Below are positions 1 through 64,000 of a stretch of DNA of 64,000 nt, in pieces. The notes under the pieces are model-generated. The model was not told where the DNA came from, did no database searches, and saw only the letters and a program-made list of their open reading frames with translations. The position numbers and the translations under genes are program-made. Origin of the DNA: Octopus vulgaris (Eukaryota); assembly GCA_951406725.2 (NCBI GenBank), contig OX597819.1, positions 75,330,001-75,394,000 of the forward strand, in the 5' to 3' direction. Position 1 is the first letter of the stretch; each line of letters begins with the position of its first letter.

Positions 1-591
1 TAATTTTGCACCACATTATACACTAATACCTCACTTTACAAGACTCCAGGATTATGAGATATATTTTATAATAAATATATAAAGGCTAAACAGCTAAGAT
101 CCAAATTTTTAACACAGTACAAAAGTTTCTACTACCATAAAAGATGCTTCTGTGTGTTACCAACAAATTTATAGAGAGCGAAAAAAGCTTCTAAGTAAAC
201 AACTCTTGACCTGTTTTTAAAAAGAAATCTACAAGTTCGTCTACAAGTGCTTGTGAATTGGTGATTGCATCTATGAGTAATGGTGTGCATCAGTCTAGTA
301 AAGTAAAAGTGATTCAGAAATATGATTATAATAATATTTTTTATAATAAATGATCTTGACATTCTTTTTACTTTACATAAAATATTCTTTACATTCTACT
401 GTTGTTTTATCGCCATTTATAGTGTTATAAATTTTATAGGTAAAATATTTTTCTGGTAACAAATTACAATTTATAACATTGCTACTCTGGGAAATTATTG
501 CTCTGCTTTATGAGTTTTCACTTTATAAGCGATCTCTGAGAACAAATTAACTTCTATATCAAGGCATTACTTGTATATCTTTTAATCTTAT

Positions 592-782
592 GCTTGTTTC
601 AGTCATTAGACTGCAGCCATGCTGGGACCTCCTTGATAAAGCTAAGTCAAATGAATCGACCCCAGTACTATTTTTCTTTTTAAGCCTGGTACTTAATCCA
701 TAAGTCTCTTTTACCACACTGCTAAGTTACAGTGACACAAACACCAATTGTCAATCGGTGGTAGGGGACAAACACAAAAACA
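592..782 (-). mobile_element. Octopus SINE, 3' half
   Basis: Reverse complement of the ...ccagcatggc...gactgaaacaag tail seen in the full copies at 17.1 and 27.0 kb. Confidence 0.7.
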
Positions 783-979
783 CACACATACATACATATA
801 TACACACATATATACATATTTTTATTCTTTTACATGTTTCAGTCATTTGATTGTGGCCATGCTAGAGCACCACCATTTTAGTTGAAGAAATTAACCCCAG
901 GACTTATACTGTGAAATTTGATTTAATACTAAATTGAATTTTTCCCTGTAAGTTTGGAGTTATACTCCCTAATATTATC

Positions 980-980
<1 letters not shown>

Positions 981-1021
<41 letters not shown>

Positions 1022-1232
1022 CATTATATATATATATATACATTATATATATATATACACACACACACATATATATATACATACATATACACACATATAT
1101 ATATACATACATATACACACATATATATATACATATACACACATATATATATACATACATATACACACACACATATATATATATACATACATACATAAAT
1201 ATATATACATACATACATATATACATACATAT

Positions 1233-1265
<33 letters not shown>

Positions 1266-1399
1266 CATACATAAATATATATACATACATACATATACAC
1301 ACACACACTATATATATATATATACATGCATATATATATATATACATACATATATACATACATATACACACACACACATATATATATATATATACATAC

Positions 1400-1465
<66 letters not shown>

Positions 1466-1483
1466 TTACATACATATATATAT
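981..1483. repeat. Compound (TA)n/(CA)n/(TACA)n microsatellite
   Basis: Directly visible; it explains the YI/HT-rich spurious ORFs. Confidence 0.97.
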
Positions 1484-2498
1484 ACGATATAGTGCATATT
1501 TATACACATAAGGAATCCACTTTACGTGAAATTCAACACATTAGAAAGAACAGCTAGGTTCTGTAAACCACAAAAATAATGGATAAAATTTGACAGGAAT
1601 AAATTTGGAAATGAAAAACATTTACCATCTAGTACCTTGGACCAATTGGTTTCTGATCTTCTTTTAGCGAATCAGGGGGAACTCACAAGGTCTCATCTTC
1701 TTCAGCAAGGTCCAACCTAGGGTACTAGATGGTAAATGTTTTTCATTTTCAAATTTATTCCTGTCGAATTTTATCCATTATTTTTCTGGTTTACAGAACC
1801 TAGCTGTTCTTTCTAATGTGTTGAATTTCATGTAAAGTGGATTCCTTATGTGTATAAATATGCACTATATCGTCTGACTAATATATAGTCTTCTTGACTA
1901 ATTTTTTTGCACGTTAGACCACTGGAAATGTAAATTTTGATTGAATATTTAAATTTTAATTAAATTCCATTTCCCTTTGATATGATTAATTACTATAAGT
2001 TTTTGGATAATTTTCGGTTAAAAGTTGACGGTTTTTATTGTAGCCAGCGATTGGACTGCAATTGCACAGAAAAATTTGAAAAGTTAGTTCGTATGAACAC
2101 GAGACAAGTAGCCTTGTTTGTCTCCTGTTGAATATGTTTAACCCTAAGTTGGACCTTGCTGAAGAAGATCAGACCTTGTGAGTTCCCCCTGACTCACTAA
2201 AAGAAGATCAGAAACCAATTGGTCCAGGGTACTAGATGGTAAATGTTTTTCATTTCCAAATTTATTCCTGTCGAATTTTATTCGTTATTTTTGTGGTTTA
2301 CAGAATCTAGCTGTTCTTTCTAATGTGTTGAATTTCACGTAAAGTGGATTCCTTATGTGTATAAATATGCACTATATTGTATGACTAATATATAGTCTTC
2401 TTGACTAATTTTTTTTGCACGTTAGACCACTGGAAATGTAAATTTTGATTGAATATTTTAATTTTAATTAAATTGCATTTCCCTTTGATATGATTAAA
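1484..2498. mobile_element. Penelope-like pseudo-LTR cluster (inverted and tandem copies) with hammerhead-like motifs
   Basis: 1484-1723 is the reverse complement of 2141-2380; 1721-1990 is directly repeated at 2228-2498. CTGAAGA...GAAA-CCAATTGG-TC core present. Confidence 0.65.
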
Positions 2499-2526
2499 TA
2501 CATACATATATATATATATATATTTA

Positions 2527-2680
2527 CAGAACAGGCTTCTGTAGTCTCCATCTACCAAATCCACTCACAAGGCTTTGATCGGCTTGAGGCTATAGTAGAA
2601 GACACTTGCCCAATGTGCCAGGCAGAAGGACTGAACCCAGAACCATGTGGTTGGGAAGTAAGCATCTTACCACACACACA
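2527..2680 (-). mobile_element. Octopus tRNA-derived SINE, 5' half
   Basis: Reverse complement of the ...accacatggttc...gggcaagtgtcttctactatagcc...gtgagtggatttggtaga head. Confidence 0.75.
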
Positions 2681-2739
2681 CATGCACATAATGATGATGA
2701 TGATGATGAAGACAAACAATTTCTTAATGTCTTAATTAC

Positions 2740-2805
2740 CTGTAGTATTTCTGGCTCCTGTCTTCCATGGATCTGGGGTGATAACTTTTCCAAGTTTAGT
2801 CTGAC
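2740..2805 (-). CDS. CRIPT: CRIPT second coding exon, (C)QTKLGKVITPDPWKTGARNTT(E)
   Basis: 66-nt exon with a gatgctttag acceptor and G|GTAATT donor; phase 1 matches the previous exon. The peptide matches CRIPT KLGxVITPDxWKxGARNTTE. No later exons were found in 1-2739. Confidence 0.93.
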
Positions 2806-3486
2806 CTAAAGCATCAAGAATAATTTGCTTTTTGATTATTTCTTAACATTAATATTATTATATACAGAATCTCAAGTTTCATAAATTCTAATTTGGATAG
2901 CTAGAAAAATCAGTGGGGCACTGGACAAAACAACTTGCAGTATTTAGTCACCTTTGTGTCCCAAGCTGAAATGCTACCAAGGTAAACCTCACTTTTCATC
3001 CTTCTGGTCTTTATAACATAAGTACCAGGAATATACTGGAAACATTGTTGACCTTGTGCATATGCTTAACAACTATTATTAAAACTATAAATGAGGATAA
3101 CGGCAAATGAAAAAGTAAAGGACCAAATGCTTTATGACATTAGGACACATCTCTAGGGCATGGCTGTGTAGTTAAGACATACATTCTGAAGCCATAAACC
3201 CAGTTTGGGAGATGGAACTTGCATGGCAGTCTTTTATACAAGGGTGAGTCAGAAAGTAATGCAGTTTTTATTTGTATTACCTTTTGACTCAACTATGTAG
3301 ATATGAGGGAGAATATCCTTAGTTTAGAAGTACTCAATCATGTTTGATTTATTTTTTGATCCTTGGTTTAACAATTTTTATTCTAATAATTTTTACACTT
3401 TATATAATAACAAAAAATATTAGAATAACAATTGTGAAACCAAGAACCAAAAAATAAATGAAACATGATTGAATACCTCTACACTA

Positions 3487-3754
3487 CATTATTTACATTT
3501 GACGGATATTTGCCCTCATCTTGTTTGTTGTTAACACAACATTTCAGCTGATATACCCTCCAGCCTTCGTCAGGTGTCTTGGGGAAATTTCGAACCCGGG
3601 TTCTCATTCCTATGGTATTTTTTGATGTTGCTGTTGTTGTTATTGTTATTATTATTATTCCGGTCACTGCCTGGAATCAAACTCGGAATCTTGGGGTTAG
3701 TAGCCCACACTCTTAACCACTACACCATATGCCCATGGGCATATGCGTAGTGGT
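3487..3754 (-). mobile_element. Composite SINE: tRNA-like head, (AAT)n linker, hammerhead-like tail; 11-bp TSD
   Basis: A box TGGTGTAGTGG and B box GAGTTTGATTCC; CTGACGA...GAAA core; flanked by CCTCTACACTA at 3476-3486 and 3755-3765. Confidence 0.7.
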
Positions 3755-4264
3755 CCTCTACACTAATAATATTCTCTTTGAAATAAGTGGAATGGTAAAC
3801 TTCTAGCATTAATGATAAATCTACATAAACATTCATTCCAGCACTGACCTATTTCTAGGACTGTTTCGCTTCACCTGCCGCATTTAGTGGAGGAGAACCC
3901 AACATCAAGATCCCTACAACTATTAACAGTAGCACCCATACCTCCTAACAACCACTATATTCATTCAATTTGCTGATTCCTTCAGTTTCACTTCAAAATG
4001 GCAGCGAGTAAGGACTCTGATGAAACTGCACCAACCATGACACCAGGTTGCATATCCAACAGTGTGCAGTCAATGCAATTGAAACACATGTAGGTTCAGT
4101 GAAGGATGTTGTAAATAACAGTTAAATAAAATTATGGGTGTGAAAAATCTCTGTTCTCCTTATCATTATTAATACTATTACTTTATCTACTGAAATTATG
4201 CAGTCCTGAATAGGACATTCAGATTTACACAGTGAGAAAAGTTACCAGAGCCTAGCTACTTATT

Positions 4265-4987
4265 ATATATCTTAGTTTGCTCTAACACTACATTTAAAAA
4301 CTTTAACTTTAGTTCAAATTTTGATCTCTAGCCCTTTTTATTCGTTTAAAATTTTAAAACCAGTCTTACCAGGTTAGTCTGAATTTACATTTAATTTTCA
4401 GCTACTTGACATCATCCCATTTGTAACAACACTTCTCAATCTATCAGTATTTATATCCTGTATAATAAGAGCATTCCTGACTTCTACAATATGACTACAA
4501 ATGATATCCCTTTATTTTCTAGCATAATATCCCTACTATGCTAGTTAGCAACAACTGAACATTACAGTCTGAGACTGACCATGTCCATAAAAAGCCCATA
4601 TCAAATTTCAACACAATGGTTGGAGAATATCTAATGCTAATATGGTAATGTGTGTTGACCTGACTACAAACACTAATGTTTTAGGACTGAACCTCTTCCA
4701 AATTTTGGCAATACAATGCCCCTGCTTCTATTAAGTGACTCTTATACCATCCCCTTAGCTCCTTCCACCCCTTTGTTCTCTATTCTACTTGCATCTTTCC
4801 ATCATCTTCTCCTCCCTTCCCCCATACAATAGCCATTCCTTCAGTGCTCTTGAATTTTCCTGCATTGATCAATAGACCAATTGAGTAAACTTAGTAATGT
4901 ACCTATAATGACTACTGGAAACAACTGTAAGCTAAATTTGCCCCAATAAAATAAAAATATGTAATGACCATTATTTTAAACTTGGTT
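4265..4987 (+). repeat. ~720-bp segment duplicated at 14416-15385
   Basis: Long co-linear matches, e.g. aaaaccagtcttaccaggttagtctgaatttacatttaattttca and ctatgctagttagcaacaactgaacattacagtctgagactgaccatgtccataaaaagccc. Confidence 0.85.
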
Positions 4988-5024
<37 letters not shown>

Positions 5025-6227
5025 TCACACAAATATTCAACTGTTGTGAATTGTTTCATTGTTATTGTTGAGCCCCAGGTCAGTCTGGTCATTAAAGGCA
5101 TCCCAGCCATGACAATCCCATCTATTTGTACACCAGGAACTGCATTTGTGTACTTTTTTTAAAATAAAAATAAGGTGTGATGTGATCACATCAGATTTTT
5201 CTTATTTGTGAATGTTTTACATTGAAAGTTTTGATTCCCTATAAGGGCACAACTACCAATATACTGCAAGACCGATTAATTTAGGGAGTCATTATGACTA
5301 GAGGCAGTCAAATAGAGCAGTGGGGTGTATTGTTATCACTTGGAAATCTATTTTCTGTAGTGTTCTGTAAAACCAGTCACTATTCTGAGTCGCTGGAAAG
5401 CTCCAGGTCATCCTTGATACAGATGACCTATGAACAAAGGAGTTTAGGCCGTGGTCATCTCTTATCTTTTTCCCATATTTCCTTTCAGACATAATAGATC
5501 TAAGACTACATTATCCAATATATCCTTCCTGTTTTAAAGATGGTACGAATTAATGGAAGACTGATTATCATTTGTAGCAAGTCGAACAACCACTTGAGAG
5601 TTCAATCATTGGCTCAATATTTCTATGTAATGTTACAAAAAATGAAATGTAAAGAGTGAAGAACGACGAAATATTTTAGGAGTCACTAAGTGTAAAAATA
5701 AATCATAGCGTCTTGAACTTATTTGTTGGTAGATACAAAATAATTCGTAACGCAGTAACAAAAATAATTTGCTAAACTGTCACCATCAAATGTTCATGTG
5801 ACGTATAGGTATTTTGTAAACAATTCATCTGGAAGTACTTTGATCACAAATACAAAACAAAATATTACAGAGATTGTGAGTACTTTTTACATTAAACTCT
5901 ACACTTAGTAAAAGCTGGAAGAGGCTTCTTTTATCCTTAGGGTTAGAAATACGTTGTTCCTAAAAACTCACTGGTCCTAGAAATATCAGCTTAGCGGAAA
6001 AGAAACCTTAAATAATATAGTCTCCTCGATACTATCATAAGTTCCTCTCAATTAGTGGTTGACATGAAAATAAATAACATTAAAAAAAACCCAGCAATGA
6101 TTAATATCGGTTGGTCCAAATAACATAACAATATTAAACGCTCTATTAGTGATCTTGTTAATAATAAAATATAAGAAACTGGTACAAATAAAAATAATAT
6201 ACATTTAAATATAGTAAGAATACGTAC

Positions 6228-6243
6228 ATTTCTCACAGACCAT
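6228..6243 (-). CDS. CRIPT: CRIPT (cysteine-rich PDZ-binding protein), first coding exon, MVCEK(C)
   Basis: Minus strand reads ATG GTC TGT GAG AAA T|GTACGT. MVCEKC is the conserved CRIPT N-terminus. An upstream acceptor (cttctacttttag) puts the exon start at 6277, implying a further 5' UTR exon. Confidence 0.88.
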
Positions 6244-7299
6244 TGTGAAATAAATATTTTGACAGTGACACAAGCAACTAAAAGTAGAAGAGTTACTAAA
6301 CTAAGGGGGACAATTCGCTATCTCTATGTAGAGTTATATATACATGTTTATAGTCCATGAAATAGCAGCTAAATCTCCCTTAAATGACCCATATGGTCTG
6401 AGAAATAACAGAACACACTGAGTGGTGAAGTCCTAGAGGTATTGTATCCGAATAAAAGATAAGATGGTCACGGCTGGAATGCATTTAATCATGGATCTGT
6501 TCGATCAGGGCTCACCTGGAACTAAACAATAGCAAACGCAGCCTCTACTTCAATCATGGGCAACCTTTTCATGAGTAGGCCACACTACTAAAAAAAACTA
6601 AAGGAAATTTTTCATTAGGCGTGCAATTAAGAAAGTCTCACGGACCGCAGGTTGCTCATGACGGCGTAGTTGATAAACCTGTTCAAAAAATAGAAATCAA
6701 TCTGCCTTATATCATATTCTACTGTTTCGAAATGATAAAAGCACCTTTCATCGCGATTCTATTCAATAAAACTAACTTGTAGTTGAATAACTACAATACC
6801 AACATTAGTAATATTTTATTTTATGAACCATTTCTATGAATACTCTTGTGCTGAGGTTCTCAACGATTGTACCTCACCTTTACACAAAGGCGTTTTGTAA
6901 ACGCTTCTTTTACATGATTTGAAAAGGGGAAAAAAGCAAACTAGATTAATTAAATTAAGTATATTAAATTTCTCTTGAAATTATTAAAGGGTCCAAAATA
7001 TATATATAATAAAACTACATTGAACCTTGACGCATCACCAGTCCTACTTTCTGTTCACTCATAACACAAAACAATGTTTATATTCGAATCCAGAAAAGTT
7101 TATTATTATTATTATATCTAGTCTCAATATTCTATTTATATGAGAAATAACGATCCTGCTAAACACCTAAACCCAGCCATGACATTTTCTGTCCCATTAG
7201 TAGCACGCAACGCTTCGCAAGGTGGTGCTATCTGTCCATGTTAAGAATCACTGCCCTTAACATGAATCATTTCAATTCGAGGTATTTGTGATGGATAAG

Positions 7300-8945
7300 G
7301 TTGTTGGTGTGCCCGTTGGAGAAATGGTAGAAATTGGTGGTAGATGATCTAACTACGAATGCTTTTTTTAAGCGATCAATTGTGACAGGTTTTCCTTTTC
7401 TATTCATATCGAGAACGAAATACTTTAGTTCTATGTGGATTACCTTGTAGGGCCCAGACTATGGTGGACGAAGTTGAGAAGGGATGCCATCATATCTGAC
7501 GAAAACATGCGTCCAAGTATTGATGTCTATTGGGACATGTGAAGTGACATTCTGTTGTTTGGGGGCCTGCAGGAGACAAATGTGACATCGTTGTCCGTAA
7601 GCGATGAACATATTTTGCTGGGTCTGGAATCTCTTGTGGCGAAACTGGGGGATATCATCTGCCCAGGTAAGATGAGTGCCGTGCCATAAACTAATTCAGC
7701 CGGAGTATGTCCGATTACCTGCATAACCGTAAAACGGATACTGAGGTTGAGTGGAAGGTATTCTAACTTATTAGCGGAGTCTGGGTAAGCTTTGAGAGCT
7801 GCTTTAAGTTGGCGGTGAAAGCAATCAACCATACTGTTAGATGCAGGGTGATATGCTGTTGTACATGTGTGCTTACACCTGAGGAGACAAGTCAGCTCGG
7901 TGAAGAGGTGGAAATTGAACTGACGTCCTCTGTCTGTAGTAATTGTCGCGGGTGTGTCAAAACGCGAAACCCAGTGAAACACGAGCGTTTTGATGAGAGT
8001 TTCCGTGGAAGTATCCGACAGGGGAAAAGCTTCCGGCCAGCAAGAAAATCTGTCGACACAGGTGAGAAGGTGTGTGTAATTGTGAGAAGGAGGCAAGGGT
8101 CCAACGATGTCTGTGAACGTGTTGGAAACGTGCATCAGGTGTTGCAAACGAAACTGACAGGAGATTTAATGTGTAGGTGAATCTTTGCTTTTTGGAACGC
8201 GACAGATCCTAGCCCATCACGAGTGTCCTTGTTGATGTTGGGCCACACAAAACGGGTCGTTATCAGTTTTTGTAAGACACGGACACCAGGATGTGCTAGG
8301 GAATGTAATGCAGAGAAAACGTCACGTCAATGTTTCTGTGGAACGTATGGGCGTTCATGGCCGATGGAGGTGTCGCACCAAATACAGCCTGGAGCAAAAG
8401 GTATCGGAAATTATCGAAATTTCAGAGATGACGAATTCCGGAGCGTTAGCAGTTATTCGTCATCTTGTTGATCAGCTGCAGTCCCCTGGAAATCAATAGT
8501 GACAGTGGTTGGACTGCGTTAAGCTTCAAGCGTGACAGGACATCAGCTGCTGAGTTGGTCGCGCCCTTAATGTGCTGAATGTTAGTTGTGTACTGGGATA
8601 TGAAGTCTAGATGTCGGACTTCCCTGGGTGAGTGATGATCGGGCTTAGCGTTGAATGCATAAACCAGCGGTTTATGATTGGTGTAGACGGAGACAAAAAA
8701 CGACCTTCCAGCATGTGTCGAAAATGCTAGACAGCAAGGTATGCTGTCAATAATTCTCGACCGAAAGTACTGTACTTAGTCTTGGCGGGTTTTAAGCTCT
8801 TAGAGAAAACAGATACGGGTTCCCAAATACCGTTAGTGAGTTGTTGAAGGCCTCGATCTCTGGAATCGGACGCATCAACTAATACACACATTGGGGCGTC
8901 TGGTTTGGTATAAACCAGCATGGTAGCCTTGGACAACACATTCGG
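7300..8945 (-). mobile_element. Degenerate Ty3/Gypsy pol fragment (RNase H and integrase)
   Basis: VDASD...FSKSLKPAKTKYSTFGRELL (RNase H); DIVGPLP...LTCVDRFS...ITTDRGRQF...TTAYHPASN (integrase). Several frameshifts. Confidence 0.92.
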
Positions 8946-9659
8946 CGTGTTGGACCGATATTGATGAAAAACAATGAAGAGGAAAGGAATGTTATTTACA
9001 TCATTTATTTAGCCGTAGTTGTATTCACTTGTTTGATACTTGAAGCTTGATTTAAAATATGAAACAAATATATCACTACATAATGTTAGCCAACTACTTC
9101 GAGTCAGCGAAGTTGTGTACACTAAGAATAAGTGTGCATTCGCTGTGTTGTCTCTCTGTCTGGTCCGTTACTATCTCTCTAGTTTCCCTCGGCTCACTGT
9201 GTGCATCTGCCTACGAAGCACTGATATTTATAATGGCCCATTCCAACTAGAAAGATGGACATACCATTATAACAATAGCCTATACACATTTAGGTCACTT
9301 GTTCCCGAAAATATAATTTTGCAAGACATTTGCTAAATTTTAGTAAACTGCACTCTCTGATGAAAGAGCAATCATCAGACCTAGAGTGGAGGTCGATACT
9401 GTAACGAACTTCGTGAGTGTGAATATACTCTCTTGTACTTTCGGGGTACAAGTAAGCAATCACTAGCCGTTGCTTTAATAATCCAGAATTCTACCAGTCA
9501 GAAACAACAAGACGCAGACGTAAAATATATATATACTACTTTATTCTCTTTCTTGGTAACAATAACAATAAGTGGTTATCTGATGTCCTTGGTTCGGGGC
9601 GCGCAAGGCTGAAAGTTAATCGATTGTAATATTTACAATATTCAGCCGCTAAAACCAGA

Positions 9660-9980
9660 ACGGGTTCAAGATGGCGTCGAACAGGGAAGTTGAATGTGGT
9701 CGGCAACAATTTGGTTAAAGGCATTCGGCCGACTGCTGCTAGAATCAAGTCCTGACGGAGAGAGAATATACGTGACCGTTGCCTTCGATAGCCATGTCTC
9801 AAAGTCCCCGCTGACTGCTACGTAGGCAATAGGGTCGTGCTTCCGGTGGTTCGCGCATGCGCGAGAGGGCCCTTCCTTTCTGTGCCCTGGTGAAGGCACC
9901 AACACTCGCACGCGCGAAATAGAAAATGGACGGTGCGCGAGCGCGCGCCGTTGTAGGATCACTACAATACCATTGATTGA
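9660..9980. promoter_or_regulatory. CpG-rich promoter-like island, possibly the CRIPT promoter
   Basis: Locally GC/CpG-rich in an AT-rich background. Motifs: YY1-like AAGATGGCG (~9668), ETS-like CTTCCGG (~9840), NRF1-like GCGCATGCGC (~9853), ZNF143-like ACTACAATACC (~9961). Confidence 0.5.
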
Positions 9981-10199
9981 AACACAATTGTATGTTTCAG
10001 GTGCAACACACACAAAAAAAAAAAAAAAAAGAGAGAGAGAGATTAAAAAGTGTTGATGTGAAGAAATTAATGAGAAAAATTTTTTCCAAGGATGGGGTGA
10101 AGAGTTTCTGAAAATTCACACGAGTCAGTTTTTTTTTCCTCATATCTTTCAGAAAAAATTAGTATCTTTTAATGAATTTTTCAACTATCTTCTACAGAT

Positions 10200-10348
10200 G
10201 CAGGTATGGCTATGTGTTAAGAAGCTTGATTGCCAACCACACGGTTCCGAGTTCAGTCCCACTGTGTGGCACCTTGGGCAAATTTCTTTTACTATAGTCT
10301 CAGGCTGACCAAAGCCTTGTGAGTAGATTTGATTGACAGAAACTGAAT
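10200..10348 (+). mobile_element. Octopus SINE, 5' half
   Basis: Same head as the full copies at 17.1 and 27.0 kb. Confidence 0.75.
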
Positions 10349-10399
10349 ATATATTGTATAAAGGTTCGTGGGTAAGGCCAGAACAATGCGAAGTAAATG

Positions 10400-11030
10400 T
10401 AAGGCAAATCCCAAGAAAACAAATTTATGAATTAATGTAGACTTTTCGTCCACTACCAATCAGCCTTACCCACCAGAGCCAAAGCCACATACGTGAGAAA
10501 CGAGATTGCACGTATAAACAACAATTGCAGCGAAATGACCGACAAAGCTGTCAACACCAAACAGTTCCTCAGAGACCTAACCCTGAATGGCTACACACCA
10601 TCTTTAGCCAAACAACGGCACCTAAAAAACATCAGGGTCAATAAACCCAGGAAGAACCATCATACACCCAAGTCCGGCACGTGCTTCCTAAAGCTACCAC
10701 ACTTTGACGACAGAACTACTGCAGTGATACAACATACAGATAGTGCACACCGGCCCTTCCCTGAGAAAAGCTATGTGCCCAAGAACAATACCTCTCACTA
10801 CTCCGAAGAGTGAACATTATCGAACTGCCCCATCAAAGACCCTGAATTGTGTCAAAGGACCTATATTGTATACGAGATCGTCTGTGACAAACGAGGTGCA
10901 TCCTACATAAGAAGCACAAGAAAACTGCATATACGCATAAAGAAACACATGCAGGCAGACACTTCCGTGAAGAAACATCTATGGAGATGCCATAGCCGGT
11001 AATTCACTGTGCACATCAGGGCAACACAGC
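10400..11030 (+). mobile_element. Penelope-like element 3' fragment (RT C-terminus and GIY-YIG remnant)
   Basis: RNEIARINNNCS...LNGY...FLKLPHF, then VYEIVC...SYI.ST...RIKKH. Confidence 0.7.
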
Positions 11031-11035
11031 GGAAC

Positions 11036-11870
11036 AGGGGCAGGATCTTTTCCTTTTGAACGGCAGTTTTCAACACAATTTCTAGTTAACTAAACACTTT
11101 TAAACTTCGTATACTGGTAGAATGTGTCAAAATAAAACATTTTTTTCTCTTGGCTTTCTTGAGGAAAATTGTAAGTTGTAAGTTTAACGTAGTTTAATTT
11201 TTCGAATTTTAACCAATCCTATGGCCTCTATTGAGCTAAAATCATTTGCTGCGTCGGATCTTTCAGATAACATCCTGTCATTAACCCTAACCCTAAATTT
11301 TAGTCTTTCGTTTTTTTTTTCTTAATTGTTAAATTGATTTAAGGATAACAATTAAGAAAAAAAAAAAAAAAAAACGAAAGCAATGGAAAATAATTTTAAT
11401 TTAACAATTAAGAAAAAAAAAAACGAAAGCAAAAACTCAAAACAAAAACAAAACGAATAATTTTAGACACACGCGTAAGAATTAAATTAATTTAACAATT
11501 AAGAAAAAAAACAAAACGAAAGGCTAAAATTTAGGGTTAGGGTTAAGGTTAGTGACAGGATGTTGTCTCAGTTTTAGACGCAGCAAATCATTTTAGCTCA
11601 ATAGAGGCCATAGGATGTTAGGGTTAGGGTTAAGGTTAATGACAGGATGTTGTCTCAGTTTTAGACGCAGCAAATGATTTTAGCTCAATAGAGGCCATAG
11701 GATTGATTAAAATTCGAAAAATTAAACTACGTTAAACTTACAACTTACAATTTTCTCAAGAAAGCCAAGAGAAAAAAATGTTTTATTTTATTTATACGAA
11801 GTTTAAAAGTGTTTAGTTAACTAGAAATTGTGTTGAAAACTGCCGTTCAAAAGGAAATGATCCTGCCCCT
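11036..11870. mobile_element. Foldback/MITE-like element with long inverted arms and internal TTAGGG-like repeats
   Basis: Ends AGGGGCAGGATC ... GATCCTGCCCCT; ~250-bp arms are reverse complements; internal taaccctaacccta and ttagggttagggtta. Confidence 0.85.
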
Positions 11871-12134
11871 TAATCCCTAACCCAAATTTGGAAACAATTG
11901 GAACAAAATTGTAGATTGACGATAACCACAAAGATCGGCATTATTCTGCTAGCCGCCTAACATATACATATCCTTTAAATATATTCCTGCCGACCAGTAA
12001 CGTTTATAAAAAAAAAAAATTACATTGGAATCAATTCCGGAATTTAATCTATGCAACTTTCAAAGAGAAAAAAAGTTGCAAGTGGAAATATTAAAAATAT
12101 TTCCTTCTTAGCCTCGCACCTTGTCATCTTCTAA

Positions 12135-12248
12135 TAGTTTGGGCGCGAACACGCATGCGCAATGTGAACTCTGTTAATGGCGGGTAACTTCAATATCGTT
12201 TGAATGTCTCTCTAAGCATTTGAATTAAGTGTTGTTGATTTGGTAAGT
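12135..12248 (+). promoter_or_regulatory. Cell-cycle-type promoter and non-coding first exon of the sororin-like gene
   Basis: E2F-like TTTGGGCGCG (12138), NRF1-like CGCATGCGCA (12152), TGGCGGG (12178), two CHR-like TTTGAA (12199, 12219), and a strong donor TG|GTAAGT at 12243. Confidence 0.55.
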
Positions 12249-12781
12249 ATGTTTGAAAATTTTTTGTTATCCTGAATGTATTTCGTTCTTTTTCTACATT
12301 ATGCAATTCACAAGGAAAAGTTATTATGTTTAATATCATATACAAGAGTAATAATGTCGATATATACAAGAACGGCTAAACTTTACGAAACCACTTTTTA
12401 ATGTTTAGCTGTAATTATTCTGATGTATGTTTTTTTTTTAAAAGTCACTTCATGTCTTTTAATTACATGTATTTGTTTAGTTTGGCACAAAAATTTAAAT
12501 GCTGTTATTTTTACTTTTAACCCTCTAAACTCTGACAATGTTTTAAAGAGGAATGACCAAATTAAGGAAGACGAGGGAAAAGCGAAAGATGCTGTGTTCT
12601 TTGATACAACAAAATTGATTCATGGTGATAATTTTCTAATGCAGGCACAAAGTCAGAATTTTTTTTTTAGATTGAGGTGGAATAATTTAGTTCTAATGAT
12701 TTCTTGATTTTATTACAGGGGTTAATATTAATTACTTTGTTTAAAAAATTATTTACTTTGTAGTAAAGTAAATTACAGCAT

Positions 12782-13758
12782 GGAATACACTTAGCCATTC
12801 AGAAACCCTAACAAACTGTCAACTTGATCATTTATTAACACCCGGCCATCAAAACAAAAAAAAAAGTTTAATAGGTGTAAAAGAGTGTGTATTAAACAAA
12901 TATGAGAACAAATATTGGTTAATATAAAGATCTTCACCCGTTAACAAAAAGAAAACCAGCCTACTGGGGCTAATGCTGAAGGAGAGGTGCGTTTCTGCAT
13001 TAGCCCCAAAATTTGCGCCAACGGACTGATTATAAACATCCAATATAGCGCTTTTTATCCCCATTACGCTTATACTGTTAAACATTTAATACAGCTCTTC
13101 CTACCCCCATTAAGCTTGTTAACTTGCTTATTGGTGACCGAAAGATCTTGTAATTGACCGAAAATATTAAACAAACAAGGAAGGTATCAGGTGGTCGTGA
13201 GATGTGTTAAAAACAGCCGAATCGCCTGTAACTTCCCCCCCCTCCCACAATGAAACTATATTCCATACCATGATGCATGGGACCTTTTTTTTTAAACCTT
13301 ATACTATTGCTCAAACGAAAATCTAAAAAATTTTCAAACTTTTTTCCATTACACTCAAACAAAAAATAATTCATGAATTTCTTTCTCTTCGAAAGTTCTT
13401 TTCCTACCCCAGCGGAAAACATTTTCTCCACAAATTTCTTTATAATCGTAAACTATGCCGTTTGAAATGTATTTATATAAAATTTCATCCTTATAAGATA
13501 TCCATTTTCCTAAAAGATCGACCATGACATTCTTCTCATAGTGAAACCATTCAACACTGTATTTATAAATTTGTTTCTCTCATCATCATGCATGGGATCT
13601 CTTAAAACCAAGCTTCTTTCCACACACACACATACACACCCTTAAAGAATATAATAGAAAATAATTGCGCCGAAAGCTAATTGCTTTGAGAAATTACTGC
13701 AGGGAATACACTTAGCCGTTCAGAAACCCTAACAAACTGTCGACTTGATCATTTATTA
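12782..13758. repeat. 56-bp direct repeat (12782-12838, 13703-13758) bracketing a decayed repeat
   Basis: ggaatacacttagcc.ttcagaaaccctaacaaactgtc.acttgatcatttattaa occurs twice. The interior has one motif like the 43.9-44.4 kb repeat units. Confidence 0.65.
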
Positions 13759-13854
13759 AACATTGCCTATCGTTTCATGTAAATATTTTCGCGACATAGT
13801 TCCATGGTGTCTCTGAGACGAAGCTGTTGGCCAGTATTTAAAAAAAAATTTTTA

Positions 13855-14220
13855 TTTCAGTCATTTGACTGCAGGCATGCTTGCGCACCGCCTTTATTCG
13901 AACAAATCGAGCCGAGGACTTATTCTTCGTAAGCTTAGTATTTCTACCGCTAGCTTTTTGCCGAACTGCTAAGTTATGGAGACATAAACACACCAACATC
14001 GGTTGTCAAGCGATGGTAGATGGACAAACATACACGAGCATATATATATATATGTATACACACACACACACACAACGGCTTCTTTCAGTTTTCGTCTACC
14101 GAATTCACTCACAAGGCTTTGGCTGGCCCGAGGCTATAGTAGCAGACACTTGCAGAAAGGTCCCAAGCAACCGGAACCATGTGGTTGGGAAGCAAGCCTA
14201 CCTCACAGCCACACTTGCGC
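13855..14220 (-). mobile_element. Octopus tRNA-derived SINE, near full length
   Basis: Both halves and the central (TA/CA)n are present in reverse orientation. Confidence 0.8.
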
Positions 14221-14798
14221 CTTGTATAGGTTTCAGGATTTTCCTCTATATAGACCAGTCTTTTAATTTGGCTTTTGGTTGAATCCTTCCCTCAGTTGAG
14301 GCACCTTAGGATTTGTTAATATAGCATTTGCCCTCTTGTTGATGTTGCTCATGTCACCATCATCATTATAGTTTTAGTATCACGTATTACCTCAGAAGCT
14401 TATTTTAATTCTTTCATATCTTAGTTTGCTTTAATGCTAAATCTAGAAACTAACTTTAGTTCTAATTTCAATTCATAAACCTTTTTACTAGTTTAAAATT
14501 TTAAAACCAGTCTTACCAGGTTAGTCTGAATTTACATTTAATTTTCAACTACTTGACATCGTCCCATTTGTAATAACATCTCTCAATCTATCAGTATTTA
14601 TATCCAGGATAATAAGAGCATTCCTGATCTACAATATGACTACAAATGATATCCCTTTATTTTATAATATAATATCCCTACTATGCTAGTTAGCAACAAC
14701 TGAACATTACAGTCTGAGACTGACCATGTCCATAAAAAGCCCATATCAAATTTCATCACATCTAATTTATATACAATGCTATTATGGTAATGTGTGTT

Positions 14799-15016
14799 AA
14801 GGCAGCAAGCTGATAGAACCGTTTGCATGCTGGGGAAAAATACTTAGTGGCATTTCCTCCATCATTGCGTTCTGAGTTCAAACTCCATCCAGGTTGTCTT
14901 TGCCTTTCATCCTTTTGGGGGTCAATAAAATAAGTACCAGTTGAACACTGGGGTTGATGTAATCGACTAACTCCCTATCCCCAAATAGCTGGCCTTGTGT
15001 CAAATTTTGAAACCAG
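14799..15016 (+). mobile_element. SINE inserted in the second copy of the duplicated segment
   Basis: Absent from the copy at ~4650; flanked by TSD TATGGTAATGTG (14783, 15017); B-box-like gagttcaaactcc. Confidence 0.8.
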
Positions 15017-15538
15017 TATGGTAATGTGCTGACCTGACTACAGGCACTGTTTTAGGACTGTCCTTCTTCCAAATTTTGGCAGTTCAATGCCCCTACCTCT
15101 ATTGACATCCCCTTCCTCTTCCCTTTATAACCTGTTTTTCACTGTTCTATTTGTAGCTTTCCATCATCTTCCCTCATCCTCATACAATAGCCATTCCTTT
15201 AGTGCTGTTATAATCGGAAATGGCTCTGATGAAAGTAGAATGAATTTTCTTAGGTTGTTCAATTTTCTGCAATTAATCAATAGACCAGTTGAGTAAACCT
15301 GTCTGTAATGTACTGGAAACAGCTGTAAGCCAAATTTACTCCAATAAAGGAAAAATATGTAATGACCATTATCTTAAACTTGATTCGGATCTATTCCATC
15401 TCAATCACAGATTTTTTTAATTAATTTTTTTTTTTAACTAAACAGTCTGAAACTTTGAATATTAGTAGAATTTCTCACGTAGAATACAATTAAGTTATTT
15501 TGTGTTAAAGTTGTATTTGGGTAATTTCAGCCAATATA

Positions 15539-15665
15539 CAGGGGGTCTACAAAGTCTGGTTACATGGAGTAAATAAAATCATAACATAAACAATTAAATA
15601 TAAGAAATAATAATTTCTTTAAGTGTGTGTTAATCCCCATGTACCCAGACTTTGCGGACACCCTG
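15539..15665. mobile_element. Tc1/mariner-type MITE
   Basis: TA|CAGGGGGTCTACAAAGTCTGG ... CCAGACTTTGCGGACACCCTG|TA terminal inverted repeats with TA target duplication. Confidence 0.8.
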
Positions 15666-16631
15666 TATATTCAAAACAGTCACAGTCACTTCACATGAAT
15701 TTATTCAGAGCAATTCCAATCAGTACTATTACAACCACAATGGGTCACTTGACCATTTAAGAGGATTTCACCAACTGTCATACTACCTCCCCCTGCATTT
15801 TCTTTCTCTTTTTCTTCTTTACTGCTGCCTCCTTTCTCAACTACTACTGCTTCTTAATCAAAAAACAAGAATTCATGTCAAACCACTACTACCTGCTGCC
15901 CACTTCCTAGAACTCACATGAATAAAAAGAGAGACAGACAGAAAAAAGGAAAATGCCTATTGCATTTGAAAACTATGGAAATATTTTAAAAAAAAAAATA
16001 TTTCATTTAATTTTTCCACTATTTAATTATTTTTCATGCTTTACTCTCAGTTGAAAAAGTCACTAAGACTGAAACCAGTACTAAAATGTTCTTCATGATA
16101 AAATTATTTTAGCATTTTCTCGAGATTGCTCCAATCTGGCCAGACCCAAGGAAAAACTAAGCTAAGAGCATTAGATTCCTTGTAAGAAAGCAGCAAATGT
16201 ATACGAAAACAAGGACAGAAAAAAAACAGAGAAAGTTACACAAATACAAGTAACAGGACATAATGGGTGTCTTTCGACTAAGGATGAATTAAATTAAGCT
16301 GGCGTGTGTGGAAGTAAAGCCTTACGACAGGGATACAAGATTTCACAGGCACAAGGAAGAATGATGTTGCATGAACAACAGCGGAACCAAGAGAGAAAGG
16401 TCATGCTTGACCGAAGACCGGTCATGTGGGGAGAGAAGAGAGAGGGACAGAAGAAGGCGGGGGCGAGAAAAAATGACGGGCACAGTGAAGGGAAAAGAGG
16501 ACGGAAATATCATTCAACCACGGTGGTGGTTGAATATATTCTTAAGTCCACCATTTCGCCAATTGCAGCAGCTTCAAAGCTTCACCACTAATTCAGTTAT
16601 CAACTAAATTGGAAACTGTGAACAATTTTAA

Positions 16632-18168
16632 CCCTTTCGTTACTATATTTCTGACCAAAATACACCCCTCATGAGTTTCAATTAAATTCTAAAATAATCA
16701 TGAATTTAGACTAGTTTCATTAAATAACTGTAACTTTTTTACTTAACATATTAATGTGATATTTGGAACATAATTAAAGAAAGGGTTATTAATCAAAAGG
16801 TAAAAATATTAAAATTTTGTTTAAACATCACCGTAGAAAATCAGTCCTCAGCTAATATTCAATTGGGTATGCAACAAAATTTTGATACAGATGAATTTAA
16901 TGCACAACAGGTGTACCATAAAGGTGAAATAAACTGAAATATTGGAATCCACCTAAATCCACTGCAAGTTTGACCGAAGTAAAAAAAAATCGGTCAAAAA
17001 ATAATATATGGCCCTGGTTATGGTATGGAAGTGATAAATTCCAGACCACATCATACCCTAGGCCATGCTGACTAACATTATTTTCCCTGTATAAAAACTC
17101 TGTGTGGTAAGTAGCTTGCTTATCAACCACATGGTTCCGGGTTCAGTCCCACTGCGTGGCACCTTGGGCAAGTGTCTTCTACTATAGCCTTGGGCCGACC
17201 AAAGCCTTGTGAGTGGATTTGGTAGACGGAAACTGAAAGAAGCCTGTCGTATATATGTGTATATATATATATATGTATGTGTGTGTATATGTTTGCGTGT
17301 CTGTGTTTGTCCTCCCAACATCGCTTGACAACCGATGCTGGTGTGTTTACATCCCCATAACTTAGCGGTTCGGCAAAAGACACCGATAGCATAAGTACTA
17401 GGCTTACAAAAAATAAGTCCTGGGGTCGATTTGCCCGACTAAAGGCGGTGTTTCAGTCAAATGACTGAAACAAGTAAAAGAGTAGTACTCAGTATTTGCT
17501 CCACAAATTTTCCAAACTTTGATTCCCCATTTCGTGGCCTTTTCTGGCATATACTATTTGTTTACATTCTGCGTAATAGTTTGTTTCCTCAGTGATAGCT
17601 TCAAACAAGCATACTGTAAAAAAGTAAAAGTCCAACGGTTTTGCTTCCTAAGAAAGACTATGGATAGACCCCATCTCTTCAGAAAAATTGCTAATAAAAA
17701 CATTTTAAAAGTTTTTACTTCATTCCGATGTAAAATCGTCTTTGCTGTTGCTATCGCTGCTTTCAGTTTCAGATACAGAAATATCCTATTCATTCTCGTA
17801 CACCACGTGCTTTTGTAGCTCATTCATTCTTTTTCTCGATATCTCCATATTTTCCGTTGAAAATCCTTTAAATTTGGAATCACTGCTTGATAGCATGAAA
17901 CTCCTATCCATTTTCAAAGCTGAAAAAAAATCGACGCCGAAAAAAATCTCCCAAAATTCACTGAGTTCAGATATCATGTCAAGCAATAATCAGATACTAT
18001 AACTCAACTATTTACAAAGTGAAATCACATATTTTCACAAATGTACTGAGATTTGTGCTTAAATTCACATTTAAATAACAATGGGTACTCTTGGCTGGCT
18101 ACGGCCGGGTTGGTGTTATGAGCCAAAAAATTTTTCGGACGGCTACAGCCGGGTTAGTATCAAAATGG
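16632..18168 (-). mobile_element. Non-autonomous piggyBac element, copy 1, containing a SINE
   Basis: TTAA|CCCTTTCGTTACTA ... |TTAA ends; transposase remnant GYDVVWNL...GHILFFDRFFFTSVKL; co-linear with 42127-43588. Confidence 0.85.
17098..17483 (+). mobile_element. Octopus tRNA-derived SINE (OK/OR-type), slightly 5'-clipped
   Basis: B-box-like GGTTCAGTCC, central (TA/TG)n, tail gactgaaacaagtaaaagag. Confidence 0.88.
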
Positions 18169-20973
18169 TTAAAGAGGACACCTCTTTAGCTACACTTTGG
18201 CATAAATAGTTTGAGAAAAAAAGTTACATCAAAATATGAGGGTCTAAAGGTGGGCAGTAAGGCACCTATTCATCTTCAATTAACATAAATTTTTAAATTT
18301 TAAAATAAAAGTATACTATTCTTAGGCTTAAATGATAGAAAAATGCATGAGGAATTCAGAATCGTTAGTTGCATTGAACAAAAATTAGTAGAAAAAAAGT
18401 TATACGGTAAAATGTCATGAAATTTCAAGTCAGTAATTGAGGAAGTAAGTAACGCTCTGAGCAATAATGTTATAAGAATATAAGTATATAATGAAGTTAT
18501 TTTTAATATGCTGTTGAATTAGGGTAAGTTTAACTTTAATTATTATTTTTCTCTTTCAGCTTTTTTGCTTTTCCTTTTCTTTTTAGTTAATTATTTAATC
18601 AGGCTAGTTGATTAATGTGTTATATGCTTCAGATATGTGCATCTAAATTTATTGGGACAGGAATATAGTCATTTTTGGCTGTGTCTCTATGGGCAGACCT
18701 GAAGGCACGTAGTAAAGCTGTCCAGAAAGGGCATTGGTTAAAAGTGCTTATATTCTAAATTTACTTTTTAAATTTCAAAATTAATTAAAAAGGATTTTTC
18801 ATAAATCTATATTAATGGGATGTAGGTAATTTTAACTTGTGTATATCTGATATACTTCTATAATTACTGTTGTATTGAATAATTATTGATAGATCTAGAT
18901 TAGCAGCAATCAGTGCTATTATCACCAACTCAAAATCTAGGTTACTTAAGGTGAGCCTGGTAACTGATGGTTTTGGCATCTCATTGTTTGTAACTTTTAG
19001 CTAGCCATGGTGCAACCAACAAGATGGTAAAATTCCCTGCCATTAATTTGGTGTGGATGGGTAATATCAAATAATTCAATCACAACATATATTTAAATGT
19101 CTATAATGTTGTTAGGAATCAATAAATTTACTCCAGGATCTCTTAATTTAGACTGCTGCATTGATTCCATGTTTTGTCCCTATCATTTCATTTAGCATTG
19201 AAGTTTCCTTTGATCATGTAGATCCTTTTCACAGCAGCTGCTTTATTTTTGATTGCAGGTCATTGAAGAATCCAGTTGACATTGCAGTACTTTGCATGGG
19301 CCTAAGGCAGTTAGGTATGAATACAACAGTCCCCTTAATTTTTCCTAATCATTGGTGTGGTTCTGTATTGCATATTTAGTTATTATTTTAGCATGTGGCC
19401 TATCACAGTATCCATATTTTACGTTGTGAAATGACTTGGTCTTGGTTAGGTTTAGGGTAAGGTTAGTGTTAGATTGCATGGAGAGCTGTAAATAATCAGG
19501 TTAGACTGCATGCTAAAGTGGCACCCATGCATATATACACAAACGTGTATGTATGCAAAAAGACAGTGAAGCTTGGTGCAGTCTTCTGCCTAGCCAGCCC
19601 CTGTCAAACTGTCCAACCCATGCCAGCATGGAAAGTGTTGTTAATGATGATTATATATATATATATATATTTGTAATAGTTGATTCCATAAGAACTTAAT
19701 AACTTTGAAAACATAATTCTTTTTTGGAATGGTGAATCTTGAAGTAGATAAAGCTATACATAATAGCAAGTAAATATTGGGTTTAAAAACCCTTTGCAAA
19801 GTAAAAGTTGAAAACACAATTCTCACTATACAATAGGTGGGAGACAAACATCTATGACAACCTACCGAATCCACACACAAGGCTTTGAAGAAGACTCTTG
19901 CCCAGGGTGTTACACTATAAGACTAAACCCAAGACCAGCCACAAAGCCACACTATTTGGAATTGTATTTTTTTTTTCATATTGCCTTGTGCAGTATATTT
20001 TAGATGGGTCTGTAATTTTTGTAGTACAACGTCTGTTACTGATTATGATACTGCTAAATTCAGAAAAGCCTGAGTTTGTTTCTTGGAATTTGTTCCATTA
20101 GATTTTGTTTTTGAAGCTTGAAAATGTCAGCTGTTTTTTCCTTCATTGATGTGTGTGTATTGTAAATTGATAGGTGGTCTGAGGGAAATTGGGGGAACAA
20201 TGTGATTTCAGTTGGCTTAGCGACTTGTGTTGGTTTGGATGTTAAAGGAGTTTATCTGTGATGTAGTTTTTTGTTAATATGTACGATTTGCAAACCAGGT
20301 GTTGAGTACATTGACGAGTTCTCCCAATAACGACATTTATGATAGTGTTGCAATAGAGGCCTATAACCTGATGTTTTTGTCACTGAGATTGGCTGTGGTA
20401 ATATGTATGTTTATTGTGCTTTTTACTGCTGGTTTTTATTCTGGAAACCTTCATTGTTTTTGTGGTCACTGTTGTTACATTAGCTTTCCATGCTGGCATA
20501 GGTTGGACATTTTCATAGGTCTGATGACCAAATTTCTGCAGTGCTTCTGTGACTACATGCTTTTCCATAAACCAACCACTTGATAGAATGTACCAAGTCC
20601 TTTTTTTATAGCACTAGTAAATGTCATTTCTCATTTCAGTATAAAATTTTGACTTGTTAATTGTTTAAATTTTGCTGTAGGTATTCTAGCTGTTGTTTAT
20701 CTCCAGGTTAACCCTGATTGATTAGACTTGTTATCAAAAGCATTCCAGCCATCTTTTATTTTCTGAAAAATAGATTTTGCTCCTATTTCTAGCAGGTCAA
20801 GCTACCACATGAATTTTTCTACTCTCATTTTTGATGGGTGTAGTTGAAATTTTTCCTTTTATGTTTTTTTTTTTTTTTTAATGTGCTTTAATTTTCTGTC
20901 TGCTATATCATTCTCATTTTATCTTTCTTCTTCTCCATTTTAGAATTCTTTTATTGCTGAATCATTTCAAGAT

Positions 20974-22089
20974 ATGGGTCGGAAGAAAGAAACACCGGTC
21001 ACACAAAAGTTGAAAACTCTGAAGGGATCACCCGACATTGTTCTGGATGCAGATAGTCCCAAAACAGAGAAACCTCAAGTTGTAAAGCGTAGTAGTAGGA
21101 TTCGCAAAATTCAGTCAAATATTTCTGAGATAACTCAAAACAAGACAACCAAAGCGAGTTCTACAATGGCCATTTTAAATACAGACATGCCCAAGGAAGT
21201 TACTTCTGAATTATCCCCCAAAATGTTTTACAGTAAGAGAAGGTCAAGTAGATCTGTTAAATCTGTTGGTAAGAGTGACAGCACATCATCTAATGTTCCA
21301 AGCCGTGTAACTCAGGCTAAGAAGACAATTCCTTTGAATGAAAATGATGAAGATTTGAAGGAAACTGATGATGCTGTGGCTGGAATTTCTCCCAAGTCAT
21401 TCTATAGCAGATCTAGGAAGCGCTCACAAGTACAGCCTGTGCCTAAGGATCTTAGTAAGAAGTTGAAGCTAACAGAAAAACCCCTTGGCTCAAGGCGTTC
21501 AAGTACCAAACAGCAGGTTGGTGAACAGGTAGCAGAACAAATTCTTAATGAACTTAGCAACAATTCCAAAGATAAAAAATTGTTTCCTGTTGCTGAAGTT
21601 TTAGAATCGGTTGTGAACGATGATTGTGCCATCAGTAAAAGTGTGGCTTCAAAACAAACTAGAGTTAGCAGAATAAAGAATAACAGTTCTAAAGTCCCTG
21701 ATGACATTGCATCAACGAAAAAAGCCCCTGAAATGACTGTTAGAAAGTCTCTCAGAACTTCAACAAATACTCAAATACAAACCAGCTCTAAAGCCCCAGT
21801 ATCAAGAAGAAAAAATTCTGGTTTAACAATTGCTGAAATTGTTGCTGAGGTGTCTACTGAAGGGGCCAGTGGATTAAAATCATCCAGTTCTAACATAAAG
21901 ACTGATTCTTCTACTTCAGTCAACAGCAGTGATGCTGTGGAGAAAGGGAAACCAAATCTAGGTGGTTCTCTGAACACTGCTTCTGCTGAGAAAAAATTAC
22001 AAGGAAACCAGAAAATGTCTACTGAAAGTTCTAACTGTACTTCAAAGAATACAAAAAGGAAAACCACAAAGAAATCCTTGTCGAAAAAA
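20974..22089 (+). CDS. CDCA5: Sororin-like protein, coding exon 1 (372 codons, basic S/K-rich and disordered)
   Basis: Long ORF after a polypyrimidine tract and tttag acceptor (20943). Donor AAA|GTAAGT at 22090, phase 0. Confidence 0.8.
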
Positions 22090-23771
22090 GTAAGTATTTT
22101 ATGAAGTGTACTTGATGTTGCCATGTGTCTTGGTGTGAAGGCACATAGCTCAGTGGTTAGTGCCGGGCTCACAATCATGAGGTTGTGAGTTTAATTCCCA
22201 GGTCAGGCTGTGTGTGTCACTTTGCTCCAGTTTACTCAACTGTAGAAAAAATATGTTGCGACATCACTGGTGACAAACTGTATCAGCCTTTCCCTTGGAT
22301 AATGTTGGTGGCATGGAGAGAGGAGGCTGGTATGTATGGGTGACTGCTGGTCTTCCATAAACAACCTTGCCCAGACTTTCACGTTGGAGGGGAGCAATTC
22401 CATGGTCATTCATGACTGAAGGGGATTTTTACCTCCCTCCCCCACTTTTTTTGTTGATGTACTAAACTATCTCTTAGGACATTGATTGCCACTTGGGGAT
22501 GTATGTTTTGAATATATTAATGACATTATCAGAAAGCTTATTTTAATAATCTTTTATATATGTAATACATTAAAAAGTGAACTTTGCAACTCTCCCAAAT
22601 AATGTATTTGATACATTAAATAGATAATGGAATATTTTTATAGATGCTATATTTTATTTCTGCTTTTGGTTATGTGGTTAAGAAGTTCATTTCACAATCA
22701 GATAGTTTTGAGTTCATTCTCACTGTGTAGCACCTGTGTGTCTTTTACTGCAGCCCCATATCATAGAAGATACTTGCGAGTAAATTTGCTAGACAGGAAC
22801 TGTGGAAATTTTTTGTGTGTGTATTATGTGGACAATAGGTGTTAGTTGGTTTACACCCCCATAACTTAGCACTTTGGCAAGATGAGACCAATAGGAAAAG
22901 TACTTGACTTAAAAATAAATACTAGGGTAGATTTGTTTGAATTGTGCAGTGCAGTGTCCCAGTATGGCCTCACTCTAGTGACCGCAACAAAGAAGACATC
23001 ATCTGAATTAATAACTATATATAAGTTAATTGTATCTTGTATTTCCCCTGGCTTCCCAGACCCGGTCAAACCGTCCAACCCGTGCTAGCGCGGAAAGCGG
23101 ACGTTAAACGATGATGATGATGATGATGATGATATAAGTTAATTGTATCTTGTATTTAAAATATACTTTATAGATAATGGCAAAAGTATTTTTTAATTGT
23201 AACTATAGTAGGAAGAATAGGTGCAGGCAGGTTTTAGGTTCCGTCTCACTCCTTGATGTCATGGGCATGTATCTCTTATAGTCCTGTGCTGACCAAAACT
23301 TTGTGAGTGGATATGGCAGATGTAAAATAAAGGAAGCCTGTCATGTGTATGTGTTTGTGTATATTCTTATCTAGATGGTTATAAATGAGCATCATGGTGT
23401 GAGTGAGGTTGTTCGTTTCTAGTCATTCATGGGAAACATCTAGTTATGGGAAAATATTACTTTGTTTGGAAACAGATGAAGGCTGCAGACAGGAAAGGTA
23501 TATGGTCATAAAAAAATCTGCCTCAACAAATTCTATCTGACCCATGTAAGCATGGAAAAGTGAATGCTAAATGATGTATTAGGAAGAATGTATAAAACCT
23601 GTAAGTTGCTATGAAGTGTTGTCAACCCAAATGAAACTCATTTAAGAACTAATAGTTGTGAGTAATCTGTTTGTGGTTAATTAAGTTATAGAAGCATAAA
23701 GTAGTAGAGCCAATTCTTTTGTTTCTTTTCAAAAAGAAACAATGCAAAAGTATTATGCTATAAAATTATTA

Positions 23772-24768
23772 GCTCTGCATTAGTGAAGGCGGAGGTATTG
23801 TTTTCAGTTGTGTTTGTTTGTTTGTCCGTGGACAAGATATCTCAAGAACCACCAGATGGATTCAGATGAAACTTTTAGGGATGTTTGGTCTTGTGACTGG
23901 CACAAAGTGATTAGATTTGGGGATTGATCCAGTACTATACAAGAATTCTGGATTATTTGTTATGTTTACTTTACATGAAGTATTAAGATCTTACGTTGAC
24001 TTTCAAGTCTTTCACTGATTATCTCCCTTGAAAGCATGCTCATGGTTTCCATGTAAGTTATGGTGGCTTTAAGTTTTATTTTCGTTTCTCTATTATTAAC
24101 TTGTGTCTCTTAGTAGAAACTGATGGATAAAGTAATCAAACTACATACATAAACGACAGCAAAATCGTTCAGAAATTAAATAACACTAACATTCAGTAAC
24201 AATAATAAATTTAATTTATCCATGACAATTTTTTGTTTTACCAATTTTGAATATATTGCTCCTGTTTAAAACCTCTTACTTACTTGACAATTGCTTTTCT
24301 AGTTCTGCCTTGAAAGAAGCTTTATTTCTTGGACTCACATTTTTGTGTGCAATGATGTTGTTAAACTCTGTTAGCAGCACCGTGTGCAGGTCCTTTCCAT
24401 TTTCTTACAAGTACATCTAAATTTTTCACTATAGACCTTAATGGTCATAAAAACATTATGTCAATGGTTAGACTAAAAAAAGCCTTCATACGACACACAC
24501 ACAGCATTACAAACACAGCCCGCACACCCACATTCCATGACTACCATTGGGATTGATCAGGTACCAAACAAGGATTCTGGATTATTTTTCCTTTTTTTGT
24601 TTTTACTTAATTTTTGAGAGCGATCTGGTTCGTTTATAGTATTCTCGTTTTTGAGAGCAGTTGAGTTTATTTTAGATATTCTCATTTTAAAAGTCATCTC
24701 CGGCTAATCATTGTGAGGACATTGGTGTTGCCTTGGCGGAGGTTTGTGCTCTTTGAGTCCTCTTGTTT
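23772..24768 (+). mobile_element. Non-autonomous Helentron/HINE-like element
   Basis: Subterminal inverted ctc(t/c)gc...ggcggaggt motifs, a (gttt)n/gtcc microsatellite near the 5' end, and a short 3' hairpin followed by a T-rich end. Confidence 0.5.
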
Positions 24769-25209
24769 ATATTATTTTCAAATTTTGGTAGAAGGCCAGC
24801 AATTCTGGGGAAGAGGGTAAGTCGATTGCATTGGCCCCAGTGCTCAACTGGTAGTTATTTTATTGACCCTGAATTGGGGTGCGTCTTAGTATGCCATCAA
24901 ATATGTTAATATATTGCTTGATTTAACCATTCAATCCTTGGGTGCCTGAGTCAACTCTGTTGCAAGCATTTAGACCAGGCCTAAGGATCATGGGCATTGC
25001 CTTTCCTCCAGATAAAACAATACGTACACAATATATACTTACAGTTAAGTTTCCTTAAGTGTATTGAATCTTGAAACAAAAACCCTTTTTTTTTTCTTTG
25101 ATAATATCATTTCTTCATCTGTCCCGTATTTATATGCATGTGTAAAGAATTTAAGAAACTTGTAAGAATTAGATTGTATCTCAAAAACTGTCTGTTCTTT
25201 ATTTTCAAG

Positions 25210-26464
25210 GCATCTGGTTCTGCTGAAAGTGACTGGGACAAATCTCTTCTACTTGTGACCGATGAATTGGACTCCAGTAAAAATGTATATGACTTTGAAG
25301 AATTTCAAGTGGGATCATCAAAAGGTTCAGGTAGAAAGTCTACTTCCCGACGAAATACTTACAGTGGACTCCAAAGTTCAATGGACAAAAAATTATCTGT
25401 GAAGAAAATAGCAGCAATAAAAGCTGTTTTCAATGACAAAAAGAAAAAAGTTTCCACAGGCTCAAAGAAGGCAAAAGTGAATAAAACCACTAAGACAGTA
25501 CAACCAAGCAAAAAAAACCTTGGTAAGCATATTGCTGTAAATAAAGCTGTTCCAGTAAATGGAAACTGGGATCAAAGTGAGAAATGCAAAGTTCCTGTGG
25601 TTGATAAAATGTCTGTCACACCTGAAGACCAGCTACTTAATGGGGCTGTCAGTTTTAGGGAAATAGAGAAAGAAAAGTCAAAGAAACACCTAGAAAATAA
25701 AATTGTATCAAAAATTAACCCTAGTTCAAATCGGCAGGGTGCTATGACTGTTACTGCTGAATCAGGTTCTATTTGGCCTGGCTTAAATGTGGTACCAACA
25801 AAGTATACGCAGTTGAAACGGTCACCAATGGAGGGACCACCACGAAAGGTGCAGCAAACAGTGTTGCCCAAATGTCTACCTCCCGCTTTAAAAAACACTG
25901 CTTCTGAATATTCTGATAAGAAAATTGGTGCTAAGAAGCCCCAGTTTCCTGGATCAAGTTCCAGTAAAAAGCAGATTGTTGAGTGTGATAATCTTGGATT
26001 GATTTTAAACAATCCTCCACCTGTTGGAGACACTAACAACCACATTGATCTTTTCACCTATCCTGTACCTATCACTAAAAAGAAAAAAGTAAAGACTGAT
26101 CAAAGTGGAAAGTTAAAAGAGAACAAGGAAACTCCTTCGAAGGGCTTCATGGACTTCTTGTATGCTGGCAGTGTGAAACGTTATTTGAAACCTTTGAAGC
26201 AACCAGTTCCTGAAAAGCCAGACACATCTCCTCCAGCGCTCATGTTGCCAAAATTTCTCACTACAGACACCTCAACGCCAAATACATCTTTGGTCACTGA
26301 CAATGTACCTGCTGCAAAGGATTTTGGAACAAAGTCTTTTTGTATTTCACCTGTTAAAGATTTTCAGTCACCTGCATCAATGCGCACATATGCTCATGTC
26401 TCCCGGCGCAGTAGTTTACAATCTCTCTTCACATCACGCACTAATGGAGGTCATTGTATTGATG
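25210..26464 (+). CDS. CDCA5: Sororin-like protein, coding exon 2
   Basis: Acceptor ttttcaag|GCA (phase 0) and donor GATG|GTAAGG (phase 1). Contains VYDFEE, KEN and TSTP...FG...SPV motifs. Confidence 0.82.
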
Positions 26465-26543
26465 GTAAGGACAGTTTTTCTTCTTCAGATTTGCAAATAG
26501 TTCTAAAATTTTCTTGTAATATGTATACAAGTGTGTGTTATTT

Positions 26544-26770
26544 CATCATCATCATTTAACGTCCGTTTTCCATGCTAGCATGGGTTGGACAGTTCAACTG
26601 GGGTCTGGGAAGCCAGAAGACTGCGCCAGGCGCAGTCTGATCTGGCAGTGCTTCTATGGCTGGATGCCCTTCCTAACGCCAACCACACCGTGAGTGTAGT
26701 GGGTGTTTTTTACGTGCCACCTGCACAGCGGCCAGACGAGGCTGGCAACGGCTACAATCGGATGGTGCAT
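26544..26770 (-). mobile_element. Octopus SINE 3' portion with (GAT)n tail
   Basis: catcatcatcatttaacgtccgttttccatgctagcatgggttggac...ggatgcccttcctaacgccaaccac; related pieces at ~23050, 29105, 39330 and 40590. Confidence 0.75.
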
Positions 26771-27029
26771 TTTATTTTGTATATATTTATATAAATACAC
26801 ATTTTAAGGAAATATTTTGGATTAGATCAAAGTTGTAGAGTGATGTTAAATGATTTACTTTTTTTCCTTACACTACCGAGGTCATATTGTGATTGGATTT
26901 TGCATTTCATCAATATAAAGTACTGTTGATATGTCAAAATTGGAACAATTAATTTCACTTAGAGCTGGTAGAAACATTAGCACACCAGGTGAAATGCGTA
27001 ACTGTTGTTCGTCTGTCATTACGTTTTAC

Positions 27030-27195
27030 ATAGGCTTAGGAGTGGTTGTGTAGTAAGTAGCTTGCTTACGAACCACATGGTTCCGGGTTCAGTCCCACTG
27101 CGTGGCACCTTGGGCAGGTGTCTTCTACTATAGCCTCGGGCCGACCAAAGCTTTGTCAGTGGATTTGGTGGATGGAAACTGAAAGAAGCCCGTCG

Positions 27196-27226
<31 letters not shown>

Positions 27227-27410
27227 TTGTGCCCCCCCCCCCCAACATTGCTTGACAACTGATGCTGGTGTATTTATGTCCCTGTAACTTAGCGGTTCGG
27301 CAAAAGAATAAGTTCTAGGCTTACAGAGAATAAGTCCTGGGGTCGATTTGCTTGACTAAAGGTGGTGCTCCAGCATGGTCACAGTCACATGGCTGAAACA
27401 AGTAAAACAG
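27030..27410 (+). mobile_element. Octopus tRNA-derived SINE, full length
   Basis: Near-identical to the 17.1 kb copy and includes the ggc.taggagtgg head. Confidence 0.88.
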
Positions 27411-29604
27411 TATTCCTACAAAATAAATATTTACCAGTGAATAGTAGTTACTGAATTTTTGTTGAAAATTGTCTTGTAGAACATTATCATTACCTGATGA
27501 TTTATATCTGAAGTATTCAAATATTGATGGGTGGAGAACAAGTGAAATAAAAACTGGTGTTATAAAGTTAGGTTCAACTGAGTGTTGAATACAATATACT
27601 TTCTCTAGGAAAATTGCTAATCTAGCAAGTTTTGTTGCTTAGATTTAAGTCAACCTGCTGGTCTGTTTGATCAGATAGAGTTCTGCTTGACATAATTTTA
27701 AGCAAATCTTTTAAAATCCCTTAAGACATTTTAATGTCTTTATGACATTAAAAAGATTTTAAAGACATTCTCAAATGATCAGGATATCTGAAATTTAAAA
27801 GGAAATCAGGCCTGTGATCTGATTTTTTTGCATACAAATATACACACCGTTTGGGGGCAGCTACAGCTATATGGTTGAAGTTTACTTCTCAACTATTTGG
27901 TTCCAAATTCAGTCCCACTGCTTGGTACCTTGGAGTCCCAGACTGGCCAAACCCCTATCAGTGAATTTGGTGGATGGAAACTGTGTGTGTGTATATTTGT
28001 CTCTTTTTGTTTTGAATATTGCTTGTATGATGGTGATACTCATCTACGATGCAATGTCATTACCAATGGATTGGTGGCAGGAAGGGCATCTGGCCATAAA
28101 AAAAATTTACCTCAGGAAGAAAGTTCCATCCTATCTATGCAAGCATAGAAAAGTAAGCAGTAAAATGATCAAAATCATCTTGTACAGTAGTCCTTACAAT
28201 TAGCTAGAAGGAAAACAGATCACTCTGTAAGAAGCAAGATGATCTAACGCATCTCTCCTTCATTTTATAGCTGTTAAACAAGCAAATGTAGAGACCTCTT
28301 TGTAGTTAATCAACCTGTCAACTGGAAGTCTTGAATTATACCCTACAATTTTAACAAAGAAAGGACACACTGGACTGGATTTCCCCCCCCTCCTAGTGTT
28401 TACTCTGCTTATATGTAGGGTCTGCTTGTTTTGAGTGATTGAGATGTTGCTTTTATCTGACATGGTAGGCCTATTGCTATATAACTGGTCCCTGAAGGAA
28501 CCATTTTCTGTCATAAGGAGACCAGTGATAGGAGGTGGAATTAAAACTCAAACAGAACGAACAGATACCAGAATGTATCTTGTCCGTTGCTCTCTGTCTA
28601 CCATACTGGATTGGAACTTTATCAACCTGAAAGGATAGAAGCCAAAGTTGACTTCATAAGCAGCATTTGAATTCAGAGTACAGACACCTGGAACAAAACT
28701 CCACAAAAGCACTCTATCCAGTACTTTACTATTAATATGCCACCTGATATACTACATACTTACCCCAACCCCGAAAAAATCAGAGCTGTAACTGCACTCT
28801 TTGATTTTCAGACTCTACCTCATATACCAATACCTTCATCATTTAACATGCAGTTTTCCATGTTTACATGAGTCAGATGGAACTTGTTAGAGCAAACTTA
28901 TTTGTGTGCTGGTGTGTGTGTGTGTGTGTGTATATGTATGTGCAGTACACATATTCAGGAATAAAACAACCTGAATAGGATCAGAAAGTGAACCAGTTGC
29001 AACTTCATGTTGATGCAAATGTTCCAGTGATAAGAAGTAATAGTTTCTAAATATTAACCCTTTAGCTTTCATATTATTCTGTCAAGTAATTATTAATTCT
29101 CATTCATCATCATCATTGTTTAGAGTTTGTTTTCCATGCTGGCATGGGTTAGATGGTTTGAATGGAGCTGGTAAGCAGAGAGCTGCTCCAGTCTCCAGTT
29201 TGTTTTGGCTTGTTTTCTATGATTGGATATGCTTCCTAATGCCAACCACTCCATAGTGTATTGGGTACATTTTACATGTCATTGGCACAAGCCATGACTA
29301 TGATTTCACTTGGCCAGTGCTGGTGACATAATTGCCACCCATGTCAGCAATATGTAAAAGATGTATTAATCATGCATTATGTTGTAGCCTTGAGATTTTG
29401 AAGAGGTAACTATTAATGTTTTAAATGATATTGTAGGGTTGGCGTGAGAGGCCGGATCATGCCAGTTTGATCATAAAGCAGATAAAATATTTTTGTTGGT
29501 TATGGCTTAAATGTCAAAGAGTTAATCTTAACATGAAATTGTTTTTAAAATTGTTTACAACTATGGTAGTGATGTATTCATTTCTGTATTTATTTTCTTC
29601 ACAG

Positions 29605-29672
29605 GAGATAGTATATTGCAAGAAAAGAAAAATTGCAAGTCAAAAGTAAAGAATAAAGGACCAGTCCGAAAG
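29605..29672 (+). CDS. CDCA5: Sororin-like protein, coding exon 3 (basic patch GDSILQEKKNCKSKVKNKGPVRK)
   Basis: Acceptor ttcttcacag| and donor AAG|GTATGC. The 68 nt convert phase 1 to phase 0, exactly as required to join the flanking exons. Confidence 0.78.
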
Positions 29673-30116
29673 GTATGCATTTGTGTAGAGATTCACTGAC
29701 AGCATGTTGTACATAAAATTGGCTTTAGTCTGACCTGTTAATAGGTTTGAGTTAAAGCCCGGTAGAAGAATTGTAAACTTTGTGTTGTTTCCATATCCCT
29801 GGTCAGCACTGCTCAACCCATTAACATTCAGATTTCTATCATCATCATCTTCGCTAAACGAAGATGATGATGATGTCAATTGTAATGCTTATTTATTCAC
29901 CTTGCTCGAATTAATCATGCATCATCTAATAGCTTCAAAATTTTGATGATGTGATTGTATATTGTTAGAATGACATTGTAGGGTGAGTGTGAAAGGCCAT
30001 ATCTGACTGGTTTGAATATAAAACAATATTTGGGCTGGATATGTTTAGTTTGAAAGCTAAACGGTTAAACTGATCTATGACATTCTAGAACTAAATCTAA
30101 TAAGGTGCCTGTCATC

Positions 30117-32120
30117 AACCAGTTCAAAGAAGGCCAAACTTTATTCTGCTTGCCATCTAATCTGTTAATCATGGTTGTTCAATGATTAAGATGCGTTGTT
30201 TTATATTAGGTAAAGACAGTACCCATCTATCAACGTCACTTGACACTATGCCACATTTTCATACTCAATACAAAATAAGATATCTATTATTTACTATTGT
30301 AGAAAGGAATTAATGATAGGATACTATAATTCATAACCGTCTTACCTGCTGAGTGAAAAGTTACTCATGATGCATTCAAAACATATACTCCTTTAGATAA
30401 AATGGAGTCTTGATAATTCATCCTGATCTCAGTTTTCTTGTCTCTTTTTGTCCTTGAATAGTTGTTTTGTTACCTGTGTTATTCTCAATCGGGTATTTTT
30501 CACGTTTTGTTAGCCTTACTATTCAGGTGCTCTTTGCCAGTTGGTAATCTCATATTTTCACGTGCCAGACTCTGAGCTCCGTTTCCTTATTGATACATTG
30601 CTTGTATTCGTGTACTGTCAGGGTTGGTTCCTTGTTGATTTATTATTTGTAGATCTTGTTCAGTATCGGACGCTGTTTGTCTAGTTAACCGTGGTTGTGT
30701 TTGTGTGTTATCTTTGCTTCCTTGATTGAAAGATTGTCCTGCAGGAGCAAGATTGTGTGTTGACACTGTATCTCTTTATCCGTTTCCAAATTGTATGCAT
30801 GCAAAGTGGGGAGAAATTGTCTCCAACAATTTAACGTTTTCTGCAAGTGGATCCCCCTTCTGAGATGTTGACGATGCAATAGTATGCTTCTGGTATTCTG
30901 GAGGAATTCAAGTAGAATGGTTCTCACTGCCGATTATTTTGAAAAGTTAAACATTCGCTTATGAAGGGTTGTGTTCTTAGCTGTACAGAGGAGTCCTCTC
31001 ATGGCTGATAGTGCCATGGGATGGGCTGTCAACCATTGTCCTTTATCTAGTAGGGAACTAAGCTAGATTTATGGCCTTCATGAGGGTACCGTTGGTCCTT
31101 TCACATTGGCCACTACCTTTAGTTTGATAGGGAGATGTTCTAGTTTTTATTGTCCTGTTAGCGTGAATGAAGTCCTGGAGCTTATTATCAAATTGGGTTC
31201 CTCTGTCAGAGTGTATACAACTTGGTGATCCAAGCAATGAAAAGGGGTTGAGCAGGTGGGAAATTACTGTTTCCGTACTTGTGTTTTTGCATGGGTATGC
31301 AAATGGGTACCTTCAGTATTCATTGACTATTACCAATAGGTAGTGATATTGATAGATACCAGCTGAGCCTTGTGATAGGTTACAAGTGTCTTCAGTTGCC
31401 ACCGCCATGGTTTGAGCAAGCTTATAGAGTGTTTCTAAGCTGTCATCTGATGACACGAGAAGTCTTTATCTGTTTGATGGTGATTGAAGCCCAGCCACAA
31501 AGGCATCACCAATTAGAATTTCTCAGTAATGGTCTGCTATTAGGGCTTGGATTTTACACTTCTTGGCCAGCGACTGAAGGCTTGACATAAATTCTTCTAT
31601 AGACTCATTTTCCTTTTGTTTTCAAGTTTGTAGCTTATGGGCACATCATTATGTTCTATTGCTGTATTGATGGTTTTGAATTTTTGATGATGGGGTAGGT
31701 CTTTGCTCCACAGAGGACTAAGAGTACCTCCAGTTTAGATTCATTTGGAACTTTTGCTTTTGCTATGAAGATGTTGCATCTGTTTCCAGTAAATATAATC
31801 TTCCTCAGTTGGGCTGTCTGGTAGGGTCCTCTCGAACACTTTGGCATCTTTTCAGAATAAAGTTTGAATAAAATTTGTCATAAACCAGTTCAAAGAAGGC
31901 TTTTATTCAAACTTTATTCTACTTGCTGTCTAAAACCATTAATCATGGCTGTTCAATGATTGTCGTGTTATTTTATATAAGGTAAAGACAGTATCCATCT
32001 ATCAATGTCATTTGACACTATGCAGCATTTTCGTACTCAATACAAAATAAGATATCTATATTTCTATCTATTACTTACTATTGTAAAAAGGAATTAATGA
32101 TAGGATATTGTAATTCATAA
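30117..32120 (-). mobile_element. Decayed element, probably Penelope-like, bounded by ~220-bp direct repeats
   Basis: 30117-30336 matches 31883-32120; short inverted copy at ~31855-31875; the interior has only a broken coding-like signal. Confidence 0.45.
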
Positions 32121-32229
32121 GTCTCCAGTTATGGTAATTTGGCTTCTAGTGTCTGACCTAATCCTTGATTAAAGTATTTCACCTATGGTCATCTTGTCTG
32201 TTACACAGATATAGTGTATTTATCCATCT

Positions 32230-33030
32230 CCGCCCACTATTCCTGAGAGAATCATTGGAGTAAAGTCCTTAGGCACCTCCACCATACAGTTCTATCAGAT
32301 GTAATCAAATTTTCTGACTGAATTACCAAGCATGACCATTTGAGACTATGGATAATATCCAACCATCTTGTTTTTGGTCTACTCCTAGAGCTCCCACTAG
32401 TTAGCTTGGTTTGGAGAATCCATCTTGTGATTCTTTCCTGTGATATTCTAATTGCATGTCTGTAGTACTAGAGATGTGACCATTCAATGTGGAGATGTAG
32501 TGACTTGACCTGTAGAGACTCCTTGATTTCCAAGCTATGCACCTTGTTGAGTAACTTTATTTCAGAGATCCTCTGGGAGAACCCCATTTCAGCAACTTGT
32601 ATTTGTAATTGTATTCTTTTGGTCATACCCAACATTCATGACCATAGGTGAGGATAGGTACAAAAACTGAATTGAAGATAGTGTGCTTTGCTTTTTTTAC
32701 CAACCTCTCCTCTTCTTAGTACTGAATGCTGGTGTTGGTGCACTACTGTGCCAGCACCAGCAATTCATGTGCCCAATTCAATCTCCTGCTTCCCATCACT
32801 CATGGATATGACTCCAAGATACTTAAATGGTTCCACTTGTCTCAGTGACATTCCACTAACATGCAAAGTGCTCTGGGAAGACCAATACCTCAGTTTTTGC
32901 AACACTAGTTCTCATCTCTGCCTTGCAGCACTTTGCAGGGAACCTATTCAATGCATGCTGGAGATCACTCTCTGATGAGCCAAGTAACAAATATCAACTG
33001 ACTGTGATGTCTCTTCCACAGTGGCTGTGT
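32230..33030 (-). mobile_element. Old non-LTR retrotransposon 3' fragment (RT C-terminal region)
   Basis: Minus strand gives QVEPFKYLGVI...DGKQEIELGT...LTYGHECWV, a typical LINE RT thumb region; decayed. Confidence 0.6.
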
Positions 33031-33044
33031 GTGTCAATTTGGTT

Positions 33045-36000
33045 GGCATCCTTTTTGTCTCGGGAGACAATGGAGTTGCGCATAGTCTAGTCCAGCTTTT
33101 ACATTTCATGTCCTGATACATTTCCTGCTGTGGCTGTGTAGTCCTATCCTGGACAAACACTCCCTCTGGCAGGTACCACAAATGTAGCGAAGACTGTTCC
33201 TGGCTGGTTGTAATGCCATAGTTTCTTGTTGACATTTTTTCTTGTCTTTCCATTTCTCCTCTCTCTCTCTGTCACTCCTTTGTATTTCCTCTCTTACGGT
33301 ACGTCGCCAGTCTCCACGGTTGCCGGCAACTGCCTCCCAACCGCTAATATTGATGTTGCAGGCCTTCATGTCCCTTTTGCAAACATCCTTGTAACGTAAG
33401 AGCGGTCTACCCACAGACCTAGTACCCCTAGCAAGCTCTCCGTAGAGTATGTCCTTAGGGATTCTGCCATCTTTCATACGGCTAACATGCCCAAGCCATC
33501 TCATACGTCTTTGTGTGAGGAGTGCAAACATGCTTGGTATTCCTGCTTGCCTGAGGACATCTTTGTTGGGGATATGGTTCTGCCATTTGATGCGGAGGAT
33601 TTTCCGGAGGCAGCGCAGGTGAAAGATGTTTAGGCGACGCTCTTGGCGTGTGTATAGCGTCCAAGTCTCACTTCCATACAGTAGAGTGCTAAGTACACAT
33701 GCCTGGTAGATCTTCATTTTCGTGGTCTTGGTCAGCTTATTGTTGTCCCAAGCCCGTTTGGAGAGTTGGGCCATCGCAACAGCTGCCTTGCCAGTGCGTA
33801 TATTGAGCTCAGCGTCGAGGGATAGGTTGTAGGTGACGGTAGAGCCCAGATAGGTAAACTTCTCCACCTCTTGTAATCTGTGGTCTCCAATATGTATGTT
33901 TGGGATGTCCGATGTAGCCTGACCCATGATGTTGGTCTTCTTAAGGCTGATAGCTAAGCCAAAGTTGTTACATGCTTGCTCAAAACAGTTAATGAGCCTT
34001 TGGAGGGCTTCTTCTGTGTGTGATACCAGAGCGGCATCATCAGCAAATAGCATCTCCTTGATCAGGACATTTCTGATTTTGGTCTTGGCACGCAGGCGCG
34101 AGAGATTGAACAGTTTCCCGTCACTTCTACTGTGCAGAAACACTCCATCATCTGATGTCTGAAAGGCATGTGAGAGTAAGAGTGAGAAGAGGATGCCAAA
34201 CAATGTAGGAGCGAGGACACAACCTTGCTTTACCCCGTTTTTTATTTGGAAGGCGGCTGATGTTGAACCGTTGTCCTGTATGGTGCCTTGCATTTCATCA
34301 TGGAAAGACTTGATGATCCTCAGCAGCTTTGGTGGACATCCGATTTTTTGGAGCAGGGTGAAGAGGCCTGTTCTGCTTACTGAGTCAAAGGCCTTTGTTA
34401 GATCAATGAAGGCCATATATAATGGCATTCTCTGCTCTCTGGACTTCTCCTGATGTTGGCGTATGGAGAATATCATATCGATAGTTGATCTGCTTCTTCT
34501 AAAGCCACACTGCGGTTCCAGATAGATTCGAGAAGCAAGTAGTTGTAGCCTGGCCAGGATAATGCGGGCAAAGGTCTTTCCAACAGTGTTTAGAAGAGAT
34601 ATTCCACGGTAATTGTTACAATCACTACGGTCACCTTTGTTTTTGTAAAGCGTAATGATGTTAGCATCCCGCATATCCTGAGGGACTGTACCCTCTTCCC
34701 AGCACTGACACAGAAGCTCATGAAGGTGCCGAAGCAGGATGGTGTTTTTGCTGGCTTTGATGATCTCTGAGAGGATGCCGTCTTTTCCCGGATCCTTGTT
34801 TCTTGCTAGGGAGTTAACAGCCTTGATGAGCTCTGCTATAGATGGTGGACTGTCAAGTTTGCACATGACTGGCAAGATCTTGACACTCTCGACTGCAGCC
34901 TCAGCCACTGTAGTCTCCCGTGAGTAGAGATCCTGGTAGTGCTCCACCCATCTATCCATTTGCTTGCTTTGATCCCTGATGAGATCTCCAGTAGTTGATT
35001 TCAGAAGGGCTGACTTGGTTGCGGATGGACCGAGGGCCTTCTTCAAACCGGCATACATCCCACGGGTGTCGCCACTGTCAGCAGCTGACTGGATACTCTG
35101 ACAGATTTCTTGCCAATACCTATTTGCACAGCGTCTGGCTGTCAGTTGGGTTTTATTTCGTGCCTTTCTGAGTTCTTCGAGTGACTTTGTAGAAGAGTCA
35201 CTCTTGTATTGCGTCAGAGCTGCACGCTTTGCTTCGATAACTGGCTCCAGCTCTGAGAGCCCAGCATTGAACCAATCTGGGTTTTGCCTTTCTCTCATGC
35301 CGAAAGTATCTATTGATGTCGTATACAAAGCTTCCCTGATATAGTTCCACCTACTTTCAGCAGAGGAGGTTGGGCAGCCACTGAGGGCAACCTTGATAGA
35401 AGCAGCAAAACATTTTCGCAGTGTAGGGTCCGAGGTTCTGGCAGTGTTAATGCGTGGTCGGCCCACTTTCTTGGGGCAATGGACTTTTTTAGGTAGAATC
35501 CTCACCCTACTTCTAATTAGTGAGTGGTCTGTGTCACAATCCGCGCTGTGGTAACTGCGGGTCAATAGAGTAGAATTCAGAAAGGATCTCCGTGTAATGA
35601 TGAGATCCAGCTGATGCCAGTGGTGAGATCTTGGATGTCTCCAAGATGCCTTGTGGGATGGCTTGTTGGTAAAGAATATGTTTGTGATGCACAGGTTGTG
35701 GTATGTGCAGAATTCGAGTAGTCTCTGACCATTGTCATTCATGTTGCCAATATCAAAGTGTCCAACACAAATGGGCCATGAATCATGGTCAGATCCCACG
35801 CGAGCGTTAAAATCCCCTAGAAGGTAGATATTTTCAGTCGTTAGTATATTTTCTATGACACAGTTGAGATCTTTGTAGAACTGGTCCTTGTCTCCTCTGA
35901 GCTGTAGAGGTTGGGAGCATAGATGCTGAGTAGATATACTAAGCCAGAAGTCGAGAGGCACAGTGAGAGGATACGCTCAGTGCCTCCTGATGGTGGTTCT

Positions 36001-36850
36001 ATTGAAGAGAGTAGTGAGTTTCTCACTGCAAAGCCAACACCATATTGACGAGGTTCTTCTGGATCTCTTCCCTGCCAAAAGAAGGTGAAATCCTGCTCTT
36101 TGAGTTTGCCGTTTGAGGGAAGTCTTGTCTCCTGTAGCCCAGCAATGTCTATGTTGAGCCTCTTTAGTTCACGGTCAATGATGGCCGTTTTCCTTGTGTC
36201 TTCAACCCTGAGTAGATCATCAGATATTCCAGGGCACACGGTCCTGACATTCCAGCTTGCTAACCGCAGGACTGGTGTTTTCTTGACTTTTAGTTGTTTG
36301 CCTGGTGCAGAGGTTGCAGGTCGCTTTTCAAGTCATACTCTTAGCTCCAAGCACCCAATGAAGCAGGCGGCCTGTAGCGGGTCAGCACCTTATTAACTGG
36401 GGGCTGCCCAGCTTGAGGTGGGCAGTAGCTAACCAATAGGACACGGAGGTCCCTCCCACCGTCAGAGGTAACCCGTAGCGCCCATATTTTACGCCAATCT
36501 GAATGGACTTATCACTCGTGACTGTTACCTCTCCGTGTTGTTTCTGCAGCTTTTTACAGCAGCACTGAAGTGTCCTCTCCAGTTTTGCGCAGGCCTGGGC
36601 TAGAGATAAGAAAGTCCTGGGTAGCCCAATCATCAGGTTTTTTCTCTCAACCTTGCTGATGTAGTCCAAAGGAGTGCAGTGCATTACGTTTGGCACCAGC
36701 TTGGTTGCAGGAGCTGCCGGAAGAGTGTCGAGTCGAACACTAGACCGCCTTTGGGGCTCCACTCCGGATTTCTTTGAAGGTTGTCTCCTTTCCGTAACCC
36801 TGGATAGGGGCCCATACCGGGTCAATTTAGTTCATAAAAATTATGCAAAG
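33045..36850 (-). mobile_element. Nearly intact RTE-clade LINE (AP endonuclease, RT, C-terminal C2H2 finger) in the last sororin intron
   Basis: LASWNVRT...IAGLQETRL, LLGDFNARVG, YRGISLL, FIDLTKAFDSV, GVKQGCVLAP, LFADD, CGTCQREC...HSHSRKC. One 1-nt frameshift at ~35889 joins ORF 35853-36239 to the 951-aa ORF. Confidence 0.95.
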
Positions 36851-38221
36851 GAGTGACAATACACACACTTGCCAAATTCCAACGTCTACATTAACCCTGT
36901 TATTATATTGCTGAAATACATCCCCTGTAATTAGGGCACACTTTTTTGTCTCTCTTTCTAAAAAATTTGGACATCTCCCGAGATTGCCTTTGCTTTGGTG
37001 TCATTCAGAGATCCAAGCCACCTGACATACACAAGTTAGCCAGAAAATGCCATCTCTATTCAAGATCTCTTAACATTTTGGGCTGAATTTCATTGCCTCT
37101 ATGACTTAGTTCTTTGTGTTGTTAATTTTTGCCCTTAGATGCACATCATGTCTGCTAGAAAATTTTATGATTAAATTTAGGAAATCAGCAAAGCATTCTC
37201 TCCTTCTCTTAAGAATGCTCATCTCTGTAGAGAAAAGAACCAGAGTTCTTAATGGCAGGGGTGAAAGAGCACTTGTTACAATGTTTGCAGGTGGTCTGCT
37301 AGTATACTTTATTGGCCAAACCAAAGTCAGTCCTGTTTAATCCAAAATTTCTCCCATAGCTTAGCCTTGGGTATTTTTACTGTCTCTGTAACTTCACATG
37401 CCTCAATGTACCACTTGAGCAAAAGGGATGACTTGTTTCCAACCCAAGCTTTGTAAGTCTCCTTCTTAGCTTCATGGCATTTTAAACTTTCTAGTGGTTC
37501 TTTTACTACCTGATTCCACTCTGAGTAACTCTTGTCTTCAGCATTTTACTGCTGAAGAGGAAACTGCTGAACAAAACCTCCTCCATTTCAGCATTGTCAG
37601 TTTATTTAGGAAGGTCTCTGAATTTAAATGCAATAGTGTCTACTTATTTGTTTCTGATCCCTTCATTCATCTTTATCCTGTAAATTGCACTAGACTTAAC
37701 CAGTTTTGTGACTTCTCTCTCTCTTGTAGATAGTGTCAGGTTGCAGATAACTTGGTGGTTTTCAGTTGATAGTTCCACCCCTCTTTTTACATGTAAAGCA
37801 CATTATTTTTAGCAGTTTCTGAATCTGCATAAGTCAAAAGCAAAACCTGTTCTCCAGATAAGTAATTTAAAGAAGAGAAAAAAAAAATTAAACAGAAACA
37901 GACAATCTCTTGTTGCTTGGCCTCAGCTCAGGCTTGATCATCCATTGGGTCTTTAGACAAAAGTCTATCTAGGACTAAAGTCAATCTTATTGTGTTATTC
38001 GAGGGAAATGTGGTTGCTGTTTTTTGTAGGACAAGTGATTGATTATAGAGAGGCTCTTTCATTGGTGCCTATGAATCAACGTTTATAAACAATGTTTATA
38101 ATGAATAGCCAAGATTCGTAAGGGAGGTAACTGGGAAGCAACCTTGAATTGATTTAATAGTTTTTTCTTGAATAAAAGTAAATAATAGACATTTATAACC
38201 TTTTTTTTTTATTTATTCCAG

Positions 38222-38305
38222 AATGGAGAAATGGAAAAGTGGGCTGAACGCATGAGCAATGAATTTGATGAAATTGAGAACTTTGAGCTAAGTATTGAGG
38301 AATAA
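38222..38305 (+). CDS. CDCA5: Sororin-like protein, last exon with the sororin C-terminal domain NGEMEKWAERMSNEFDEIENFELSIEE*
   Basis: Acceptor ttattccag|AAT, phase 0. The W-A-x-x-M-x-x-E-F-x-x-x-E-x-F-x-L-x-x-E pattern at the extreme C-terminus, preceded by a basic patch, is the sororin/Dalmatian signature. Confidence 0.85.
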   Translation, partial: NGEMEKWAERMSNEFDEIENFELSIEE

Positions 38306-38619
38306 GCAAAGCCTTATATAGTATTGTAACTGGATTTTTAGTTTATACATATACATGCTTATACAAATGTACATTCATACATATGTATATATAAGGCAAA
38401 CATAAAATTCTGTTCCATTTTGCTGTTATGAAACTGTTCTCTAAGTTGATTATGTATGTTTGGAGTTTTTTTTTTTTTAATTTATTGTTGATTTCTGAAA
38501 AATCTTGTATAAAGTTTTGGTGGACAAAATTACAATTTTTTTTTCCTGTACCCTCCAAATTACTTTTCAAAACTTTCTTTTGCTTTGAATCAAAACAGCA
38601 GAAGAAAAAACACACACAC

Positions 38620-38625
38620 AATAAA
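38620..38625 (+). terminator. Candidate polyadenylation signal AATAAA for the sororin-like gene
   Basis: AATAAA about 315 nt after the stop codon; AT-rich context makes a chance match likely. Confidence 0.3.
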
Positions 38626-39944
38626 AACAAGGGAAATATAAAAAGATATGCAGTTATGTGTAATAGTAACTGTGTGGTAATTAACAATTGAGCACGAGGA
38701 ACATCTCATTCATACCTGAACATAAAACATTTGTATTTTTGTGTGTATATATGTGTCTATACATACATTCATACAGACATAAAATATAGGTATGTGTGTA
38801 TTTACACACACACACACATATATGTATATAATTACTGAAATATAGATATAACATACACACACACTCATATATATAAATATGATAGAAAATAGATTTTCTC
38901 TGAGGAAAATATTCTTTCTAAAGTGAGATGTATTTTATCATTTGTTTGATGTTTTGTTAGCCATTGTATATACCTTACCAAATATTTTCCTTGTATCTCC
39001 ACAAATGATTCATAACTCACATTTAAAGATTTTGATCTATAGATTATTTATGTTCTTATTATAATCTCAAATTCATATTCGTATTATAATCTTCAGTTGA
39101 ATTGGTCGGGTACCAGAAAATGTATGGCAATATTTAGTGTATTCATTTTACATTCTGAGTTTAAATCTTGCCAAGATTGACTGCTGTTTCATTATATCAA
39201 AGTTGATAGCTTTCATTCAAATAGTGTGATTGATTATATTTCACCTTATCTCCCATAAAAATACATGGCTTCATGTTTGTGCAAAAAACCTTTTCATTTC
39301 CATAATTCTCATAACCCAAATATTTAAATCATCATTATTTAATGTCTATTATCCTTGCTGGCATGGGTTGGACTGTTTGACCAGGGCTGGAAGGCTGTAC
39401 CAAACTCTAGTCTGATTTGGCATGGTTTCTACTGCTGGATGCCCTTCCTAATGCCAACTGATATATTTCCTTATTTGGAAACAGTTGAGGGTTAGTGACA
39501 GGAAGGGCATCTGACCATAGATAATCTGCTTTAATGAATACTGTCTGATCCATGCAGACATAGAAAAGTGGACAGTGATGGTGGTGATAGTTGATTAAAA
39601 TCTGTGCTCCCGTAAAAGAAAAAAAAAAAATCTGCATATATATTTCTTCACCTGAAATAATATTTTTATTCATTTTGTAGTCTGTTCAAAGGATTTGAGT
39701 ATCTGGGTATATATATTTTTTTTGTTGTGAATTCAAAAGTAGTGTATAAAGATGCAAATATGCAATTACCCTTGCTACTCACAGAGCTAAACAAATTACC
39801 ACACACACACACACACTTATGATGTGCTTTAAATGCACATGTTAAACTCCTGTATTCTGATAATGTACACTTAACCAAATTAGATTGTATGTCTTGTTGG
39901 GCAAAAACCTCATAAAATAATTGGTGACTGTGTGGCATAGGCAC

Positions 39945-40258
39945 AGGCGTGGGTGTGTGGGAAGAAGCTTCCTTCCCTGCCACATGGTTTTAGATTCAGT
40001 ACTACTACTAACACCTTGGACAAGTATCTTCTACTATAGTCTCGGCCTTGTGAGTGGATTTGGTAGATGGAAACTGAAAGAAGCCTGCTGTATACATACA
40101 TATATATGAATATGTGTGTGCCTTTGTGTTTTCCCCAGCAACACTTGACAACTGGTGTTGGTGTGTTTATGTCCCCGTAACCAGGCTTTAAAAAAAATCC
40201 TGAGTACTGGGGTCTATTCATGCGCTAAAAATCGTTGTGACCCAGCATGTCCACAATC
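39945..40258 (+). mobile_element. Octopus tRNA-derived SINE, diverged
   Basis: Same head and tail as the other copies, with internal deletions. Confidence 0.75.
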
Positions 40259-40764
40259 TAATGTAAAAAAACAAAACTTGATATTTTGAACCTTTCGTTA
40301 TGTTTGCTTTATGTTCAAAGAATCATCTCAGACAGAATTATCAAAATTTAATAAATAAGACTAATAAGAGCAATAACATCCAGTTTAGGTCTAAATAAAT
40401 AGGCCAGGTTGATAATGACTAGATACATTCACTTTAGAGATATCAAATTGCAAATACAGAAAGCATGAAAAAAGTTCAAGATTATTTGAGTCGTAACTGA
40501 ATTGAGGTAGTTAGACTGTAAGGCACCATGTGTGACCTCAAACAGACAAGTATATGATAAATTCTTACTAAAATGATAACATGCTCATGCTGGCTGCACA
40601 TTAAAAGCACCCAGCACACACTGTAAAGTGGTTGGCATTAGGAAGGGCTACCAGCTATAAAAACCAAATCAAATTAGACAGGAGCCTGGTGCAGCTCTCC
40701 TGCTTATCAGCTCTAATCAAACTGTCCAACCCATGCCAGCATGGAAATAACACATGCATAAATA

Positions 40765-40806
<42 letters not shown>

Positions 40807-40825
40807 CATACTAGCTGAAAGCGAC

Positions 40826-43800
40826 TTAGTAGATCTCGGAAGCTACTGTTAGGTTTCCTATCATCTTTGGAGCCAACACTATCGACACGCGCATTGACAA
40901 TAGCGTCACTATGGATTTTGACGTCCCTAGAAATTTCTCCAGGTCTTGAAAGTAATCAGTCTGATGTGAATTGGATGCGTACACCGCCACCAACCGGATC
41001 TTTTTACCACAACTGAAAGTTAGATCTAAGACGACCAGCCTACCTTCTGGGTCAACAAAAAATAACTTTTTCTCTGAAAAAGTAGGACCAACACCCCACT
41101 CCTCCCCCCCGCCGACATGGAGAAATAAATTTCTCGTAGTCATCCTGGAGCGGGAGTAGATCTCTTGGCCCTTTCAACTGAGTTTCAGTAGCTACAACAA
41201 TATCTAAATCGTGTGACCTGATGTCGTTTAGGAAACGCCCCTGTTTCCAGTTTGACATCAGGCCACGCACATTTAAACACCCTACTTGAACGCCCATAAA
41301 TCACTTACTTTGTTTCTTCTGAGTCCAGGGAGAACCGCCTCCTCTTTGTCTGGGGCCCATGGAGTTGGCTGGATCAGGCCCTCGTACAGACGATTCGAAA
41401 CCTCCATCCGCAGAGGGCCCACGTCTTTCCTGAAATCATTTGCCAACACATTGTACGTCTTTTGGTTTATCTTATCAATTTTTATATTTCTTTCTTTCAG
41501 CTTTTCATCCACCTCTATCTCCTGCAGGTGCTGTGTTTCGATACGTCTTATTACCTCACCATCCACCTTTCGAATCGCGACGAAGGCGTTATTGACAATG
41601 TTTTCGCTTTCCCCGGCTTTTTTTGCCTTCTTAATCTCGTTTTTTTTCCTTCATTTCTTCCTTTTTCTGAGGAGGGATTCTTGTGTTTTCTTTTTGTTGT
41701 TGTTGCTATCCATCCCTCCCCTTCTTTTTCCTCTGGTATTGGTGTTGATACTGGTTCTGCTGCTACTGCAGAGGCTGAAGGTTCGACTGTTCTCCCCTCC
41801 TCTGCCGGCTTGCAATTTTTCCTAAGCTGTCCCTTTTTGCCGCATAGGAAGCACCTAGGTAGATGGTTGTCACCAATTTCTATTATTTCCGTAATTTCCT
41901 CTAATGTGGCTGGTTCAGCCTGTAATATAATCATTACTTTTTGGCCGGCCCAGTTTTTTGCCTCCTTCACAACTGCATCGATAATATTGAGTTTTGCCTC
42001 GAGGCCCAAAATCACAGCCGCCACCAGCTTCTCAGGCTCAACCTCTGGCGGCACTTTTGTTATTGTAATTTTTGAGGTCCTTCTGCACATATATATGGGC
42101 AGGAGCAGTACCTCGTCCGTCTTTAACCCTTTCGTTACTATATTTCTGACCAAAATACACCCCTCATGAGTTTCAATTAAATTCTAAAATAATCATGAAT
42201 CTAGGCTTGTTTCATTAAATAACTGTAACTTTGTTACTTATCAACATTTTAATGTGATATTTGGAACATAATTAAAGAAAGGGTTCTTAATCAATTCTAT
42301 TGCATAACTTTTGTCTCAAAGTGACTTTAATTACAGGTAAATCCAGGTAAATTGAGCAAAAGGTAAAAATATTAAAATTTTAAATTGAGCAAAAGGTAAA
42401 AAATTAAAATTTTGTTTAAACATCACTATAGAAAATGAATCATCAGCTAATATTCAAATGGGTATGCAACAAAATTTTGATAAAGAAGAATTGTGCACAT
42501 CACTATATCATCAGTTGAATTTAATGCACAACAGGTGTACCATAAAGGTGGAATAAACTGAAATATTGGAATCCACCATAAGTTTGACCGAACTAAAGAA
42601 ATCGGTCAAAAAATAATATACGGCCCTGGTTATGGTATGGAAGTGATAAATTCCAGACCACATTGTTCCCTAGGCCATGCTGACTAACATTTTCCCTGTA
42701 TAAAAACTAAATCCACGCAGTACCCAGTAATTTGCTTCACAAATTTTCCGAAATTTGATCCCTGATTTTGTGTTTGTTTACGTTCTGCGTAAGTTTGTTT
42801 CCGCATTGATCGCTTCAAACAATAACTTCCAGACCACATCGTACCCTAAGCCATGCTGACTAACATTAGTTTACCTGTATAAAAACTAAATCCACAACAG
42901 TACCCAGTATTTGCTTCACAAATATTCCAAACTTTGAACCCCGATTTTGTGTTTTGTTTACATTCTGCGTAAGCTTGTTTCCGAAGTGATCGCTTCAAAC
43001 TAGCATACTGAAAAAAATAAAAGTCTAATGATTTCACTTCCTAAGAAAGGCTATAGATAAACTTTATCTCCTCAGAAAAATTGCTAATAAAAACATTTAA
43101 AAAGTTTTTTTACTTCATTCTGATGTAAAATCGTCTTCGCTGTCGCCTTCGCCGCTTTGTTTCTTCGGAAGGCGCTGCTTTCATTTTCGGATAAAAAAAT
43201 ATTCATTATTTTGTACACCACGTGCTTTAGTACCTATTTCATTCTTTTTCTCAATATCTCCCTATTTTCCGTTAAAAAAGCTTTAAATTCGGAATCAATG
43301 CTTGATAACATGAAACTCCTATCCATTTTCAAAGTTGAAGAAAAATCGATGCCAAAAAACATGTGGAAAAAAATCTCTCAAAATTCACTGAGTTGAGATA
43401 TCACTTCAAGCAATGTCGGATACTATAACTTAACTATTTACAATGTGAAATCACATGTTTTAACAAATGTACTAATGAGATTTGGGTTCAAATTTACATT
43501 TAAATAACAATAGGTTCTCATGGCCGGCTTGGTATTATGAACCAAAAAAATTTTACGGCTGGCTACGGCCGGGTTAGTAACGAAAGGGTTAATGGTTCCA
43601 CCAAATGGAACCTCGCTTCCTCCTCCATGCCAAACCTCACCTCAACCGTGGCAAACCTTTTACCTCTCACTATGAATTTTACTTTATCCCATATGGGATG
43701 TAGACATTTTTCTATCTGATCCTCTTTTGTGAACTCAGTCCTTTTTTCCTTAATGTTGTACGTTTTGAAAATTACGATTTTTCTTTCAATGCTCTCTTGA

Positions 43801-43865
43801 AACTCCTTGGATTGCTCCACCTTGGTTTCGAATCCAACTCTTGTTATGTTTTGCTTCAACTCGTC
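40826..43865 (-). mobile_element. L1/Tx1-like LINE 5' portion (ORF1 with zinc knuckle, start of ORF2 endonuclease), 3'-truncated
   Basis: CFLCGKKGQLRKNC knuckle; VGCLNVRGL...VATETQL...DPEGRLVVLD...LVAVYA. ORF1 is split by the piggyBac insert. Confidence 0.8.
42127..43588 (-). mobile_element. Non-autonomous piggyBac element, copy 2
   Basis: Perfect TTAA|CCCTTTCGTTACTA ... TAGTAACGAAAGGG|TTAA ends; remnant KSGFKVWNICEANTGYCCGFSFYTGK. Confidence 0.92.
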
Positions 43866-43885
43866 TAGATTTTCTGGTTAATATA

Positions 43886-44380
43886 AGGCGTTACGCCTAT
43901 CAGAAAATCAAAAAAAAAAATGTGTGTAATAGGTGTAAAACAACTTCCTATGAACGAATATGAAAAAAAAAAAATGCCTGCACGCGAAAGGGGGTTGGGG
44001 GAGAGGCCTTGGGAAGTTCCGAAAGCGTCTGAGGGGCTGACCCGGGCACCAAAACAAAAAAAAAAAATTGTGTAATATGTGTAAAACAACTTGCTCTAAA
44101 CGAATATGACAAAAAAAATGCGCTCTTGCGAAAGAGGGGTGGGGGAGAGGCCTCGGAAAATTTATATTGGGAATTTCCGAAAGCGTCTGAACCGGGAACA
44201 AAAACAGCGTAATAGGTGTAAAACAACTTGCTCTAAACGAATATGACAAAAAAAATGCGCGCTCGCGAAAGTGGGGTGGGGGAGAGGCTTCGGAAATTTC
44301 CCATCTTCAGTCCACAGCCTTTAAACTAAGAAAAAATAGTGTAATTGGTGTAAAACTACTTGTTCTAAACGAGTATCAAG
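43886..44380. repeat. Four ~130-146-bp tandem units, probably subterminal repeats of the Merlin element
   Basis: gtaat.ggtgtaaaac.actt...aaacga.tat at 43926, 44072, 44209 and 44341; three units have GGGG-T-GGGGGAGAGGC runs. Confidence 0.8.
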
Positions 44381-44544
44381 AACACACACTCACACATGAA
44401 TCATAAACTCCGTATTTTTGTACATATTTCGCAAAAAAAAAAAATAAAGAGAAGAAATTCTGGAAAAAGTGAAGAAATGTTGGATCTCCGCCATGTGAAT
44501 CAAAATACGTGTCAGAAACATCTTGAAATACTACAGAAATTATG

Positions 44545-44875
44545 TTACGAAAATGATAATGTATACATACCTCTTTGAGTGGTCCATCGACAGTGTTGAT
44601 AAAGAAATGAGATGGGTTGTGTTTGGAGGAAAAAATTATCGCGGGCCAGGATAAAGACTTGCTGCTGCCAATAAGAATACGTGTATTCTCTTGGCAGCAG
44701 GTTTAATGCTGTCCAAAAAAAAGGAACTTCGCGAGGTATTGTTTTAAGTAACAGGCACGAATGCTTGGGCGAACAACCGATCTCTTCACTGACCCCCACA
44801 ATCTCTCTATCGTCTGTGTGTGCACCGACGCGTTTGTCGGATCCACAAAGTTTGCGCTGTGGTTGATGCGGAAGT
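44545..44875 (-). pseudogene. Merlin (ISXO2/IS1595-like) transposase, C-terminal part
   Basis: FRINHSANFVDPT...VHTQTIERLWGSVKR...YLKQYLAKFLF. Confidence 0.85.
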
Positions 44876-45113
44876 TGTCCCTAAGGACAGTCGTCCTCAA
44901 GGAAGGACAACTGTCCTTAGGGACAACTTGAATAGAACTTGGTACCAACAATCGTCTTGTAAACAACTGTTCTTAGACAAAAGACTGACCTTTCATTGAC
45001 CAGTGTTTACTCATCCATTCTTCTGGTGTGGAGGATTTCCCGCTCTTTGGTACAGAACAAGTTCATATTCATTTCAGTCGTAGATACACAAGCGTTAAGT
45101 TGTATGATAGAGA

Positions 45114-45891
45114 ATGGCACTTTGCAATTCATGTGAATTAACATTACAGGATGGGATTCGCAGATTTACTAATGACAGTGAGGCATTAGATTTCTTTCGA
45201 AAACATAATATCATTCCCAACACAGTTGACTGCCCTAGATGCAATTTACCATGTAGATTGCGCGAAAATACAAACATCTTCCGATGTGGAAGGACTGTTC
45301 GCCGTCGAAGGCAAAGGCCAACGCGATGTAGTATTCAATATCCCTATACAGCAACACATTTTTGGAGCGGAGTCAGCTACCACCCTGTAAAATCTTGTTA
45401 TTTGTGAATTACTTCCTCACAGACTGTTGGTCGCACGCATTAGTCGTGGAAAATTTGAACATTTCGTATCCGACCTCAATTGATTGGCGATCCTTCTGCT
45501 CCGAGGTTTATCAGCATTGGGTAGAGAATTACCAGGACCAAATCGGTGGACCAGGAGTTGAAGTGGAGATCGATGAAACAGTTATTGTAAGGAGGAAATA
45601 CAATCAAGGAAGACTCACAAAAACTATCTGGTGGGATCGAGTGAGTAGCCAAAAAGAAATTTTTGATACCTCTTTCATCTGAGTGTGGTGAAGAGGAAAG
45701 GCGAGATGCCGCCACACTGATCCCCTTAATTACCCGATATATACGCCAAGGGTCGGTAGTATATAGCGATTCTTGGGCTGCATATAACTCTCTTGGAAAT
45801 CTCGGGTATACCCACTTCCGCATCAACCACAGCGAAAACTTTGTGGATCCGACAAACACGTCGGTGCACACACAGACGATAGAGAGATTGT
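45114..45891 (+). pseudogene. Merlin (ISXO2/IS1595-like) DDE transposase, N-terminal and core part, frameshifted
   Basis: Zn ribbon CPRC; IGGPGVEVEIDET...RRKYNQGR; RDAATLIPLI...GSVVYSDSWAAY; NHSENFVDP...HTQTIE. Confidence 0.9.
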
Positions 45892-48557
45892 ATTTGGTTT
45901 CCGCGGGTTTTAACTGCTTAGAAAAGAAGGACAACAGTTGCCATATACCGTCAACAAGCTGCTGTAGTACACCTCCAACTCCAGAATCGGATGCATCAAC
46001 GAGTAAACACCGTGGGGCGTCTGGTTTTGGATAAACCAACATGGTAGCGTTGGATAAACGCTTTTTTCAGAGCAGCGAAAGAGGCGAGTTGATCTTCGGT
46101 CAGTGCAATTTCCGTATTTTTGCAAGTTCGCTGACGTAGCAAAGCCGTGAGCGGTTGCGCTATCTCAGCGAAGTGGGGTACGAACCGTCGATAGAAATTC
46201 ACTAGACCGAGATATTCCCTTAATTTGCGGAGAGATGTGGGTGGTGGAAAATCCATGAAGGCCTTGACTTTCTCGGGAAGGGGACGAATTCCATCCTTAT
46301 CAACGATGTGTCCGAGAAAATGAAGGGAAGCAACTCCGAACGAACATTTACTGGGGTTGATAACAACACCGTATTTGCGGAGGCGTTCGAATAGCAGGTG
46401 AAGGTGTTGGTTATGTTCCTCGTCTGAGTTACTGGCCATGAGCATGTTGTCTATGTAGGCATAGACGAAAGGCAAACCTCTAGTCACCATGTCGATAAAC
46501 ATTTGGAATGTCTGTGCCGCGTTGCGTAAACCGAAAGGCATATGCAGGAATTCAAACATTCCGAAGGGTGTAGTAACTGCTGTCTTCGAGATGTCCACAG
46601 GTTCCACTGGGATTTGGTTGTATGCTTGCACAAGGTCGATTTTGGAAAAGATGCGAGCTCGAAAAGTCTTGAAGAAAGGGCACCGGATAGGCATCACTGA
46701 TAGTACTTTTATTCAGCGATCGATAATCGCCGCAAACCTGCCAATCGGTCGATGATTTTTTGGGAACGTAGTGTCTCGGCGAGGACCAGTTGCTGCTGGA
46801 AGGGCGGATGATTCCAAGGTCGAGCATGTGCTGGAATTCCCGCTTGACGGCCTTAAGGCGATCAGGTGGTGGCCTTCTGGGTCTTGCAGCAACAGGTGGA
46901 CAGCTGGTTTTGATGTGGTGGGTAACGTCATGCTTGATCGGCTGGTTGTAGAATACTGGTCGAGCGACGTCTGGATATTCATTCAGGATGGAACTGTGAC
47001 GAGTCGTTGTTTGTAAGCATTACAGTTGGGCTGACTGTGTCCATTCGAGCGGCTATACCGCGCACAGTAAGCTTGGTGGTGGTGGTGTCGACAAGTCGTC
47101 TGTTCTTTATGTCTACCAGGAGACCGAAATGATGCAAGAAATTGGCTCCTAAGATAGGGGTCGGCAGTTTAGCGACGACGAATACCCACTGAAATGTGTG
47201 GCGTAGTCCTAAGTTCAATGTTAGGGACTGTTCACCGTAGGTTGGAATGGGTGAATGGTTGACTGCCTGAAGACAGACTGATGTCTCTTTTCTTTTTCTA
47301 GAAGTGTTGGAGACTGGGATGATGCTGACTTCCGCACCGGTGTCAACCAGGAAACGCGTGCCTGTTACTCGATCGCAAACGTAAAACAGGCAACTGTGTG
47401 CGTGCGAGCCAGGAACTTCCGTCGCGTTCAATTCCTGGCTGTGCCGTTTCCCGAACTGGGTGAGGAAAACGAGCACGGTACCGTACATTTTTGTGCCCGT
47501 GTTCCGAATGTTCGGTGGTACCAACACGTGTCATGTGAGTTGCAGGTAACACTGGGGCTTCGGGACCGTCTGCCATCTCGTCACGATTGGCTGGTGCTTC
47601 GACGCTGGGGACTAAGCTTTAGGGCCTGCATTTGGGCTGTGAGGATCTGTATTTGAGCAGCTTGCTGCATCATTAATGCACGCAAGTCCGAAATCTCGGA
47701 AGAACTGGTTTATGCATGGAAAGGATTGGTACTGGGAGCGGCTGGCGTCACCGTCGATACCGTTGGATATTTGTGCAGTACTTCGGCTATTTTGTCAGCT
47801 AGCTCCGCCAGTTCTTCAATGGGTGTATTTTCTCTGGTAGAAGCGAGAACAACCTGGGTATTGGAGGGCAGACGCTGGAGAAAAAGCTGCTTTAATATTT
47901 TTTCTGGGAGGCTTTCATCTCCGAGAAGCTGTTTCATTCTACGAAGAAGCTGGGACGGCGTTTTGTCACACAATTCTTCCGATATCAGAAGCTGTTGCGA
48001 TTCGGAGGTTCTGTTTATCAGCGTGATTTTAAAAACTTCGTACGAAACAGAACCGGGTGGTGCCATGATAAGATCACGGATAACGTTTGTTATTTCTGGC
48101 GACAGAGAACCGATAACATGCGAAAGTCGAGACGCATCGCTCAGTATTCTGTGAGAGGTAAACTGTGCCTCTATATGGTAAAACTATAATGCAGGGTCGT
48201 GGGTCCAGAATGGTGGAATTTTCAAAGAAATCGCCGCTTGGAATGCCATGTCGATCGGAGGTATGATGTTGGCCGCTGGATTCTGTTCCGGGAGGTCCAT
48301 TGTTTTCGTCGGAATTTTCAGGTGCTTCGTTGCCGGGTGATGTGCAAACTGGTTCCGGGGAAGGCGCAATTCGTTTTACGGGGTCACCAAATGTAGTGGA
48401 TGTGTGTGTGTATTAATAAATATTTAAGTTGTTTCGTAATTAAATAGGGATGTCCTGTGTCGGTGGTGATTGTTGTGGGTGTGCCAAAACGCGAGACCTA
48501 TTGTGATATCAGCGTTTTGGCGACCATTTTTGCCGAGGTGATCAATCAATTATTGAC
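45890..48557 (-). mobile_element. Ty3/Gypsy LTR retrotransposon, 5' part (LTR remnant, PBS, gag, protease, RT, start of RNase H)
   Basis: KIPPFW, LFLQRLP (gag); FLVDTGAEVS; [31 protein letters not shown] end ...CTACA at 48392 is followed by TT-TGGTGACCCC. Confidence 0.93.
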
Positions 48558-51500
48558 AGATGTCTTGCAAACAACTTGCACATGCAAGTGCTACCAGTTA
48601 AAAGCTCTGTAAACCGGAAGCTAGCAAGTTTATGGGGTCATCAGGAGAGAATGCGCGCCGTTTCGGGGCCTACCTCTCGACGGCATTAATGCGCACCGGC
48701 CCCCCCTCACTGATATGAGGCCCCGCTTGCTAGATCAGTTGGTTATGAAGAATTCAATATACTTCTAGCCATCGCTCATCGTTTCTTTTTAAGCAAATTT
48801 AGTGGCTAGCCTTCTCCACTGTAGATTGGATATCAGTCATGGTGGTATTGACTTTACGATGAGTTAGACCTTGTGATAACAACAGTCGTCTCACGCTGTG
48901 TCCAACAAACCCTCTACATCCGACTTCAATAGGAAAATGTTCCGCTTTCCAGCCTGCGTCTTCACATTCCTCGAGGAGGTTTTCATAACGGTTCAGTTTT
49001 CGAGCCCGAGCGGCGTCCATATTATCTTCATGAGGAACCGTTAGCTCGACTATATTTACAACTTTCTTTCTTTCACACCACATCAAAATATCTGTTTTTT
49101 CGAAACTGGGATGGGAAAGAAAACCTGGCACCCAGGTAAATCTGCAGTTACCTCCCAATAGCCGTTCTACTTTTCATTTTTCTCAGGAAGTTTCTTGATC
49201 TTCTTCTTGAAACGGATCCGCTGACCTGGTCGCACGAAGGTAATGAAATTTCTTGATGGTACTTTCAACGATTTTTCAGTGTAGTTGAGATGAATTTGGT
49301 TCTTTATAGCATTGAAGATAACCTTAAGGACCAAGTTGTGTCTATGTGTACGTGTTCAATGCTAATGAACAGTTGGAAAGAATATGTTTTAGTGTACCGA
49401 CCTTTCCACATTTGCAGATGTCATTCTCTAAGACGTTCCATCTTACTAGATTCGTAGGTGATGGCAAAACATCATAAGATGAACGAATCAGGAAACTCAG
49501 CCGAGATGTCGTCCACTTCCACATCTCATCCCAACTTATCTTCCTCTCAACAACATGTTCTTCCCATCTCGTCATCTGACCTTGATGAACACATCGGATC
49601 AAATGAAGCTCTCTTCTCTCTGCTTCTCTTGTTTTGACGCTGTTGCTAACAACAGATCTGCGTTCACTCGGCATCGTGCTTGCAAACGGTCTGAACTGAT
49701 CTGCGCCAAAGCCAAGTCCTTTCCGATGGTTCTGTGTCGCTCCCACCATATCTCTGTGTATAAGAGAAGACAAGATGTCGTCAGTTTCTGCTTCTGCTTT
49801 CCATTTCCTGGCTGTTTTCACCTCTGGTGGGTTACGCCTGATTTCCATATCCTTCGATTCTCTCAGCATCATGACCGTCCGTATCTTCCCCAGCTTATAT
49901 ATTTCGACTATTGATGCTATTGGTAGCTGCAACGAACCTCTTTTACGATAAAGAGCTGAGCTGTTCAACTTACGAGGTAGGCCTAGCCACTTTCTAATGA
50001 ACACATTACATTTTTGTTCAATCCTTTCAACTCGTGACAATGCTACTTCGTATATTAAAAGTGGCCACGCAAGTCGCGGGTACAAGCCGAACTGCAAGCA
50101 CCAAATTTTATATTTACCTGGTAACTTCGAATTATCAATCGCTGATAACCCAGCCTCGGCCTGTTTCATAATTTCAATCCCACGACTTCTGTCTGACAAT
50201 GTTCCAGCGTATACTCGACCCAAGCTCTTGACGGGCTCTTCCTTGACTGTTGGAATGCTTTCTTCAGATATTCGAAACTTAAATTCTTTCTGCACTCCCT
50301 TAACAAATGTCAGACTACGCGACTTTTTTGCTCTAAATCGCATCCTTGACCACCTCACAAATTCATCTAATCTCAAGAGGGCATTCTGCATGATTTGTTT
50401 ATCTGTAGCTAGAAGTGTAACGTCATCCATGAAGGCTTTCTTAGGCGATTTGTTCCGAAAAATCTACATCTTTCAAAATCATCTCCATGACTAAGATAAA
50501 CCACGTGACAGATATTGTACAGCCAGCAGCAATGCCAATCTCCAATTGGTGCCAATCTGTTGTAAAATTTCCAGTTGTAAACCTCATTTCGAAACTGTCA
50601 TAGTACATCCTCATTATTTTGATCACTTTGTCAGGAATGTGGAAGTGGTCCATGGTTGTTATTAGTAATTTGTGTGGCACTGAACCATACGCGTTAGCTA
50701 GGTCGAGCCATACCACGTTTAGACTTTTCTTGTTCTGTTTGGCATCCTGGATCACTTTCCAAATCGAAAAACAGTGTTCAACGCATCCAGGGATCCCGAG
50801 GATTCCGGCCTTTTGAACAGATTCATCAACATATCCATTTTTCTGTAAATATGACACTGCTCTCCTCGACAGAATTCCCATAAAGATCTTGCCTTCCACA
50901 TTCAATAAGGATATCGGCCTAAATTGTTTTATGGTCTTTGCATTGGCCTCTTTCAGCAGGTATATACCTTCTGCCTTACACCAATCCTCTACTATAGTCT
51001 CCTCGCGCCACAGTTGTCGGAGTAGGATGAAGAGCTTCTTTCGCAGACGATTGCAGTACTTGTAGACTTTATATGAGACGCCATCACCTCCTGGGGCACT
51101 CTTTGCTCTAGCTTTTCTTACGAAGTCATTCACCTCTCTCTCCCTGATGTCCCCAATCTGGAATTCGATATCAGGTCCTGAGAGATGATTTAGCCCATGT
51201 AGAGGTGGCAGCGGCTGGTTATGGTGCGGATCGCTGTAGGTTTCCTTGATATGAGCATCCAATTCTTCTTTAGTGCACAATAAAGTACCACTCTTCGGTT
51301 CAGTGAACAGCTTCTTAGTAAACCTGTACAGGTCCTTCAGAAACTGCCCCTGAGTCCTTTTACTTTCTTTTCAACGCTCATATCGGCGGATATGTCGTTG
51401 CACATAATGACATTTCCTCTTCAAATCGTTATACAGCAGCGCAAGGCCAGGTTTCTCATCTAGTGCAGCACATCTCCATCGCTTTCTTAAGTCGGACTTT

Positions 51501-52253
51501 TCCTTCCTCAACTGCTGCATTTTTCTGATCCTCCTGCTTGGTCCACACTTTCCTTTCTCTAGTCGGATATTCTCTTTTATTCCAAATAAATCTTTTCCTA
51601 TATCGTATATTGAGCTTGATAATTTACCCAGTTTCTCCACTGTAGAGCCTGTCATTTTATAAAGAGCCCGACAAACCTTGTTTTCAAACTCTTTATATTT
51701 CACTTTCTCATTAGCAGCAGGCCACAAAACTCTCGGTTTCCTCTGAGTATTATCCAATGCACCAGTTTCATGACTTGTAGTTTCATCACGTGAAGAGGTC
51801 TCTGCTGTAGCATTTATCGATCCGCTGTGGTTTGAGTCCGGGGATGATTTGCCACGTGTTTTACGATCTGACGATCCACACTGCTCTGTCCTCTTCTCAC
51901 AAGTCTTTCCCTGATGTATCTTCAAGCCTCTCACAGTTGCAAAGGTTCTATAACACAGCTTGCATCCAAAGTTGTTTGCATTTCGTTCGCTGTTCGAATG
52001 AATAATCATATTCGTTTCCAAGGTCATTCCCGTGCTGACTGGGTTTGATTGATTCTTGACTCTCCTCTCTCGGTCAATCGTGGGGCTGTCATTTCCAGTT
52101 ATTTCCGTTACAATATATTACAGAGGCAAGGATTGTAAGTCCGCAGCCTCCGCCAGTCTTTCCTATTGTCCGCTCGTCTTTCCGAGCAGTCCTCTTGTCT
52201 TTCCAAGATGCCTGTCTTTCCGGTTTGTCAGTGGTTACCTACCACAAGGTCTT
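48558..52253 (-). mobile_element. Hero/R2-like non-LTR retrotransposon with restriction-like endonuclease, apparently full length, several stops and frameshifts
   Basis: N-terminal finger CKLC...RGLKIHQGK; FRPISLLNVEGK, WLDLANAYGSVPH, GIAAGCTIS, AFMDD; CKC...LKHILSNC; DI...IVELTVPHED...PIEVGCRGF. Confidence 0.9.
48621..48733 (-). ncRNA. Putative rearranged hammerhead ribozyme, copy A
   Basis: gccg-UC-gagag ... ggcccc-GAAA-cggc ... cucuc-CUGAUGA-cccc, enclosed by cuagcaag/cuugcuag. Confidence 0.65.
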
Positions 52254-52866
52254 AGATGTCTTGCAAACAACTTGCACATGCAAGTGCTACCAGTTAAACG
52301 CTCCGTATACCGGAAGCTAGCAAGTGTATGGGGTCATCAGGAAAGAATGCGCGCCGTTTCGAGGCCTACTTCTCGACGGCATCAATGCGCACCGGCCCCC
52401 CTTACTGATATGAGGCCCCGCTTGCTAGATCAGCTGGTTATGAAGAACTCAATATACTTTTAGCTATCGCTCATCGTCTCTTTTTAACCAAATCCAGTGG
52501 CTAGCCTTCTCCACTGTAGATTGGATATCAGTCATGGTGGTATTGACTTTACGATGAGTTAGGCCTAGCGATAACAACAGTCGTCTCACGCTGTGTCCAA
52601 CAAACCCTCTACATCCGACTTCGATAGGAAAATGTTCCGCTTTCCAGCGTGGAGGTTTTCATAACGGTTCAATTTTTGAGCCCGAGCGGCGTCCATATTA
52701 TCTTCATGAGGAACCGTTAGCTCGACTATATTTACAACTTTCTTTCTTTCACACCACATCAAAATATCTGGTTTTTTCGAAACTGGGATGGGAAAGAAAA
52801 CCTGGCACCCTGGTAAATCTGTAGTTACCTCCCAATAGCCATTCTACTTTTCATTTTTTTCAGGAA
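52254..52866 (-). repeat. Second copy of the Hero-like 3' end (RLE and 3' UTR), fused directly to the 5' end of the full element
   Basis: Direct repeat of 48558-49189 with scattered substitutions and a short deletion at ~52648. Confidence 0.92.
52317..52428 (-). ncRNA. Putative rearranged hammerhead ribozyme, copy B
   Basis: Same core: GUC, GAAA and CUGAUGA unchanged; two stem changes are G-U tolerant and one is a mismatch. Confidence 0.6.
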
Positions 52867-54749
52867 ATCTTTTTTCGCCCCTGTTGATCGTCGTGGTTTG
52901 GATGACCGAGAATTCTTGGATTCGGTTTTGAATCTAGGCTCAGAGGAGGAAGTGTTAATTCTTACACCTCCATTAATTCTCTCCTTCATCTGAACAGTTG
53001 GGAAGGAGTTGGTGAAACTGCTTCTGTTTGGATGTAAGTTTGTCATAAAATTTCTGCTTTCATACTTTGATAAGATGTGAATTTGAAATGGCTAGTAATC
53101 AAATCTTTGACTTCACACTGACTAAAAGGTGAAATTGGCATGTATCTGAAAAAGTTTTATATCCTATGAAATTTGCTTTGAGCTGAGAAAACTAAATTGA
53201 AGTATTTCTAGTATATGGAGGTGAAATGAAGGACAGGGCAGCTTGAATAGTTAAACTATTGGTATTTTCAGAAGAAACAGATGGTACAGATGAAGTTGCT
53301 AATGAAACAGAAATTAGTTGAAATCATGCAAATGAAAGGATATGAAACGATACAATAATGGCTGTTATAGTGAGCTTGAAGTTCAGGATCAACTTCACTC
53401 TGAAATTGGCTGCCAACTGGGTGAACCATACCAATGCATCTCTGGTCCAGAAAGGGATGGAATAGGACAATGCAGCCTGCCATATATGGGCTTCCATTAT
53501 CCCTTGTGGACAGAGCCAAAGCAGGTGGTGTCAGCATCTTGTAGCAAAAATAATTTTCACTTCCACAGACAAAAGTTAAATACGAATTGTTACTGCAACC
53601 ATGCTCAGAAAGTGCTGAAAGAAATTTGTTTTGATAGTGTGAATTAGGAAAAATAAACGGCCTTTATACATTACTGGTGTTGATCAGGTTGAATTTAAGC
53701 AAAAGAAAGCTTGACATTGTAAAGGTTAGATGCTTTTGCTTCAAAGGGCTGCTTTCCAATTGGTCCTGGTGGGTTGTTGCTTTTATAACTACAAAAGCAC
53801 AGGCACGTTTAGAACCTTGTAGAATGTCCTACTATATGGCATGATACTTCTGCTGGCCAGTTGGTTAATAACCAGGACACATCACCTGACTTGAGTGTGG
53901 TCTTATACTGGTAACTGAAACTAATGTTTTGATTAGTATTCTAGGACTGTTAGAAGCATTATCTGTATTAATGTAGCATTGTTTTATTGGTTTAAAATGA
54001 AGGAGGCAATGCTTTTATTTCTAAAAAACAGTATGAAGACGTATGAACGTCCACCAATGGAAAGACAGTTCATATTCATTAAGAGCACTCTGGGTATAAT
54101 CGTAGAATTGAAAAATGGGATTTCGATGGGGAATATTGTTGAGGACTCTAAAAAAAAAAAAAAAATTTTTAAACCTGCAGAAAGATAGTTTAAACCAAAA
54201 AAGGCAGACTGTAAACTCACATTTGCAATAGTGTATGAAATTAGAATTCACACCCAACTCAGTTTTGTAAAAACAGTATCGCGTCGTGATACAGAGGTTA
54301 TATGGTGACACATGCCAGTCCTTTCGACACCACCTAAACTTGAAAAAAACCCAATGAAACAGTATATAAATGTAAAAAGTAATTAACAACTTACTCACTT
54401 TATGAACGTCTTATGTTGGCGAAGAAACAATTACTTTACAAAACCGTTCAATGGAGACATAGAAGGAATCGGAAAATGAGGAAAAAAAGAGACGAATGAG
54501 TAGGATCAAATGTTTGCAAACATCTTAACCCGATCTTTATGAACTATGTTCTTTTTAATGGCTGTATTTTCAAGAATGAAGAGGTAATCAAGAGGTGCAG
54601 AAGAAAAACTCTAGCAAAGACTCATGACTCACAATCAATCTTGTTTTGCCAGAGCCTCCTGATAAACTACGTTCCTTGTGCGCTCATGTTCTCCAAGAAT
54701 GAAGAGGTTATACGGATTTCCAACTCAAGAACAGGTTACGTACAATTGA

Positions 54750-56605
54750 TCATGACTGAAGACCGGTTGTGACAGGTTCACGCCTACAATGTCCAGTGAT
54801 TGTCCCTGTGACTTGTTGATGGTCATCGCAAAGTGTAGTTTTTTCCAAAATTGATAGCGTTTAACCTGAATGGGAATATCAGAGGGTGAAATACTCGTTT
54901 TTTATGTATCATCTTCATTGTTCCTATGAATGGGCCACTCAAAATTTCAGCAGTTATAACATGGCTTTGAATCCTTATAACCATTCGGGTTCCATTGCAT
55001 ATTTCAGGCATTTCCGTATTTCTGAGCACCATGATTGGACCACCTACTTTCAAACACAAATGATGAGGTGGAAGCCCTGGAGGTGTTAGCTTGTTGAGTT
55101 GTTCGGGTGGATATTTGACTGCATCATTCTCATCTTTATTTATATCGATGAACATGAAAAAGACTTCCTCACCAGGAATCATATCAAGCAGTTGTTTATT
55201 AGTAGCATCAGCTGTTGTTTTTGGAAGTTGGTTTTGACGTCAGGAAAAATGGCTCTTATAAGGTCTTCTACATTTGGAACGAAATTCCCCAAAAGGCAAC
55301 TAAAAATGCTCGTCATCAACCAAAGGCAAAACTCCATCACCAAGATCTAATAGCTGTTTTGCGAACGCTTCAGACTCCACATCACCACGTAGGTGGACTC
55401 TCATGTTTGTTTCAAAATGATGACTGATTACACTGTGCCACGCATAAGAATGCTTTATACATGAATTAACCTCATCGGCTCGAGTGCCTCTTGGGACAAC
55501 AAGAAGGGTTAGTCGAAAATCTCCTGCCATGAGAAACGCAGCTCTACCCATTATTCTTGTATTGTGATACAAATCTTGGAGAGTTCTGTCAAAAGCCTCA
55601 AACATGACCTTATTACTTATTGTAGCCTCATCCCAAATAAAAAGACTGCAATCACAAAGAAGTCTTGCTCTGGAGGAACTACGATCTATATTACATGTAG
55701 GATTATCTTTTTTTTTCATTGTCCACAAGCAATTTGAATGCACAATGTGCTGTATGACTGCCTTGAAGTAGTGTCGCCGTGATACCAGTGGAGGCACATG
55801 TAATGGCAATTCGACGTTCAATGAGCAGTTTTGCGAGAATCAAATTGATAAGGAAAGTTTTACCAGTACCACCTGGAGCATCCAAAAAGAAAAGCTTTTC
55901 TTGGTTCAATCTAACGCTGTCAACAATTTCATTATAAATCTTTGTTCAGGCAAAAGTCTTGGTTCATCTCGCGTAATCGTTTCCGTCAATTTGGCAATGT
56001 TGTAGTTTTTTTCCGACATGTATTCAACAACCAAAGGCGCTTCATGATGGACAGGTGTTGGCAGATGGAATTCACTTAAACCACATATAACATAACGTCT
56101 GATGTGTCTGTCCATGTCGATTAATGCCTTATTATAAACATCATTGATGCCATCACGTAGCCCTAAATTAGCCTGCATGTCCTTTGACAGGCTCTGTCTG
56201 AATGAATCCTGAAGGTTAAGAAGGTTGCTGGGATTACAGTGGATTAATATGCTACAAAACAATCGACATATTTGCCATGGCATTTTACAATTTGAGGCCT
56301 CTGCCTGCATCCTGTGTAAGTGGTCGTCATCGAGAATTAGTCTGTGTCTCAAACATGCTTCTTTGTAAGTGTCGCAGATGACACCATCAACCATGCGAGG
56401 ATCAGCAAAAGACTTCGGGCCAGTAACTACATGAAGCAGCATTCTCAAAAAGAAGAGTTCCTGTTTGGGTGTGTGTGTAATATTCATCCTATCAATGACA
56501 TTCTTCCTAGAAACACCGGGCCAGTTGTCAAGTTCTGTTCCATGTGACCTGTGCTTCCATTTATTGTTGTTGTATGTGTAATATTCTAATACTTCAGGGT
56601 AAATG
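54750..56605 (-). mobile_element. Helitron RepHel, PIF1-like helicase region, degenerate
   Basis: ELFFLRMLL.VV.GP.SF, FFLDAPGGTGKTFL, FIWDEA, AGDFR, GLPPH.L.LKVG.PIM.LRN...CNGTR, TINKSQGQSL. Confidence 0.9.
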
Positions 56606-56656
56606 AGAAGCAGTGTATTTTATATATATATATATACATATATATATGTTTGTATG

Positions 56657-56693
<37 letters not shown>

Positions 56694-56699
56694 AAAAAA

Positions 56700-59600
56700 G
56701 AAGTTTGAAAACACCACTATATTAGATAAATTTTAATTTTCTTATGAATTTAACATGTTTCGGTTCTTGAAAAAACGAACCTTATCAAAAATATTATAAA
56801 AAGTGCAATAGAAAAGAAACAATAATGGACTTCTTCACTACACTCAACAGTAATATAGCGATTATACCAACTACCGACAAAACACCACCACATGGATTCT
56901 ATTGAGACCAGTAAGAAACGATTATGAACTTTTCTATTGCATACATATACAATACATACATACATCCATACATGCTCATATGTGCATGCATGTGCATTAA
57001 AAAATTTTTTTATATAGCACCACACACGCACATACGTATCAAACATCGTACGCTCATTCGGTTATATATAACTGCACATAAGTGTTTTAACACCACACAT
57101 TGCAACATGTATGTAAGGATTACATGTAAACGAGAGAGAGGGTGGTTATAGAATGGTCCTACTGAATGGGATCTGGGAGTTACTCCATTCGGATTTTCGG
57201 TTGAGAGTAGGTTTGTATTCTTGTATACAAACAGCTTCTGTGATCTGTCTCAACATTGCATTGGTGGGATGTGTTGATAGGATGTTTCCCTAAGGATCCC
57301 TTGTGGCAGTCTACAGCATATTGGTAGAAGATGGAGTTTGGCTTCATTTCAATGTAGTTGTCCAGATGTTCTTTGAACCTATCATTGATACTCTTAGAAG
57401 TCTCACCTATGTATGACTCTGGGTTAGTCGCGCAATCTCCTTCTTGGCACTCAATTTGGTATACTGTGCCCTTGGTTTTTCAGTTTACATGTGGGTTTGT
57501 CGAACATACTGCACAGTTACTTTGACAGGTGATTCTATCAAATGGATATGATCTGCATAATGCCGACTTGATAGTCCTACCTGTCTTTTCTACAACTTTG
57601 ATTTTAAGGCCAGTAGTGCGCAGGATTTTCTTGAATGCCTTACTTAGCTCGTTCTTAGGTGTGGCGTCAACGAACATTACCCCGTGAAATTTCCTGTTAT
57701 CATACGAAGTATCGTTTCTCATCCTTTTGTTGGTGTCTCTCTCTAACCTATTCCAGAACTTGTTGCTGTATAGGGGGCATATACCGTTTTCGTCGTCCCT
57801 TAGCATGCGTTCGAATCTTGCTTTCGCTCTCTTGTACACTCTGACTCTATCGTCTTGTGTGTATCCAGAGCGTTGCATTCGGAATATGTAGTACTGGATG
57901 TGTTGTTGTTGTTCTTGTAGTTGGCATAGTGGGGATACATTCCTCATTACTCTGCCACTAGGATGTTGAGTTTGGTAGTATTCGACATAGCTGTGTCACT
58001 ACGGATTACTAGTGGATTAGCCATCAGTTTCTGATAGTGTGAGTAGAGTATACAGGGTTTAACGGTTCCATTAATCATAGCATCTTCTATCCATAGCTCA
58101 ATATCTAGGACGGGTAATCGTTTAGAGGGGTAGTCTATGGTAACTTTTATACTGCTGTGGATAAAGTCAGCTATGTGTTGTATAGATGTCATCACCTGTT
58201 CTTCATTTAGTAGAGAGCCCATAACTGTGTCTGTATTATAACATTTCACGACAAGGTTAATGTCGTCGATGTTGTAGTGAGTGTGTGCGATTTGAATATA
58301 GAGGCACCTACCTTCTCTTCGTGGTGACGGAGATCCTCCAGAGATGGCTGGTCCTTCCTCACAGCCCTACCCGAACACTAACAATAGCAGCTGCTAGCCC
58401 CAAACCCTTTAGCGACTTCCTCGCACATCTTGTCGCCAGCACGACCCACGTTGGAAAGGTCAACTTCCGCCCCCTGCGCACGCTTGACGGCTGACCCCTT
58501 CCGCTTGCCCCAGCTTCCGGTCAACGCACCCCGCTGCTGACGTCCGGCTGCTGACATCATCCCACACGCCACCCTGATCTTAATGATCACAATCTCTCCG
58601 CTCCATGTTGTAGTCTACCATCCAACCGGGAGAGCGCCTTGCTCGTCGAGATCTTCTCAAGCTGGGCTCCTCATTCTCCCCCTCTCCCGAATCATCGTCC
58701 GTCGAAGCAACAATCCTGCGAAGGTCCAAGACATGTCGTGGTGTGCCATCTGCGGATACGTTGCCTCTGGAATTGATCGCCGTCACCGTTCCTCTGCTCC
58801 ATTGAGACGTACAGCGCGCCTTTGGTGGCTTGACCCAGACCTCCTCCCCTATTTTCACGCGAACGGGTCCCTTCTCTTCCTCGTGACCCTCCAGCGCTTT
58901 GCTCGGGTGCCTCCATTCATATTTGAACACAGCTCTCTGCGGCACAGATTCCTCAGCCTGTCCGGATCGGGGAGACAAGTTGTAACAAAAAACTGCTTCA
59001 AGCGGCGAAATGTGCCCTCTTTCCGCTATGGCCTTGACTGTCCGATGGTGCCTCTCCACGATCCCGTTACCGCCCGGCCTATACGCTGCTCTGAACAAGC
59101 GTCGCACGTTCCACCGATCAAACATAACCCTCAATGCTTCCGAACGAAACGCCGCCCCGTTGTCCATCTGTAGTTCTTCCACGGGACCTCTCTCTAAAAA
59201 TATCCCGTTCAGGATCTGCACGATCTCGTCAGCAATGCCCGATCTCAACTCCTCCAAATGGCCAGCCGGCCCGGCCCACAGTCGACCATGGAGAGGTACA
59301 TTCGCTGACGGTAGTGTGTCACATCCACAGCTAGCCTTTTCCAGTTCTGCTCCACGGAAAGGCTTCCCTGTTCATGCCCACACGGAGCAAGGTCGATGGA
59401 CTGACACCTGTCGCAGCTCCCGACCACCTTCCGGACGCTTCTCCTGGTGACGTCAGCATCAATTTTTTTTGCCAGATACAGGGTCCTGTCCACACCCAGG
59501 TGATGCATAGCGTGCAGTTTCTTCAGTTCAGAGTCATCCAACCGACATGCCACAGCTATCCCTTTCCGAGCCTCCTCCGGTTCTTCACCCTGGTCAGTAC

Positions 59601-62600
59601 GTCCGCCTTGTTTTTCTCCGAAGGCACGAAGACCACGTTCAGGTTCAGTCCGAATTTGGCGATCAGTTCACCTAGAACTCCTAGACGGCGCTTCACTAAC
59701 ATCTCCGCAGCACCTTTCGTCCGCACTCTCCTGTCACCGGTGATCACCGATCCTACCCAGCCAAGCACAGTGGCCGAATCCGTCCGCATTTCAATCGTGC
59801 GCAGCCCCCATTTCAAGGCCAAGTTCACCCCTTTCAGCAGCGCGTCTAATTTGGCGACATTGATGTGGTTGAAATCATCTGCTTTCCGAAGCCAGGCCGC
59901 GTCCTCCACCGCAGTGCCTTCGATTGCCAACACCACCCCTATCGCTATACTGCTAGCATCACACCAGACGGTCCCGCATTTCGTCTTGGGCACGTACCAG
60001 TTCCCCCTGACCGGGTCTTCCGCTCTTGTCCTCTCTAGGATCTCCTGCATCATCGCCACCGTCCCTTCTCCCACCTTGTCGCCCCACCTCTCTCCTTCTG
60101 CTCGTCTCTTGGTGTAACTACACGCCGTGCGCAGCCATCCAGCGATCGGGTAGTGACCGACCAACTTCCCACACACCGAGAACAGCTCTCTCCTGCTGAC
60201 GCTGGAACTCAGCTCTGGGATTTCATTTCCTCTCCGGAACACCAATTCACCTGACCTATCTCTTTGCAGCTTCAGCCCCAGTGCGGCTCCCCCTTCAATC
60301 GACTCCGGTGGCTTAGCAATCAGTCCGAACTTCTCCAGATGTCTCACTACCTCGTTGGCTGGCACTACAGTTTCGTCCACCAAAATGTCATCAATGTAGG
60401 AGCTGGTGGCCTTTCTAATCTTGCCGTCTTTCCCTAGGACGGACCTAAGCACTGCCGCCATGATCTTCGGAGCGGAATTCAGCCCGAAACCCAGCCTGGT
60501 TAGACAGTACGTCCGGCCCTTGTACCGCACCAGCTGATATCGCCATAGTTTGTCGCTCACATGGAGCTGCAAGTATGCCGATCTCAAGTCGACAATCGTC
60601 GCTGCCTCAGTCGACTGTCTCCACTTACGTAATGCCTCACCACAAACGTCTGTCGCCTCACCTCCTGTGTGACACGATATGTGCTGGTTTAGCTCCCTGA
60701 AGTCCAGCACCGGTCTGACTTTTCCCTTCGTAGGCTGCACCACCGCCATCAGGGGTAGCACTCCGCCCGCTACCTCCTCCTTCCAAGGGACAAGGACCCC
60801 TTCCTCGATCCACCTCTCCACCTCGTCTTCAAACTCAACCCTGGCGTGGCCTTTCAGGGTATGCTGGTAACAGCTCACCCTGTTCTCCAGTGTCGGGGGC
60901 TCGTCCTTCCATTTCCACTCTATCGTCCACCGCTGACCATCGAACACCGCCTGAAAGTCTTTGTCCTCGATGGTGTAAGCGGCGCAGTCCCTCGCGGGGC
61001 TCTGCTCCCTCTGGCGATCCTGACTCGCAGTGCACGACGCCCCCACGCTTCCGAACGTGACCTCATTTCCCACAACACTGACGCCACCGAGGCAGTTGAT
61101 GGTGTCCATCCCCATCACCACATCAACTCCATTTATCACGCGTTCGGCCACAATTGCCTGTAGCCTTAGCGTCGCGCCGCGCACCACTATCTCTACCTTG
61201 CTGCTGCCTCTGCAACGGATTTCGCTGCCGTCGACCGCCCGGACACTACACACCCCGTTCCATTCCTTCGTCACCCTCGAAGTCACCAGGGTGGTCGTAC
61301 AGCCCGTATCCACAAGGGCCTTGAACGTCTCCCCCTCGGCCTCCACGTCAATCAATGGCAGCGTCTCCAATAGCACCTCTACTCGTTTGAGGGGAAAGTT
61401 CGAGAGGCAGCAACTTCCCCGCGGTCGTTTCCCTGGCCGCAATCACGGGCAATGTGCCCTGTCTGCCTGCATCGATAGCAAACGGGCCCCGGCTGCGTAC
61501 AGTCCCGCGCCATGTGCGGTGCCTGTTATCTAAAACACTGTCCTGAGAACGGCCGCTCTCGTTGCACGGTGGGCTTCTGTACCTCTTTCTCGGGACGTCG
61601 TCCGTCTTTACACGCCTCCGTCACCGCCATCGCTATCGCCTTCCGCCCAGAGTGTCTCGTCAACCCGCGAGCATGAGTTACAAGTTCGCTCAATGGCATC
61701 TTTTTGACCCCGGGCAGTCATTGTAGGTGAATCCCTACATCATCGGGGAACCCATTCACGAACGCCAGTCGGGCTGTTCTCTCCAGTCTTTCTCCGGCAA
61801 ACCCGGCCAGAGTCGCTAGCCTTCTAGCTTCCGATGCAAAATCATCCACCTGGCCTCCTGTCCACCTGATTGCACCTAGCTTAGCGAAAGCTGTGTACTC
61901 GCATTCCGTGTATGTGTCACACAAGCGCCGCTCTATATTCTCATCGCAGAGCCGTTCTTCTTCATCCATCTCTACGTAAAGCGACAACGCACTCCCTTCC
62001 AAATACAGCGCCATAAGACTCGCCACGTCGCTTTTGCCCTGCAGTCTCGCCACCAGCCTGATTTTCTGAATCCAGGCCACTACATCGCCTTCGCCGTTAA
62101 AAGGTCTGACAACGTCACTGGCGATCCTAATTTTTGCAGACATCGTGTTGAAAAAAAATGTGAATGTTTACGAACTTCCGAAATAGCTTGTAGTGAGTGT
62201 GTGCGATTTGAATATAGAGGCACCTACCTTCTCTTCGTGGTGATGGAGATCCTCCAGAGATGGCTGGTCCTTCCTCACAGCCCTACCCGAACACTAACAA
62301 TAGCAGCTGCTAGCCCCAAACCCTTTAGCGACTTCCTCGCACGTCTTGTCGCCAGCACGACCCACGTTGGAAAGGTCAACTTCCGCCCCCTGCGCACGCT
62401 TGACGGCTGACCCCTTCCGCTTGCCCCAGCTTCCGGTCAACGCACCCCGCTGCTGACGTCATCCCACAGATGTAACGAGAGTACATTGCTAAGTGGATGT
62501 TACGGGTTGCTAGGCACTGTATAAAATGTCTGTCCCACCATACCATGAAGAGGTTTGCAACGTCACCGGCGATCCCTACTCCAAATAGCACTGCCTTTCG

Positions 62601-64000
62601 TCTGCTTATACAGTTTGTTGTCAAACTTTAAAATATGTGTTTTAAGTGTAATTCTCAGGCTGACACCGATAGCATGTGCGATGGTAGTTCTAATGTGTGC
62701 ATTTGAAGGTGGGTAGTCCGGCTTCATCCACCCCTGCCAGCGCTCACAGTGAGTCTTTCTGTATGCTGAGGTAATGGTAGGTGGTCTACCTCGTTTGTTA
62801 CGGGTGGGACAAGTATACAGAAGGTCATTGTGCGTCAGGTATTCATTGGTACACGTTAGGGCCAGGAAGAGCCCTAGTTCATATACATCCACATTTTTAA
62901 ATATCATATTGCTCTCACTAATTATTTCTATACATTTGTCGATAGCAAAGTCTACATCGATGGAGGGGTATAGTGATACCACATCCATGCTACCTACGAT
63001 GTGGTTCCTGAGGTCACACGTGTTGTTGCATTTGCGGATCCTGCTAAGGAGGTCCTCAGTACTGTCACATACATCCGCAGATAGCTCTATTAATGGTCGT
63101 AGGAATTGTGAGAGAAAATATGATATTTTGTGGTTGTTTGCATTGTTGGCACCACAAACGGGTCGGGTGGGTGGCCCAAGTATATGATCCATGTGGCTCT
63201 TATGATCTTTGCGAAGGCCATATAGGGGTGGGATTTCATTGTTGGTGGTTAAGAAGTTGTTTGCTGTGCGTTTCTCCGACTGGAGAATGATACTCCACAT
63301 CCCCATGTGAGCATTAATGATTTTTTCGTTTTTGATGTATTCGAGTGTTGTAGTTTCTGTCATGTCTCTGATGTGTGGTTGCATGTTTGAAATGTAATTA
63401 GATATGTTGTCAACAGACATTCTACCTGACTTGTCAGTTGGGAAGCATACAATCTCTCTGTTTTTGATACGATTTTTTAATTTGTTAAGGCCTTTCTTAA
63501 TTTTGGTGTCAAGACCGTGGGTCTTATTTATTGATCGTTCTTGTATATGCCTTTGGGTGTAATTAGAGAAAGCTGATAGAAGCTTGGATTTAGTAAGGGT
63601 AAACTTTGCTTCCAAAGCAGCGTCGGTATAGGGTGGCATGCATACTCTTTTGTTGAAGGGTAAGTTGGTAGGGTAGACACTTTTCATGTCAAATGACATG
63701 TCACGTTTATCATAGAAACAACGTATGGAATGGTTATAGTCAGACATGTATTGAGTGTCAGGATTTTGGTTGTGGTTAAAGTGTGTTCTCCATCTAAGTT
63801 TGGTGAAGCATTTTTCAATGTCAGATAGTATTGATATCTTACTAACCTTATTATACGTGGCGAACTTTGGAGGGAGTTCTAAGGCCGCGAGTTCATCAGT
63901 ATCCATTTGTACTCCTCCGTACACTCTTACGTTTCTTGTTAGCTGGTCATCATCTACTGGTTTGTCATTCATAGAGATCCCATCAATCGATTCAGTTTTG
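56700..64000 (-). mobile_element. Penelope-like retroelement (RT and GIY-YIG endonuclease), interrupted by an LTR element; runs off the window end
   Basis: PTDKSG, LYGLRKDHK, RPV, GSMDVVSLYPSI, QTKG.AI, RY-IDD, LPVLDI, and VYQIEC...SYIGETSK...RFKEH at ~57350-57480. Confidence 0.9.
58273..62468 (-). mobile_element. Compact, structurally complete Ty3/Gypsy LTR retrotransposon (4.2 kb) with 5-bp TSD
   Basis: TG...CA LTRs at 58273-58566 and 62189-62468; TSD GATGT. gag, LVDTG protease, YIDD RT, WCDAS RNase H, HHCC and DDE integrase; a few stops and frameshifts. Confidence 0.96.

Follow-up and report, generated by a model that had tools for sequence, protein, structure and literature searches.

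In the accepted view, non-LTR retrotransposons use a linear RNA as template and begin copying at its 3' end. R2 and the other clades with a restriction-like endonuclease (RLE), HERO included, carry one ORF encoding a zinc finger, a reverse transcriptase (RT), a CCHC knuckle and the RLE; in R2, an HDV-like ribozyme fixes the 5' end of the linear RNA, which is copied from the 3' end (PMC7650587, PMC4640811, PMC13580325). HERO is mentioned without a ribozyme in the accessible text of these three sources, and its targeting is described as non-specific or directed to microsatellites (PMC4640811). HDV-like and twister ribozymes are those listed for LINE-type elements in the accessible parts of two further reports (PMC7761336, bioRxiv 10.64898/2026.07.22.740005). 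Penelope-like elements occur as partial-tandem pseudo-LTR copies with a minimal type I hammerhead in the repeat and internal RT initiation, and encode a telomerase-like RT with a GIY-YIG nuclease (PMC11167929, PMC7761336). In vitro, a Penelope element mainly used uncut RNA as substrate, and none of the reads had an end at the cut; a circular template is not discussed in the accessible text of that study (PMC11167929). Retrozymes are short, non-coding and non-autonomous; their model comprises cutting by type I/III hammerheads, circularisation and synthesis of cDNA of more than one unit from the circle (PMC7761336, bioRxiv 10.64898/2026.07.22.740005).

The element described here shares with the R2/RLE clades the single ORF and its domain order, and with HERO the loose or microsatellite targeting, many of its 3' flanks being (AT)n-rich and others unique. 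Unlike R2, it carries its ribozyme in the 3' UTR and has no fixed 5' end. The partial-tandem copies, the hammerhead within the repeat and the predicted internal RT initiation recall Penelope-like elements, but the protein does not fit the Penelope type and the hammerhead is not of their minimal type I. Its putative cycle of cutting, circularisation and copying beyond one unit is that modelled for retrozymes, whereas its 3.7-kb unit encodes its own RT-RLE and several copies retain open frames of 1100-1175 aa, at odds with a non-coding, non-autonomous element. The literature searched, which excludes Repbase Reports, subscription papers and bioRxiv supplements, contained no link of HERO or other RLE elements to hammerheads or circles.

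Structure of the element

The window, i.e. the whole 64-kb stretch of Octopus vulgaris DNA that was analysed, contains a single decayed member of a young non-LTR family, which has a 3.7-kb unit and encodes a zinc finger, RT and RLE; all features lie on the minus strand. The single ORF (48754..52238) encodes an N-terminal zinc finger, the RT, a CCHC knuckle and the restriction-like endonuclease, and is decayed into four pieces, with stops, frameshifts and small deletions. In younger copies the frame is open over 1175 aa, and one of these (L064, 3738-nt unit) served as reference. The solved structures closest to the element protein were R2 proteins (E 4e-45), and its only named homologues were uncharacterised proteins of Branchiostoma and Aplysia. 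A protein search gave 673 relatives, many on 3.5-4.5-kb contigs, and one distant match in viral contigs. The CCHC knuckle and the nuclease motifs were read by eye from the translation and are putatively labelled, and the element is presumably HERO-like. Features of RLE-type non-LTR elements were found in the single ORF, the RT, the CCHC knuckle, the C-terminal restriction-like nuclease, the 5'-truncated copies and the lack of LTRs. The one feature absent was a linear RNA template that has a defined 5' end and on which cDNA is primed at the 3' terminus, since copies have no fixed 5' end, run on past the start and have 3' ends overlapping the 5' UTR.

The copy is bracketed by direct repeats that are 92.3% identical. 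The downstream repeat (48558..49189) contains the true 3' end of the insertion at 48558, without poly(A). The upstream partial repeat (52254..52866) duplicates the 3' end of the element itself in 5'-truncated form; it consists of the endonuclease-coding tail and the 3' UTR, and is seamlessly joined to the 5' UTR. The head-to-tail junction (52253..52254) coincides with the position where genomic copies end, and it is therefore the probable internal RT start. Directly 3' of this position, four hairpins with GAAAGA loops follow each other at a spacing of about 20 nt (52150..52227); younger copies have five, and 10 homologous loci also have hairpins with loops of this type, against a background of 0.16 per 400 nt.

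Each repeat carries one hammerhead-like motif, at 48621..48733 (3' copy) and 52317..52428 (5' copy). The earlier note had pointed out both, and they lie where it put them on the minus strand (48733-48621 and 52428-52317), the first with the sequence it quoted. Its statement that the core is preserved in the second copy also stands: the core bases are intact, and three helix positions differ (in hairpin H, stem I and the stem II strand). The C17 positions are 48679 and 52375, the predicted cut of the 5' copy lying between 52375 and 52374. They give a cut-to-cut unit of 3696 nt, confirming the length of about 3.7 kb proposed before, and a predicted monomer RNA of 48679..52374 that would be circularised. 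Rfam gave no match within 47000-54000, and a covariance model of the motif, whose training set included one family copy, matched only these two sites over the window.

Ribozyme architecture

Six hammerhead permutations were considered by Eckert et al. in 2023, under the assumption that CUGAnGA is inseparable from its stem II strand; according to the accessible text of that report, type-SGC and type-CSG hammerheads came from metatranscriptomes and metagenomes, and none from the genome of a known organism save one bacterial GCS candidate (PMC10085705). The element has the hammerhead core (CUGANGA, GAAA and NUH) with stems I and III, in the S-G-C order pointed out in the earlier note. In the 3' copy, the P0 5' strand (48733-48721) is followed by hairpin H (48720-48705), strand X, the stem II partner (48703-48698), and the bridging helix with stem III (48696-48680). 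After the UH bases with C17 come stem I (48678-48674, partner 48649-48645), a short linker, the stem II strand (48670-48665) and GAAA (48664-48661), then the second strands of stem III, bridge and stem I, the CUGAUGA (48644-48638) and the P0 3' strand (48637-48621). X pairs with the strand preceding GAAA, the P0 3' strand begins directly after A9, and hairpin H sits between the X and P0 helices, mostly without an unpaired base. Stem II is thus predicted to be built from the pre-GAAA strand and the upstream X strand, with which the whole folds into a perfect four-way junction. A9 is not followed by a stem II strand and G10.1 would be supplied by the upstream strand, catalysis being predicted for this arrangement.

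For the comparative analysis, 24 sequences were aligned with plain MAFFT, leaving out one locus (L202) with weak P0 and H. Over stems I and III, X with the pre-GAAA strand, P0 and H, 87% of the cells were paired and 24 of 26 pairs showed double-sided changes, the counts for stems I, III and X being partly circular because the descriptor that picked the rows required these stems. The same structure slid along the alignment gave 34-44% paired cells, and shuffles were likewise well below 87%. The first pair of the X helix, purine 10.1 with pyrimidine 11.1 beside G12 and contributed by the X strand, is G-C in 23 of the 24 sequences. The canonical stem II was tried and rejected: its 10.1-11.1 pair forms in none of the 24, and its overall pairing (41.7%) is at shuffle level. 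These data bear out two earlier observations, that the stem II strands do not pair with each other and that each can instead pair with an upstream G-run, the X and P0 helices covarying in homologues. Outside the alignment, the X helix was found in 8 of 12 further stretches; one lacked the 5' part, two deviated and one had no motif. Three related loci (L161, L171, L173) have jointly replaced C3-G8 by U3-A8, keeping the core tertiary pair described for C3-G8 in PMC11300833. Folding of single sequences recovered P0, H and the stem III arm and missed the pseudoknots; RNAalifold recovered stem III alone.

Published type-SGC hammerheads resemble the element in the S-G-C order, the short linker between stems I and II, the invariant core and the bridging helix, which joins the far ends of these stems; they differ in the direct pairing of the strands that follow CUGAnGA and precede GAAA, the latter of which finds its partner in the element through the four-way junction (PMC10085705). 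In the pseudoknot hammerhead of Zhan et al. (2024), as in the element, a third-strand helix replaces helix II, with an active core there, but the local stem A9-G10.1-C11.1-G12 is kept, the connectivity is another one and the accessible text reports no retroelement (PMC11300833). The suspicion that the fold might not be new was hence right as to the strand order, which is published, and wrong as to its supposed source, since those hammerheads are not from animals and form stem II directly (PMC10085705). No hammerhead with A9 detached from G10.1 was found in the literature searched, where both this topology and RLE retrotransposon copies with the signature of a circular template are apparently undescribed.

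Distribution among homologues

A metagenome scan provided 80 homologous loci, 32 of which were scorable in that they include the ORF end with 230 nt or more of downstream sequence. The strict S-G-C core was found on the sense strand of 24 of them; among the other eight, the motif could be seen by eye in six and was absent from two, which counts against the circular-template reading. The strict descriptor matched none of the 80 antisense strands and nothing in 1.4 Mb of Markov-resampled homologue sequence. In an RT tree of the homologues with 49 rows, the motif was present on every main branch. It is real and clade-wide, beyond what chance would give. In several homologous contigs the ribozyme runs into the hairpins and the ORF, or the contig is terminally redundant. 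A core pattern run over about one ninth of the viral contig collection gave 122 loci, with one weak descriptor match and no four-way junction; prokaryote genomes gave seven hits, with no covariance-model match among the five searched.

Ends of genomic copies

In the 2.8-Gb host genome, about 2170 candidate matches to the element 3' end (40 scored) and about 70 to the 5' UTR were obtained. The 3' ends of 33 loci fell between -3 and +5 of one site, 17 of them at -2, without poly(A) and frequently with (AT)n following. In another set, of 40 entries, 3' ends were seen up to +8, in 5' UTR sequence, so that some ends go 3-8 nt into the 5' UTR; two loci gave no motif. The site lies 121 nt downstream of the predicted cut. 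Target duplications were limited to one candidate in 33 loci outside microsatellites.

At the other end, all 20 copies that had been selected for the C-terminus and a long frame were 5'-truncated, and none reached the junction. Conversely, all 30 loci fetched by the 5' UTR alone continue upstream into their own 3' end, showing that the upstream repeat is common and not a one-off; of six additional loci, five run on and one begins at +10. After removal of one duplicate, and with four other scored 5' UTR hits left out, 35 distinct near-full-length insertions were available. Their run-on differs in length at every locus, from 8 to 1976 nt, contrary to the fixed bracket of about 620 bp suggested by the single copy in the window. 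Twenty-six pass the cut, none stop within 10 nt of it and nine stop short; 22 of the 35 carry the whole 5' ribozyme. Among 40 5' UTR matches, seven begin between +16 and +58, short of the junction, and are counted against a circular template. No indel was seen at the cut in 31 aligned copies, and exact matches reading through the cut numbered 481 (partial capture).

These ends do not support a linear cut-to-cut RNA as working template. In a model along the lines of the earlier note, fixed pseudo-LTRs would free such an RNA at unit length, and it would itself serve in target-primed reverse transcription (TPRT) from its 3' end. The cut site and unit length were correct, but copies end 121 nt past the cut instead of at it, and read through it, and repeat length is variable; this form of the model is hardly credible.

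The upstream and downstream repeats of a same locus belong together. Over 15 loci they mismatched at 6 of 248 diagnostic sites, and none of 50,000 random repeat pairings was as good as the own-locus match; the comparison excluded old copies below 92% identity, repeats shorter than 80 nt and a single locus that offered too few sites. In the window copy, the repeats agree at 16 of 16 subfamily-diagnostic sites. Raw repeat distances were noisier at old loci. This agreement suggests that each insertion makes its upstream repeat anew from the same haplotype, like an LTR though without a fixed length. It also largely refutes the view that the repeat arose when another element inserted independently into the 5' end of a copy already present, be it as a one-off or by self-targeting. 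One homologous contig (L176) does carry two family members, 68% identical, head to tail; still, no examined copy begins at +1 without a repeat and the junctions lack the ragged ends typical of true 3' ends, and self-insertion is very improbable as the general source of the repeats.

The insertion ends also hold a possible trace of cleavage. An unbiased pattern across a 45-nt span retrieved 68 loci, of which 31 had element sequence upstream or started outside the span and 37 were 5' truncations inside it. Eleven of these 37 begin exactly at the cut, whose position had been predicted before truncation starts were counted (binomial p 3e-10; the next highest position has four), in agreement with the cleavage after GUC foreseen in the earlier note. 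With a pattern for copies having two differing pre-cut bases, seven of nine hits start exactly at the cut, six of the seven being 121-nt stubs; a two-base control pattern at -99 had two putative hits, and the span test was used in its place. Insertions starting at the cut are the trace expected of an RT running off a cleaved 5' end, and as far as genomic sequence can indicate, cutting in vivo is likely. The stubs could alternatively derive from cut read-through RNA of ordinary copies.

Template for reverse transcription

Insertions read through the cut and have their end some 120 nt beyond it; a cut-to-cut RNA would therefore need ligation or a template jump to deliver the ORF. Moreover, making the upstream repeat requires the RT to pass its own start and often the cut a second time. 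The reading that we regard as fairly likely is that ligation closes the cut-to-cut RNA into a circle, on which reverse transcription begins at an internal site and continues beyond one round. Transcription would pass through both ribozymes of a locus whose upstream repeat is at least about 180 nt long, and each ribozyme is predicted to cut after NUH, as the insertions starting exactly at the cut support. Either a host ligase or the ribozyme would then seal the 3.7-kb monomer. The protein would prime cDNA on nicked AT-rich DNA, at the fixed site 121 nt past the cut; its position is probably set by the GAAAGA hairpins, which adjoin the RT start on the circle and are a candidate protein-binding site. 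Passing the sealed cut, the RT would stop at random: most copies are 5'-truncated, and the few per cent that complete the round and run on would acquire the variable upstream repeat seen in the genome. With a start located past the ribozyme, every new copy would receive a whole 3' ribozyme and run-on copies would gain a second one, and unsealed RNA would yield the 121-nt stubs observed, since on a linear monomer the RT start is merely 121 nt from the 5' end. A ligated circle would account for the fixed 3' ends, the absence of a fixed 5' end, the variable run-on and the identical repeats. Sealing the circle also restores the ribozyme, which could be open to re-cutting, and this counts against the circle.

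Another possibility, which we consider unlikely, involves no ligation: with its start 121 nt away from the 5' end of a linear monomer, the RT would run off at the cut and continue on the 3' end of this monomer or of a sister, a jump that mimics a circle. The RT of R2 is able to jump between template ends. Stubs would then be failed jumps, and the shared haplotype and variable run-on are explained as well. Template switching by this RT is frequent, with about 10 internal microhomology jumps, and helps this explanation, as does a stub joined to an ORF piece (L370). Splicing was rejected as the origin of the internal deletions, which have no GT donors, and no unusual long-range duplex was found behind them. 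The jump would however have to be base-exact in every ORF-bearing copy, given the absence of indels in the aligned copies; the exact read-throughs stand against only 11 stubs (partial capture), and none of the 26 insertions passing the cut stops at its second crossing.

A further explanation dispenses with cutting: uncut read-through RNA of a partial-tandem or tandem locus would be the template, with internal initiation as in Penelope, and the ribozyme would be slow or serve another purpose. It has the Penelope precedent (PMC11167929) and the slowness of published S-G-C hammerheads, 0.007-0.19 per min (PMC10085705), on its side. From such a template the upstream repeat could only shrink and drift, yet haplotypes are shared in several subfamilies, and daughters with similar 5' ends have different flanks. 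No two full units in tandem were found at the loci examined, although an array could hide among the 28-31 candidate 5' UTR loci outside the scored set. We hold this explanation to be less probable still than template jumping.

Conclusion

On balance it is somewhat more likely than not that the ligated circle serves a whole clade of autonomous R2-related retrotransposons, with a 3.7-kb protein-coding circular RNA, produced by a doubly pseudoknotted hammerhead of a seventh topology whose stem II is split over a four-way junction, and rolling reverse transcription that would remake LTR-like repeats at each cycle. The ribozyme breaks a stated assumption on hammerhead connectivity and places a non-circularly ordered hammerhead in chromosomal DNA, and insertion ends alone may reveal a cut position used in vivo. 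If true, a clade using circles would join LINE-type TPRT to a life cycle of the retrozyme or viroid-like kind. It would offer a testable answer to the origin of partial-tandem pseudo-LTRs, a question for Penelope too, and work on R2-based gene insertion would have an interest in a template that is a stable circle and has its internal start at a fixed position.

Insertion sites and neighbouring repeats

In the window, the element is inserted into a degenerate Gypsy-like LTR retrotransposon on the minus strand (45900-48557 and 52867-52967), within its 5' LTR. LTR-like sequence flanks the element on either side, and gag-like, protease and RT remnants were found below position 48200. Elsewhere in the window, 273-nt direct repeats of 99% identity, 3916 nt apart (58272-58544 and 62188-62460), may represent a pair of LTRs from a further young element. 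Minus-strand frames at 54823-56619 resembled, by eye, a Helitron-type helicase, and near-perfect inverted repeats with arms of 78-242 nt at 11036-11870 and 1482-2415 were MITE-like.

The empty site of L064, the younger reference copy (L064:2919-8327), was present in contigs from three sequencing runs, and 32 of its letters were missing from the filled locus. L064 is therefore a polymorphic insertion, accompanied by a target deletion rather than a duplication.

Variation among copies and homologues

5' ends formed small clusters at unit positions +16 to +58, -26, -243 and -369, with differing flanks. These clusters are possible RT pause sites; one of them coincided with the first GAAAGA-loop hairpin.

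Among metagenomic homologues, one contig (L176:85-7266) held a head-to-tail pair of family members of 68% identity, each with its own hammerhead ribozyme. The motif lay 1.5-2.5 kb beyond the ORF in L136, L201 and L202, and no hammerhead core was seen in the 3' UTRs of two homologues, L134 and L178, whose branches are nested among motif-bearing ones.

Internal deletions recurred in ten copies (L217, L218, L222, L224, L227, L229, L069, L028, L214 and L219), mostly spanning unit positions ~680-850 to ~3110-3440, with breakpoints that varied between copies and showed microhomology at some. The resulting units of ~1.1 kb, retaining the ribozyme, the hairpins and the run-on (the upstream partial repeat of the 3' end), are retrozyme-like.
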